DNA of 63,230 nucleotides, the filler included, from Welwitschia mirabilis (Eukaryota): the NCBI GenBank assembly GCA_051453625.1. It is 6 parts of one record of this genome, joined end to end, with 100 filler letters (N's around TTAATTAATTAA, not from the genome) between each part and the next. Parts side by side here need not be neighbours in the genome. Positions count along the whole stretch, not along the records: positions 56,133 to 63,230 come from JBOZIK010000001.1; 5 more parts are not named here. The stretch is one strand, 5' to 3'. A program made the translations under genes and the position numbers. Position 1 is the first letter of the stretch, and every line of letters starts with the position of its first letter. Positions 1-63,230 of this stretch are shown here, piece by piece. The notes beneath the pieces were generated by a model. The model did no database searches and was not told the origin of the DNA. It was given only the letters and a program-made list of their open reading frames with translations.

Positions 1-79
1 GCAATTACTGGAGAGATTAAATCCCTTAATGATGATGAACATTATGAGTCAAACATAGTTTTTTGACAATTCTAATTTT

Positions 80-1136
80 ATGGGTATGAGGGAGCACATA
101 CCTCATAACAAAACTTGGATTCTTGTCATTGGTTCTAATTGTCACATGACTTATAAGTGTGATTATTTTAATAACTTTGTTAAAGCAGCTAGTCATGTTT
201 ATTTGGAAGATAGAACTCTAGTTCCAATGAAAGGCTATGATTCAGTTANNNNNNNNNNNNNNNNNNNNNNNNNNNNNNNNNNNNNNNNNNNNNNNNNNNN
301 NNNNNNNNNNNNNNNNNNNNNNNNNNNNNNNNNNNNNNNNNNNNNNNNAATTGTCACATGACTTATAAGTGTGATTATTTTAATAACTTTGTTAAAGAAG
401 CTAGTCATGTTTATTTAGAAGATAGAACTCTAGTTCCAATGAAAGGCTATGATTCAGTTACTTTTAACTTGACATCGCTCTCTTCATAAACTCTTTTTTA
501 TATTTTATATGTGCCTTCTTTGAGGTTGCATCTTCTATATTTCCACCCTAGTCTTAGAAGATCACTCAATCTCCATGATGAAATACTTAGTGGACTTTTT
601 TATTCCAATAACAAACTAGTTATGCAAGGCTATAAAGATGGTAAATTTATTCATCTTCAAATTTATGTTAAAAAGTGTGAGATCACTTGCACCACTTCCC
701 AAGCTAAAACCTTGAATGCTCAATATCCTATGGTTGAGGGGAGATGTAGCCATCAGTCCTACTCCAGTTTCTTCTCTTAGTGTAAATTCTTTGCAAGCTT
801 TAGGAATTCAGCAATTTGGTTCTCTAGGCACTATTAATTATGGTTACCATAGTAATTCAATAGATTCTCTGATCAAAAACGTTGAGACTACCCATAGGTG
901 ACATCATAGTACTTGATCATAGTCTACTCTCCAATGTTTGTCATAATGAAAAGGGTAAAACTAGAACCAGATATAGTTCATACACAACTCATGATAATGA
1001 TGTTAATGAGCTTCATTTAATTTCTAATGGTAAACCAACTTAATTGAAAGACATGATTTTACATTATCAATGGTCCAAGTCATAAAATAATAATACCATG
1101 CTCTTGTAAAACATAGTATGTGGGAGTTGGTTCATA
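80..1136 (+). mobile_element. Decayed, internally deleted Ty1/copia pol remnant (protease motif and RT start)
   Basis: WILVIGSNCHMT...F (from 113) resembles the copia protease WILDSGASxHMT. 1071-1136 reads WSKS*NNKYHALVKHSMWELVH, matching the RT start WxxAMxxExxALxxNxTWELV. About 128-248 is repeated at 349-459 across a gap. Confidence 0.7.
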
Positions 1137-1249
1137 AAATTAAAAAACTTATATAGACAAATTCATTGCATCAGTACATCATCTGACTACAGAATTAATA
1201 ATTACTGCTTAAACAAAGATAACTAGTCTAGAGAAGTTTCAATTTTTTA

Positions 1250-1764
1250 ATCCAAAATTGGATTTACAATGAGTTGAGTCAAACTCATTTTCCTTTTGTA
1301 CATTAAGGGATTCATTTGATTTTTGAGTCTCTGATTAAATTCACATCTAATCCTAGTACTATGGGATGTGTAAAATAAATATGACCTAGTACTATGGGTT
1401 GTGTAGTACACATTTTGGCCTAGAATTATGGGATGTGTAATGCACATGAATAAACCTATCTACTACAAGATGTGGAATAGTAAATTAACAACTTATTTTA
1501 TGAAGTTGTTCCCTCACATGATAATTCCTTTTTGGAGTTCTTATTATAAGCCACATTCCCAAGGTTTTTTCAAAGGTACTTCAGGTTTTCCTTAGAAGAG
1601 AGATTATTTCCACATCATGGTTCTATGCTTAGGAATACATGAAAACCCTAGTGGTATACTTAGCTATTTAAGAAAGCTTTGTATTGAATAAAGAAAAAGG
1701 AGATATAAAATTTTGGTTTTGAAATCTTGTGCTCTTTATTTTTAAGCATTCTTGTTTCTTAATA
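1250..1764 (+). mobile_element. Copia-type LTR (3' or solo), interrupting the RT of the neighbouring Sirevirus-like element
   Basis: The reverse complement of 1610-1764 aligns to 27628-27780, which directly abuts a tRNA-iMet PBS. Short internal repeats ctagtactatggg(a/t)tgtgta at 1353-1440. The left boundary is uncertain. Confidence 0.6.
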
Positions 1765-4700
1765 ATTTTGATATCTATCTGATAAATTCTTAAATCTTTA
1801 AGCTATGCAAAGGCTAAAAGCATTCTTATGGATTCCATATGAGCTACTAGTACAAATGTTTCTTTAAAGTCGATGCATATTATTGGTTACATCCTTTAGC
1901 TACTAATCTAACTTTTTTTCTGATAACGTTATCATTTTCATCTATTTTATTTTTAAAGACCCATTTTATTCTAATAACTATGTTTATTAGATGGTTTTTG
2001 AGTGATTTCCCTAGACATTGCACCTTTCAAACTGATTAAGTTCTTCTTGCATTGCTAGCATTCAAAATTCATCACTTTCTAATTCATTGAAAGTTTTGAG
2101 TTTTACTTATGAGATATATGCTGCAAATCCATAGAATTCTTTAGTATGACTTTAATTTTAAATACCACCATATGGACTACCTATGATGTTGCTTAAGGAA
2201 TAGCCTCTCTTTAGTATGATCATATTTGAAGAACTTTCTTTATCTATTTCTTCTTCTTTCTTCTCCTCATTGTCTGAATGTGCTTTAGGATTACTAGATG
2301 ATTATTTAAGCTATATATAAATATAATCACCATATACACAAATAAAAGTTTAGTCAATATCATCTATTTTCACATTTATAATTTCCTCTATCATACGCGC
2401 TTTATTGTTGAATACTTAATAAGCCTTACTAACCATAGAGTAATCTAGAAAATTTTCATTATCAACTTTAAAATTAAACTTTCTTAGATTTTTTTCATTT
2501 AAAATGGAACACTTTAATCCAAAAACATGAAAATAACTTACTATGGGTTTCTTATCAGACCATAATTCATATAAGGTTTTTGAAGTAAAATGTATTACCA
2601 GAATTATATTAGAAATATAATAAGTAGTATTCATGTCTTCTACCCAAAAATGATATGGAAAATATTTATCATGCATCAGTTCTTACCATTTCATTTAAAA
2701 CCTTATTCTTTCTTTTAGGAACTCCATTTTGTTATGGGGTTCTTGGTGCAGAGAATTAGTGAAGAATACTAAATTGTTCACAAAAATTTTTGAACCTTTC
2801 ATTTTTAAATTCTATCCCATTATCGCTTCTTGTAATCTTGATCTTGTATCCCTTTTGGTATTGTAACCTAATGTACAACTTAGAGAAAATTTTAAATTCC
2901 TCATCCTTGTGTGCAAGGAAGGCTACCCATGTAAAGTAAGAGTAATCATCATCAACAGTTAGCTAATATATTTTCTTACCAAGGCTTTCTATGGGAGATG
3001 GACCAACAATATCAAGATCTAAAAGATTTAAAGAACATTTAGTTGTATCAAACCTTATCCTTATTTTCTTTCCTTTATGTCATGCCTCACAAACCTAATC
3101 ATCATAGCTTTATAACTTAGGAAGTCCTCTTATCATATATTTTAAGGACAAGGTTTTTAGTATGTCTTTATTTACATGCCTAAGCTTCATATGTTATGGC
3201 TTAGTTTCACCTATAGTACTTAACAGACACTTGGCTCTCTTGTTAGAGAAATATTATAAAGTAGTAATATACACATTAGATTTTCTAATTTTATTGAATA
3301 AGATACATTATTTGATAATACAATCATTTTTGGTAAATGTAACAAAAAAATTTGCATCACATAACTAACTGATACTTAAATGATTATGTTGTAATGCTCC
3401 TATAGAGGAAACATCTTTTACCTCAGGTAGATTACCTCCTTTAATGGTTCCAATACCTTTGAAAGATGCCTCTGTATTGTCGTCAAAGGTGATCACTCCT
3501 TTATCTTACTCTACCAGGGTTTTAAAGCTGGATTTATCTCCAGTCATGTGCCTTGAACACTTAATATCAATATACCATGCATGTTTCTTTATAGCTCGTA
3601 GTGAAATTTAAGTTAAAAGAGCTGATATAAATTTTGGAATCTATATTTTCTTTAATTTAACCTACATAAGATGTTATATCATACTTATTGGCCTTTTAGC
3701 ATTATTAGTGTAATACTAAGTATTTAATTTTAATAGATAATTAAACTAATAATGACATTATTTATACCAATAATAGTAGATAATATTATTAGTATAGACT
3801 ATATGTTCATACCTTAGCTTTTAGTTCCATTTGTTGAACAATAAAGCTAAACTACTAGTAAAGGATTCATTGTGACCTAGGTCACTCTTATCATTTGGAC
3901 TTTTACATTTCTAAGCATGATGTTTAAGGTCTCTTTTCCCTAAATAAACTTCTCATTAATTCTTTTTGAATCATTAAGTTCCTATCTAACATGCTTTAAT
4001 TCATAATTAGTTCAATCGTCTCAACTTCAAGAGCTAAGTTTTTAAATGATAACTTATTGCAAGAACTTCTTTCTTGTTCATATGCTAATTCACGAGAATG
4101 AAGTAATTTTTTAAATTTTAACACATACCTTTTGCAACTTAATGAATTCTTTAAAAATTAAATCATACTTATCTTGAAGTTTCATACCTATTTTAACTNN
4201 NNNNNNNNNNNNNNNNNNNNNNNNNNNNNNNNNNNNNNNNNNNNNNNNNNNNNNNNNNNNNNNNNNNNNNNNNNNNNNNNNNNNNNNNNNNNNNNNNNNN
4301 NNNNNNNNNNNNNNNNNAATTAATATCAAAATGTTTTACATAGTTTAGAAACCCTATTAATTAAAGCTTACAAAATGTGGGTTATAACACTATTATAGCT
4401 AGGATACTCTTGGGTCTATGTGTCTTATTCCTTCACAAAACCAACATTATAATTTAAAAATATCTAACTTGGAAGAAAGTCAAGAGCTATTAGAAGTTTT
4501 GTCTTTAGACTTAACTTGGAAGAAAGTAAAGAGCTACTAGAAGTTTTATCTTTAGACTTATCTCTAGCTTAAAATAAAAATGGTCTATGATAATCATCCT
4601 TTTTATTATTCTTTTATAAGATAACTCTTTTAATTTACCTTGTGATGAGTGCAAGTTCTTCTTCTACAACATCTTTTAAGTCATCTGTATCTGATCCTTC

Positions 4701-6883
4701 TTTTATTTTCCCTTTAGAAGCTTGTCTTATATTTTCACTAGCTTTAAAAGTGATAGGTTTCTCTTTTAGAGCACCATTTTAAATAATATTCATCTCATAA
4801 GCTATTATAGCACTTTGTGATTCTTCAATATTCATTAAGTTAAAGCCTCTTGATTCTTTCATGGCTACTATTTTAGGCATGTATTCTAGAGTTAAATATG
4901 TAACAAACTTTTGGATTACCTTAACCTCTGGAAGATGTTCATCAATGCTACATATAACATTTACTATGTTAGATACTCTTGTGAAGTATTCATGTATCCT
5001 TTATCCATTATTCATCTTTATATTTTCAAACTGATCAATCTAAATAAGAAGTTTTGATTACTTGAGGATGAAGGTTCTTTTATATGTTTCATATAGAATG
5101 TTTCCTATTTGTTATTCATTTTGACATCCTACTATTCTATTGAATTCTTTCATTGTAAGGACTAAGCAGAGAGCATTTTTTTTATTTTGAGTTATACATG
5201 ATAGCTTTCTTTTTTTTATCTTCCCTATCCCTTCTAAATTTGTTTTATATAATGGAGTTCCCTATAGTATCTGTTATGGTTTCTATAGGTTTCAAGGATC
5301 CATCTTCAATGCTTTGCCAAACCTAAAACTCATAACTATAAGTATACTTGCATCCTCATCTTTCAATAGGCATAGTTTATTCCATTAAAGAGTGGAGGTA
5401 TAATGGATCACACCCCTTTTATAGTTCACTTAAGGATATTACTCCTTTTTGTGATTACCTACTCTGATATCACTTGAGGATGATTGAACTCAGAGGAGAG
5501 CGATAAATGAGGTCTACTAAATAAAAACTCTACTGGAAAAAAATTAAACTTTATACAATAAAATGTTACTAGATTTAATATGGTTCCCCAACCAGGGTAC
5601 ATGCACACTGAGAGGGTAGCTTACTCTCATACCTTTGGATATCCTTAACCTGCAAAACAATGGTTTTGGAGCATCACCAATCTTCCATAAAACTGAGATT
5701 ATCTTCATAAGGTAGCACTCCCTTCCCCTTAGGAATTTAAAATAAATCAAAATAGAAATGTGCTTATAAGTACTTACAAAAATACACCCATATAAGGGTT
5801 ACCTTACAATTTGGAAACTTTAGCAAGGGATCCTAGGAATGAAAATAAGAAATGAACTATAATATGTATGTTCAAAAATCTAATAGTATCTATGGCTTAA
5901 GTGCTAATAAATAATGATGATTAAAAAATAACAAATCTAAAAAGATGTTACTTTGATGAAATGCTTGCATTCTTCTGTGTTGTAATCACTCATAAGTGTC
6001 TTAAATTAGAGTAATAAAGCTATTGTATGAGCCAACAATGTATTCACTAGATAGTCCTTTTTAAAAGAATATCTGAAAGCGTCATGTGTAGTACTAATCA
6101 CCATGTGAGTGACATCTTCTTCTTTTCTCTTTATTCCCTTTATAATTTTGATGTTTTCCTTACCTTCACCCTAAAGAGATAGCCATGATATTTAATTGTT
6201 GTGCAATTGATAGAAATGGCTAAATTTTAGTCATTTAATGATTATTTTATTTTCCATAAATTTTCATGATAAACTCTTTAAAATAGTAGACATATCTTAC
6301 TAGGCAAACATCGTCACCGTAAAAGACATGTTTGGTTAAACTACTCAGATATTAATAAAACTTGAACTATTATATTTGTGATATTTAGTAATCATAAATA
6401 CAAGATGTAAAACTTGCTTATTTCTCTAAAATGTAGATAAATCATAAAAATACAACTTATTCATTTTACCTCTTCCAGTTTAGCACAAATGTCTTTATCT
6501 CTGTAGACATCTTCAGATAGTTGAAGTAGTATAGACATCTTTAATTTGATAGATATATTTCCCCTATCTTAGCATTCTAGTTTAATATAAACATCTTTGA
6601 CATTGTAGACAAGTTTGGATGTATGACAAAATCTAATTCAGTATAAATGTCTTTGATATAGCAGATGTCTTTTCCATAGACATCTTCTCATGGGTAGATA
6701 TCTTTAGTCAAAATGTATCTATCCATCATGAAATCTAAGCTAAAACTTCTTTGTAATATGAACTTGATGTTTTAACTTGGATCAATCATTTTTGCAATTC
6801 GATGGTCTCCAATTTTACCCATATACACATTACACACATCACATTTGACAAGTGGAATCATTAAAATTAGGATTTGACAAACA
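1765..6883 (-). mobile_element. Sirevirus (SIRE)-like Ty1/copia element, 3'-truncated in RT: 5' LTR, PBS, gag, PR, integrase, RT start
   Basis: LTR 5475-6883. PBS TGATATCAGAGT at 5461-5472. Gag begins PPLFNGINYAY*KMRMQ. Integrase motifs TP*QNG and LYELWSDKKPIVSYFHVFG. RT motifs LAMQEELNQFER and IKWVFKNK..RLVAKG..ESIRMLLAFA down to about 1765. Many stops and frameshifts. Confidence 0.9.
5461..5472 (-). promoter_or_regulatory. Primer-binding site (tRNA-iMet, decayed TGGTATCAGAGC)
   Basis: The minus strand reads TGATATCAGAGT, 2 nt after the LTR terminal CA and upstream of gag. Confidence 0.8.
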
Positions 6884-9730
6884 ATTTTTATGTCATCATT
6901 TGTTGTATCTTTGGTAACCTCATCATGATTTGATGTTGAAGCTTCAAAGATAGTGTTAAGTCCACTTCTAGTTACTACGTTCTAATATCTTTTGACATCA
7001 TTGGGGTTTGGAATGATTTGGGTAGTAAAAATAACTTATTATCTTTAATTCCCGATCATTGTTTGTTATGATACCATAATGAGATGTTCTATGTTTTGGC
7101 TTTGATTTTTTAGGTGTGTGATTATGGTTTCATGCATTTTATTAAGTTATTCTAATAAATTTTGAAGTGTATCACCTGGGTAGCCTTGATAATTAGGAGA
7201 ATTAGGTTGGAAATTTTGGTTTCTAAATCTATATTCAAAAGATGTCTTCAAGGTAGAAAATGCCATGTTAGTTCTTGGTTGGAGCTAATTACTCCTATTT
7301 ATGTTATACCTTTGGTTGAAAGCATAAGCCTCTTTAGAGGATATTTCTTTACAAGTGGGTAAAACTAAATATTACTTTGTTTAGTGGAAACTATCTTCAC
7401 AAATTTCACAAGGGGAGTAAGGATATGATGGTTTCTTATTTACTACTTTAGAACTAGCTAAAGATCTAGTATACCTTTCTAATGTGATACTAAATCCTTG
7501 AGATGATTATTAGGATTCATAGGCTCTTCATGTTGTTCTCTTAAGATCTTTCAGCACTTGCTCTAATGATTTTTATTTCTTGGATTTAGGTTTTAACTAG
7601 GTTTAGAGTATTTCTACTAAATCCTCTAAACATTTTTGTGCCTCATCCAATGTTAAGTTTAAAAGGTTACCTCCACATGAGGAATGTACAAGATGCTGGG
7701 TTTGACTATTGAGTCTACTATAAAAATGATCAATTAATTCCTCTTTTAAGAACTTATTTAAAGGATTCAATGAAACTACAATAAGGAACCTCTCATATGT
7801 TATTGCATAATCTTCATGAGGCTATTAGAAGAATTTATGACCTCTCTTCTTCTTTATCTCATGTTAGTCTCAATCACAAAACATTTAATAAAGGTATTTT
7901 GAACTAATTTCCAACTTTTTAGGCTTTTATGTGGAATGTTTTTCAACCAATTTTTAGTTTTGCCTCTAAGAGTAAAGGGGAAAATTATCATGTAATTCCT
8001 ATCACTAATTTATTTCTTTCATTTCTTGAGGTAAGACCTAGTTGTTTAATCTCATATAGATGTTGTAAAAAGTCCTCATCATCCTCTTCTGGAAATGTGG
8101 AGTAGGCATTAAGGTTTTTTAATTTTACATCATCCCCTATTGATATATCAAAAGGGTTTTGAACTTCTCTTTTCTCATTTACAATGATTTCATTAAGGGA
8201 TTAGGAGATAATGTTAGAACTAGAAGTCATGTTTAAAGAGCATGAAGGGCTATTTGAAGAAGAAGAAGGTTTCTTAGAATTGTTATCTAATAAAGGATTA
8301 TAGGGAGAAGAACTTAAAGATGTACTTTGATAATTATCACCAAAAACGGTAGAAAAATTAGATTACTCTATTCTAGAAATAGCTTTACCTCTAGTTTCGG
8401 ATTGAAAATTAGCTAATCCTTCTTTTATAGTTTCTTCCTAAAAAAAATATTTGTCTATGATGTTTTGCCATGACCTTGCATATTCATGATAATCTCCTAA
8501 GTTTCTACAACAAAAATTGGAATTGCAAACTAGGGAAATTGAAATGCAAACTTAAAGAAATGGAAATTAAAATAACAGCACTACACAAGTAAATAATCTT
8601 GAGCTCAAGCTAACTACTTATGTAATAAGAATCATCCTTCTAATCCTTTGATGCTTCCCTGACAATGAAGCCAAAATGATCACCTCTTAGGCATGCATCA
8701 AAGATATGTCTTTACTTTAGCAATTTAATCTATCCTTAACATACAACATATGCTAGCATAGGATATAACCCAAATGTCATACACTACTGAAGTAATCAAA
8801 GTATTAGGAAGATTAATTCATTTAAAGAAGAAAGAAATGATCTTTGATAATCTTTAATTAAGTAAAATAAAATTAATAATGCACATTTTAGGATAAAATG
8901 AATGACATGCAATCAAAGTGGAAAATACAATGCAATGAAAACTAACATGACCTAAAGGCAATCAATTTAACTAATTGTACCAACTTGTTGTCATCTAGGT
9001 TGACCCTTATACCCTATATCAATATTTGATCTAATCTGTTGTAGTATTAAATTAATACAAACATAAGATATAAGGAAGAGAAAGTGAGATATAATTGAGA
9101 GAAATAAAGCACATTTTATTACTTGAAATATACTTTTATACATTCAATTACAAGTAATTACCCCTCAATGGAGGATATTCAACCTAATACTAAGAGTAGC
9201 TCTTCTTACAGGTAGATGGATCACTTACCCTAAAGTGCTCCAATGTCACAAGTAACTTCAATGGTCAAAAGATGGGGAAATGAGAGGTCTAAGAAGTTTA
9301 TATAGGCTTAGATGATGGGCTACTTAAGGGACAAACTAAAATAGTTATGTTACAATTTTAGCTAACACAACACTTGATTCTTTATCATCCACTAGCTTCT
9401 TTTTCTAATAGTGCGTCTTTGTGTCCTCTATTGCTCTATCCTCTAGTGGTAGGTGGAATCGAGTTGTAGATGAAATCTGATTGTTTCCTCCTTTAGCGCT
9501 TTACCCTCTAATGCTTTATCTTTTGGTGGTAGGTGGAATATGGTTGTTTTCTCAAATGCTCTATAATTACTCAGTTTGAATCCAAATTATGCTTAGTTCT
9601 TTATGTTGAATACTTAACGTGGAAAACATGATTTAGATCATTAAGCCTATTAAAAGTTCCTGTAACCACACTCAAAACCACCATTAGACATGGCAAAGTT
9701 GCTTGTCTAACAAGTTGATTCTCTATATCA
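6884..9730 (-). mobile_element. Athila-like Ty3/gypsy element: LTR, tRNA-Asp-type PBS and gag, interrupted by the SIRE element
   Basis: Gag motifs IIFPFTLRGKTKNWLKNIP and HFYSRLNSQTQHLVHSSCGGNLLNLTLDEAQKCLE, plus VVTRSG. PBS TGGCTTCATTGTCAGGGAA at 8655-8673 is a decayed TGGCGCCGTTGCCGGGGA. Putative LTR 8677-9730, with an uncertain far end. Confidence 0.8.
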
Positions 9731-12060
9731 TTACACCATATTTATCCCTCTTATTTTAAATCATTCATGATTATATTTTTCTATGCATATTGATGTTTAT
9801 TATACACATTGTTTTTAGTTTTCATTTTCAATTACACGTAACATTATTCTAGCTTCTATTTAGGGGTCAAATTAGCAGGCTCTAGTAAATTGAATGAAAC
9901 GCACAACATTTGGTTGATGTTTCATCAATGATTTCATATTAGTGTAGCATTCTAAAGGCTTTTCTAGCATGTCATTTAGAGCACTATGAAACTAGTAATG
10001 AAGTGTATTAGCATGCCCAAGGATGTTTTAATTATGTAATAGTTTACAAGTAATCATACATTTAGTTAATAACTCTCAAGTGTTCCTTCCATGATTCTTT
10101 ATTAAGCCTAAAGTGATTTTTTCTTTAGCATGTAATCACTTGATGATAATGATGACATGCTGAATCTATGTTACTTTTATTCTAAAGCAAGTGTACTTAA
10201 ATGCATACATGTTTCAGGATTATATTCATTACTCTTTTATAATGTATGTCTAGTTTTGTAACGTCAATGATAGGAACAACCAATTATAGAAGTTGTGACC
10301 CATACTTTTATGTTTTTGACTTAGATTATTTTTTTTTTTCCAACCTAACACATTATCTAAAAATCCAATGTCATGAAATATGAAAATTTAGTGGTTTCAT
10401 CCTTGTTTTTTGTTATAGTTCTAGTACATATGACTCAAATCTCACATTTAAAGTTAAAAATTTGAGATTATGATTTTTGTATAGAACATATGGAGTTTTC
10501 ATCCTTAAGGACATGACTTAAGGTTATTTTCAAATTCTGGAGATACTTAAATTGGGCCATTTTATTGATTTTGATTAAAGCTTGTAATTTCTAATCAATT
10601 GTATCACAACTCTCAAGTATCTAAAGTCTTCTTCCTATGTAGCTAACTTTTGAATACACAATGGCATATTGGTCATGATTTCCATTTGGGTTTCTAGTCT
10701 TAGTTGGGATGAATTTTATGCAATCATGACTTCTACTAGCAAAAAGGAGTAGCTTTACAAGCTTAATTTGCATACTTTTTCTATAGTTTTTGTCTATCCT
10801 TGAATCTAATTTCTTGATGTCTTGACCAACCTCTTCATATAAGTTGTAGCTATTTATATCATAAATTTTCTTAGTTTCATGTGGAATCCTATTATATATA
10901 TAACTAAGTCATCTTGCAGGTCGTGTTATAGTAATGCTATACAATGTATTCCACTATTACTTTACATTCTTATCTTAATGTCTAGTTTTCCATTCACCAT
11001 TATCAAGGGTCCTATGTAATTACATGGTTAACTCGAAACTTATTGGAGCTCAGACATGGAATGTGGAGAGCTTCATGACATCACACTGTAGGCTAACAAA
11101 TAGTATGTCACATATTATGAATTCAAATAGCCAAACTTCTAGGTGGTCTAGCTTATTTTTGTTTTTGTTTTTTTTTTTTTCCATTTGGAAATAAAGTAAC
11201 ACCAAAGCTAGGAACTAATAAAAGTGAAGGTTATTAGTCCTTTCAAATCCTTGCAATGACAAAAACATCAAATCTAATGAAGAAAGAAATGCAACAAGGA
11301 TTAAGAAGTTTATTNNNNNNNNNNNNNNNNNNNNNNNNNNNNNNNNNNNNNNNNNNNNNNNNNNNNNNNNNNNNNNNNNNNNNNNNNNNNNNNNNNNNNN
11401 NNNNNNNNNNNNNNTTCAAATCCTTGCAATGACAAAAACAAGGATTAAGAAGTTTATTCGCTGCAAAGCCATCAATATTTAAAAATCTAAAATGTAGAGG
11501 TCAAAGACCTTATTTTATGTACTGCAATATATTTTGTATTCAAATGAGCAATTTTTCCTTCTCCATTGGGCGTCAACACAGAGAAATGATTCAACGAACA
11601 TTCTCTTAACAAGATTTAAGCCTAGATTAGTTGGGTAAAAGCCAAGTACCCAAAAAACAAATGTTAAATATTTACATATTACTAAATCTTTTTTCAACTT
11701 ATAAGTGGTGGAGGATTCATCAAATAGAGGTTTATCGTCTCAACTCACTAATGTTTTATTAACTTAATGTTTCTTCAACTTTAAATGACATTTGCAAATT
11801 ATGAGAAAAAAAGCCGTTTCCAAGACACTTACATTTCATTATCTTAAGAAGGAGACACATGCTGCATTACATTTTAGAAGGGTTAAGATTTTTTTATTGA
11901 TGAAAAAGAGGTTGTAAGATCATTGAGCAACCATCACTAAAAGCCCATGAATAAGAAAATATTGGGATTATGTGGCTTACAAGAATGCCACAAATTCTTA
12001 TCTCTAGTAAATAAGGTTGCAAATGCCTCCAATATTTTGTTCAAAGATAGACTCAAATTT

Positions 12061-12307
12061 GCAACTTATTAGAAACAAAAAAATGAAACCTTCATCTCGA
12101 TGAGCAAAATAGTGCTAATACCCTTCACAATTAGACATTGTTGTATTTTTGTATGACTTCAACAATATCATTAAATGTTATCAATTCATATTACAATTTT
12201 TTAAAACTATACAATCCACAGTAAATAAAACTTTTAATTAAGCTAAATGGTTTTTATATTTTTAACACAAAGGCTTGGCAAAGATCTAGTAAGGTGGTAA
12301 GGGCCTC

Positions 12308-12340
<33 letters not shown>

Positions 12341-12830
12341 CCCGCCACAAATTAAGACTTGAATTGGCAACTTATTAGAAACAAAACCTCTATGTAACCT
12401 CCATGCAATTGAGCTAAATGGGTTTAATACTCTTAACAATTAAAACTTGATATGGTACTGTATGAAGAAACAATATTACCAAACTTCATCATCTTTTAAC
12501 CAAAAAATAATTATTATTATTATTTTAAATACCATTTTAATGTATGACATGTAGTAAGCTGAAATCCTCTAGTATCCTTAAAAAATATTATTGTACGAAA
12601 AAACAATATCAGTAAACGTTATCAATATTGCTTTCAAAAAAATGAATTTTTTTAACCGTTATGATTAACGATATACCAGACCTCCAATTGAGCTAAATGG
12701 CTTTATACTCTTTTAGCACCTAGACTGGGTAAACATTTAGTAAGTATATTATTATAAAAACAAATAATATAATCAAACGTTATTGTATTTTCTTAAAAAA
12801 TCAAATTTTTATCCCAGAATTTACAATATA
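12061..12830. repeat. Degenerate local repeats downstream of the methyltransferase
   Basis: gcaacttattagaaacaaaa at 12061 and about 12368. agctaaatgg at about 12242, 12412 and 12691. Recurring aaacaatat..aaac motifs. Confidence 0.55.
12310..12338 (+). repeat. (CT)n microsatellite
   Basis: About 14 perfect CT units. Confidence 0.95.
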
Positions 12831-13141
12831 CAGCAAAACTTACCAGCAATCCTATCTCGTCTCCAGAGAGTTCCTAGGGCCCTCTGACCCAAATTTCATT
12901 TTAAAGAAAAAAGCCATAAAAACCCATTAAACAAAACCATTGAAAAAAATTGTTGATGGTGTTGACTTAACCATCCAATCTCAATTAATCTTTTTTCTTT
13001 TTTTTTATTATTCCACGCCCACTCCCGTCCAGGACCGTCCTTTCGGCCCGCCAAGGGACGGAGGGACAGCGGGACCCGCCACCACCGACGACTTTCCTCC
13101 GTCAAAAAAAAGGACCTCTTCTTCGCCAGCCCGGCCCAAGG

Positions 13142-14083
13142 TCACATGGAGCCCTGCGACCGCAGCACCCAGTGTTCGCCTCGCGGCTCCACTCTGAGCC
13201 CCCGGAGCTTCGCGAAGAGCTGCACTGCCCGGCGAACCCCGTGATTATCAAACTTCGTGTGATAATCGTGCCCAAAAATGACCGACCGCCCGCCGGGCGC
13301 CAAAAGCGCGTACGCCGCATTTATGTCTGACCACGCCGACAAAAAGTCATGTGCGGCATCGACCTCCACGAGGTCGCCGTAGATGCCCCACTCGCAAAGG
13401 GCGCGCAGCGCCGCCGTCGATGAAAACGGCACGGGCAGCACCGTGTCCGTCAGGTTTTCCGTCACGACGTTTTGCATGAACTGGTAAAGCAGAGTGTTGT
13501 CGCCGTTAACGTCGCGGATGGACTTGAACAGCTTGCGGCGGAAGCCGGGCCAGCCGCGGAAGTCGTCGACGCAGAGCACGCTGACGTTGAATCCGAGCCC
13601 GCGCGCCAGCGTGGCCATATGCAGTGCCGACGCGCCCAGGAACGTGCCGACTTCAATTATCACACGTGGCCGAACCTCGCGAATGAGGTCCGCGAACACC
13701 GCCGACGTGGAGCCCCAGCCCTTGACGCGCCGCCGCTGGAGCAGCCCGCGCACGTGCGGAGGAGGGAACTCGGAATAGGGCGACGTGCCGTTGAATATCT
13801 CGTCAATGAGCTTTTGGCGCACGTGGGCCGCGGACACTGGCGGCAGCCGGCAGGTTGCGTTGTAGGCAGCTAGCTGGCCGGTGTCCGCGGGGTTCGCGAG
13901 GCCGCACTCCAGTCCCCGCGGCAGCCGCGGCGGCGGCGGTGGCTGCTGCTGCTGCTGACACGGCGCTGAGGGGGTGCTGACTAGGAGCGGTGACGTGAGC
14001 ATGCCAATAATGTAGGCTATGGCGGTGAGGGCGGCTGTGGATGTGCAGGCTCTTCGCCTGCCGAATTGCCCTTCCATCTTCAT
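13142..14083 (-). CDS. Plant class I SAM-dependent methyltransferase (Methyltransf_24-like), predicted type II membrane protein, 313 aa from the first ATG
   Basis: Uninterrupted GC-rich ORF. SAM motif I IIEVGTFLGASA, plus VLCVDDFRGW, DLVEVDAAHDF and VIFGHDY. Hydrophobic N-terminal segment AALTAIAYIIGMLTSPLLV followed by a Q/P-rich stem. The ORF-track start at 14089 is TTG; the first ATG is at 14083. Confidence 0.93.
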   Translation of the reverse strand: MKMEGQFGRRRACTSTAALTAIAYIIGMLTSPLLVSTPSAPCQQQQQPPPPPRLPRGLECGLANPADTGQLAAYNATCRLPPVSAAHVRQKLIDEIFNGTSPYSEFPPPHVRGLLQRRRVKGWGSTSAVFADLIREVRPRVIIEVGTFLGASALHMATLARGLGFNVSVLCVDDFRGWPGFRRKLFKSIRDVNGDNTLLYQFMQNVVTENLTDTVLPVPFSSTAALRALCEWGIYGDLVEVDAAHDFLSAWSDINAAYALLAPGGRSVIFGHDYHTKFDNHGVRRAVQLFAKLRGLRVEPRGEHWVLRSQGSM

Positions 14084-14366
14084 CCGCAACGTTTCTCTCT
14101 CCGCCTTTTCTTTCTCTCTGTAATATCGTCCCTCGAGAAATTAAAATTACATTCTTTCAAAAAATAATAATATATGATAGTTGAGTTGAAACTTTATTGA
14201 TTATACCTCTCTTAAAACTATAGCGGCCAATATTGCCTCGACAGCCAATATCGTCTGAACAAATGATTTAATTACCCTCTACGTTCATATAGTATGTCAA
14301 TCACTTCATCTAAAAATTAAGTCTTCATAGTATATGAATCAAGTCTTCACAGATCCACCACATAAC

Positions 14367-14407
14367 CTCGTCCTCGTCCTCATCGTAAATAGAAAATGAG
14401 AATCCAT
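14367..14407 (-). CDS. Putative upstream coding exon of the methyltransferase (intron 14118-14366)
   Basis: ATG at 14407, donor AG|GTTATG at 14367/14366 and acceptor TTACAG at 14118. Splicing gives 75 nt in frame with the ATG at 14083: MDSHFLFTMRTRTREKEKAERETLR. Confidence 0.45.
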
Positions 14408-14524
14408 GAGTATCCCTTTAAGGATTTAATCGTTGAGAAAGATGGGTGGAACTGGCAATGGCAATGGCAATGGCAGGTGAAAGCAAGTATTGAGTATGGT
14501 GGGAAGGTTGTTCAGAGCGAAGGA

Positions 14525-14530
14525 TTTATA
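14525..14530 (-). promoter_or_regulatory. Putative TATA box of the methyltransferase gene
   Basis: TATAAA on the minus strand is followed by a pyrimidine-rich leader with a (TTGCCA)n microrepeat at 14454-14475. It lies within a CpG-retaining upstream region. Confidence 0.55.
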
Positions 14531-15349
14531 CGGGGAAAGGGTAGTGTGTATAAGCCGCATAGTATAGGATAAGATAGGTTAGTTGCTTTTTTAGTTTTTT
14601 TTTTTTTAATTTATATTGTTGGGTACTTCCTTACCCACCTGCGGTTGCTAGGACTTTGGGACCCTGCCTCCTCCGTGACTCCTGTTTCGCTATTGCTTCG
14701 CTTTTGGCTTTTCGCTTTTCGCTTTTGCTTTTCTTTTCTTGCAATTCATCTGTTTTCGTCATGCATGTGTGTGTGGGGGTACTCACGCGTCATCGTGAGG
14801 GTGGTGGTTGTTCAAAGTCCACACCACGTATTTTTCTTTTTCTTTTTATTTGTCATAACGCTGAAAAATCATAAATGTTATTTATTATAGAAAGATCATA
14901 AATGACCAATATATATTTTATTTGAGCAAAAATCATTTCTAACCATTAGCAAAAATTATAAGAATAAGATTAGGTGCTATTTTATTCTAATGGGAGAGTA
15001 ATGCTCCGATGGCATTATGGTTGTGAGTGTGCTTCGAAAAAAAATTCTTTTAACATTGCAAAAAATTCATAATGATCATTAGGATAATTCCTAAGACAAA
15101 GACATCATTATAAAATAATTTCAAAATCAAAAATAAAGTATCTATCAATTTTTAAATAAAAATTTTTAAATAAGATAAAAAGGTTTTAACAGATTACTTT
15201 AACTAAAATAAACTATTGTATTATATAACTTAATACCTTCTAAAATATGTTAGTTCAAACTTAACTGATAAAATATTTTTGTGAAAGATATGTAGGTCAT
15301 ATAATAAGATACCAATTTGATCATTGACACATTATGGGTTGAATCTCAT

Positions 15350-18118
15350 TTAAATGAAATATTGAGTAAAAAAGAAAAGGAGGAAATAAAAGCATGATAA
15401 CAAAAGATCACGTCCTATCATTTTAAAGTAATAGACCCTCATTAAATAAATATTGAACATATTCATCCCACTTTTAGCTTTATTATAACAATCTTTATTT
15501 TTTAGAAGTTGTGACAATGGGCAAGAAATAGATGTGGACTTTGTGAAAGAAGAGTGTGCAAAGGTCCAACTCAACGTTAGCCAAATCATGTGTCACATGA
15601 TATGCATGACGACAAAAAATGCACCCCAATAGTACCTTGGAAGGTTAGAAAATACAATGAAAGATGTAACAAAAGGTTCAAGATCCACCAAATCCCATTT
15701 AACCAATTAAATTCAATTCAACCCAATGAATGGGCCACTACACAGTCTAAGCCATTCAACATTCCCTAGCTTTTTTGTAAAATGAGATTCTCAAGATAAA
15801 TCTAGCTGTAAAGTTATAAGCACTTAAATCACACCGATCATTTTAATCTCATCTTAATCATAAAAATGTAATGATTATGTAATCACTTTTCAATATTTCA
15901 TGGGTTTTGCAAATAAGATAAAAAATGCCAAAAATTAAAGTGCTTAGACATAATTTATGTAAGAAAATACCTTAAGCAATTTGTATACAACCTTATGACC
16001 TTACTGTTAGTCTGAGAATTGTACGAAGATATTAAATGCCTTTTTATCATTGTGTTATTAAGGCAAAATGATGCATGAAGAACCATTTATTATTAGTTAG
16101 GAATTTTTACCGACTATTTATACAACCTTCTTTTTATAGTCTTACCTTTCATATAACTAATCACAACCTTTTTTTTAAATTTGCTGAAAGACTTTTATAA
16201 GAATAGAACTCATAAGCACAAAGTCATGGAAGCATTGCTCTACCATTTACTAATACATGTATCATTTGTACTAAGAGAACCTTCTATGTCTGCATTGTTA
16301 GGATAATCACAAAAACTACCTTTAAAGACAATTTGCAATTTTTTTTCTTAGCCAATAAATATCTGTGCTATCAATAACAATTGTATTTATAAATTACAAT
16401 TACCAAGACTACAAATCTCAATCTTTTTACAAATTCAATTTTCATTAATACAAAACCTTAAAATTAGCGCTGCATGAACACAATCGAAGCTACATTACAC
16501 TATAGATTTCTGGTTAACTACATTGACTAAATCATAATCAACAAGTTTATGAGCCACGAGCAAAGCAGGTTTTCCATGTAACAGCCAAATAACATAGTTA
16601 TGGTTATGAATTTGCATGGCTATTACCATTGGGAAACTCAAGGCCCTAAAATTGATCAGGATTTAAGGGTGGTGGGAGTAGGATTAATTATTGACTTGCC
16701 CAAAATTAGATGCTACATTATCCCGTTAATCATATGCTAGACTGAATATGGTAGTGGTACTAAGATTGACTCTAGTGGTGGTGCACTTTTGGGTTAATCT
16801 TTTGTTAATATGGTAACCTAGTAACCCCTGGTAAATGGATTCCTTAATGATATTGGAATAACCATGACTTAAACATATCCCAATTTTTCCTAACAAAACT
16901 CCATTGGAATACGTTCAAAAATAGGTGCTTTGCCTTTGGACATATTAAAACAAGCTTCTTTTAATTCTAGAAGAGTACTATTATCATCTTACATTATATT
17001 GAATCTTAGTAGTAATCATTAGAGAAGAAAATGAAAAGAGCTAGTCAAACTNNNNNNNNNNNNNNNNNNNNNNNNNNNNNNNNNNNNNNNNNNNNNNNNN
17101 NNNNNNNNNNNNNNNNNNNNNNNNNNNNNNNNNNNNNNNNNNNNNNNNNNNTTTAAATGAAATACCGAAAAAATAAAAGAAGGAGAAGGGAAGTGTGGCA
17201 ACGAAAGGTCACGTCCTGCCCTTTTAAACTTGAAATTAACAGACCCTCGTTAAAAAATATTGAACGTATTCATCCCACCCTCAACTTTATTATAACGATC
17301 TTTATTTTTCAGAAATATTTGTGGCTGTGACAAAGGCCAAGAAATAGATGTGGACTTTGTGAAAGGAGAGCGTGCAAAGGTCCAACTCAGCGTTAGCCAG
17401 ATCGTGCGTCACATGATATGCATGACGACAAAAAATGAACCCCAATAGTACCTTGGGAGGTTAGCAAATACAGTGAAAGATGTGACAAAAGGTCAAAGAT
17501 CCACCAAATTCCATTTAATCAATTAAATTCAATTCAACCCAATGGATGGGTCACTACACACTAAGCCATTCAACATGTCCTAGCTTTTTTGTGATATGAG
17601 ATTCCCAAGATAAATCCAGTTGTAAAGCTGTGAGCCTTTAAACCACACCCAACATTTTAATCTCATCTTAATCATAAAAATGTAATGATTATGTAATCGC
17701 TTTCCAATATTTCATGGGTTTTGCAAATAACATAAAAAATGTCAAAAATTGAAGTGCTTAGACATAATTTATGTAAGAAAATACCTTAAGCAATTTGTAT
17801 ACAACCTTGTGACCAATATCTTAGTCTGAGAATTGGACTAAGATATTAGATGCCTTTTTATCATTGTACTATCGAGGCAGAACGATGCATGCAGAACCCT
17901 TTATCGCGAGTTAGGTATTTGCATCGACTATCTACACAACCTTTTTGTTATAGTCTAACCTTCCATATAACCAATCACAACCTTTTTTTCAAAATTTGTT
18001 GAGAGACTTTTTTGAGAATCGAACTCACAACGACCAAGTCGTGGGAACAATGTTCTACAATTACTAATACATGTATCATTTGCATTGAGAAAAACTTCTA
18101 TGTCTACATTGTTAGGGT
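15350..18118 (+). repeat. About 0.95 kb direct duplication (15350-16302 and 17153-18118)
   Basis: Colinear alignment, e.g. aagaaatagatgtggactttgtgaaa and ataatttatgtaagaaaataccttaagcaatttgtatacaacc in both copies. Confidence 0.95.
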
Positions 18119-19899
18119 TTATTATGCATATCTTCACACAACCTAATAAGTGAAAGGGATGACCATAGAACGCTTGCCCTCTTGATTTCAAAAGGCTAAC
18201 TACGCATTACAACCCTTTACTCTTCTGCCTAACTTCAAGGGAATTCTTGGGTTTCTTTAGGCAACTCGAAGCATGTGAGAGTAAACGTTCTATGTCATGT
18301 GGATCTTTGATATCCATGTTCTTAAGATCTTTCTAACGTTCTTTTATATTAAGGTCCAACATTAAAGGATATTCAAGGGATATCTCTTTCAAAACAAACA
18401 AAGAGCATCTCTCTTGTTTTCTTGCTATTAGCTTTAACAAAGTACCAAGTTAAGGACTGTTAGAAAATGTATCAAAGCAAAAAATACCAACCAAGGAATG
18501 ATTAAAAGGTTTATTAAAGAATTCAAAGCATAGAAGATCCCAAAACTTTCGTGCATGTGAGAACAAATGGGGGACTTTGTCTTATAGCTAAGCCGTTAAT
18601 CATTATTCTTTAATAAGATTCTTCATGACGTGGAAGGAATATTCGGATAAGGAATCAAGTTAAAAGCATTATTGTACTACTATAATAGAATTTTAATCGG
18701 GAATGGGTAAAGTAATTCCATTGGGATTATGACCAACTTTATGCACGCAATAGCATAATTAACTTCTCTTTTTCATCTTCTTATTCATTAAAAGGAAAAG
18801 CCATGTGGTATCTTCACATGAATGCGTGACCCTAAATTAATTGTATTTAATTTTTTATTGTGTGAATCTCTAGAACCTTTCATAAAATAGGAAACCATCA
18901 CAACGTTTTCCCTACCTTTAACTCAAATTTTATATCACTTTCTTGTTTCCCACTCACCTTTAAAACATGCGAGTCATATCTAATTTTAATTATATATATA
19001 CCTATTTCAAAATTTTCATGGCACATTTAAAAGGTTTTACTGTATCTAAGTAATTTTTTAATGGGAAGATGTGAAATAATAACTATAGAAAACAATAAAT
19101 CTACAATAACTAGGTAATCTCAACCTAGAAATTGAAAGCATCTTGTTTTCAAGAATAAAGCTTGAAAGATTAAGGTGTTTGGAAAGTAAAAGATAGTAAA
19201 AATCAATATAGAAATAATAATATTCACAGTAATAGGAAATCAACAAAGCACTATAAGGGCTATCCATTGTAGTTTTTCATGCATACCAAGTGCAAAGATT
19301 AAAAATCAATGTTAGAATGCTTCTTCACTTATGCTCCTTTCAATAATTCGAATTTTGAAATAAAAACCAAAAATCATGAAGATATTTTATTCATAAAAGC
19401 GATTGTAAAAACCTCATGAAATGGTGTGAAAGGGTTTTGATTTTAACTTTAACTACAATGTTTAGTATCGTTTGTTGTAGAAATTTTAAAATAAGAATGA
19501 ATGACTACATATGAAAAGGAGTATAAGAAAGATTTAAAAAAACACCCAAATGCTAGAAGAATGTCAAATTTTGCTAAAATGAGAGGAATAATGCCTAGAT
19601 GCTAAAATACTAACAACCTATTAAAGAAAAAAGTTAGACAAAAGGAATAATTCTCAAATGGGATACGATGTGCTCTATCCATTTAGTCATTAAATTATAA
19701 AGGGCCTCCCCTTTCTTAGTTTGATATGAATGGGTTCCCATCCACATCAATTTGTTAAGCTCTAGATGCATCATTAGGCACTAAGAGTAAGCAATAAGAA
19801 GTGATTCAATTTACTTAGAAATAAAAGATCAGTAGATATTGATCATTTCTTATAAGTACTATAGTTAACAAATTGATATGAGTTGCTTAAAAGCAATCT

Positions 19900-21880
19900 C
19901 AATCAATGTGATACATGTCTACATTCGAGATCACCATACATTGCTACTAGGATGATAAGAATCAATTGGAGGCTTTCATTCTTATTATCCATTGTCAAAA
20001 ATCAATTTAGGAAGATGTAAACATCTATTAATCAACCTAAATTACACATTAGCCCTATTAGCCAAGCCTTGCAAAAAGTAATTGGGAGGACCATTGGAAA
20101 TCACCAAATAATGATGGGTAAAGAAATTAGGGCAGTTTGTAAACAAAATCATATTAACAAGAATCAATATTTAATGATCTAAATTGATATTAAAATAAAA
20201 ACTCTAAAAAATATCACGATATTGCTAATCAGTCACAGCTGGAGCAATTTATTTGAGGATCAGTAGATTATTATCTTATAATATCTAGAGAGAAGGATAT
20301 CTTAATCAAGAATCAATCACTGTTCTATTGAAATTTTAAGTAACACTTTTAGATATTTCATATTAAAAATGAAAATAAAAAATAATGCTCAAGAGGTTAA
20401 GTTAATATGGTAAAAGATGAAAGTTCATAGCTTTAAATCTTAATAAGTAAACAATAGAATGAAAAGAATGTTAAGTGGATATCCTTTTTAACCTTGAAAA
20501 TTATGGTCATAAAAAAATAACTGGGATTAAAGAGGTGTGATGTTTCATAAGGATATCACCTTGGGAAGAGACATGAAGCCCATGGACTTAGAAGTATAAA
20601 AAGAATTTTGCTTGGCAATTTAGTACTTGATGAGAAGAATTCAAAGGGATATTTAATCCAAAAAGAAATTAATTCCAATTCTAATCCTAAGTGGATGAAA
20701 GGCATTAGTGACTATTGTGAAGAAGATTTCTTAATAACAAAATTTCATTAGTGGTTGCTTATATGATAAATTGCTTAAGTAGCATACTTGTAATTTCTCA
20801 TAGCTATAATTCTGATTCAGATTTCAAATTTCTAATTGTAATCTAGTTTATACTCATTAATATGATTATTTCAAGTGAAAATTTAATTTATTTTTAAATT
20901 TATTATACTATAATTATTTGAATTTAAATTTTAGTTTACTTTTGTTTTGTTTATTTGATAAATAGTAATTGTATTTGAGATTAATACATACTTCATATTG
21001 GCATCAGAAGTAAATACAAGGGGAAGGTAAATTAATTACAATAGCAAAATTAATTTTTAAAGGGCATTTTTCATCTAAAATTAAAATACTTGAACAAATA
21101 GTGTAGGTAAAAAAAGAACAAGAGTAAGAAAGTGCAAGATATCTTGAGAAATTCAAGGCCTTGTGTTGCAAAATAGCCATAAGGGAATTCAATTTTGACA
21201 AATAAGGAAAGTCCTATATTTAGTATTGAAGATCTAAGTAATGATGAGAAGAATGATGAAGTTATCCTATCTATTCAAAATAATTAGCATGATAACAAAG
21301 AAAACGAAGTTGATGAAGATGATGTGTGAACCTCAGTTAAAGTCTATGGTAACAATAATAAACCATATCCCAAATCCATCTTAACAAGAATCCACTTATA
21401 TCATAATCAATAGAATATAATAGCACCCTTAATTAATGGATTGAAACAAGAAGAAAGCTAAAGGAAATTGTTCATATGACATCCATAAATAAATATTTGT
21501 TGGTAAAATATCCTATTTTTAAGTGCCTTTATAATGATGAGTGACCTCCTAAAATTTAAAGATGCTACAAAATGCACCCAATGATAGAAGGCCACGTTAT
21601 AAGTAATTAATTGAATCAATATGACAAAGATATGAATCCCAGTTCCTAAGCCTAAGGCAAAACTGTTAGAGGAACTAGGTGCATCTATAGAAATAAGGAT
21701 GATCTTGATAAGCCATTAATAAACATAAGACATTACTTCTTACATAAGGCATCTATAGAACTAAGGATGATCTTAACAAACCATAAATAAACACAAGGCA
21801 TTACTTGTTACATAAGGGTATGCTCAAAAAGATAGGACAGATTATGGAAAAACTTACGCTCTTATGGAAAGATTAGAAAG
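19900..21880 (+). mobile_element. Decayed Ty1/copia integrase-RT remnant
   Basis: RIHLYHNQ*NIIAP..TRRK linker. RT start at 21540-21880: PVPKPK..GT..IYRNKDD..LVT*GYAQKD..DYGKTYA..RLESV. The left boundary is approximate. Confidence 0.7.
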
Positions 21881-22260
21881 TGTTGATAGGATCAAGAAAC
21901 TGAGAGAGGAGGGGGGATATCTAATCATAGATTACATGTAAATAAATAATGAAATCAAGAATGTTCATATAAGAAATGAAAAATAGAATGTAAAACATAA
22001 AACAGAAACTAATGATTTAGAAGCACGTAGGATTTATAGGATTTATAGTGGTTCAGGAACTCTCCTACTCCACTCTCGATGATCAGCTTCTTCCAAGCTT
22101 GATCTTGGATCTTTGCTACTCCACAGGTTTTGCTAGGTTTACCTGTTAACTCTTACAAGCGGACTTTTACAAGCTAAATCTCAACCTTAACACCAGACTT
22201 TTGCAGGCTTAGTCTCAACCTCAGAAAGCAATAGATGTGATGTAATGCAGCCTTAGTAGT
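21881..22260 (-). mobile_element. Sirevirus-type LTR 3'-end fragment inserted in the copia RT
   Basis: The plus strand shows tg..aggatcaagaaac.gagagaggagggggg and ttatagtggttcagg...ctactccac, motifs I recognise from SIRE LTR ends. Similar to 5475-5630. Confidence 0.6.
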
Positions 22261-22531
22261 TCAAATATCACACATTTAATTTGGCTGAGAGGCCATCCCC
22301 AGCCACTGAATTGTCCGGGATGGCGTTACTCATTTTTTTTAATATTTTTAATTCATAAAAAATGGTTTTTAGTGGGTACACAATATGTAATTTAATATAT
22401 AAACTATTATGTTTTTGATGGGTACACAATTCGGTGTAAACGTAAACCACAATAAAACATGTGAGGGACCTTTTTTTAAAATAATTTNNNNNNNNNNNNN
22501 NNNNNNNNNNNNNNNNNNNNNNNNNNNNNNN

Positions 22532-22543
22532 TTAATTAATTAA
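22532..22543. other. Artificial scaffold linker TTAATTAATTAA (also at 33173, 49279, 53697 and 56077)
   Basis: An identical all-frame-stop palindrome centred in 44N+12+44N spacers. Confidence 0.97.
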
Positions 22544-22587
22544 NNNNNNNNNNNNNNNNNNNNNNNNNNNNNNNNNNNNNNNNNNNN

Positions 22588-24359
22588 TGGTAAATTTTTC
22601 ATGTGGTGGAGATTTGTTTAATTTAACCTTAGATAATGTTTGAAATTTATTAGAAGACCTTATAGAAAGAAGTGAAAATTGGCCAAAAACTACATGTAAA
22701 GACACTAGAATTATAGGTGAAATTCTTAGAGACTCAAAAAAAGTGCAATATGAAGAAGAATAACCAAAGGTTAACAACATATTTAGTGATCTCACTAGCA
22801 CATTGGAGAGATACATAAAATCTTTAACTAATGAAAAATTGCTAAATCAACTCAGCCATTATGAAATATGTGATGAAAACTATCACTCTATCAAGGAATG
22901 CCTTGCTTTACCAACTTGTATCAAGGCTATATTCAATGAATTTTATGCATTTAATCAATGGCCAAACAACTTTGGAGGTAACCAACAATATCCACCAAGA
23001 AATAAAAAATCTTCCAACATCTTTTCAACCTTCATTTGATAACAAATACAAAAGTCATAACTCTCAGCCAAATTTTTTCAACTACAATAAAAATGATCCT
23101 TATAGAGAAATGNNNNNNNNNNAAAATTATAATAAAAACTCAGAAAATTTGATTGACCTTCTTTGACAAAACATGCTAGGCAATCAAAGACCTCAAGAAT
23201 CACTTACCATTCAAACTATTCTACACCCAAAAGATGTAAAGAAAGATTAGAAAGTAGTAACCAGAAGTGGACATGATACTACCCCTCCTAAAGAACCTTC
23301 AACTTCTATCTACAAAGAAAAAGGAAAAACCTCAAGAAGATGATATTGAAATTCTTTATCAACTGAATTTTCTTAATTCAACAATAACAACTAACATTCC
23401 AAGGAGAAGACTACCCCATGATTGGAAAGATTAAACAATAATCTAACTTATGATGAATGTTTGAAAGCAATTATGAATGATGTTACTTCTAACCTGTCCT
23501 TTTCAAAGATCCNNNNNNNNNNNNNNNNNNNNNNNNNNNNNNNNNNNNNNNNNNNNNNNNNNNNNNNNNNNNNNNNNNNNNNNNNNNNNNNNNNNNNNNN
23601 NNNNNNNNNNNNACCAACTTGTATAAAGACTATATTCAATGAAGTTGATGCATTTAATCAAAGACCAAAACACTTTGGAGGAAACCAACAATATCCACTA
23701 AGAAATAATAAAACTTCAACATCTTGTCAACCTTCATTTGACAACAAATACAAAAGTCATAACTCTCAGCCCACTTTTTCCAACTACAATAAAAATAATC
23801 CTAACAGAGAAATGATGAAGAAACTCAAAAAGACATAAGATACCATCAATGAAATATTAGAAAATTATAATAAAAACTCAGAAAATTTGATTGGCCTTCT
23901 TTGACAAAACATGCTAAGTAATCAAAAACCTCAAGAATCACTTACCATTCAAACTATTCCACACCCAAAAGATGTAAAAAAAGATTAGAAAGTAGTAATC
24001 AGAAGTGGACATGATACTACTCCTCCTAAATAACCTTCAACTTCTATCCATAAAGAAAAAAGAAAAACCTCAAGAAGATGATATTAAAATTCTTGATCAA
24101 CTGAATTTTCCTAATTCAACAATAACAACCAACATTCCAAGGAGAAGACTACCCCATTATTGGAAAGATTAAATAATAATTCAACTTATGATGAATGTTT
24201 GAAAGCAATTATGAATGATGTTACTTCTAACCTGTCCTTTTTAAAGATCCTTCAAGACAACCACAAGTACAATAAAATTTGAAAGGACTTAGTAAAAAGA
24301 AAATAAAAGAGAGTAACCCCAAATAAAGTATTCATTGCACAATCTCTTTCCAACTTAGT
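22588..24359 (+). mobile_element. Athila-like gypsy gag (C-terminal part), same family as 6884-8680
   Basis: SCGGDLFNLTLDNV*NLLEDL, knuckle-like YEICDENYHSIKEC, KVVTRSG and SNLSFLKILQDNHKYNKI*KDL. 22911-23512 is repeated at 23613-24250 across a gap. Confidence 0.85.
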
Positions 24360-26061
24360 NNNNNNNNNNNNNNNNNNNNNNNNNNNNNNNNNNNNNNNNN
24401 NNNNNNNNNNNNNNNNNNNNNNNNNNNNNNNNNNNNNNNNNNNNNNNNNNNNNNNNNNNCAAATCCATGATGAATACTAAAAAACAGAAAGAACAGGGTT
24501 AATAAGTTATGAGCTGAAGTCAAATTCCAAAGGGATCTTGTTTACATTCACTACTTAAAAAATAATCTATCCAACACATAAAGAAAACTCATTAGAAAAA
24601 CTCAAAGAAAAAAAAAATTGAAGACAATGGTATAGCCACCTGAAAAGGGATCTTGCTCTTATTCACAAGTTCAAATTCTCTATCCAAGTCACAATGTAAA
24701 TAAAATTAAAAAAAAAGAGGTCAAGACAAAGAGGCATAATTATAACAAAAAGGAATCAATCCAAAAAATTTGAGTAATCTATTCAAACCACAATTTATGA
24801 CAATAAAAAAAAAAATCCCCCCTAAATCATGCAAAACCTACATGCACAAGAACAAATAAGGAAAATTGTTAAAGAGGTCTTAATGTGAGCGATGTATGTT
24901 TTAATGTAAAGGGTCATAATTTGCTTATTATATGATAAAAATGCAAATTTGTTAGTTTTAAAGTCTGCTCTCAAATCTAAGTAGTGATCATGTCCTCTCT
25001 AAGGGTAGTATCCTTGTTTCCTAAGGGAGTAAAAGGACAAAAATGTAAATCACCTCGATAGGGCTTCTAAGTTGTTAACCAGTTCCAGTTACCTCAGCTA
25101 TACACCCCCTTAAGAAAGAGTACCATCTAATTTCAGTGATCTAGTTATACCTTAGAAATAGTAAATTTTAAAATTAAGTATACTTATGACTTTTATCAAG
25201 TTGGGGATGAAATCCAAGTAGATTTTACCACTATGCCTTTGGCCTTCATCTAATGTATCCTTGACTATCAACGCATATGAGGGAATCTGGACCTCAAGGC
25301 ACCCAAGACATTTCTACTTAAAAGAGACATGACTCTATGTATGGCCCAAACTTGAAAGTTAAGATAGTTAAGACTACATAACAAGCTCAGAAAATAGTGT
25401 AGCCTTACTTGGATCTCTATCTATATAAGGTCCTCAATTCTTGCCACCAATTAAAACTTATAAAAGGAGATGTGTTTAGGAGTGAAAGTAATTCCAATTT
25501 TAACCTTAATCACAAAAAATTAAAATTTTAGTGTGAGAAAGAAAAAAGGAAAAGAAACTTGGAAAAAACACATGAGGATAGGGTTTGATCAGGAATACTT
25601 AAACTAAGTGAATCTTGCTCAACATCCCAAACTTATCTTAAGATATCCAAATCAAGGAAAAAAAATTTCCAAAGTGAGAGAAAAATCAAATCAAGTGGAT
25701 CTTGCTCCACATCCCAAACTTAACTTGATGAGAGAAAACATAAGGTTAAGGGCTCACAATTAGTAAAAACATATGCCCTAAAATCTTAAAATGTATAAAA
25801 AATATACTTAAAAAACTAAGTTAAGGGCTTATAAGTTTGAAAAATTACTCAAAAAACTTAAGAAAATTTTAAAAATAGCCTAAAATAGTAAAAAATCTAA
25901 AACTGCCAATGTGGATAGAATAGGGCTAATGGCTAAGAAATGGCTCAGCTAAATGCATGTGTGCAAAGATAGGCAATGTTTAAACAATGGCTAAGAAATT
26001 TTACATGTGTTCAAGATTAGGAAATACTCATCACAAATTAAAAAAAAAAAAAAAAAAACTT

Positions 26062-26135
26062 TTTCACCCTACTGAGAATCAAACTTTTAACCTTCTGTTT
26101 AATGGATGACCATCTTAACCATTACACCAATAGTT
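26062..26135 (-). other. tRNA-derived (SINE-head-like) Pol III cassette, decayed
   Basis: A-box TGGTGTAATGG (26119-26129) and B-box GTTTGATTCTC (26074-26084) at tRNA-like spacing, followed by a long T-run (26040-26058). Confidence 0.6.
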
Positions 26136-26199
26136 TATTGGTGATTATAATTGCAAAGGAAATATATATATGAAGTTTAAATAGTTAACGTCCAACAAG

Positions 26200-27790
26200 A
26201 ATCCCTATGTGGATCAACGTTATAGATGATCAAAAATACAAATAGGTAGTGGATTAATATAGCATGAGATGCACAAAGAACTCATAAAATGGCATAGGCA
26301 ACATAGGAAGAATCATAGAACCTTCATAACATCATAGACCAAGTTCACAGGTAATCAGCGGTGAACTCGTGATCACTGAGGAAATGCAAGAATGATGAGC
26401 AACTTAGGCATAGGCTAGTAGAGTGAAGATGGTAAGCAACAAGTAGCTAGATCTATAACACACATGGTGCAAAGTTACAGTAGCAGCTAGATCTATAATG
26501 TAACAGTAGGAGGAAAATGATACAAGAGCAAGAGGAAATGGTGCAGGAACAAGAGATAAAGAAAGAAGTAGGACCATGCGAAGGAGGAAGGTGCATAGAT
26601 GACAACAACAGAATGTGAGAAGCTCATAGAGAATAGAAATGGTGCACAAGTATGGCTAACTAAGCAAGAAAACACACAAAAAGGAAACATTGAGCTAGTA
26701 TAAATATCTAATGATGGGGATTAGGTAGCAAAGTGAGCTAATAGCAACAAGGAATAATGATTAGTAAAATGAAAGGAGGAGCTAGAAAATACTAGAACTA
26801 AAGGCCTTATTCCTTTAATAAGGCAATGTATGTAGGAGCTAACTACTTTGTTGTAGGACTAAGGGCATGGAATCAATAGCAAAGTAACTATAAGTAGGCA
26901 AGAGATAGAGCTAGGACGTAACACGGACATGGCAGAGAACATCCAAGCAGATGACACTCAATGATGGTAGTGATGATATCTGAGTGACAGCAAGAGGAGG
27001 CTTAAGTGGCAAATAACAAGCAGGTGCCTACAGGCAGAGCTAGCTATGGACTACTAGATAACATGATAAGGGTAGCTTTTTAATGATTAAACTAGGAGAA
27101 AGGTGTTCATACCCTAAAAACAATAAAGGGCCAAAGTAACAACAAATAGAAGTCAACTATAAGAAAAGTATCGGATCTCCATAGTAGGTAGCTGATGTGG
27201 CCAAAAAAAAAAAAAAATGAATCAACACAAGCAAACATAGATCTTATGTACCCAAGTAAAGTACAAAAGTCAAGCACTTCTTTAGCATCGACAATGATAT
27301 CGATGTTCTTGCTAAGAAATGGTTAAAAAATATCTCTCTTAGCACTTCAATCTCTGCTGTGTCATTTATTGCAAATGCATATTTCAAATAAAACTTGCAG
27401 ATCTCATACAAATGAAAGAAGTTAAAAAAAATACAAGAAGGAAAAAAAACTTAAAACTACAAAAGAAACTAAGAGATCCAAAGAAGATTGAATCATTCAA
27501 AACCATATCAGACATGCAAAGAAAATGCAAAGCATTTAAGACCATACAAGAGGAAATAAGAAGCACAAGTGCTCAAGGAGTTGCTAAGAAGCTCCAAGAA
27601 CCCTAACTTGGAAGCTCTAATACCACTTGTTAGGAAACAAAAATGCCCAAAAATAAAGAGCACAATATTTCCAAGTGAAAATTTTATTTCTCATCTCTTG
27701 TTATTCAATAAAGAGCTTGCTTAGATAAACAAGCACACCACTAAGGTTTTCATGTATCCTTAGGTATGGGACCATAGCATGTACTAGCCT
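26200..27790 (-). mobile_element. LTR end, tRNA-iMet PBS and apparently non-coding internal region of an LTR element
   Basis: PBS TGGTATTAGAGC at 27614-27625, 2 nt from the LTR terminus at 27628. The LTR is homologous to 1610-1764. No gag motif recognised downstream. Confidence 0.65.
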
Positions 27791-29874
27791 TAGCACTATC
27801 ATCATAAGAAACTTTTTATATGGATCTATAAGAATTTTAAGAATTCCCTAACAATCCATAATGAATATAAGAAATGGAAATATTTTCAAACTGAAGTTTG
27901 AAAATTAATTCTCCTCATTTATTCTTTAAGAATAATGTCTTGATCTAAAAAATCCTAGAGTTTATATAAACATAAATGCAAATCATAACCATTTTATTTT
28001 TAATTTTTGTTATTTTATTTAATTTCATGAACCTTTCTAGCTTATTAGAAATTTGTTTAAACAATGTTTAACTTTAAATCTTAGGAATAGGAATTAAAGG
28101 CATTTCTTTAGAAACATTCTTTCTATTAAGAATAAAAGACTTCCATTTTATAAGAGTTATTCTAAAAAAAATAAGGATGAACAAAAAGTACAATGATCAT
28201 GTCCTTAACATTTGAAAAGATGAGATGTAAAATCCATCACAGCAAAAAAAAATATTTTTAAATGTTTCTTTGTTAGCAAATTTTTTATCACGTTAGCTTT
28301 AGAGTTTATCTAGAAATGATCTTTCTCCAAATGAGATAAACTTTCCAATAAGGTTAAAGGCATATCTCTTCTTCGTTCATTAGGAAATTTATTTATTCAT
28401 AATAGTTACCAAAGAGCTCCATCTATAATAATGCCAAATACAAATCCATTATTATATTATCTTGAGTATTATTCATTAGGATTTCATTTGAATATGACAG
28501 TGGCTCCTTAGTATTTGTAACAATGCACTAATTAGACAAGTTGATAACTTACTATTTAAGCATGATTATAGTGTGCTCATCTAGGGTCAAATTCCTTATA
28601 TTGTTAATCACATTCTTGATACCCTTAATGAAGAAGTACTCAATCAAAGTTCCATTTCCTTCTTTCCTTCCATACACATCATTTTTTAAATCTTTTGTAT
28701 CGAATAAGATATCATAGTTTTGATAATGAGAAGATTTTATTTGGGATAGCTTTTTAAAGTCTTCTATATTTTAAGCATAAGGTAGGTTCATTAAGTAATA
28801 GATTTTATTAAAATCATAGAACTATTCCATCATTTGTCAAATAAGATCTATATTAAATTATACTCTTTTAATGGTGAAAAATATATAGTTTGAAAAGTAG
28901 AAATCTCAAGCTATACTTAATATATGGGAAAATGATTTGTAAAAATATGTCATTGTCTTGATTAATAACAAAAACATTCTTGATATTCATTACCTTTTAA
29001 TATTTTATGCTAGGAGTAAGTAATTACCCCAAGAATAAGCTACTTTTTCTTTTTTCTCTTCTTTTAAAAGAAACTAATTCATTAATGGTTTACAATTTCA
29101 TGAAGAAGGGAATTGCCCTACAATTCATGGAGAGAAACCACTAAATTAAATTTTATAAAGAGCCATACATTTATAAGAGTGTAGCCTAATTGAAAGAGAA
29201 GGAAAAGAGTACATGCCAACATCTACTTATGTTAAATGTCAAAAGCATGTTGGAGAATCTCCCATAATTATAAAGATTCTACAAATCAAAGAGGTAATGG
29301 ATATGAAACATGTACGGTAATTAAGATTAAATAATATAAGATGTTCTCTTAAAAAAGTAATTATAATATTCAAAATTTTTGATGTTAAATTTTTTATAAT
29401 ATTATTACCTTACATTAATTTATATCATATAATTAAGCTTAATGTAATGAAAGTATTAAATTTTAATATATGTTTAATCTATATCTTTATTTAATGATTT
29501 TATATATAAATGTTAAACAATATTTATAAATATAGTAAAATATTTAAATAAAATATAATACATAATAAATATATAATTATGTATATAAATCTTAGACCAC
29601 ATAAATAAGAAATGTAATATGTATAAACATAAGGAGGAGAATTAGGTTAAGAGTTTTAATTCAAGAGAAAACGAACTGGGTGGTAAGGAGGTGGTTGATA
29701 AAGGCATCATTATAATATCAACTAAAAGTGAGACTTTTAATTGAAGCTGACTTGTCTTTATGCGTGAGCAGTGGGGCAGGTGATTAGAAGCCAAAGCCTG
29801 CCAGCTTCAGAAGGCCAGCAGGGTACTATCAAGATGAGGAAGTGCAATTAAGATGGTGGAGGAAGAGAGTGTGG

Positions 29875-31960
29875 ATGGCGTTTTGCAAGATCTCCTCTTT
29901 GCTCCGCAGTTAGGGAGTCTTTTCTCTCTGTTTACCCTACTTCTCACAGACTTTCAAACAATGCTTTTTCTATGGAGGTACTGCAGCTGGCATTCGGGGA
30001 TGTCAATGCAATTTTCCTATGGCGTCTCACTGAGCGCTAGGCCTGTGCTCGCAGTGTCTGCACACCCTTAAAAGAATCTTCTGCTGTGATAATGGCCCCC
30101 TTCTCTGGCTTCCTCTTTCGGTGCTCACTTCTTCAGCATAATGCACCAGAAGGCCTTTCTCCCGTGTCCTCTTGAGCCTTGTTTAGTGTTTTCTCCCCCA
30201 CCATGTTGGGTGTTTTCCTTACCTCTCAAAGAGTGTTCTTATTCAAAGTTTTGTGAGTGCGTCCAGAAGATGCTTCTCAGAGCTTTGCTAACCATGTGGA
30301 AAATGNNNNNNNNNNNNNNNNNNNNNNNNNNNNNNNNNNNNNNNNNNNNNNNNNNNNNNNNNNNNNNNNNNNNNNNNNNNNNNNNNNNNNNNNNNNNNNN
30401 NNNNNNNNNNNNNNNNNNNNNNNNNNNNNNNNNNNNNNNNNNNNNNNNNNNNNNNNNNNNNNNNNNNNNNNNNNNNNNNNNNNNNNNNNNNNNNNNNNNN
30501 NNNNNNNNNNNNNNNNNNNNNNNNNNNNNNNNNNNNNNNNNNNNNNNNNNNNNNNNNNNNNNNNNNNNNNNNNNNNNNNNNNNNNNNNNNNNNNNNNNNN
30601 NNNNNNNNNNNNNNNNNNNNNNNNNNNNNNNNNNNNNNNNNNNNNNNNNNNNNNNNNNNNNNNNNNNNNNNNNNNNNNNNNNNNNNNNNNNNNNNNNNNN
30701 NNNNNNNNNNNNNNNNNNNNNNNNNNNNNNNNNNNNNNNNNNNNNNNNNNNNNNNNNNNNNNNNNNNNNNNNNNNNNNNNNNNNNNNNNNNNNNNNNNNN
30801 AATGATGGCTTTCAGATTCAAGTTTAAGTCTACATTGTTTCAGCTAGCAACCTGAGATTGACGGCATTTACTTCTCTGGTAATATAACTTTGAAATTCTC
30901 TGGCAGTGCTGACCTATGTACCAGGTGGGCAACTTGAGTCAGAAAGGAGGAGGTGGCATCATGACCCCAAGGGGAAGAAGGGAGGATGGGGCTGGTTTTT
31001 GGAAGGAGGTGTCCTTTTGCGAGCCGGGGGGCTCTGCATGGCTCGGGCGCATCCAACACTGAAAGCAACCGTATTCGAATAAAGAGGAAGCAGCAGATGG
31101 CGTTTTGGAGGGGCTTTTCTTTTGTTCGGCAGGGAGGGAGTCTTTTCTCTCAGTTTTTCTCCTACTTCTCGTCGATTTTTCAAAGAATGCTTTTACTATG
31201 GAGGCACTGCAGCTGGCATTCGGGGGTAATATCAACGCAATTTTCCCTATGGCGTCTTGGGAGCGCTTGGCCTGTGCTTGCAGTGTCTGCACATTACTTT
31301 GTTACAACTCAAAAAAAAAAAACAGAAGACATTACAGAATGGCTGCATTTTTCGCTTGCTCCAGCTTTCCACAGCGATTGGGTGTTTCTGACTTTGTTAT
31401 CCCAACGGAAACTGAATCTGATTCTCTTCTTCCACCCTTAGCTTTCTCCCCTGCGATCCAGAAAACTAATACTTTCGACTCTCACAGCTATATTTTCGGA
31501 AGACACTCTGCACAAATGGAATGTTGTGAGAGTCTCCTTTCGGATATCAGAAAGCTAATGACCGAGCGGATAATGATCTCGTCTTGAGAATTTGGAAAGA
31601 ATGGGAGACTGAGGGAAGTATCAGCAAAGGGGGCCCTTTCTCTGATTTCAGCGGAAGAGCTTTGGCTTTCAAGAACATGGAAGCCGCACAGAATGACATG
31701 AAATACAAAAGGCTATGCCGTNNNNNNNNNNNNNNNNNNNNNNNNNNNNNNNNNNNNNNNNNNNNNNNNNNNNNNNNNNNNNNNNNNNNNNNNNNNNNNN
31801 NNNNNNNNNNNNNNNNNNNNNGAGTTTTCTTATTCAAAGTTTTGTGAGTGCGTCAAGACGATGCTTCTCAGAGCTTTGCTAACCATGTGGAAAATGCTGT
31901 AGCCATTGATGATGTCACTGCATCATCCACATTCACAACTTTGATTGCTACCCCTTTCCA
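29875..31960 (-). pseudogene. Unidentified gene fragment 'A', present as three partial copies
   Basis: A GC-rich minus-strand frame that stays open if TGA/TAG are read as CGA/CAG: WKGVAIKVVNVDDAVTSSMATAFSTWLAKL*EAS...VQTLQAQAKRSQDAIGKIAL..ASCSASIVKAFFEKS. Family not recognised. Confidence 0.45.
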
Positions 31961-32990
31961 TTTCTCATTTCTAATCTTCTATGAATACTGCACACTACTC
32001 TATTACAACTCAAAAAAAATAATAAAGGACATTACAGAATGGCTGCGTCTTTCGCTTGCTTTAGCTTTCCCCAGCGATCAGGTGTTTCTGACTTCATTAT
32101 CCCAATGGAAACTGAATTTGATTCTCCTCTTCCACCCTCAGCTTTCTCCCCTGCGATTTAGAAAACTAATACTTTTGACTCTCATAGCTCTATTTTCAAA
32201 AGCCACTCTGCACAAATAGAACATTGTGAGAGTCTCATTTCGGATATCAGAAAGCTAATGACTGAGTTGATAATGATCTCGTCTTGAGAATTTGGAAAGA
32301 ATAGGAGACTGAAGGAAGTATCAGCAAAGGGAGCCCTTTCTTTGATTTCAGCGGAAGTGCTTTGGCTTTCATGCTGCTCTACCTTCACCGATATCCGGAC
32401 ATATCGCCTGACGTATTAATGAGATTCAGAGTAGAAGCCAGCGGTTCATGTCCTTGCTTTGTTATTATAGGGGCTGGAAGTGAAAAGAACATGGAAGCCG
32501 CATAGAATGACACGAAGTACAAAAGGCTATGCCGTCTCAGTCGAAGCCCAGGCCTTCTAAGGATGTTATAGATCAAGGAGATGTTCTTCAAATGTTTATT
32601 TGAATCCTAGAGAGTATGCCTTAAGCATTTATAACTTCTGTTACAGTGACTTTTTGAGTATTATGAGATTACGTTCTCCTGAGTTCATTGTCATAGACTA
32701 ATCCTTTCCCAGTTCATGACAAAGTAGAGAATAATGGGCTCTTCTGCACTTTAATTTGTCTTTACTTGATGATCTAGGGTTGCTAGTACACCTTCTCATT
32801 GATGGAGGACTTTCACACTACGTCTGATTGTAGCATCCGTAACAGCGAGGATTACCGTGCTTAGTAAGCCATGGACTCTCAAGTTAAGCAACGACATGTG
32901 AAGAGAAAGATTACAGATGCTGAATTCGACGTATGGGATTTTGAACGTGTATTGACGGAAATGAACGCCAAGTATGGGTTTCTCATTTTG
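31339..32990 (+). pseudogene. Unidentified gene fragment 'B' with a Ser/Ala-rich N-terminus, in two copies (ATG 31339 and 32039) plus a downstream exon
   Basis: Plant Kozak context acagaATGGCTGC. MAASFACSSFPQR... and, after a frameshift, LLYLHRYPDISPDVLMRFRVEASGSCPCFVIIGAG. An AT-rich intron-like gap ends at an AG at 32777, followed by GC*YTFSLMEDF...WDFERVLTEMNAKYG. Confidence 0.5.
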
Positions 32991-35909
32991 TTTGAGGAAC
33001 TCTGCAGGAGACATCGAATGATAGAAAATATTGCAAAAACTTTAATTTGTTTTTGTTGGATTTAATTCTGATTTTTCCGTTTTTATTTTCTGTTAATAGG
33101 AGTCTGTTATCAGTATTAATGGCTATTANNNNNNNNNNNNNNNNNNNNNNNNNNNNNNNNNNNNNNNNNNNNTTAATTAATTAANNNNNNNNNNNNNNNN
33201 NNNNNNNNNNNNNNNNNNNNNNNNNNNNATATTAAGTCCCCTTTGTAATAGCATGTATTCATGTGTAGGCCCAAGCATATGATATGATAAAGATTAAAAT
33301 AACTCAACTATAAAATTTAAAAGATTTCTATCCAATGACTTAGGCTAGAAAGCAATACACCTAAGTTTTCTAAGTGAGTCTTGTAATATAGATCATTCCA
33401 ATATTATGATAGATATCCATTAATAATAAAGTCTCCTTCATGGAAGTAATCCACATTATTTATTCTACTATGAATTAAATATANNNNNNNNNNNNNNNNN
33501 NNNNNNNNNNNNNNNNNNNNNNNNNNNNNNNNNNNNNNNNNNNNNNNNNNNNNNNNNNNNNNNNNNNNNNNNNNNNNNNNNNNNNNNNNNNNNNNNNNNN
33601 NNNNNNNNNNNNNNNNNNNNNNNNNNNNNNNNNNNNNNNNNNNNNNNNNNNNNNNNNNNNNNNNNNNNNNNNNNNNNNNNNNNNNNNNNNNNNNNNNNNN
33701 NNNNNNNNNNNNNNNNNNNNNNNNNNNNNNNNNNNNNNNNNNNNNNNNNNNNNNNNNNNNNNNNNNNNNNNNNNNNNNNNNNNNNNNNNNNNNNNNNNNN
33801 NNNNNNNNNNNNNNNNNNNNNNNNNNNNNNNNNNNNNNNNNNNNNNNNNNNNNNNNNNNNNNNNNNNNNNNNNNNNNNNNNNNNNNNNNNNNNNNNNNNN
33901 NNNNNNNNNNNNNNNNNNNNNNNNNNNNNNNNNNNNNNNNNNNNNNNNNNNNNNNNNNNNNNNNNNNNNNNNNNNNNNNNNNNNNNNNNNNNNNNNNNNN
34001 NNNNNNNNNNNNNNNNNNNNNNNNNNNNNNNNNNNNNNNNNNNNNNNNNNAACTTAATGTCCAATAAGGTCCACGCTAGCATTGATAGCCCTATTGACCT
34101 TAGCTATACTATCACCAAATTGTAAACTTCATAATCTCTAGTGAATAAAAAAAAATTTAAGTTGTGATGATGGTTCCTAGTATTAAATAAGCATTAGAAA
34201 GCCATTAGCTATTGCTGTGTGGCTGCAGATTACCTCAAGCAATAAGCATTAAGATTATTAAGAGGGCGTTTATATAGAAGAAAGTGTCTCTAGCTTAGCA
34301 AGAAGGAGGTGAATTTCTAATAGCATGCCAAGCCTTCAAATTCATAGACATGTAGAAAAGAAGGTAGACACATGCTAGCAAGTGATCCTTAGCTACTATG
34401 TGAGACGAAATAGTAATAGAAGGGAATAGCATTAAATGAAAAAAGTATTGAGTAATTAGAGGTTGTATATGCTGAGGATTTCATAGAGGGAAATGCACAA
34501 TTTGAAATATTTAGACGTATTTATGATCCCATGCATTAGACAAGCTAAATATCTAAAATGCATCGATTTTAGATAAAAGTAAAATTATTAGAAAGATGCA
34601 TCGCATATGCTTAGTAATGTTGGCTCTACATAGGATGTTAGCTAATAAAAAAATCCAATGCAGAGGTCAATCATAACAAGATTATTTCTTGTCCAAAAAC
34701 TGATTTCTCCAAATAATGCTTTTATCAATTAGGAAAGGTGCATAATTAATGGAAATCTTATATAGGCAATAAGGTCGATTAGTGGATTCTCAGTTGATAT
34801 AACACTATAACGGCAAGAAGATGAGAGGTGAGGGAGTTATANNNNNNNNNNNNNNNNNNNNNNNNNNNNNNNNNNNNNNNNNNNNNNNNNNNNNNNNNNN
34901 NNNNNNNNNNNNNNNNNNNNNNNNNNNNNNNNNNNNNNNNNTATGATGACAGTTCCTAGTATTAAATAAGTATTAGAAAGTCATTAGCTATCGCTGTGTA
35001 GCTGTAGATTACCTTAAGTAATGAACATCAACATTATTAAGAGGGCATTTATATAGAATGAATTGTCTCTAGCTTAGTGAGAAGGAGGTGGATTGCTAAC
35101 AGCATGCCAATTCTTCAAATTCATAGACACGCAGAAGAGGAGGTAGACACATGCTGGCAAGTGATCCTTAGCTGCTGTGTGAGACAAAATAGCAATAGAG
35201 GAAAAGAGCATTAAATGAAGAAAGTGTTAAGTAATTAGAGGTTGTATATGCTGAGGATTTTATAGAGGGAACTACATAGTCTAGAACTATTTAAACGTAT
35301 TTATGATCCAATGCATTAGATAAGATAAATACCTGAAATGCATAGATTTGACATACAAGTGGAATTATTAGAAAGATGCATCACATTTGCTTAGTAATGC
35401 TAGCTCTACATAGGATGTCAGCTAACAAAAAAATCCAATGCAGAGGTCAATCATAATAAGATTATTTCTTGTCCAAAAACAGATTTCTTCAAATAATGNN
35501 NNNNNNNNAAAAAGATGAGAGCTAAGTGACTTATATAAGCACTAAAATAATTATTGTGTGCTTTAAAGATCTTTGACTATTAGATTGTTATGCATTTTAA
35601 TCAATTTAAACATTGTTCATAGGAAAGACAAACGAGATATACCAAAAGAGAAGAGATTAAATGCATCACTAGAGAGAGGACACCAAAAAGATAGAGTTTA
35701 GTGTAAGATGAGATTTTCTTATTCCCTTATATGAGGAATAGACATGATGCGAGGTAGCATAAAGCTAATTTGATCACAAAGTGATTGATTGTAGCTCACA
35801 AATCGGCCAATATTGAAATGAAGACATTTAAGTGAAACAGATGTCCTTAATGCATAGAAACTAAGGCACTAAGTTTAATGGTATATAAAATGGAACATTT
35901 AACAGTAGA

Positions 35910-35980
35910 TGCTTAATGGTGTAATGGTTAAAGATGTTACAAGTTAAAGGAGAGTTTGTTGGTTTGACTCCCAATGGGCA
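35910..35980 (+). other. tRNA-like Pol III cassette inside the long repeat (copy 1)
   Basis: A-box TGGTGTAATGG (35917-35927), B-box GGTTTGACTCC (35961-35971), acceptor-like ends TGCTTAA/TGGGCA, and upstream TATATAAAA at 35882-35890. Confidence 0.65.
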
Positions 35981-38494
35981 ATGTTGGATCACTCTTTTAA
36001 TGCACGGCCTAGCAGTCCTTCAAACTCTTAGTATCTTAATGTCTTATGGACCACTCACCCTTCTTTCCTTTAAAATGCTCCCTTTCACCATTTAATGATT
36101 TATTAAAGTAATAATAAATAATTAAAAACAAATATCACCTATTAAACCTTTTCTTTTAATAGTATTTAAATAATTGACATTGCCTTTTAACATTTTAATG
36201 TTAATATAATTAAATAATTAATTAAGGACTAGTTCAAAATTAATTAAAATGGGTTTTGAACTTTATTGGGGATGAGGAAGAATCACATGTCCATTAAAAA
36301 AAATTTATTACAAATAAATAAATATAACATTCAAGATATTCGAGAAAATATCAACTTATCATGAAATCTACTAAGATTTTTAAATAGATTTATCCAAATA
36401 CAATATAAAAATACTACACTAATTTATGATAATTCAAGGAAGGTTCTTAAGAATTCATAAATTTTGAATTTAACATTCAATGCAATATTGCATAACACAT
36501 GGATAAATATCTAAGATTTTTAATAGATAATAGCTAGAAAATATGGTCTTAAATAATAAATTTTATTGCTAAATTTTAAGAAGGAGAATCATCATTCCAT
36601 AAATCATAGAATTCTAGAGTAAATTTAAAGTACTGCAAGCCACAACCTTATGAATAAATAGAGTCTATATCTATCACAATATCAATTAACAAATTAAATG
36701 TTCATGTATTCAGGTATTTAAGTCTAATAGATAAAAAGAGATACAATTAATCAGAAGGTTTCTCCACTAATATAAATCCAATGATCCTTCATGAACTCAT
36801 GCCACCTTAGCAATTAGACTTCAGATTTATCACCTATTACAAAAAAAGTATGGGATGAGAATTATGAAAATCTCATAGCCCCTAGTATGTCCTAGGAAAG
36901 AATAGGTAGTNNNNNNNNNNNNNNNNNNNNNNNNNNNNNNNNNNNNNNNNNNNNNNNNNNNNNNNNNNNNNNNNNNNNNNNNNNNNNNNNNNNNNNNNNN
37001 NNNNNNNNNNCAATTTTTCAATTTAACATTCAATGCAATATTGCATAATACATGGCTAAATACCTAAGATTTTTTAAAGATTTCATCAAATAATAGCTAG
37101 AAAATATGGTCTCAAATAACAAATTTTATTGCTAAATTTTAAGAAGGAAAATCAACATTCCATAAATCATAGAATTCTAGAGTAAATTTAAAGTACTATA
37201 AGCCACACACTTATGAATAAATAGAGTCTATCTCTCATCACAATAACAACTAACATATTAAATGTTCATGTATGTAGGTATTTAACTCCAATAAACAAAA
37301 AGAGATACAATTAATCAAAAGATTTTTCTATCAATATAGATCTAATGATCCTTCATGGACTCATGNNNNNNNNNNNNNNNNNNNNNNNNNNNNNNNNNNN
37401 NNNNNNNNNNNNNNNNNNNNNNNNNNNCTATCACAAAAAAAAGGTATGGAATAAGAACTGTGAAAATCTCATAGCCCCTAGTATGGCCCAGGTAAGAATA
37501 GGTAGTTTAGCAAGATTCTTCAAGGATTAAGACAGAAAGAAAAAATTAAGACTTTAAGAAATTCAATATATAACACAGATAATGAGCTCATGGTTATGAA
37601 TGAGAATATCAAATTTAATAATTATCTCAATCACTTCACTACCTTATTAGATTATCTATAAATCCCACTGCCTCATTCGATGATCTGTTNNNNNNNNNNN
37701 NNNNNNNNNNNNNNNNNNNNNNNNNNNNNNNNNNNNNNNNNNNNNNNNNNNNNNNNNNNNNNNNNNNNNNNNNNNNNNNNNNNNNNNNNNNNNNNNNNNN
37801 NNNNNNNNNNNNNNNNNNNNNNNNNNNNNNNNNNNNNNNNNNNNNNNNNNNNNNNNNNNNNNNNNNNNNNNNNNNNNNNNNNNNNNNNNNNNNNNNNNNN
37901 NNNNNNNNNNNNNNNNNNNNNNNNNNNNNNNNNNNNNNNNNNNNNNNNNNNNNNNNNNNNNNNNNNNNNNNNNNNNNNNNNNNNNNNNNNNNNNNNNNNN
38001 NNNNNNNNNNNTAAAGCAGATGACAAGATGAGTATGATAGGATTTAATCACAAATTTTCATCTCATACAAGAAGATAACTTTAAGATATTGAGGGAAGGT
38101 AAATGAAGATGAAATATGTGTCAACATGGAGCTTTTCTTAATCAAGCAACATAACCGACTTATAGGGATACATATCCATCAATCTCAATGAACAAATGAA
38201 TAAGAGAGGACCCTCAAGAAAATACAAGAAAATAAATCCATACATAAAGATAANNNNNNNNNNNNNNNNNNNNNNNNNNNNNNNNNNNNNNNNNNNNNNN
38301 NNNNNNNNNNNNNNNNNNNNNNNNNNNNNNNNNNNNNNNNNNNNNNNNNNNNNAAGAATACATAGTTTGATAAGAATCTTTAAGAATCAAGATAGAAAGA
38401 ACAAATTAAGACTTTAAGAAAATCAAAATATAATGTAGACACTATGCTTATGGTTATAAGCAAGAAAACTAAATATAATAAATATTTCACTCAC

Positions 38495-38822
38495 CTCACT
38501 ACCTCATTAGATGATCTGTAAATCCCATTGCCTCATTCAACAATCTATGGTTTTCATATAATATTTAAACTCACTACCTCATTTGGTGATCTATAGAGTT
38601 CGCTATGTCATTTGGTGATATATGGTACTAATAATATATATATAATCTTAATTAGCATTAACCTCATTAACTCATTCAGTGATTTATGAAGGCACTACCT
38701 CATTTGGTGATCTATGGTAATATAGTATCCCCATTACCTCATTCGATGATCTATGGGATTCTCTCTTTACTGATTTGTTTAGTGATCTATAAAGTCCACT
38801 ACCTCATTTAGTGATCTATGGA
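38495..38822 (+). repeat. Minisatellite, about 9 copies of CACTRCCTCRTTYGGYGATCTRTG
   Basis: Units at about 38495, 38523, 38570, 38599, 38662, 38691, 38728, 38765 and 38793, mostly in pairs separated by AT-rich spacers. Confidence 0.9.
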
Positions 38823-41800
38823 AATCCATAACCATACGTCCAAATAAGATGATATCATAAATCTAAGAGAAGTTTGAAAATAACACAACACCTCGACAAG
38901 GCTTAAAAAGTAGATGATAAGATGAGTACGATAGGATTTAATCACAAATTTTCATCTCATACAAGAAGATAACTTTAAGATATTTAGGGAGGGTAAAGGA
39001 GGATGAAATATGTGTCAACATGGAGTTTTTCTTATTCAAGCAACATAACCGACTTACAGGGATACATATGCATCAATCTTAATAAACAAATGAATAAGAG
39101 AGGACCCTCAAGAAAACATAAGAAAATAAATCCATACATAAACATGATGATTGCAATACAAATTACATAATAAAGAACCAATAAGAAAGCACAAAAGTAA
39201 AGAACCATACCTATAAGTTTGTTATTCAAAGACCTTCCAAGTATTTCAAAGCTCCTAAGCTTCCTAAGCTTTCAAGATTTGATGGCAAGGTTGTTTTGAA
39301 AAATAAACTAGACTTGACAAAGGAAGGGCTCTATTTAAAGTGAAAGAGCATGAGTTAAAATGATGAAACTAAAGAATACGAAAGGACATAACATGAGGTA
39401 ACATTTAAGAGGGGGGTTACATAATGTTTCATAAAAGATTGCCTATCCACTGGATGCTTTTATTAATATAATAAAGATAACGCTTCACATTTACTAATGA
39501 GGAAAAAGAATAAACAACATGTCTCCAGAATATACATTTAATTTAGCATAATTGCATAAGTAAATAAAAGAAATCATTTCCATCACAAGAGAATATGAAA
39601 ATTGGATACAAAAATTTAATCAAAAGGTACTCATATTATAATTTAATAAGACTGTATTTCAAGAACATAGAATTTACAAAAATTGGGGATTTTAAGTAAN
39701 NNNNNNNNNNNNNNNNNNNNNNNNNNNNNNNNNNNNNNNNNNNNNNNNNNNNNNNNNNNNNNNNNNNNNNNNNNNNNNNNNNNNNNNNNNNNNNNNNNNN
39801 NNNNNNNNNNNNNNNNNNNNNNNNNNNNNNNNNNNNNNNNNNNNNNNNNNNNNNNNNNNNNNNNNNNNNNNNNNNNNNNNNNNNNNNNNNNNNNNNNNNN
39901 NNNNNNNNNNNNNNNNNNNNNNNNNNNNNNNNNNNNNNNNNNNNNAGAACTTCACAATCTTCCTAAAGATTAATTTTACAAATTAAATTATAATTGGTAT
40001 TTCATTTACAACATGAATTATGCAATCTTACTAAGCACTCCATAATAAAATACAAAGCCATATCCCACCTTCTTCATTTTGATAAACTTGCTACAAAGTG
40101 TATGTTGGAAGTTCTTCTTAATTACCTTCATATTGGAAGTAGCTGGTATAGGCTAGCCTTTAGCGTTACGCTATTGTTCTTCAATAAACAAATCGATATA
40201 ACTTAGGCTAGAACATTGATATCATCAATCTAAAGATTCATATAACTTATCCTTACATTAAGTGTTGCATATTTACCTTCATTACAATGCTATACTTCAT
40301 GGTATATTGACTTTAAAAATTTAGACAAACTCTTATGTTAATCATAACCTTATAATCTTTTCCATTTTCTAGGATTATAATGATCACTTAATTAGAGAAA
40401 AGGTTGTAAACTAGCATATTTATCATGTAAGAGATTTCTAAGATAATAACTAAATACACTTAAAAATAAGTTAAACCATTTAATCTCATAAGAAAAATAT
40501 CTCAATGACCTCCTTATATTGACAAAAGCAAAATGTTCTTAAACCATTAAGTCCAAACTGCAAGTTAAATTGGCAACACTACAATCTCTTACTCCAAATT
40601 ATGACACATACTTCTAAAGTTATTGTGCAAAAATTCCTCAAGCTTAAGTTTCAAAATTGTATATCTCTTTCACATTACACTCCTTTATTGTGCTCTTCTT
40701 CTTTCAAGCTTCATTAACACTTCTCCAAGTATAATTTAGTTGAATCTCCACTTTAATGATTTATACAAATGATATAGCATTTTAAGGCCTAATATGTCAA
40801 GGACATAATGTATGAAATAATGTTATGCAAGTATAAGTCAAATAAGTATACAAGAGATTTTCAATTAGTTGAGAGCAAGCAGTGTCTAGCCCATAAGGTT
40901 GAAGTGCATAATTCATCTAANNNNNNNNNNNNNNNNNNNNNNNNNNNNNNNNNNNNNNNNNNNNNNNNNNNNNNNNNNNNNNNNNNNNNNNNNNNNNNNN
41001 NNNNNNNNNNNNNNNNNNNNNNNNNNNNNNNNNNNNNNNNNNNNNNNNNNNNNNNNNNNNNNNNNNNNNNNNNNNNNNNNNNNNNNNNNNNNNNNNNNNN
41101 NNNNNNNNNNNNNNNNNNNNNNNNNNNNNNNNNNNNNNNNNNNNNNNNNNNNNNNNNNNNNNNNNNNNNNNNNNNNNNNNNNNNNNNNNNNNNNNNNNNN
41201 NNNNNNNNNNNNNNNNNNNNNNNNNNNNNNNNNACTATTTAGGGATAGGATTGATGTTATAATCTTAGTTTCTTATATGCTCTTATTAATTCACATTCCA
41301 CTAGTAGTAATAGATCCTTCATAAAAACTTAAATAAGAGTGAAAAGAAAAATTGGTTTTAATAGAACAACCTTGAGATCTGACTAGATAACATCTTCTAT
41401 ACATTTATTATAGGAGCTTCTTGTCTCTTCCTTTCAAGGTAATTTTTAACACAGAAAATGCCCCATGATCTTGAAATCATTAGTTGAATTCAAAGGACTT
41501 ATCATTTCTTGGTAGTTTCATAAAACTATCTCTTCCTTGAGTTGGATAAGTTTGCTTTCTTCCTTAAATTTTATAAGGTGCTTTAATGTTGACTGTAGCT
41601 ACATTTGCTCTACTTTTTCTTCTGATCATACCTAAATTATGGATGAGAGGTTCCTTTAAGGTTGCATTCTTTTAATATCTTGAAACGTTATTCTTTTGTT
41701 CTAATATTTTGTTATTAATGATGCATAATTATTTATTCATTCCAACCTATTCTAAGGCTTCTAAAATTGTTTTCAATTGAAATAATTTAACTTAACTTCA

Positions 41801-44800
41801 AATTAATGGATGTAGATTAGTCATAACTCTTCTTACTTTTACCTCTTCATACCTACTTATAAGATTGTACAATTTGTTGACCTTCATATTTATGAAAATT
41901 TTTGTGGTAAATCTACCTTATATCTTCTTTTAAATCTTCCAATTCATAAGTGTTAAAAACATTGGTCAAAGTGTTTTTACATATCATCATATTTCTACAT
42001 TCCATCGTATAGTCACTCTTCTAATAGATTGATGAGTAGTGAAGTTGAATGATTCTAATTTATTTTAGATACATATCAATCATGCTTCTACATCTACCAT
42101 GTTGTTGATATCTTTTAAGTTTATAGGATTCATCCTCTTAACTTACACCATCATTTTCTTGATAGAGTTGCTATCTTCCCACTATTTACCTTAGCTAACT
42201 AGATTTACTAATGTTGCAACTTTAGTTGGTTAGTTAAATACCCTTCTTGAGGACATGTTAATCTCATGGGAATCAAACTACACATATTATAAGCCTATAT
42301 TTTTAAGTTAAAATTCACAACATTATCAAAGTTTAACCAAGTGAAATTGCATTTCATATTTTAATAATAGTTATGCCTAGAGAATTTGCAAACTACAATT
42401 AATGTTGAAATGAATTCACAATTGTTATACCTAGCAAAATTGCAACCTGGCTTTGATACCAAAATGTAACATTCCAAATTTATAAAGTTAAAAATTTTTT
42501 TAATACTCAACACTCTAATACCAAATGTAAAATCCAAATAATCTTACAGTTGAAAACTTCAAACCTCATGTACCTATAATGCCCCAAAAGTAGTAAACAA
42601 AAGTGTCCAAGAGATTAAAAGAATTATAAACTTAATTCATCAAGGTAAACNNNNNNNNNNNNNNNNNNNNNNNNNNNNNNNNNNNNNNNNNNNNNNNNNN
42701 NNNNNNNNNNNNNNNNNNNNNNNNNNNNNNNNNNNNNNNNNNNNNNNNNNNNNNNNNNNNNNNNNNNNNNNNNNNNNNNNNNNNNNNNNNNNNNNNNNNN
42801 NNNNNNNNNNNNNNNNNNNNNNNNNNNNNNNNNNNNNNNNNNNNNNNNNNNNNNNNNNNNNNNNNNNNNNNNNNNNNNNNNNNNNNNNNNNNNNNNNNNN
42901 NNNNNNNNNNNNNNNNNNNNNNNNNNNNNNNNNNNNNNNNNNNNNNNNNNNNNNNNNNNNNNNNNNNNNNNNNNNNNNNNNNNNNNNNNNNNNNNNNNNN
43001 NNNNNNNNNNNNNNNATTTGAAAACTTCAAACTCCATGTACCTATAATACCCCAAAAGTAGCAAATAGAAGTGTTCAAGAGATTAGAAGAATTATAAACT
43101 TAATTCATCAAGGTAAACTTCATTCATGAATTTTAAGAGAAAACTACTTAAAAACTTAAGCTAATGATATCTTATTTACTATGATATACTTGGATTTGAA
43201 AGATCTAATTATGGTATAATTAGAGTGTATAATTATAGCCAATCAAGCAAAGCTAATGTTAAGTCCCCATTGTAATAGCACTTATGCATGTGTAGGCCCA
43301 AGCATATGATAGCTAAAGATTAAAATAACTCAATTATAAAATTTAAGATTTATATCTAATAACTTGGGCTGGAAAGCTAAACACCTAAGTTTGCTAAGTG
43401 AGTCTCTTAGTATAGATAATTCCAATATTATGATAGATATCCATTAAAGATAAAGGCTCCTTCATGGAAGTAATCCACGTTATTTATTCTACTATTAATT
43501 AAATATATTAAAGAGCCAAAATTTATTTTATGATTTCCATATTCCATAAGGTATTCCTTAAATAAATAAATAAAGATCATAATTAGAGAGTGAGATTCTA
43601 CAAACATTATCAAAAGGAGGGGGATGGGGTCGAATTACTAACCTATCGCTCCTTTAACCAATTCAATGTCCAATAAGGTCTAAACTAGCATTGATAGCCC
43701 TGGTGGCCTTAGCTATACTCTCATCAAATTATGAACTTCACAATCTCTGGTGAATTAAAAAAATTTAATTTGTGATGGCAGTCCTCAACATTAAACAAGC
43801 ACTAGAAAGCCATCAACTATTTCTANNNNNNNNNNNNNNNNNNNNNNNNNNNNNNNNNNNNNNNNNNNNNNNNNNNNNNNNNNNNNNNNNNNACCGAGTC
43901 TTCAAATTCATAGACGTGTAGAAGAGAAGGTATACACATGCTAGCAAGCAATGTTTGGTAGTTGTGTGAGATGAAATGGCAATAGAGGGGAAGAGCATTA
44001 AATAAAGTAAGTATTATACAATTAGAGATTACATACGCTAAGGATTTCATAGAGGAAGCTACACAGTCTAGAACTATTTAAACATATTTGAAATCTAATG
44101 CATTGAAAAACCTAAATACCCAAAATGCATCAATTTGAGATACAAGTGGAACTAATAAAAAGATGCATCATGTCTACTTAGTAATGCTGGCTCTACAGAA
44201 GATGTTAATTAACAGAAAAATCCAACACATAGATCAATCATAATAATGTAATTACTTGTCCAAAAACTGTTTTCTCTAAATANNNNNNNNNNNNNNNNNN
44301 NNNNNNNNNNNNNNNNNNNNNNNNNNNNNNNNNNNNNNNNNNNNNNNNNNNNNNNNNNNNNNNNNNNNNNNNNNNNNNNNNNAGGAAAAAGGCGTAATTA
44401 ATGAAAACCTTATATAGGCAATGGAGTCGATCAGTCAATTCTCAGTTAATACAAAGCTATAACAGTAAGTGGATAAGAGGTAAGGGAGTTATATAAGCAT
44501 TAGAATAATTATTGTATGCTTTAAAGATCTTTGACTATTAGATTGTTATGTGTTTTAATGCGTTTAGACATTGTTCATAGGAAAGCCAAATGGGATATGA
44601 TGAAGTGAAGGAGATTACATGCANNNNNNNNNNNNNNNNNNNNNNNNNNNNNNNNNNNNNNNNNNNNNNNNNNNNNNNNNNNNNNNNNNNNNNNNNNNNN
44701 NNNNNNNNNNNNNNNNNNNNNNNCGGATGAGAGATAAGGGAGTTATATAAGAATTGAAATAATTATGGTATGCTTTAAAGATCTTTGACTATTAGATTGT

Positions 44801-45125
44801 TATGCATTTTAATGCATTCAGACACTGTTCACAAGAAAGACAAATGGGATATGATGAAGTAAAGAAGATTAAATGCATCATTAGAGAGAGGACACCAGAA
44901 ATGTAGAGTTTAGTGTAAGATGAGATTTTCCTATGGCCTTCTATAAGGATTAAGCATGATTCGAGGTAACATAAAGCTGATCTAATGATAATGTGATTGA
45001 GTGCAGCTCACAAATCATCCAACATTAAAATGAAGATGTTTAAGTGATAGAAATGGATAACCTTAATGCATAGAAACTAAGGCACTAAGTTTAATGGTAT
45101 ATAAAATGGACCATTTAACAATAGA

Positions 45126-45196
45126 TGCTTGATGGTGTAATAGTTAAAGATGTTACAAGTTAAAGGAGAGGTTGTTGGTTTGACTTCCAGTGGAAA
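45126..45196 (+). other. tRNA-like Pol III cassette inside the long repeat (copy 2)
   Basis: TGGTGTAATAG...GGTTTGACTTCC with the same upstream TATATAAAA; homolog of 35910-35980. Confidence 0.6.
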
Positions 45197-46424
45197 ACAT
45201 TGAACCACTCTTTTAATGCATGGGCCTAGCTATCCTCCAAACTCTTGTATCTTAACATCTTATGAATCATCCCCCTTATTTTCTTTGAAACACCCCCTTT
45301 CACCATTTAATGATTTATTAAGATAATAATAAATAATATAAAATATATCACCTATTTAACCTTTTCATTTAATAGTATTTAAATAATTGACATTACCTTT
45401 CATTATTTTAACCTTAATATAATTAAATAATTAATTAAGAACTACTTCAAGATTAATTAAAATGGGTTTTCAATTTTCATGGGAAAGAGGGAGAATCATA
45501 TGTCCATTAAATAGAATTTATTAAAAATAAATAAATATAACATCTAAAATATTCAACAAAATATCAACTTATCATGAAATCTACTAAGATTTTTTAATAG
45601 ATTTATTCAAATATAGTATAAAAATAATACACTAATTCATGATTATTTAAGCAAGGTTCTANNNNNNNNNNNNNNNNNNNNNNNNNNNNNNNNNNNNNNN
45701 NNNNNNNNNNNNNNNNNNNNNNNNNNNNNNNNNNNNNNNNNNNNNNNNNNNNNNNNNNNNNTTTATCTAAATATAGTATAAAAATAATACACTAATTCAT
45801 GATTATTCAAGGAAGGTTCTCAAGAATTTACAAATTTTTTATTTAACATCCAATTCAATATTGCATAATACATGGTTAAAGATCCAAGATTTTTAATAGA
45901 TTTCATCAAATAATAGCTAGAAGATATGGTCTCAAATAAACAAATTTAATCACTAAATTTTAAGAAGGAAAATCATCATTCCATAAATCACAAAATTCCA
46001 AAGTAAGCTTGAAGTACTGAAAGCCACACACCTATGAGTTAATAGAGTCTATCTCTCATCACAATAATAGTTAACATATTGAATGTTCATGTATTCAGGT
46101 GTTTAACTCCAATAGCCAAAAAGAGATACAATTAATCAGAAGATTTTTTCACTAATATAGATCTAATGATCCTTCATGAAGTCATGCCACCTCAGCAATT
46201 AGACTCCAGATTTACCACCTATTATTAAAAAAAGGTAAGAGATAAGAACTGTGAAATATCATATCACCTAGTATGGCCCAAACAAGAATAGGTAGTTTGA
46301 CAAGATTCTTTAAGGATTAAGAAAGAAAAGACAAATCAAGACTTTAAGAAATCTAAGATATAACATAGATAATGAACTTATGGTTATGAACAAGAATATC
46401 AAATATACTAATTATCTTAATCAC

Positions 46425-46682
46425 TTCACTACCTCGTTTCGTGATCTCTGAAGCCCACTGCCTCATTTGACAATCTGTGGTACTCATAATAATATATATA
46501 TAAATCTCAATGATCATTAACTTCACTGCCTTGTTCGGTGATCTATAAAGCCCACTACCTTATTCAGTGATCTATGATAATATAATATCTTCATTGTCTC
46601 ATTTGGTGATCTATGTAATTCTCTTTTCATTGCCTTGTTTGACAATCTGTGAAGTCCACTGCCTCATTCAGCAATCTATGAA
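46425..46682 (+). repeat. Same minisatellite array (gap-flanking duplicate of the LTR segment)
   Basis: About 7 copies of the same motif. Confidence 0.9.
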
Positions 46683-47142
46683 AATCCATAATCATAAGTC
46701 CAACAAGATGATATCATGAAGCTAAGAGAATTTTAACCATAATATAACATCTCAANNNNNNNNNNNNNNNNNNNNNNNNNNNNNNNNNNNNNNNNNNNNN
46801 NNNNNNNNNNNNNNNNNNNNNNNNNNNNNNNNNNNNNNNNNNNNNNNNNNNNNNNGTATGGCCTCCAATAAATAAATTTAATCTTAAGAAGGAAAATCAT
46901 CACTCCTTAAAATCATAGAATTTTCAAGTAAACTTCAAGTACTACAAGCCACATTCTTATGAATAAATAGAATTTGTCTCTCATCAAAATAAAAATTGAC
47001 ATGATAACTGTTCATGAGTTTAAGTAATTAACTCCAATAGGCCAAAAGATATAATAAATCAGAAGATTTTTCCACTATTTTAGATCCAATGATCCATTAT
47101 GAACTCATGCCATCTCAGCAATCAGACACCAGATTTTCCACC

Positions 47143-47323
47143 TGTCATAAAAGATATGGAATAAGAACTATGAAAATTTCATAGCCCCCAGTATGGCCTA
47201 GGCAAGAATAGGTAGTTTGACAAGATCTTTCAAGGATTAAGATAGAAAGGAATAGTTCAAGACTTACAAGCAATCCAAGACATACACAGATAATGAACTT
47301 ATGGTTATGAATGAAAATATTAA

Positions 47324-47361
<38 letters not shown>

Positions 47362-48270
47362 CTCAAAAGTCATAACTTCACTGCCTCGTTCAGTGATCTA
47401 TGAAGCCCCTGCCTCATTTGGTGATCTGTGGTTCTCATATAATATTTAACTTCACTGCCTTATTTGGTGATTTGTGAAGTCCATACCTCATCCGGCGATC
47501 TGTGGTACTCACATATATATAAACTATCAATCATCATTAACTTCACTGCCTTGTTTGGTGATCTATGGTAATATAATATCCCCACTGCCTTATTCAACAA
47601 TATATGGGATTCTCTTTTCATTACCTTATTTGATGATCCATGAAGCTCATTGTCTCATTTGGCGATCCATGTAAAATCCATAATCATAAGTCCAACAAGA
47701 TGATATCATGAAGCTAAGAGAATTTTAACCATAATATAACATCTCAATAAGACTTACAAAGCAGATGATAAGATGAGTACGATAGAATTTAATCACAGAT
47801 TTTTATCTCATACAAGAAAATAACTTCAAGATATCGAGGGAAGATAAATGAAGATGTAATATGTATCAACATGAAGTTTTTGTTATTTAAGCAACATAAC
47901 TGATTTATAGGAATACATATGCATCAATTTGAATGAACAAATGAATAAGAAAGAAACCTAAAGAAAATACAAGAAAAAAATCCATACATAAACATGATGA
48001 TTTCAATACAAATTTCATAATAAAGGACTAACAAGAAAGTACAAAAGTAAAAAACCATCCCTGTAAGTTTACTATTCGAAGATATTCCAAGTATTTTGGA
48101 GCTCCTAAGCTTCCTAAGCTTTTAAGATTTGATGGAAAGATTATTTTGGAAAATAAAATAGGCTTAAGAAAGGAATAACTCTATTTAAAATAAGAGAACA
48201 TGAGTAATATGACAAAACTCAAGAATACAAAGGAACACAACATGAGGCAATGGTTAAGAAGGGGGTTACA
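47143..48270 (-). mobile_element. Embedded ~1.1 kb LTR-like unit (TGTAACCCCC...TGACA) followed by a PBS-like sequence; also ends at 39421
   Basis: ggggttaca at 48262-48270 and 39413-39421. TATA-like ctatttaaa about 85 bp inside. The minus strand continues ..GACA GGTGG(T/A)AAATCTGG, resembling GGTGGTATCAGAG. It contains the minisatellite at 47375-47672 and (TA)n at 47329-47358. Confidence 0.55.
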
Positions 48271-51149
48271 TAACTTTTTATAAAAGATTGTCNNNNNNNN
48301 NNATAATGAGAAAAAAGATAAATAACATGTCTCCATAATATACATTTAATTCAGTGTAATTGCATAAGTAAATAAAAGAAATTATTTCCACCAAAAAAAG
48401 CATATGAAAATTAGATACAGATATTTAATCAAAAGGTACTCATATTACAATTTAATAAGACTGCATTTCAAGAACACATCATTTACAACAATTGGGAGTT
48501 TCAAGTATTTTAATATTTTTCAAATATTTTATTAAACATAAACTTGCAAATTTTATAAGAAAAGTAAAAATGTGTTTGTGATACAAGTGAAGTTTAAACA
48601 TGATTAAAACAATTTTCCATAAGTAATTTAAACCTAGGCAACTTGTCCTTCTATACAATACCTAAGTATACCTTTTACACAATAAGTTGTCCTCTAAATG
48701 ATTAGGTCGTTATCTGATCCAAACACTAGAAAAATTTAAAAAGTCAATGGACAAAGATTAAAAATTTATGAGTCATCTATTGATAAAACCTTGAACATGA
48801 TAGAAGCACTTGTCTTGGAAGCCCTTCTTAATGAGGAGGGTTTTCTTTGTCATTGCCTAAATTCCTTCTTAACTGATTCCTTAGGTAGACATCATCCTAT
48901 TACTTAAATATCTTTAACTTAACTTATGTATTACTTTATAAAGTCACCATGATTAGTAATCTTTCGCTTGGACATTTTAAAATGATAAGACTATATTTAC
49001 CAAATTTTAAGAGATTTGTATGTCTATGAACTTTATTTAGAAGGAAGATGCCTTAGTTCTTTTTTCTTCTTTAATGGTATGAGTAATTAGTTATTTTTAC
49101 ATGTTCTTTCTTATTACTCATTTCATTACTTCACTTTTATCCTTATAAATACTTGGTTATGTGGAATCTATTTACTCCCACTCCCCTCATCCTCTAACCT
49201 CCCCAGCCCAATACACCCCCTCTAAGAGAGAGTGNNNNNNNNNNNNNNNNNNNNNNNNNNNNNNNNNNNNNNNNNNNNTTAATTAATTAANNNNNNNNNN
49301 NNNNNNNNNNNNNNNNNNNNNNNNNNNNNNNNNNTGCCTACTTCTATTCACTGCAAAGCTTAATCACAATTTGTAATGTATCTTTTATTGGCTTGAATAA
49401 TAAGAAACTTGGTTTCTATTTTTTAATAGCCTTTGTATTCCTTTAGAATGAGTGATGGTGATGGAGAAGAGAATACTCTTTATGTCAAGAATAGGACTTA
49501 GTTTCACATTTATTGGAGTTATTCCTTTTTATTGGAGTTATCCCTTTTTATTACTAACTCCCATTAAGTAGCAATTACTTAGTAAAAGTGCTTTTCATTA
49601 AGTAGAAATTACTTTCAAGAAACTACTTCTCTTTTACCCAATTACTCTTTNNNNNNNNNNNNNNNNNNNNNNNNNNNNNNNNNNNNNNNNNNNNNNNNNN
49701 NNNNNNNNNNNNNNNNNNNNNNNNNNNNNNNNNNNNNNNNNNNNNNNNNNNNNNNNNNNNNNNNNNNNNNNNNNNNNNNNNNNNNNNNNNNNNNNNNNNN
49801 NNNNNNNNNNNNNNNNNNNNNNNNNNNNNNNNNNNNNNNNNNNNNNNNNNNNNNNNNNNNNNNNNNNNNNNNNNNNNNNNNNNNNNNNNNNNNNNNNNNN
49901 NNNNNNNNNNNNNNNNNNNNNNNNNNNNNNNNNNNNNNNNNNNNNNNNNNNNNNNNNNNNNNNNNNNNNNNNNNNNNNNNNNNNNNNNNNNNNNNNNNNN
50001 NNNNNNNNNNNNNNNNNNNNNNNNNNNNNNNNNNNNNNNNNNNNNNNNNNNNNNNNNNNNNNNNNNNNNNNNNNNNNNNNNNNNNNNNNNNNNNNNNNNN
50101 NNNNNNNNNNNNNNNNNNNNNNNNNNNNNNNNNNNNNNNNNNNNNNNNNNNNNNNNNNNNNNNNNNNNNNNNNNNNNNNNNNNNNNNNNNNNNNNNNNNN
50201 NNNNNNNNNNNAATATCCATAATGTAAAAGCTTATTCACAACTAAAATCATCCTCAAATCTAACATTATAAATGTTCGCCAAATGTAAAACATTAGACTT
50301 CTAGACTAAACTATTATTACATACACAAAAATTAGCATCACAATAGTGTATTATTCCTATACATGACTTTGAACTCTAGTTTATGATAAAGCATTGTGCT
50401 AAGATAACTATGAGTTTATAACCTTTAAATAGAATGTAACATGCTTTTGATACACGTTTCTCAAGCAACTAGCCTTTCTTTTAGTCATGTCTTGAAAATT
50501 TAACACATTTAAAAGCATTCTTTTTTACTAGTAATTTAAAATATTTTGGTGTTTAAAAATTAAAAATGCTAGTTAAAATGCTATACTAAAAATATGAATT
50601 TTATTTCAATTTAAGTCCAATCCTAGTTCTTACAACTCATAAGGGGAACAATAAAGTTCCTTTTAATAATAACATAGTAAAAGTAAAGGGATGACATAGG
50701 TTTTTTTATTATCACTTCATATTTTAATGGAAAAGAAATTCTTTCTTTGAAAAACCTAAAAAACCAATGATTTTTAAGGATTATTCTTGGATACCTAGTG
50801 GGGCATATACAATTCACTAGAAATGGTATATCATTTATTCATTTTTAAGATTAATGTAAGCTATTATTATTCTTTAATGATGTCTTATAAACTAATTAGT
50901 TAAAGAGTACCAATTTCATCTAAGATTATTTTATATTATATATGGTACATGCATGACAACATGACAAATTCAATTGTACATGGCATTTTTAATTTGTCTA
51001 GAAGTTAACATCAATTAATTAAAGAAAGGTTTCATGCTAAGAGAGTTTATTACCACATAAAAGATTTGATGCCCTAGGAAAGGATATGATGTTAAAGGAG
51101 AGTGTTTCTTGGAGGAAGAGAAATTTAGCTTTATAAATTGCAATGTTTA

Positions 51150-54100
51150 ATCAAGACAAAAGTGGAAGCTATTGGAAATATAAAATACATGTATTGTAGT
51201 CGAAACCTAAGCTTTGAGCTGATGCTTCTGTATACTTTGATCTTTAATATTTGATTGGATTGATCCTTCTTTTTAACTTAGGTGTTCTCTAATTATTCTT
51301 TCTACACATTAGATACATAACATTTGACAAGTGGAATCATCAAAATTGGAATTTTAGTAATAATCTCCCCATTTTTAATGATGTCTAACACTTAGAAAAT
51401 CTCATTAGTATAATCATGTTTAAATTTTACTTAAGATAACTAAATCCAAGAGAGAAAGAGAATATATTACATGAGGCATATTAAAAATTTCATAAATTAA
51501 AATCATTTGAAAAAGACATTAACTATCTTTATAAGATAGTAAATAAGAAGCAGTACTAATATAATACATTNNNNNNNNNNNNNNNNNNNNNNNNNNNNNN
51601 NNNNNNNNNNNNNNNNNNNNNNNNNNNNNNNNNNNNNNNNNNNNNNNNNNNNNNNNNNNNNNNNNNNNNNNNNNNNNNNNNNNNNNNNNNNNNNNNNNNN
51701 NNNNNNNNNNNNNNNNNNNNNNNNNNNNNNNNNNNNNNNNNNNNNNNNNNNNNNNNNNNNNNNNNNNNNNNNNNNNNNNNNNNNNNNNNNNNNNNNNNNN
51801 NNNNNNNNNNNNNNNNNNNNNNNNNNNNNNNNNNNNNNNNNNNNNNNNNNNNNNNNNNNNNNNNNNNNNNNNNNNNNNNNNNNNNNNNNNNNNNNNNNNN
51901 NNNNNNNNNNNNNNNNNNNNNNNNNNNNNNNNNNNNNNNNNNNNNNNNNNNNNNNNNNNNNNNNNNNNNNNNNNNNNNNNNNNNNNNNNNNNNNNNNNNN
52001 NNNNNNNNNNNNNNNNNNNNNNNNNNNNNNNNNNNNNNNNNNNNNNNNNNNNNNNNNNNNNNNNNNNNNNNNNNNNNNNNNNNNNNNNNNNNNNNNNNNN
52101 NNNNNNNNNNNNNNNNNNNNNNNNNNNNNNNNNNNNNNNNNNNNNNNNNNNNNNNNNNNNNNNNNNNNNNNNNNNNNNNNNNNNNNNNNNNNNNNNNNNN
52201 NNNNNNNNNNNNNNNNNNNNNNNNNNNNNNNNNNNNNNNNNNNNNNNNNNNNNNNNNNNNNNNNNNNNNNNNNNNNNNNNNNNNNNNNNNNNNNNNNNNN
52301 NNNNNNNNNNNNNNNNNNNNNNNNNNNNNNNNNNNNNNNNNNNNNNNNNNNNNNNNNNNNNNNNNNNNNNNNNNNNNNNNNNNNNNNNNNNNNNNNNNNN
52401 NNNNNNNNNNNNNNNNNNNNNNNNNNNNNNNNNNNNNNNNNNNNNNNNNNNNNNNNNNNNNNNNNNNNNNNNNNNNNNNNNNNNNNNNNNNNNNNNNNNA
52501 AGTGTCATTAAATTTATCATCATTGTCATCATCACTCTCTCTAGTGGTAGAGATCTAAATGGTATACAAGAAAGATGATGTATGTGGAGGTGTATGTCAT
52601 TTTTGTGATAGTTGTTGCAATGTCTCACTATGATCTTGAGAGGCCTATCTCCTCATATATGAGTATGTTTAAGGGTTAATGGATGTAACAAAGAGACTAG
52701 TAGTAGTGATATTAACAAAACCAAAATATAAGAGTGGAGTGGTGCTAAGAGATAGTGCATGAATGGGAAATGTGAGAGGTGGTGGTGGTGATCAAAGGCA
52801 AGGTGATGAAATATATAAGGTGGTAAAGGTGCATGAGCTAGTAAAGGTGGCTATGTGGAATGGAAAATAGGTAGCTTATGATAAGGCCTGTGTAAGATAA
52901 GCTCATCATCGGAGCTCTCTGAGTCTACTTACTACTTCCTCTAGACCTATGCTAGAGCTTGTAATAAAGTCTAATGCTCCCCCTAAAAGTGTGACTCCTT
53001 CTCTATGAACTTTGAAGAATCTAAATCGTCTACTTTACCTAATACATAACCTATAGAAAGAGGTTTAAGTAATTCCTTTACCTCAAATTCATCCTCTAAA
53101 TTAGATCAAGTATGAGTTCCCATGAATTTTCAACTACTTGTAGGTGTCTCTCCCTCTCTAATTATGTACCTGTGCTTCTTTAATCTTAAATGATTTATGT
53201 TAATATTACCCCCCCATTTTTAGAATTGCCTTAAGACTCTCCTTTACTAATGAGGAACTATAAATGGTTGTGAAATGAGATCTCTAAAATTATACTTTGA
53301 AAGATCTCTTACTTGTGCCTTTACCTACTTGCACTAGAGCCACTACTTTTCACTGAACTCTAAAAGTGGCTTTTTAGGTTGAATAAGTTTAACCTCTAAC
53401 ATTTCTAATTATTAAGCTAATCAAATAAGGATAATCTTAAGTCTAACCATTATGAAAGAAAGTAATAATATCCATGCATAATATGAAGTAAAGATCAATT
53501 TTAATTCTTATAAGAAGGCAATATACTATAAATTTCTGCATGGGGTTATAGTAGCTATAGCTACCTCCATGAACCAGTATATTATAGAATGTAATCAAAC
53601 TTAAAATTAATGCATCAGGTATCATATCTTTTCATTTTACGTTCTCATAAAANNNNNNNNNNNNNNNNNNNNNNNNNNNNNNNNNNNNNNNNNNNNTTAA
53701 TTAATTAANNNNNNNNNNNNNNNNNNNNNNNNNNNNNNNNNNNNNNNNNNNNAAATATTCTCTGAACCTTGAATTATTAAACTTAATGTCGTTATCACTT
53801 CTTATTATCTTGATCTTTAAGAGATGAGTTTTTTGATGATAATCTATTACAAGAAATCTTTTTGTATTTATATGATAATTCATGAAAATAAAGTAATTTT
53901 TTCATTTTAGAACATACCTTTTTCAACTTGATGAACTCCTCAAGAATTAAGTTATACCTACCTTTGAGTTTCATTCTTGTTTTTCCTTTGCTTTTTTATT
54001 TAGATTCTTCTTTTTCTTCTTCATTGTTAATTTGGATATGCATAACCACCATGTAAGATGGATAACCTCTTTTATCATCAAAGGTCCCTACTTTAGTTGC

Positions 54101-55280
54101 ATTCTAATCATCATTCCACCCTACAAAGAAGGATCTCTTCTCTTTGGATTCTTTATTTTATGTTTTTTCTTGCAATCTATTAGAGATAGAACATTTTGAG
54201 GATATGTGACCTTATCATCCACAAGTCCAACATTCTAGTCTTGAAGTATTAATATTAGAATAAAGTGAAGTGCTATTAGTTGATTTACCTTTGGACTTAC
54301 CTCTAGCTTGAAAGGTGGATGGTTTTCTATAGTTGTCCTTATTGTTGTTCTTTCATGAAAGAATTCTTTTGATTCACCTTATAATGAGAGAAGTTCTTCT
54401 TTTACATCATCTTTAGAGTCATCTCCATTGGATACTTCATTTATTTAACCTTTAGAATTTTGCCTTGAGTTTTCACTAGCTTTAAGAGTGATAGAATTCT
54501 TCTTCAAAGCACCATCTTAAATAAGATTCTTCTTGTAACTCATTAAAGCACCTTGTAATTCTTTAATCTTCATTTGTATTGAAGTTTTTTAATTCTTTTA
54601 TAACTATTGTTTTAGGCATATATTTTAGAGTTAAAAATCTGATAATGTTTTGAATTATCTTAGCCTTTAGAATATTTTTACTAATGTCATGTATGAAATT
54701 TACTATGTTAGAGACTCTTATGAAATACTCATTTATTCTTTCTCCATTATTCATCTTCAGGTTTTCAAATTGATTAGTCTAGATAAGAAGCTTTGCTTAC
54801 TTGACAATAGAGATTTATTTATATGTTTTTACTAAAACATTCTATCTCTATTATGCTATTTAACTATTTGGCTGAATTCCTCCATTGTAAGGGCTGAGTA
54901 AAGATGTTTTTTACCTTTGCATCATATATGAAGGCTACCTTTTCTTTATCTTTCTAGTTTCATCTAGGTTTAATTTGAGTGATGGAGTTCCTTGTGGAAT
55001 CTATGATGGTTTATATATATTCTAAGTATCCATCTTCAATTATTTGCTAAACTTACAACTTAAAAGATTATAAGTAAACTCACATCCTCATCTTTCAATA
55101 GGAATGGTTTATATGATCAATTATGAATGGCACCTTTTTCATAATTTACTTAAAGATGTTACTCCTTCTCATGAATACACTCTTTAACATCACTTGATGA
55201 TTATTTAATTCATAGGAGAAGGGTGAATGCATTATACCAAATGAAAATACACAATAAATAATTTACTAAACTAACACTTA
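51150..55280 (-). mobile_element. Second Sirevirus-like copia copy: 5' LTR stub, PBS, gag, deleted pol, env-like ORF region, PPT, 3' LTR start
   Basis: 53820-55200 aligns with 4030-5480. PBS at 55179-55192. Integrase KIKIIRSDNDIKFNN at 53753-53818. PPT atctccccatttttaatgatg at 51363 abuts an LTR end matching 6760-6883. An artificial join lies at 53697. Confidence 0.85.
52500..53652 (-). pseudogene. Sirevirus extra (env-like) ORF remnant
   Basis: LILSLITFYNILVHGGSYSYYNPMQKFIVYCLLIRIKIDLYFILCMDI resembles the LxxIIxxNILPxxG...FLLYCLL...INLPYLI motif of plant retroelement extra ORFs. It is followed by Pro/Ser/His-rich low-complexity sequence and lies between pol and the PPT. Confidence 0.6.
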
Positions 55281-56132
55281 TGTGGGCTATTAAGACTCTT
55301 CATTTTTTAAATTTTTGTAAATTGTAATGGTTTTCTAATCTTTAAAAGTAGGCCCTTAAAACATTTAAAAAATGATAAGGCATTACAAGAAATCACATCT
55401 ATCATAGTACAAGGCTTTCTTAGGCACTAATTTATATGTTACTTTACCACAAGAATTATCAAAATACTAAAATTTAATAGAATAATTTATTATTATATCC
55501 TCATACTCATTAGGCCCTTAAATTTCTAAACCATAAAGAACTTATTTTCTAGGTAAACCATGATTTTATGAGATAATTGTAAAACAAAAGTAATTTATCA
55601 ATAACTTAATAATTATAACCATGAATTTGTTTAAAAAATCTTGAGTTTATAAACATGATTTAATAAAAGTTTATCCACACACCACTAATGTAAGAATTTC
55701 AATAAATAAATGTTAGAGTTTATTACAAATATACTTTAATGTTCAAGATAAAGGAAAACCATATCACTACACAAAGTAGGCTAAATAGGTAAAATTAGAG
55801 CCTGAGAACCATTTATTCAAGTTTTCATACCTCTAATTATCATTCCACTAACTAATGAATTTAACTACTCTGACCAAATAAATAAGTGTAATTACCCTAA
55901 AAATGAATACATTTGTAAATCAAGAAGGCTAGACATGGGTAATATACCAGTGGCTTCATCTCCATTGAGTTGAGAAATAAATAATCCCTTCATTATCTCC
56001 TTTGCATTAGTATTAGTATAATCTAACTCCATNNNNNNNNNNNNNNNNNNNNNNNNNNNNNNNNNNNNNNNNNNNNTTAATTAATTAANNNNNNNNNNNN
56101 NNNNNNNNNNNNNNNNNNNNNNNNNNNNNNNN

Positions 56133-59100
56133 CTATGTTGGCCTCTTCCTCGTCCTCTTCCTAGATCTCTACTTTGGCTTCTACCTCTTTCTATTTCATT
56201 ATATTATCCTCTTCCTTTATAACTACCTCTACCTCTTCCATGGTGGAATGCTTTTAAAGCAGTCACATTTTCTTCCTCGTCTTCCTTGAGGATGAGCTCA
56301 TATTAGACAAGTCTACTAGAGAGTTCTTCAAAAGAAAGAGTTCTTAAGTCTATGATATTATGGAGGCTCATAGCTATGGGCTTCAATGGCTTTGTAAGGA
56401 ATCTCAAGATTTTGACGACAACATCATGGTTTTTGACTTCATAATCTAAATCTTGCATCTTTTTAACTATGTCTTTAACCCTCTGAATGTAAGCTTCTAC
56501 AATTTCATTGTCTTTCATTTTTATGTTGTTAAATTGGGTTTTAAGGTTTTGTAACCTAATGGCCTTTATGTTTTCATATCTTGGTATACCTTATTTAACC
56601 CTCTCAATAATCTATAAGTTGATTCAAATTTACTAATTTTCTTGAATTTACAATCAAGCATGCATGAATGAATAATTGCCATAGCCTTATAGTTTTCCTT
56701 CCTATAGTTGTCATAATCTCTTGTATCATCTTTAGATTTTGCATAGACAAAATNNNNNNNNNNNNNNNNNNNNNNNNNNNNNNNNNNNNNNNNNNNNNNN
56801 NNNNNNNNNNNNNNNNNNNNNNNNNNNNNNNNNNNNNNNNNNNNNNNNNNNNNNNNNNNNNNNNNNNNNNNNNNNNNNNNNNNNNNNNNNNNNNNNNNNN
56901 NNNNNNNNNNNNNNNNNNNNNNNNNNNNNNNNNNNNNNNNNNNNNNNNNNNNNNNNNNNNNNNNNNNNNNNNNNNNNNNNNNNNNNNNNNNNNNNNNNNN
57001 NNNNNNNNNNNNNNNNNNNNNNNNNNNNNNNNNNNNNNNNNNNNNNNNNNNNNNNNNNNNNNNNNNNNNNNNNNNNNNNNNNNNNNNNNNNNNNNNNNNN
57101 NNNNNNNNNNNNNNNNNNNNNNNNNNNNNNNNNNNNNNNNNNNNNNNNNNNNNNNNNNNNNNNNNNNNNNNNNNNNNNNNNNNNNNNNNNNNNNNNNNNN
57201 NNNNNNNNNNNNNNNNNNNNNNNNNNNNNNNNNNNNNNNNNNNNNNNNNNNNNNNNNNNNNNNNNNNNNNNNNNNNNNNNNNNNNNNNNNNNNNNNNNNN
57301 NNNNNNNNNNNNNNNNNNNNNNNNNNNNNNNNNNNNNNNNNNNNNNNNNNNNNNNNNNNNNNNNNNNNNNNNNNNNNNNNNNNNNNNNNNNNNNNNNNNN
57401 NNNNNNNNNNNNNNNNNNNNNNNNNNNNNNNNNNNNNNNNNNNNNNNNNNNNNNNNNNNNNNNNNNNNNNNNNNNNNNNNNNNNNNNNNNNNNNNNNNNN
57501 NNNNNNNNNNNNNNNNNNNNNNNNNNNNNNNNNNNNNNNNNNNNNNNNNNNAATTGGGGAACTTTTCCCTTATCCATGTTTGGAGCACAATCTAATCAAA
57601 AGAAGTAAATCAAGACTTTGATAGGAAGGGGTTAATTTTTAGGAATTTATAAAACAAGATCAATAAGTAGTCAAGAATTTGTTTAATATTTGATGCATAA
57701 ATGTGAAGGTTGAAATTTATTAAGAATAGTACAAGATTAAGAACTGAACATGAATTGGAAGTCAAGAGATTGTCGAGACTTAGACAAGAACTAGATTAGG
57801 AATTGGACAGGATTAAAAAACATTGACATGAATTAGATGTACATTGAAATGGACTAACTGATTTGTAAATTTTTTAGTAGGCTTAAAATGTTTACTTTGG
57901 AGCTTTCAGTGTAAAGGTTTTATTTTAAATTCTAATGAATCTATAATTCAATGNNNNNNNNNNNNNNNNNNNNNNNNNNNNNNNNNNNNNNNNNNNNNNN
58001 NNNNNNNNNNNNNNNNNNNNNNNNNNNNNNNNNNNNNNNNNNNNNNNNNNNNNTTCATATCTCAAATGCTTCAACATCAAATTGGGGAACTTTTTCCTTA
58101 TCCATGTTTGGAACACAACTTAATTAAAAGAAGTAAATTAAGACTTTGATAGGAAGGGGTTAATTTTTAGGAATTTGTAAAACAAGATTAATAAGTAGTC
58201 AAGAATTTGTTTAATATTTGATGCACAAATGTGAAGGTTAAAATTTATCAAGAATAGTATAAAATTAAGAACTAAACATGAATTGGAAGTCAAGAGCTTG
58301 TCGAGACTTAGACAAAAACTAGATCTAGAATTGGATAGGATTAAAAAACATTGACATGAATTAGATGTGCATTGAAATGGACTAATTGATTTGTAAATTT
58401 TTTAGTAGGCTTAAAATGGTTGCTTTGAAGCTTCCAGTGTAAAGGTTTTGTCCTAAATTTTAATGAATCTATAATTCAACAATCAAGAGCTTAAAAAAAG
58501 ATTACTGTAAAAGAACCTTTTATATTTATGAAAGATTTGTTAAAAGTTACCAAGATTTTTGTGCATTAAAAAAATCATATTCTATAAAAGAATTTAAAAG
58601 AAAGCAAAACCCTTGACTATAGATGTTAATACAAGTCAATTATGAAATAAACAATAGAGCTTCAAAGAGACTAGATTTATATAGGAATTTGATCATAGAT
58701 ATAATAGAATTATCCTCATGTACTTGAAATGCTGTCATGATTTATATACTAGAACATAAAAGTTGAATATAAATTTGTTAGTAAGACATAAATAAAAAAT
58801 ATTTTCAAATAAAAAATTTATTTGACACTGGTAAGACATAAATAANNNNNNNNNNNNNNNNNNNNNNNNNNNNNNNNNNNNNNNNNNNNNNNNNNNNNNN
58901 NNNNNNNNNNNNNNNNNNNNNNNNNNNNNNNNNNNNNNNNNNNNNTATTTGACACTGGTAAGACATAAATAAAAAATTTATTTCAAAGTTGAATAGGAAT
59001 TTGTCAGTAATTTTACATAAACAAAAAATATTTTCAAATAATTTTACCAAAATGTATTAAGATTTGAGACCAATAATTTGATAAGAAATAGATAGAATAA

Positions 59101-59629
59101 CTAGGTAGCAAACTAGCACGAAGCCTAGACTATCATGATAGAATTCTTAAGTAATATAGGGCTAGTGGTTAAAATAATACCTATCCTATTCTGATACCAT
59201 ATGAAGGGTTTTAAAACCCAATAAACATACAAAAAATCATAACGACCATAAGACTAAAATGTATCACGCATAAAAAATGAAACTAGGCTAAATAAAAATC
59301 TCACTAGAAATTGAATGACTGCATATAATAAAACTTTTAATTTTCTTTCTGATACTTATCTTTCTTGACTAAAGTTTATACAAATTGATTAATTAAAAAA
59401 AATTAAAACTTGGATTTATGTAGCTTCTAAATTTATTGTAGATTCCTCAGATGGAATTATTTTGTAGAAGAACTTGATGTAGATAAAATGCAAGAGCCTA
59501 AAGTAAATTTGTTCTTTCTAGATGTTATTGTGTATTATAAAATGGTACTAGAGCTAGACACAGTGAGAACATTAATTACTCTTTTTTAAGAATCAAATCA
59601 AAAGGAGAAATAGAGCTTCTATTTTAACA
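56133..59629 (-). mobile_element. Ty1/copia element: LTR (59202-59629), PBS, long repetitive 5' UTR, gag
   Basis: LTR TGTTAAAATAG...CCCTTCA and PBS TGGTATCAGA at 59190-59199. UBN2-type gag at 56133-56753: RLQNLKTQFNNIKMKDNEIVEAYIQRVKDIVKKMQ..VVVKILRFL..DLRTLSFEELSSRL..GRGRG. Confidence 0.88.
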
Positions 59630-60029
59630 TCACCTCCTTAACTTTATTGAAAGAACATGCCTCTTAAATAGATTGTCCAAAGCTTAATTTTGGTAAGGAT
59701 AAGACTTTAGTAAGATTTTACAGACCTAGCATTGCATTCTAGATGATGCTAGCTTAAAGAGATGAGATTTTTCTTATTGGCCTATTCTTGCGTGATTGAG
59801 TCTTATCAGTTCCTATGTTAGATCTTAACTACTTTTGCATTACTAATTTAAGAAGAAGTCCTCCATTGTTTTGTCTAATATAAGCCTAACTTTCCTTATA
59901 CATTATTACCGTTCCTTGTGTCTATGAATCCTAAAATGAAGGACGACCTCATAGTCATTGGGAGGGTTAGAGGAGAGGAGATGAAATGGGTTGTAGGAAT
60001 TCATGAATGAGGATGTTGGTGTAGTTGCA

Positions 60030-60439
60030 ATTGAAGAGGAGTAACCTAGATTGTTTACTATTAGACTACTACTATAGTCTACCATACTCCTCCATCATGT
60101 TCTTTAGGTTCTCATCAGTCATAACAGAGATGAGGGCATCCAGATTCTCATTTGGTAGCTGATACTTGATCCTCACACTAGATTTGAGTATCCTAAAAAG
60201 CTTGCTGACAAGATTAAGAAATGTAATATTTCTTGAAACAGAACCTATCCTACCATCACTGCCTAGATAATAGAGCTGATTGTCATCAATCCTTGGCATG
60301 ATCTTTCCTTCAAAGCTGCATATGAATCTCACTTTGCTAGCACTTAGAACATTAATCCATTTCTTCTGAATTCTAGATTTGTACTCTTCCTAGTTCCTAT
60401 AGATCTCAAGGATGAATCCACAGAATCTGAGTAATCCAT
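60030..60439 (-). pseudogene. 5' fragment of a plant PB1 (octicosapeptide/Phox/Bem1p) domain gene, copy 1
   Basis: MDYSDSVDSSLRS...KVRFICSFEGKIMPRIDDNQLYYLGSD...IKYQLPNENLDALISVMTDENLKNMMEEYGRL..SRLLLF, matching the plant YPDSxDSSPRS / KFMCSYGGKIxPRPxDNQLxY / KYQLPxEDLDALISV family. One frameshift and stops. Confidence 0.92.
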
Positions 60440-61042
60440 CCTTAAAAAATCCTAAAATTTTCCCTTTCAAAAAAGAACAAATCCTTGAACAACTCTAAAT
60501 CTAAACAACATCCATTGAAGACATACACAAAAGAAGAACCCAAATTCAAAAAAAAGGGGCCTACGATAGCATAGGATAGGGTTAGAGAAGAGGGTTGTTC
60601 AGATCTTTGGAAGCGATGGAGAAGGTAATTCTAGAAATTTTTAGATGTATGGAATTTCAAAAGGGCAAAGCCAAGGAATCATAAAAACANNNNNNNNNNG
60701 CTTTGCTATGCTTCCTCTCTATCTTGAAAATTATCCACTCTCCCTCCTTCCCTTTAAATCCCCTAATGCCTTTGCCATTACCTTTGCCATTTAAATGTAT
60801 TGTCATCTAGTCCATTCTTCTTCTATCGCCGATGAAACAAAGTGAGGATTTATAAATGAAGAAAGGGTACTCTTCTCCTTTGGACTTTGTTAGTTATAGG
60901 ATGATATTTGAGGCAAAAGGGAAAGGGAAGAGAAAACTAGGGNNNNNNNNNNNNNNNNNNNNNNNNNNNNNNNNNNNNNNNNNNNNNNNNNNNNNNNNNN
61001 NNNNNNNNNNNNNNNNNNNNNNNNNNNNNNNNNNNNNNNNNN

Positions 61043-61450
61043 ATGATTGCATATAACAAAACTTTTAATTTTGTTTCTGATACTTATCTTTCTTGACTAA
61101 AGTTTATACAAATTTATTGAATTAAAAAAATTAAAACTTGGATCTGTGTAACTTCTAAATTTATTGTAAATTCCTGAAATGGAATTATTTTATAGAAGAA
61201 TTTAATGTAGATAGAATGCAAAAGCCTAAAGTAAATCTATTCTTTCTAGATGTTGTTGTATATTATAAAATTTTACTAGAGCTAGATACAGTCAGAACAT
61301 TAGCTTCTCTTTTTCAAGGATCAGATCAAAAGGAGAAAGTAGAGCTTCTATTTTAACATCACTTCCTTGACTTTATTGAGAGAACATGCCTCTTAAATAG
61401 ATTATCCAAATATTAATTTTGATAAGAATAAGACTTTGGTAAGATTTTAT
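61043..61450 (-). mobile_element. Second copy of the copia RNaseH tail, PPT (61359-61371) and LTR (61043-61358, cut by a gap)
   Basis: Aligns with 59313-59720. NLTKVLFLSKL...KVKEVM is followed by TGTTAAAATAG. Confidence 0.85.
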
Positions 61451-61794
61451 AGACCTGGCATTTCATTATAGATGATGCTGGATTAAAGAGATGAGATTTT
61501 GCTTATTGTCCTATTCTTGCATGATTGAGTCTTATCAGTCTTTATTTTAGATCTTGACTACTTTTGCATTACTAATTTGAGAAGAAGTCCTCCATCATTT
61601 TGTCTGATGTNNNNNNNNNNNNNNNNNNNNNNNNNNNNNNNNNNNNNNNNNNNATTCACTATGTCTATGAATCCTAAAATGAAGGATGACCTCATAGTTA
61701 TTGGAAGGGTTAGAGGAGAGGAGATGAAATGGGAAGCCATTGCCATTATATTGTAGGAATTCACAAATGAGGATGTTGATGTAGTTGCAATTGA

Positions 61795-62209
61795 AGAGGG
61801 GTAACCTAGATTGTTTACTATTAGACTACTACTATAGTCTATCATACTCCTTCATCATGTTTTCTAGGTTCTCATTAGTTGTAACAGAGATGAGGGCATC
61901 CAAATTCTCATTTGGTAGCTAATACTTGATGCTCATACTAGCTTTGAATGTTCTAAAAAGCTTGTTAATAAGATTAAGATATGTAATATTTCTTGAAATA
62001 GAACCTATCCTACTGTCACTACCTAGATAACAGAGCTGGTTGTCATCAAGCCTTAGCATGACTTTTCCTTTAAAGCTGCACATGAATCTTACTTTACTGG
62101 CACTTAGAACATCAACCTATTTCTTCTAATTTTCTAGAAATTCTAGATCTGTACTCTTCCCAGTTTGTACAGATCTTAGGGATGAACCCACAGAATCTAC
62201 GTAATCCAT
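61795..62209 (-). pseudogene. 5' fragment of the PB1-domain gene, copy 2
   Basis: MDYVDSVGSSLRS...EFLEN*KK*VDVLSASKVRFMCSFKGKVMLRLDDNQLCYLGSD...LPNENLDALISVTTNENL. The frame is kept through the domain start, with premature stops. Confidence 0.92.
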
Positions 62210-63230
62210 CCTTGCAAAACCCTAAAATTTTCCCTTTCAAAAAAGAACAAATCCTTGAATAACCTCAAATCTAAACAACACCCATTGAAGACATACATAT
62301 AAGAAGAAATCAAATTCAAAAAAAAGGGGCCTACGATAGCATAGGATAAGGTTAGAGAAGAGGGTTATCTAGATCTTTGGAAGTGATGGAGAAGGTAATG
62401 CTAGAAACTTTTAGATGTATGAGATTTCAAAATGGCAGAGCCAAGGAACCATAAAAACAAACCTAAACCTACTTGGCTAGATTCCAAATCATAATGCTCT
62501 TATGTTTTACTTTGCTATGCTTCCTCTCTATCTCGAAAATTATCCACTCTCCCTCCTTCCCTTTCAATCCCCCAGTGCCTTTACCATTACCTTTACCATT
62601 TAAATGTAGACTATCTTGCATTGTCATCTGGTCCATTCTTCTTCTACCATCGATGAAACAAAGTAAGGATTTACAGATGAAGAAAGGGTACTATTCTCCT
62701 TTAGAATTTATTAGTTACAGGATGATATTTGGGGCAAAAGGTAAAGGGAAGAGGAAATCAAGGTTTTGGAGAAAATTTCTATAAACCCCAGGCTTAGAAG
62801 TGGGTGTTGTTAAAGTGGCCTATGAATTTTTTGTGGGGGATGATTATTACTACCTTAGAAAATTATGCCCATGTTAGATTATGTTACCACACTGGATCAC
62901 TCTTGAAAATTTTTCATAATTTAGATCTCAAAATGCTTAACTTCACCATTTGTATTTTCAGGAATAACTAGAAAGATAATATGTCATGTATAATCACAAA
63001 GCAATCAATAAAAGTATTATTGTCCTGCAAATATCTTATTTCCAAATGCCTCTATCTTCATGGTTAACAAATGAACCTTAAAATATTATTCATGAATTAG
63101 TAGAAAGAAAGCTAATAAGAAATTTATTTTTTGAACATTCAACATAATAGATCTTGTACTACAATTAAAGGAAATCAATGACTTTAAAATGTGACCATAA
63201 AATCAGGATTTAGTAATTATTTTAAGTTGC

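What the first reader, a model, noticed from the sequence alone, without database searches (positions are those of the whole stretch)
59202..62790. Copia element apparently carrying a captured host PB1-domain gene, tandemly duplicated
Seen on the minus strand, twice (60940 to 59202 and 62790 to 61043): a pyrimidine-rich leader, then a PB1 gene from its ATG to the end of the domain (SRL.LF), then a second non-TE fragment, then a copia RNaseH tail (NLTKVLSLPKL..KVKEV), the PPT GTTAAGGAGGTGA and the LTR start TGTTAAAATAG. Host sequence sits where pol should be. Established: LTR elements can acquire cellular mRNA by template switching (e.g. maize Bs1). Inference: this is a non-autonomous copia family transducing a PB1 scaffold domain, which could produce siRNAs against the parent gene or a truncated PB1 protein.
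Basis: partly seen in the sequence, partly recalled or inferred. Interest (0 to 1): 0.85.

Follow-up and report, generated by a model that had tools for sequence, protein, structure and literature searches.

The report
Decayed PB1 gene mosaic beside copia
Two adjacent, long-dead copies of a patchwork made from pieces of a PB1-domain gene and at least one other plant gene are fused to the tail end of a copia retrotransposon; this is an old, silent, local example of a known kind of gene-fragment capture, not an active gene-carrying element family.

Summary
The observation largely holds. Two tandem units on the minus strand (A 60942-59315, B 62757-61043) are 89.4% identical. Each carries the 5'UTR and codons 1-142 of a PB1 gene (Pfam 1.9e-11; about 70% identity to an 814-aa transcript protein, P0003), then a piece of a second expressed gene, then multi-copy copia-like sequence, a polypurine tract and an LTR. 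LTR A runs 428 nt into a tRNA-Met primer site and a copia gag. The "RNaseH tail" label rests on position and copy number only: three homology searches found nothing.

Several partial mRNAs, apparently in one orientation, replace the element's interior. That fits LTR-mediated template-switch retroposition (Bs1-like). It is not a dispersed family: contigs of a genomic run hold about two copies of the PB1/second-gene junction and three PB1 contigs at 60150-60200, read as A, B and the parent. Both copies share three stop codons. 46 of 46 RNA reads at diagnostic sites come from the parent gene. No 5' LTR or primer site lies within 473 nt upstream of B, and a 100-N gap hides the unit boundary. The duplication covered the whole unit at once (K2P 0.09-0.14). 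Verdict: an old chimeric pseudogene of a known kind.

The parts
62210..62757 (-). Unit B leader: the homologue of unit A's leader (parent 5'UTR-like part plus an upstream part).
   Evidence: Aligned to A 60440-60942. Similarity may run a few bases further, to about 62775.
61793..62209 (-). PB1 pseudogene, copy B (P0003 residues 1-142). One frame, with 6 in-frame stops, 3 of them shared with A.
   Evidence: tblastn 101/142 identities, E 1e-53. Three-frame translation.
61654..61806 (-). Copy B of the second-gene fragment plus an unassigned stretch. It keeps 17 nt that copy A has lost and is cut by the N run 61611-61653.
   Evidence: Alignment with A. The RNA loose end at 60002 matches B's extra 17 nt.
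61359..61610 (-). Copy B of the copia-like pol tail, plus the PPT-like AAGGAAGTGA (61368-61359).
   Evidence: Aligned to A 59630-59879 at about 90%.
61043..61358 (-). LTR of unit B: the first 316 nt, from TGTTAAAATAG. The rest is hidden by the 100-N gap 60943-61042.
   Evidence: Aligned to 59315-59629 with K2P 0.111.
60700..60942 (-). Upstream leader of unit A. It includes an 85-nt multi-copy, transcribed motif at 60804-60888 that ends in ATGGAC.
   Evidence: Depth 44/90/46 in X1/X5/X9 at 60822-60888. RNA depth is about 10 per lane. RNA reads and X5 contigs leave the window at 60804 into the same GC-rich sequence. No Rfam match.
60440..60689 (-). Homologue of the parent PB1 gene's transcribed 5'UTR (at least 250 nt upstream of the ATG).
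   Evidence: RNA reads under 90% alike cover 60487-60687 at depth 9-28 per lane. 3-nt deletions at 60527 (30 of 33 reads) and 60548 (36 of 38 reads) are also carried by one X1 contig.
60033..60439 (-). PB1 pseudogene, copy A (P0003 residues 1-142). It has a frameshift near 60368 and 3 stops shared with B.
   Evidence: Pfam PF00564 E 1.9e-11. tblastn. Loose ends of RNA reads decode to exact P0003 peptides at 60369, 60179 and 60075.
59951..60046 (-). Fragment of a second expressed gene ('gene 2'). It overlaps the end of the PB1 homology by 14 nt (60046-60033).
   Evidence: 81 RNA reads leave the window behind 60046 and 108 leave before 60002, into sequence that is not P0003. No Pfam family.
59886..59950 (-). 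Unassigned 65 nt between the gene-2 RNA homology and the multi-copy copia-like part.
   Evidence: RNA depth 0, DNA depth 19 in X1.
59640..59885 (-).
   Evidence: Summed contig depth 123-470 across three DNA runs for 59616-59816 and 50-115 for 59817-59883. It lies directly 5' of PPT+LTR. No homology hit.
59630..59639 (-). Polypurine-tract-like AAGGAGGTGA.
   Evidence: Sequence.
59202..59629 (-). LTR of unit A, 428 nt, TG...CA.
   Evidence: Sequence. An exact X1 contig spans 59363-59681. Other copies' loose ends show the same LTR start and end.
59188..59199 (-). Primer-binding site TGGTATCAGAAT, with 2 mismatches to the recalled tRNA-iMet 12-mer.
   Evidence: 7 matches in the window against 2.7 expected, so weak alone. 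X9 contigs carry TGGTATCAGAGT at the same place after an LTR end ...TTCA.
56306..56751 (-). Copia-type gag of the element that starts at LTR A.
   Evidence: PF14223 E 1.3e-12 on 56306-56590. An adjoining ORF lies at 56569-56751.

Best explanation
This is a fossil chimeric retro-pseudogene of the Bs1 / LTR-mediated-retroposition kind, later duplicated in place.

Inferred origin: during reverse transcription of a copia RNA, the enzyme left the element template in the last roughly 250 nt of pol. It then copied, in the same orientation, a short piece of one cellular mRNA (gene 2). Next it copied the PB1 mRNA from codon 142 up to about the end of its 5'UTR, and then at least one more transcribed piece (60804-60888).

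The resulting patchwork was already non-coding, because the two copies share three stops. It was then duplicated as one block together with its LTR. The likeliest route is unequal recombination between LTRs, giving an internal-LTR-internal-LTR array that continues into an ordinary copia (PBS, gag).

Both copies then decayed by C-to-T type transitions. They are not transcribed at a level seen in poly(A) RNA and have not spread.

Shown:
- the parts and their order;
- the parent gene's identity;
- the low copy number;
- the lack of expression;
- the uniform divergence of all parts.

Inferred:
- the RNA-level origin;
- the LTR-mediated route of the duplication.
For: 1. Host sequence abuts the interior of the element, not an LTR end. 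Copy number drops from 123-315 (59616-59816) through about 50 (59817-59883) to 7-21 (59884-60821) in X1. PPT, a 428-nt LTR, PBS and gag follow.

2. The host part is made of transcribed pieces of different genes.
- RNA reads on 60033-60687 decode to exact P0003 peptides at three loose ends.
- Reads on 59951-60046 have other flanks (81 and 108 reads).
- Reads on 60804-60888 leave into a GC-rich sequence that continues the window's ATGGAC in an open frame.

3. Orientation. PB1 is sense to the copia tail. For gene 2, both loose ends read in phase on the minus strand with 8 of 10 G/C-ending codons each, against 3-5 of 9-10 in the other frames I counted by eye from the strings.

4. The PB1 and gene-2 homologies overlap by 14 nt (60046-60033). 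This is compatible with a microsimilarity switch point.

5. No RNA read skips part of the pseudogene among the joints listed, and the P0003 protein is colinear with it. The copy therefore holds no intron within the 5'UTR plus 142 codons.

6. Parent-like RNA coverage stops at 60687, at the 10-N run.

7. One duplication event. K2P between A and B is 0.089-0.136 in all six segments, LTR included. Of 137 compared residues, 20 changes are shared by A and B against P0003, 17 are private to A and 11 to B.

8. The junctions are real. Exact or near-exact contigs from two samples bridge them: X1 59967-60336 (3 differences), X5 59750-59988 (0), X5 59961-60206 (2), X1 59363-59681 (0).

9. Published precedent. 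Multi-gene chimeras inside LTR elements with microsimilarity are described in PMC5131818 (passages). Complex elements sharing an LTR are described in PMC1950507 (abstract).
Against: - No 5' LTR, PBS or element 5' sequence is seen upstream of either unit. The 473 nt above B (62758-63230) match nothing in the window and hold no PBS-like 12-mer. A's upstream end is in a gap. So 'flanked on both sides by the element', a defining feature of LTR-mediated retrocopies, is unmet or untestable.
- Intron loss could not be tested, because no parent genomic sequence is available.
- The 65 nt at 59886-59950 have DNA depth of about 4 contigs but no RNA. They could be gene-2 intron, which would favour a DNA-level copy.
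- The pol-tail identity has no homology support. In other copies the peptide reads GLQNL(S/T)K where I recall copia elements having AD..TK.
- The gene-2 orientation rests on 20 codons.
- The order A-B across the 100-N gap rests on the scaffold alone.
- Contigs drop rare variants, and only one whole-genome sample was examined in depth, so a few further copies cannot be excluded.
Confidence: 0.5

Rival explanations
1. DNA-level patchwork. A copia element (or a tandem pair sharing an LTR) was truncated by a deletion or double-strand-break repair. The break was filled with short ectopic pieces of genes (PB1, gene 2, others) joined at microhomologies. A segmental tandem duplication of about 1.8 kb or more then followed. 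No reverse transcription of cellular mRNA is involved.
For: The junctions occur in only about two copies. No 5' LTR or PBS is seen upstream. The 65 nt at 59886-59950 lack RNA cover but have DNA depth of about 4 contigs, which could be intronic DNA of gene 2. The uniform A-B divergence fits a block duplication.
Against: All identifiable host pieces are transcribed sequence, and as far as can be told they share the orientation of the element tail. PB1 homology begins in the 5'UTR and is colinear with the mRNA for 650 nt or more without an intron. The pieces replace the element's interior exactly as in published LTR-mediated retrocopies.
Confidence: 0.3
2. One reading: a non-autonomous copia family that carries the PB1 fragment, transposes, and may feed siRNAs or a truncated PB1 protein.
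For: The order leader-PB1-fragment-pol tail-PPT-LTR is what such an element would show. Non-autonomous LTR elements are reported as abundant in the likely source genome (PMC8275611, passages).
Against: Depth over the PB1/gene-2 junction is 10.9 in X1 and 9.4 in X9 against about 5 per single-copy contig. At 60150-60200 there are three PB1 contigs, read as A, B and the parent. A and B differ by 10.6% in every segment, so there has been no recent activity. Stops are shared and A has a frameshift. 0 of 390 RNA reads are 99% or more alike, and 46 of 46 reads at four diagnostic sites are parental.
Confidence: 0.05
3. The gene fragments were gathered by a DNA transposon (Pack-MULE, Helitron or CACTA type) that happens to lie against a truncated copia.
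For: Mosaics of several gene fragments are typical of such elements (recalled; Pack-MULEs are mentioned in the abstract of PMC8277862, search listing). The upstream boundary is unseen.
Against: There are no terminal inverted repeats. The longest inverted pair in 58946-63230 is 27 nt at 70% complementarity. The downstream boundary of the mosaic abuts the pol tail with no recognisable terminus. The mosaic has about two copies.
Confidence: 0.07
4. Assembly artefact: the tandem arrangement, or the LTR-PBS continuity, is a scaffolding or collapse error in a heavily gapped draft.
For: The window has 43 N runs and is 11% N. A 100-N gap separates the units. No listed contig spans a whole unit.
Against: The two copies differ at 168 of 1589 sites and by several indels, so they are distinct loci. 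Contigs from two samples reproduce copy A's internal junctions exactly. A contig with intermediate letters, consistent with B, is present in X1.
Confidence: 0.05

Closest known systems
Maize Bs1 and LTR-mediated retroposition (template-switch retrocopies inside LTR elements; PMC5131818, passages read; Bs1 details recalled and as quoted there)
   Same: Partial exonic pieces of more than one parental gene, including a 5'UTR segment, sit in place of internal retrotransposon ORF sequence next to PPT+LTR. There is a possible microsimilarity at a switch point. Copy number is low.
   Different: Only the 3' side of the element is seen here. There is no 5' LTR or PBS upstream, no TSD and no demonstrated intron loss. 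The copy is dead (shared stops), unexpressed, and amplified only by a local tandem duplication rather than by secondary retroposition.
Complex LTR retrotransposon insertions that share an LTR (Sabot and Schulman 2007, PMC1950507; abstract read)
   Same: LTR A has an internal 3' end (PPT) on one side and an internal 5' end (PBS, gag) on the other. LTR B has the PPT side. This is an internal-LTR-internal-LTR layout.
   Different: Two of the three internal regions are a short host-gene mosaic instead of gag-pol. The PBS side of LTR B is hidden in a gap. Whether the layout arose by recombination after integration or by template switching cannot be told.
Plant PB1-domain (Phox/Bem1p) proteins, represented by P0003, an 814-aa transcript ORF that its source names as Welwitschia mirabilis
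   Same: Residues 1-142, including the whole PB1 domain, are colinear with both copies at 68-71% identity. RNA reads of the run labelled organism A decode to P0003 exactly at three places.
   Different: The copies stop at residue 142 of 814. They carry stops and a frameshift. In the RNA comparison, 106 of 176 differing places are transitions where the window has A/T and the RNA has G/C.

Membership tests
Ty1/copia LTR retrotransposon (for the sequence from about 59885 downstream on the minus strand) | LTR bounded by TG...CA, preceded by a polypurine tract | tested here: met
   AAGGAGGTGA lies at 59639-59630. The LTR runs from 59629 (TG) to 59202 (CA). Other copies' loose ends show the same LTR start.
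Ty1/copia LTR retrotransposon (for the sequence from about 59885 downstream on the minus strand) | Primer-binding site complementary to initiator tRNA-Met just after the LTR | tested here: met
   TGTATCAGAAT-type site TGGTATCAGAAT at 59199-59188, 2 nt after the LTR, with 2 mismatches to the recalled 12-mer. X9 contigs read TGGTATCAGAGT at the same place. The pattern count alone is weak: 7 matches found, 2.7 expected.
Ty1/copia LTR retrotransposon (for the sequence from about 59885 downstream on the minus strand) | Copia-type gag downstream of the PBS | tested here: met
   PF14223 E 1.3e-12 at 56306-56590(-).
Ty1/copia LTR retrotransposon (for the sequence from about 59885 downstream on the minus strand) | RNase H / pol C-terminus homology of the stretch 59885-59640 | tested here: inconclusive
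   The stretch was read through with X at its 5 stops. It gave no hit in the protein collection (13 candidates, none at E 10 or better), in Pfam at E up to 10 or in PDB at E up to 10. Support comes only from position, multi-copy depth and a recalled LTK..L...K-like motif.
Ty1/copia LTR retrotransposon (for the sequence from about 59885 downstream on the minus strand) | Two LTRs in direct orientation with a target-site duplication | tested here: not met
   The only other LTR copy in the window is the partial LTR of unit B. The 3' LTR of the gag-bearing element is not in view (many N runs). No TSD can be defined.
LTR-mediated chimeric retrocopy (Bs1-like) | Partial cellular mRNA sequence replaces internal element ORF sequence | tested here: met
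   The PB1 5'UTR and codons 1-142 plus the gene-2 piece are joined to the multi-copy element tail.
LTR-mediated chimeric retrocopy (Bs1-like) | Element sequence (LTR, PBS) on both sides of the retrocopy | tested here: not met
   Nothing element-like lies in 62758-63230. Unit A's 5' side lies in the 100-N gap. This may be a limit of the window rather than true absence.
LTR-mediated chimeric retrocopy (Bs1-like) | Microsimilarity at switch points | tested here: inconclusive
   The PB1 and gene-2 homologies overlap by 14 nt at 60046-60033. The parents' nucleotide sequences at that point were not available.
LTR-mediated chimeric retrocopy (Bs1-like) | Parental introns absent from the copy | not testable with these tools
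   No genome is held for this window. Only short parental contigs were laid, and their sequences are not shown.
LTR-mediated chimeric retrocopy (Bs1-like) | Secondary retroposition (dispersed copies) | tested here: not met
   There are about two copies of the PB1/gene-2 junction in X1 and in X9 (depth 10.9 and 9.4 against about 5 per contig).
PB1 domain (PF00564) | Profile match above the curated cut-off | tested here: met
   44.2 bits against a cut-off of 23.6, E 1.9e-11, for copy A. The 65-aa ORF of copy B alone gave no family, but tblastn with P0003 covers it.

The most novel reading that the evidence does not exclude
A gymnosperm counterpart of maize Bs1. One copia reverse-transcription event stitched together the 5' ends of at least two or three cellular mRNAs, switching template each time it ran off an mRNA 5' end. 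The product was then propagated not by retrotransposition but as a 'complex element' whose units share LTRs. It would be a dated (tens of millions of years) natural record of multi-template copy choice by a plant copia reverse transcriptase.
Probability: 0.4. Interest if true: 0.45.

Novelty: new member of a known kind. Interest (0 to 1): 0.3.

Why it matters
If the RNA-level origin holds, this adds a gymnosperm case to the few plant examples of LTR-retrotransposon-mediated exon shuffling. It shows three features in one locus: several parental mRNAs, 5'UTR-inclusive pieces, and later amplification through shared LTRs. In practice it is mainly an annotation warning. The 105-aa open PB1 frame of copy A passes Pfam and could be called a gene, yet it is a silent, truncated pseudogene. 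It has no bearing on PB1 function unless small RNAs from it are found.

Tried and rejected
Contigs of public runs were used instead.
- Word-indexed protein searches found nothing in three tries: PB1 ORF with 'longer' lengths (79 candidates, none significant); an integrase ORF from another copia in the window, meant to fetch full polyproteins for a local test of the tail (6 candidates); and the tail itself (13 candidates). That tool missed P0003, which the exhaustive search found, so these blanks are weak.
- Pfam at E up to 10 and PDB at E up to 10 on the tail read-through: none.
- Protein Atlas on the 46-aa gene-2 frame of copy B: best score 0.83, below the lead threshold, all unnamed bacterial clusters. 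Rejected.
- Rfam on 58946-63230 at E up to 1: 0 matches, so the multi-copy 85-nt motif is not a known RNA family.
- A regex scan of the 150 PB1 hits for copia tail or RT motifs found one chance ADPLTK in P0060. On reading, P0060 has a C-terminal half that looks like a protein kinase by eye (no family scan was run) and no copia motifs.
- Earlier findings of this scan: nothing by place or by sequence. A words query was malformed and not repeated.
- No RNA holder was listed for the stretch. The laid poly(A) RNA run showed only parental and related-copia reads. Small-RNA libraries were not available.
- I first read the loose ends at 59643 as 'other LTRs'. On inspection they are the same LTR start with a different PPT region, so that reading was dropped.


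Full report
**Setting.** The window is a heavily gapped draft: 43 N runs make up 11% of it. GC is 31% of the called bases and CpG observed/expected is 0.32. Of 147 ORFs of 55 aa or more, 7 match a Pfam family. Five of these are retrotransposon domains, one is a methyltransferase in a 65%-GC island, and one is PB1. No whole genome is held for the window.

**Likely source.** The best full-length relative of the PB1 fragment is P0003. Its source names it as a Welwitschia mirabilis transcript ORF. RNA reads of the runs labelled 'organism A' decode to P0003 exactly at three places. [quoted passage not shown] The window therefore probably comes from that species or a close relative. No tool states this.

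**The observation.**
- On the minus strand, unit A (60942-59315) and unit B (62757-61043) are each other's only look-alikes in the window.
- They share 1589 aligned bases with 168 mismatches (135 transitions, 33 transversions), plus several indels.
- Copy A's 105-aa open frame matches PB1 (PF00564) at E 1.9e-11.
- An exhaustive profile-free search of 1.84 billion representatives gave 1154 hits at E 0.001 or better. P0003 stands out with 72% identity over its residues 28-125.
- tblastn of P0003 against the window covers residues 1-142 of 814 and nothing else. Copy B is in one frame with stops. Copy A has a frameshift near 60368.
- Both copies read RL***SNSKQSRL where P0003 has RLQQQQQQSNSKQSRL.
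- Over 137 comparable residues, 84 are the same in all three sequences. Twenty differ from P0003 in the same way in A and B, 17 differ only in A, 11 only in B, and 5 differ in all three. The sequence was thus already a pseudogene when it was duplicated.

**The element side.**
- Downstream of copy A lie AAGGAGGTGA (59639-59630) and an LTR from TG at 59629 to CA at 59202.
- Two bases further lies TGGTATCAGAAT (59199-59188).
- A leader with a 528-nt tandem repeat follows, then a copia-type gag (PF14223, E 1.3e-12, 56306-56590).
- The PBS-like match is weak by count (7 found, 2.7 expected). However, contigs of run X9 that align up to 59181 continue with an LTR end ...TTCA and TGGTATCAGAGT at the same position.
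- LTR A thus has a PPT on one side and a PBS on the other. Unit B shows the same PPT and the first 316 nt of the LTR before the 100-N gap.

**What public reads add.** The stretch 58946-60942 was laid at 80% likeness or more with contigs of X1 and X5 (organism A, two samples) and X9 (organism B), and with raw poly(A) RNA reads of X16.

(a) Copy number.
- Exact single-copy contigs have depth about 5 in X1.
- Summed depth is 97-448 over 58946-59481, 27-40 over 59482-59615, 123-315 over 59616-59816, about 50 over 59817-59883, and 7-21 from 59884 to 60821.
- The LTR ends, the PBS region and the roughly 250 nt before the PPT are therefore multi-copy. The mosaic is not.
- Over the PB1/second-fragment junction (60018-60084), depth is 10.9 in X1 and 9.4 in X9, about two copies.
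- At 60150-60200, X1 has three contigs. One is like A. One (252 nt, 37 differences, depth 3.7) carries every letter that the RNA reads carry, and I read it as the parent. One is intermediate, as expected of B.
- A few positions reach 25.7. One or two PB1 paralogues may contribute there.

(b) The junctions are real. Contigs with 0-3 differences bridge 59967-60336 (X1), 59750-59988 and 59961-60206 (X5) and 59363-59681 (X1).

(c) Expression.
- Of 390 RNA reads laid, 0 are 99% or more alike, 2 are 95-99%, 47 are 90-95% and 341 are under 90%.
- At four sites where only the parental contig differs from the window (60180, 60184, 60185, 60195), 46 of 46 reads carry the parental letter.
- Neither A nor B is seen in this RNA sample, of which a quarter was read.

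(d) The leader.
- Parental reads cover 60487-60687 at depth 9-28 per lane. They carry two 3-nt deletions that one X1 contig also has.
- At least 250 nt upstream of the ATG at 60439 is therefore the parent's transcribed 5'UTR.
- Coverage ends at the 10-N run at 60690.

(e) The second fragment.
- 81 reads that align from 60046 downward, and 108 that align down to 60002, run on into sequence that decodes to nothing in P0003 or the other 151 proteins held.
- The 60002 overhang matches the 17 nt that copy B has and copy A lacks.
- This piece comes from another expressed gene. Its homology ends near 59951.
- The next 65 nt have no RNA cover.

(f) The 60804-60888 motif.
- It is multi-copy (depth 44, 90 and 46 in the three DNA runs) and transcribed.
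- RNA reads and X5 contigs leave the window at 60804 into the same GC-rich sequence. That sequence continues the window's ATGGAC in an open frame.
- It may be the 5' end of a third gene. Rfam finds nothing.

(g) Direction of decay. Of 176 places where RNA reads differ from the window, 106 are A-to-G or T-to-C. The window has lost G/C relative to the live genes.

**The 'RNaseH tail'.**
- I could not confirm it by homology. The stretch 59885-59631, read with X at its five stops, finds nothing in the word-indexed collection, in Pfam at E up to 10 or in PDB at E up to 10.
- An attempt to fetch full copia polyproteins with an integrase ORF from elsewhere in the window also failed.
- In those copies the peptide is GLQNL(S/T)K. 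From memory, copia elements have AD..TK there, so the label stays an inference.
- By copy number, the host/element junction lies near 59885-59950, not at 59700-59760.

**How it arose.**
- The layout has partial transcribed pieces of two or three genes, in the same orientation as the element tail as far as can be judged. They stand in place of the element's interior and next to PPT and LTR.
- This is the layout described for LTR-mediated retroposition. There, a portion of the internal ORFs is replaced by retrocopies, several genes (including a 5'UTR segment) can be joined, and switch points show microsimilarity. Maize Bs1 is the plant example (PMC5131818, passages).
- Here the PB1 and gene-2 homologies overlap by 14 nt (60046-60033), and the pseudogene is colinear with the parental mRNA for 650 nt or more.
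- The defining other half is missing. No LTR, PBS or element 5' sequence lies in the 473 nt above unit B. Unit A's start is in the gap. Intron loss cannot be tested.
- A DNA-level patchwork at a broken element therefore remains a serious rival.

**The duplication.**
- It took the whole unit at once. K2P between A and B is 0.113 and 0.105 (the two leader parts), 0.136 (PB1), 0.089 (gene 2 plus the unassigned stretch), 0.122 (tail) and 0.111 (LTR).
- With the rate the genome paper used for this lineage (2.2e-9 per site per year, T = K/2r; passage), this is roughly 25 million years. That is probably an overestimate for methylated repeats.
- Because each unit ends in an LTR, and LTR A continues into an ordinary element, unequal recombination between LTRs is the simplest route. 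The outcome is a 'complex element' in the sense of PMC1950507 (abstract).

**Verdict.**
- The thing is a single old locus with two decayed tandem copies, not a transducing family.
- It cannot make a PB1 protein, and no poly(A) RNA from it was seen.
- It is a new, incompletely documented member of a known kind. Interest is modest.

Noticed in passing
window 13145-14140 (-), within the GC island 13001-14000: A 332-aa open frame with a Methyltransf_24 domain (PF13578, E 8.3e-9) lies in a 65%-GC kilobase. The rest of the window is about 30% GC. This is probably the only live gene in the window.
   Followed up: no
window 57552-57851 and 58080-58379: A 300-nt direct repeat at 93% identity with 528-nt spacing lies in the leader between the PBS (59188) and the copia gag (56751). 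N runs interrupt it.
   Followed up: no
window 60804-60888 (and 62625-62709 in unit B): This 85-nt motif is multi-copy in all three DNA runs and transcribed. RNA reads and X5 contigs leave it at 60804 into the same GC-rich sequence, which continues the window's ATGGAC in an open frame. It may be the 5' end of a small gene family. Rfam finds no match.
   Followed up: partly
window 54566-54778 (-) and 56306-56751 (-): Two different copia-type gag fragments lie 1.8 kb apart on the same strand. They are too unlike to be copies of one element, which suggests nested or abutting elements.
   Followed up: no
proteins P0001, P0002, P0004: The three best-scoring hits apart from P0003 are predicted proteins from other sources with two or three near-identical PB1-containing repeats in tandem. 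Tandem duplication of PB1 gene segments, or gene models run across such duplications, may be common.
   Followed up: no
window 29838-32606: This stretch holds unusually long open frames on both strands (up to 174 aa) at about 40% GC. Parts look repeated by eye (similar peptides at 31491-31712 and 32185-32415). No Pfam family.
   Followed up: no
window 60690-60699: The 10-N run stands for more than 10 bases. Copy B has 39 further bases here, and an exact X1 contig reaches 44 nt into it.
   Followed up: partly
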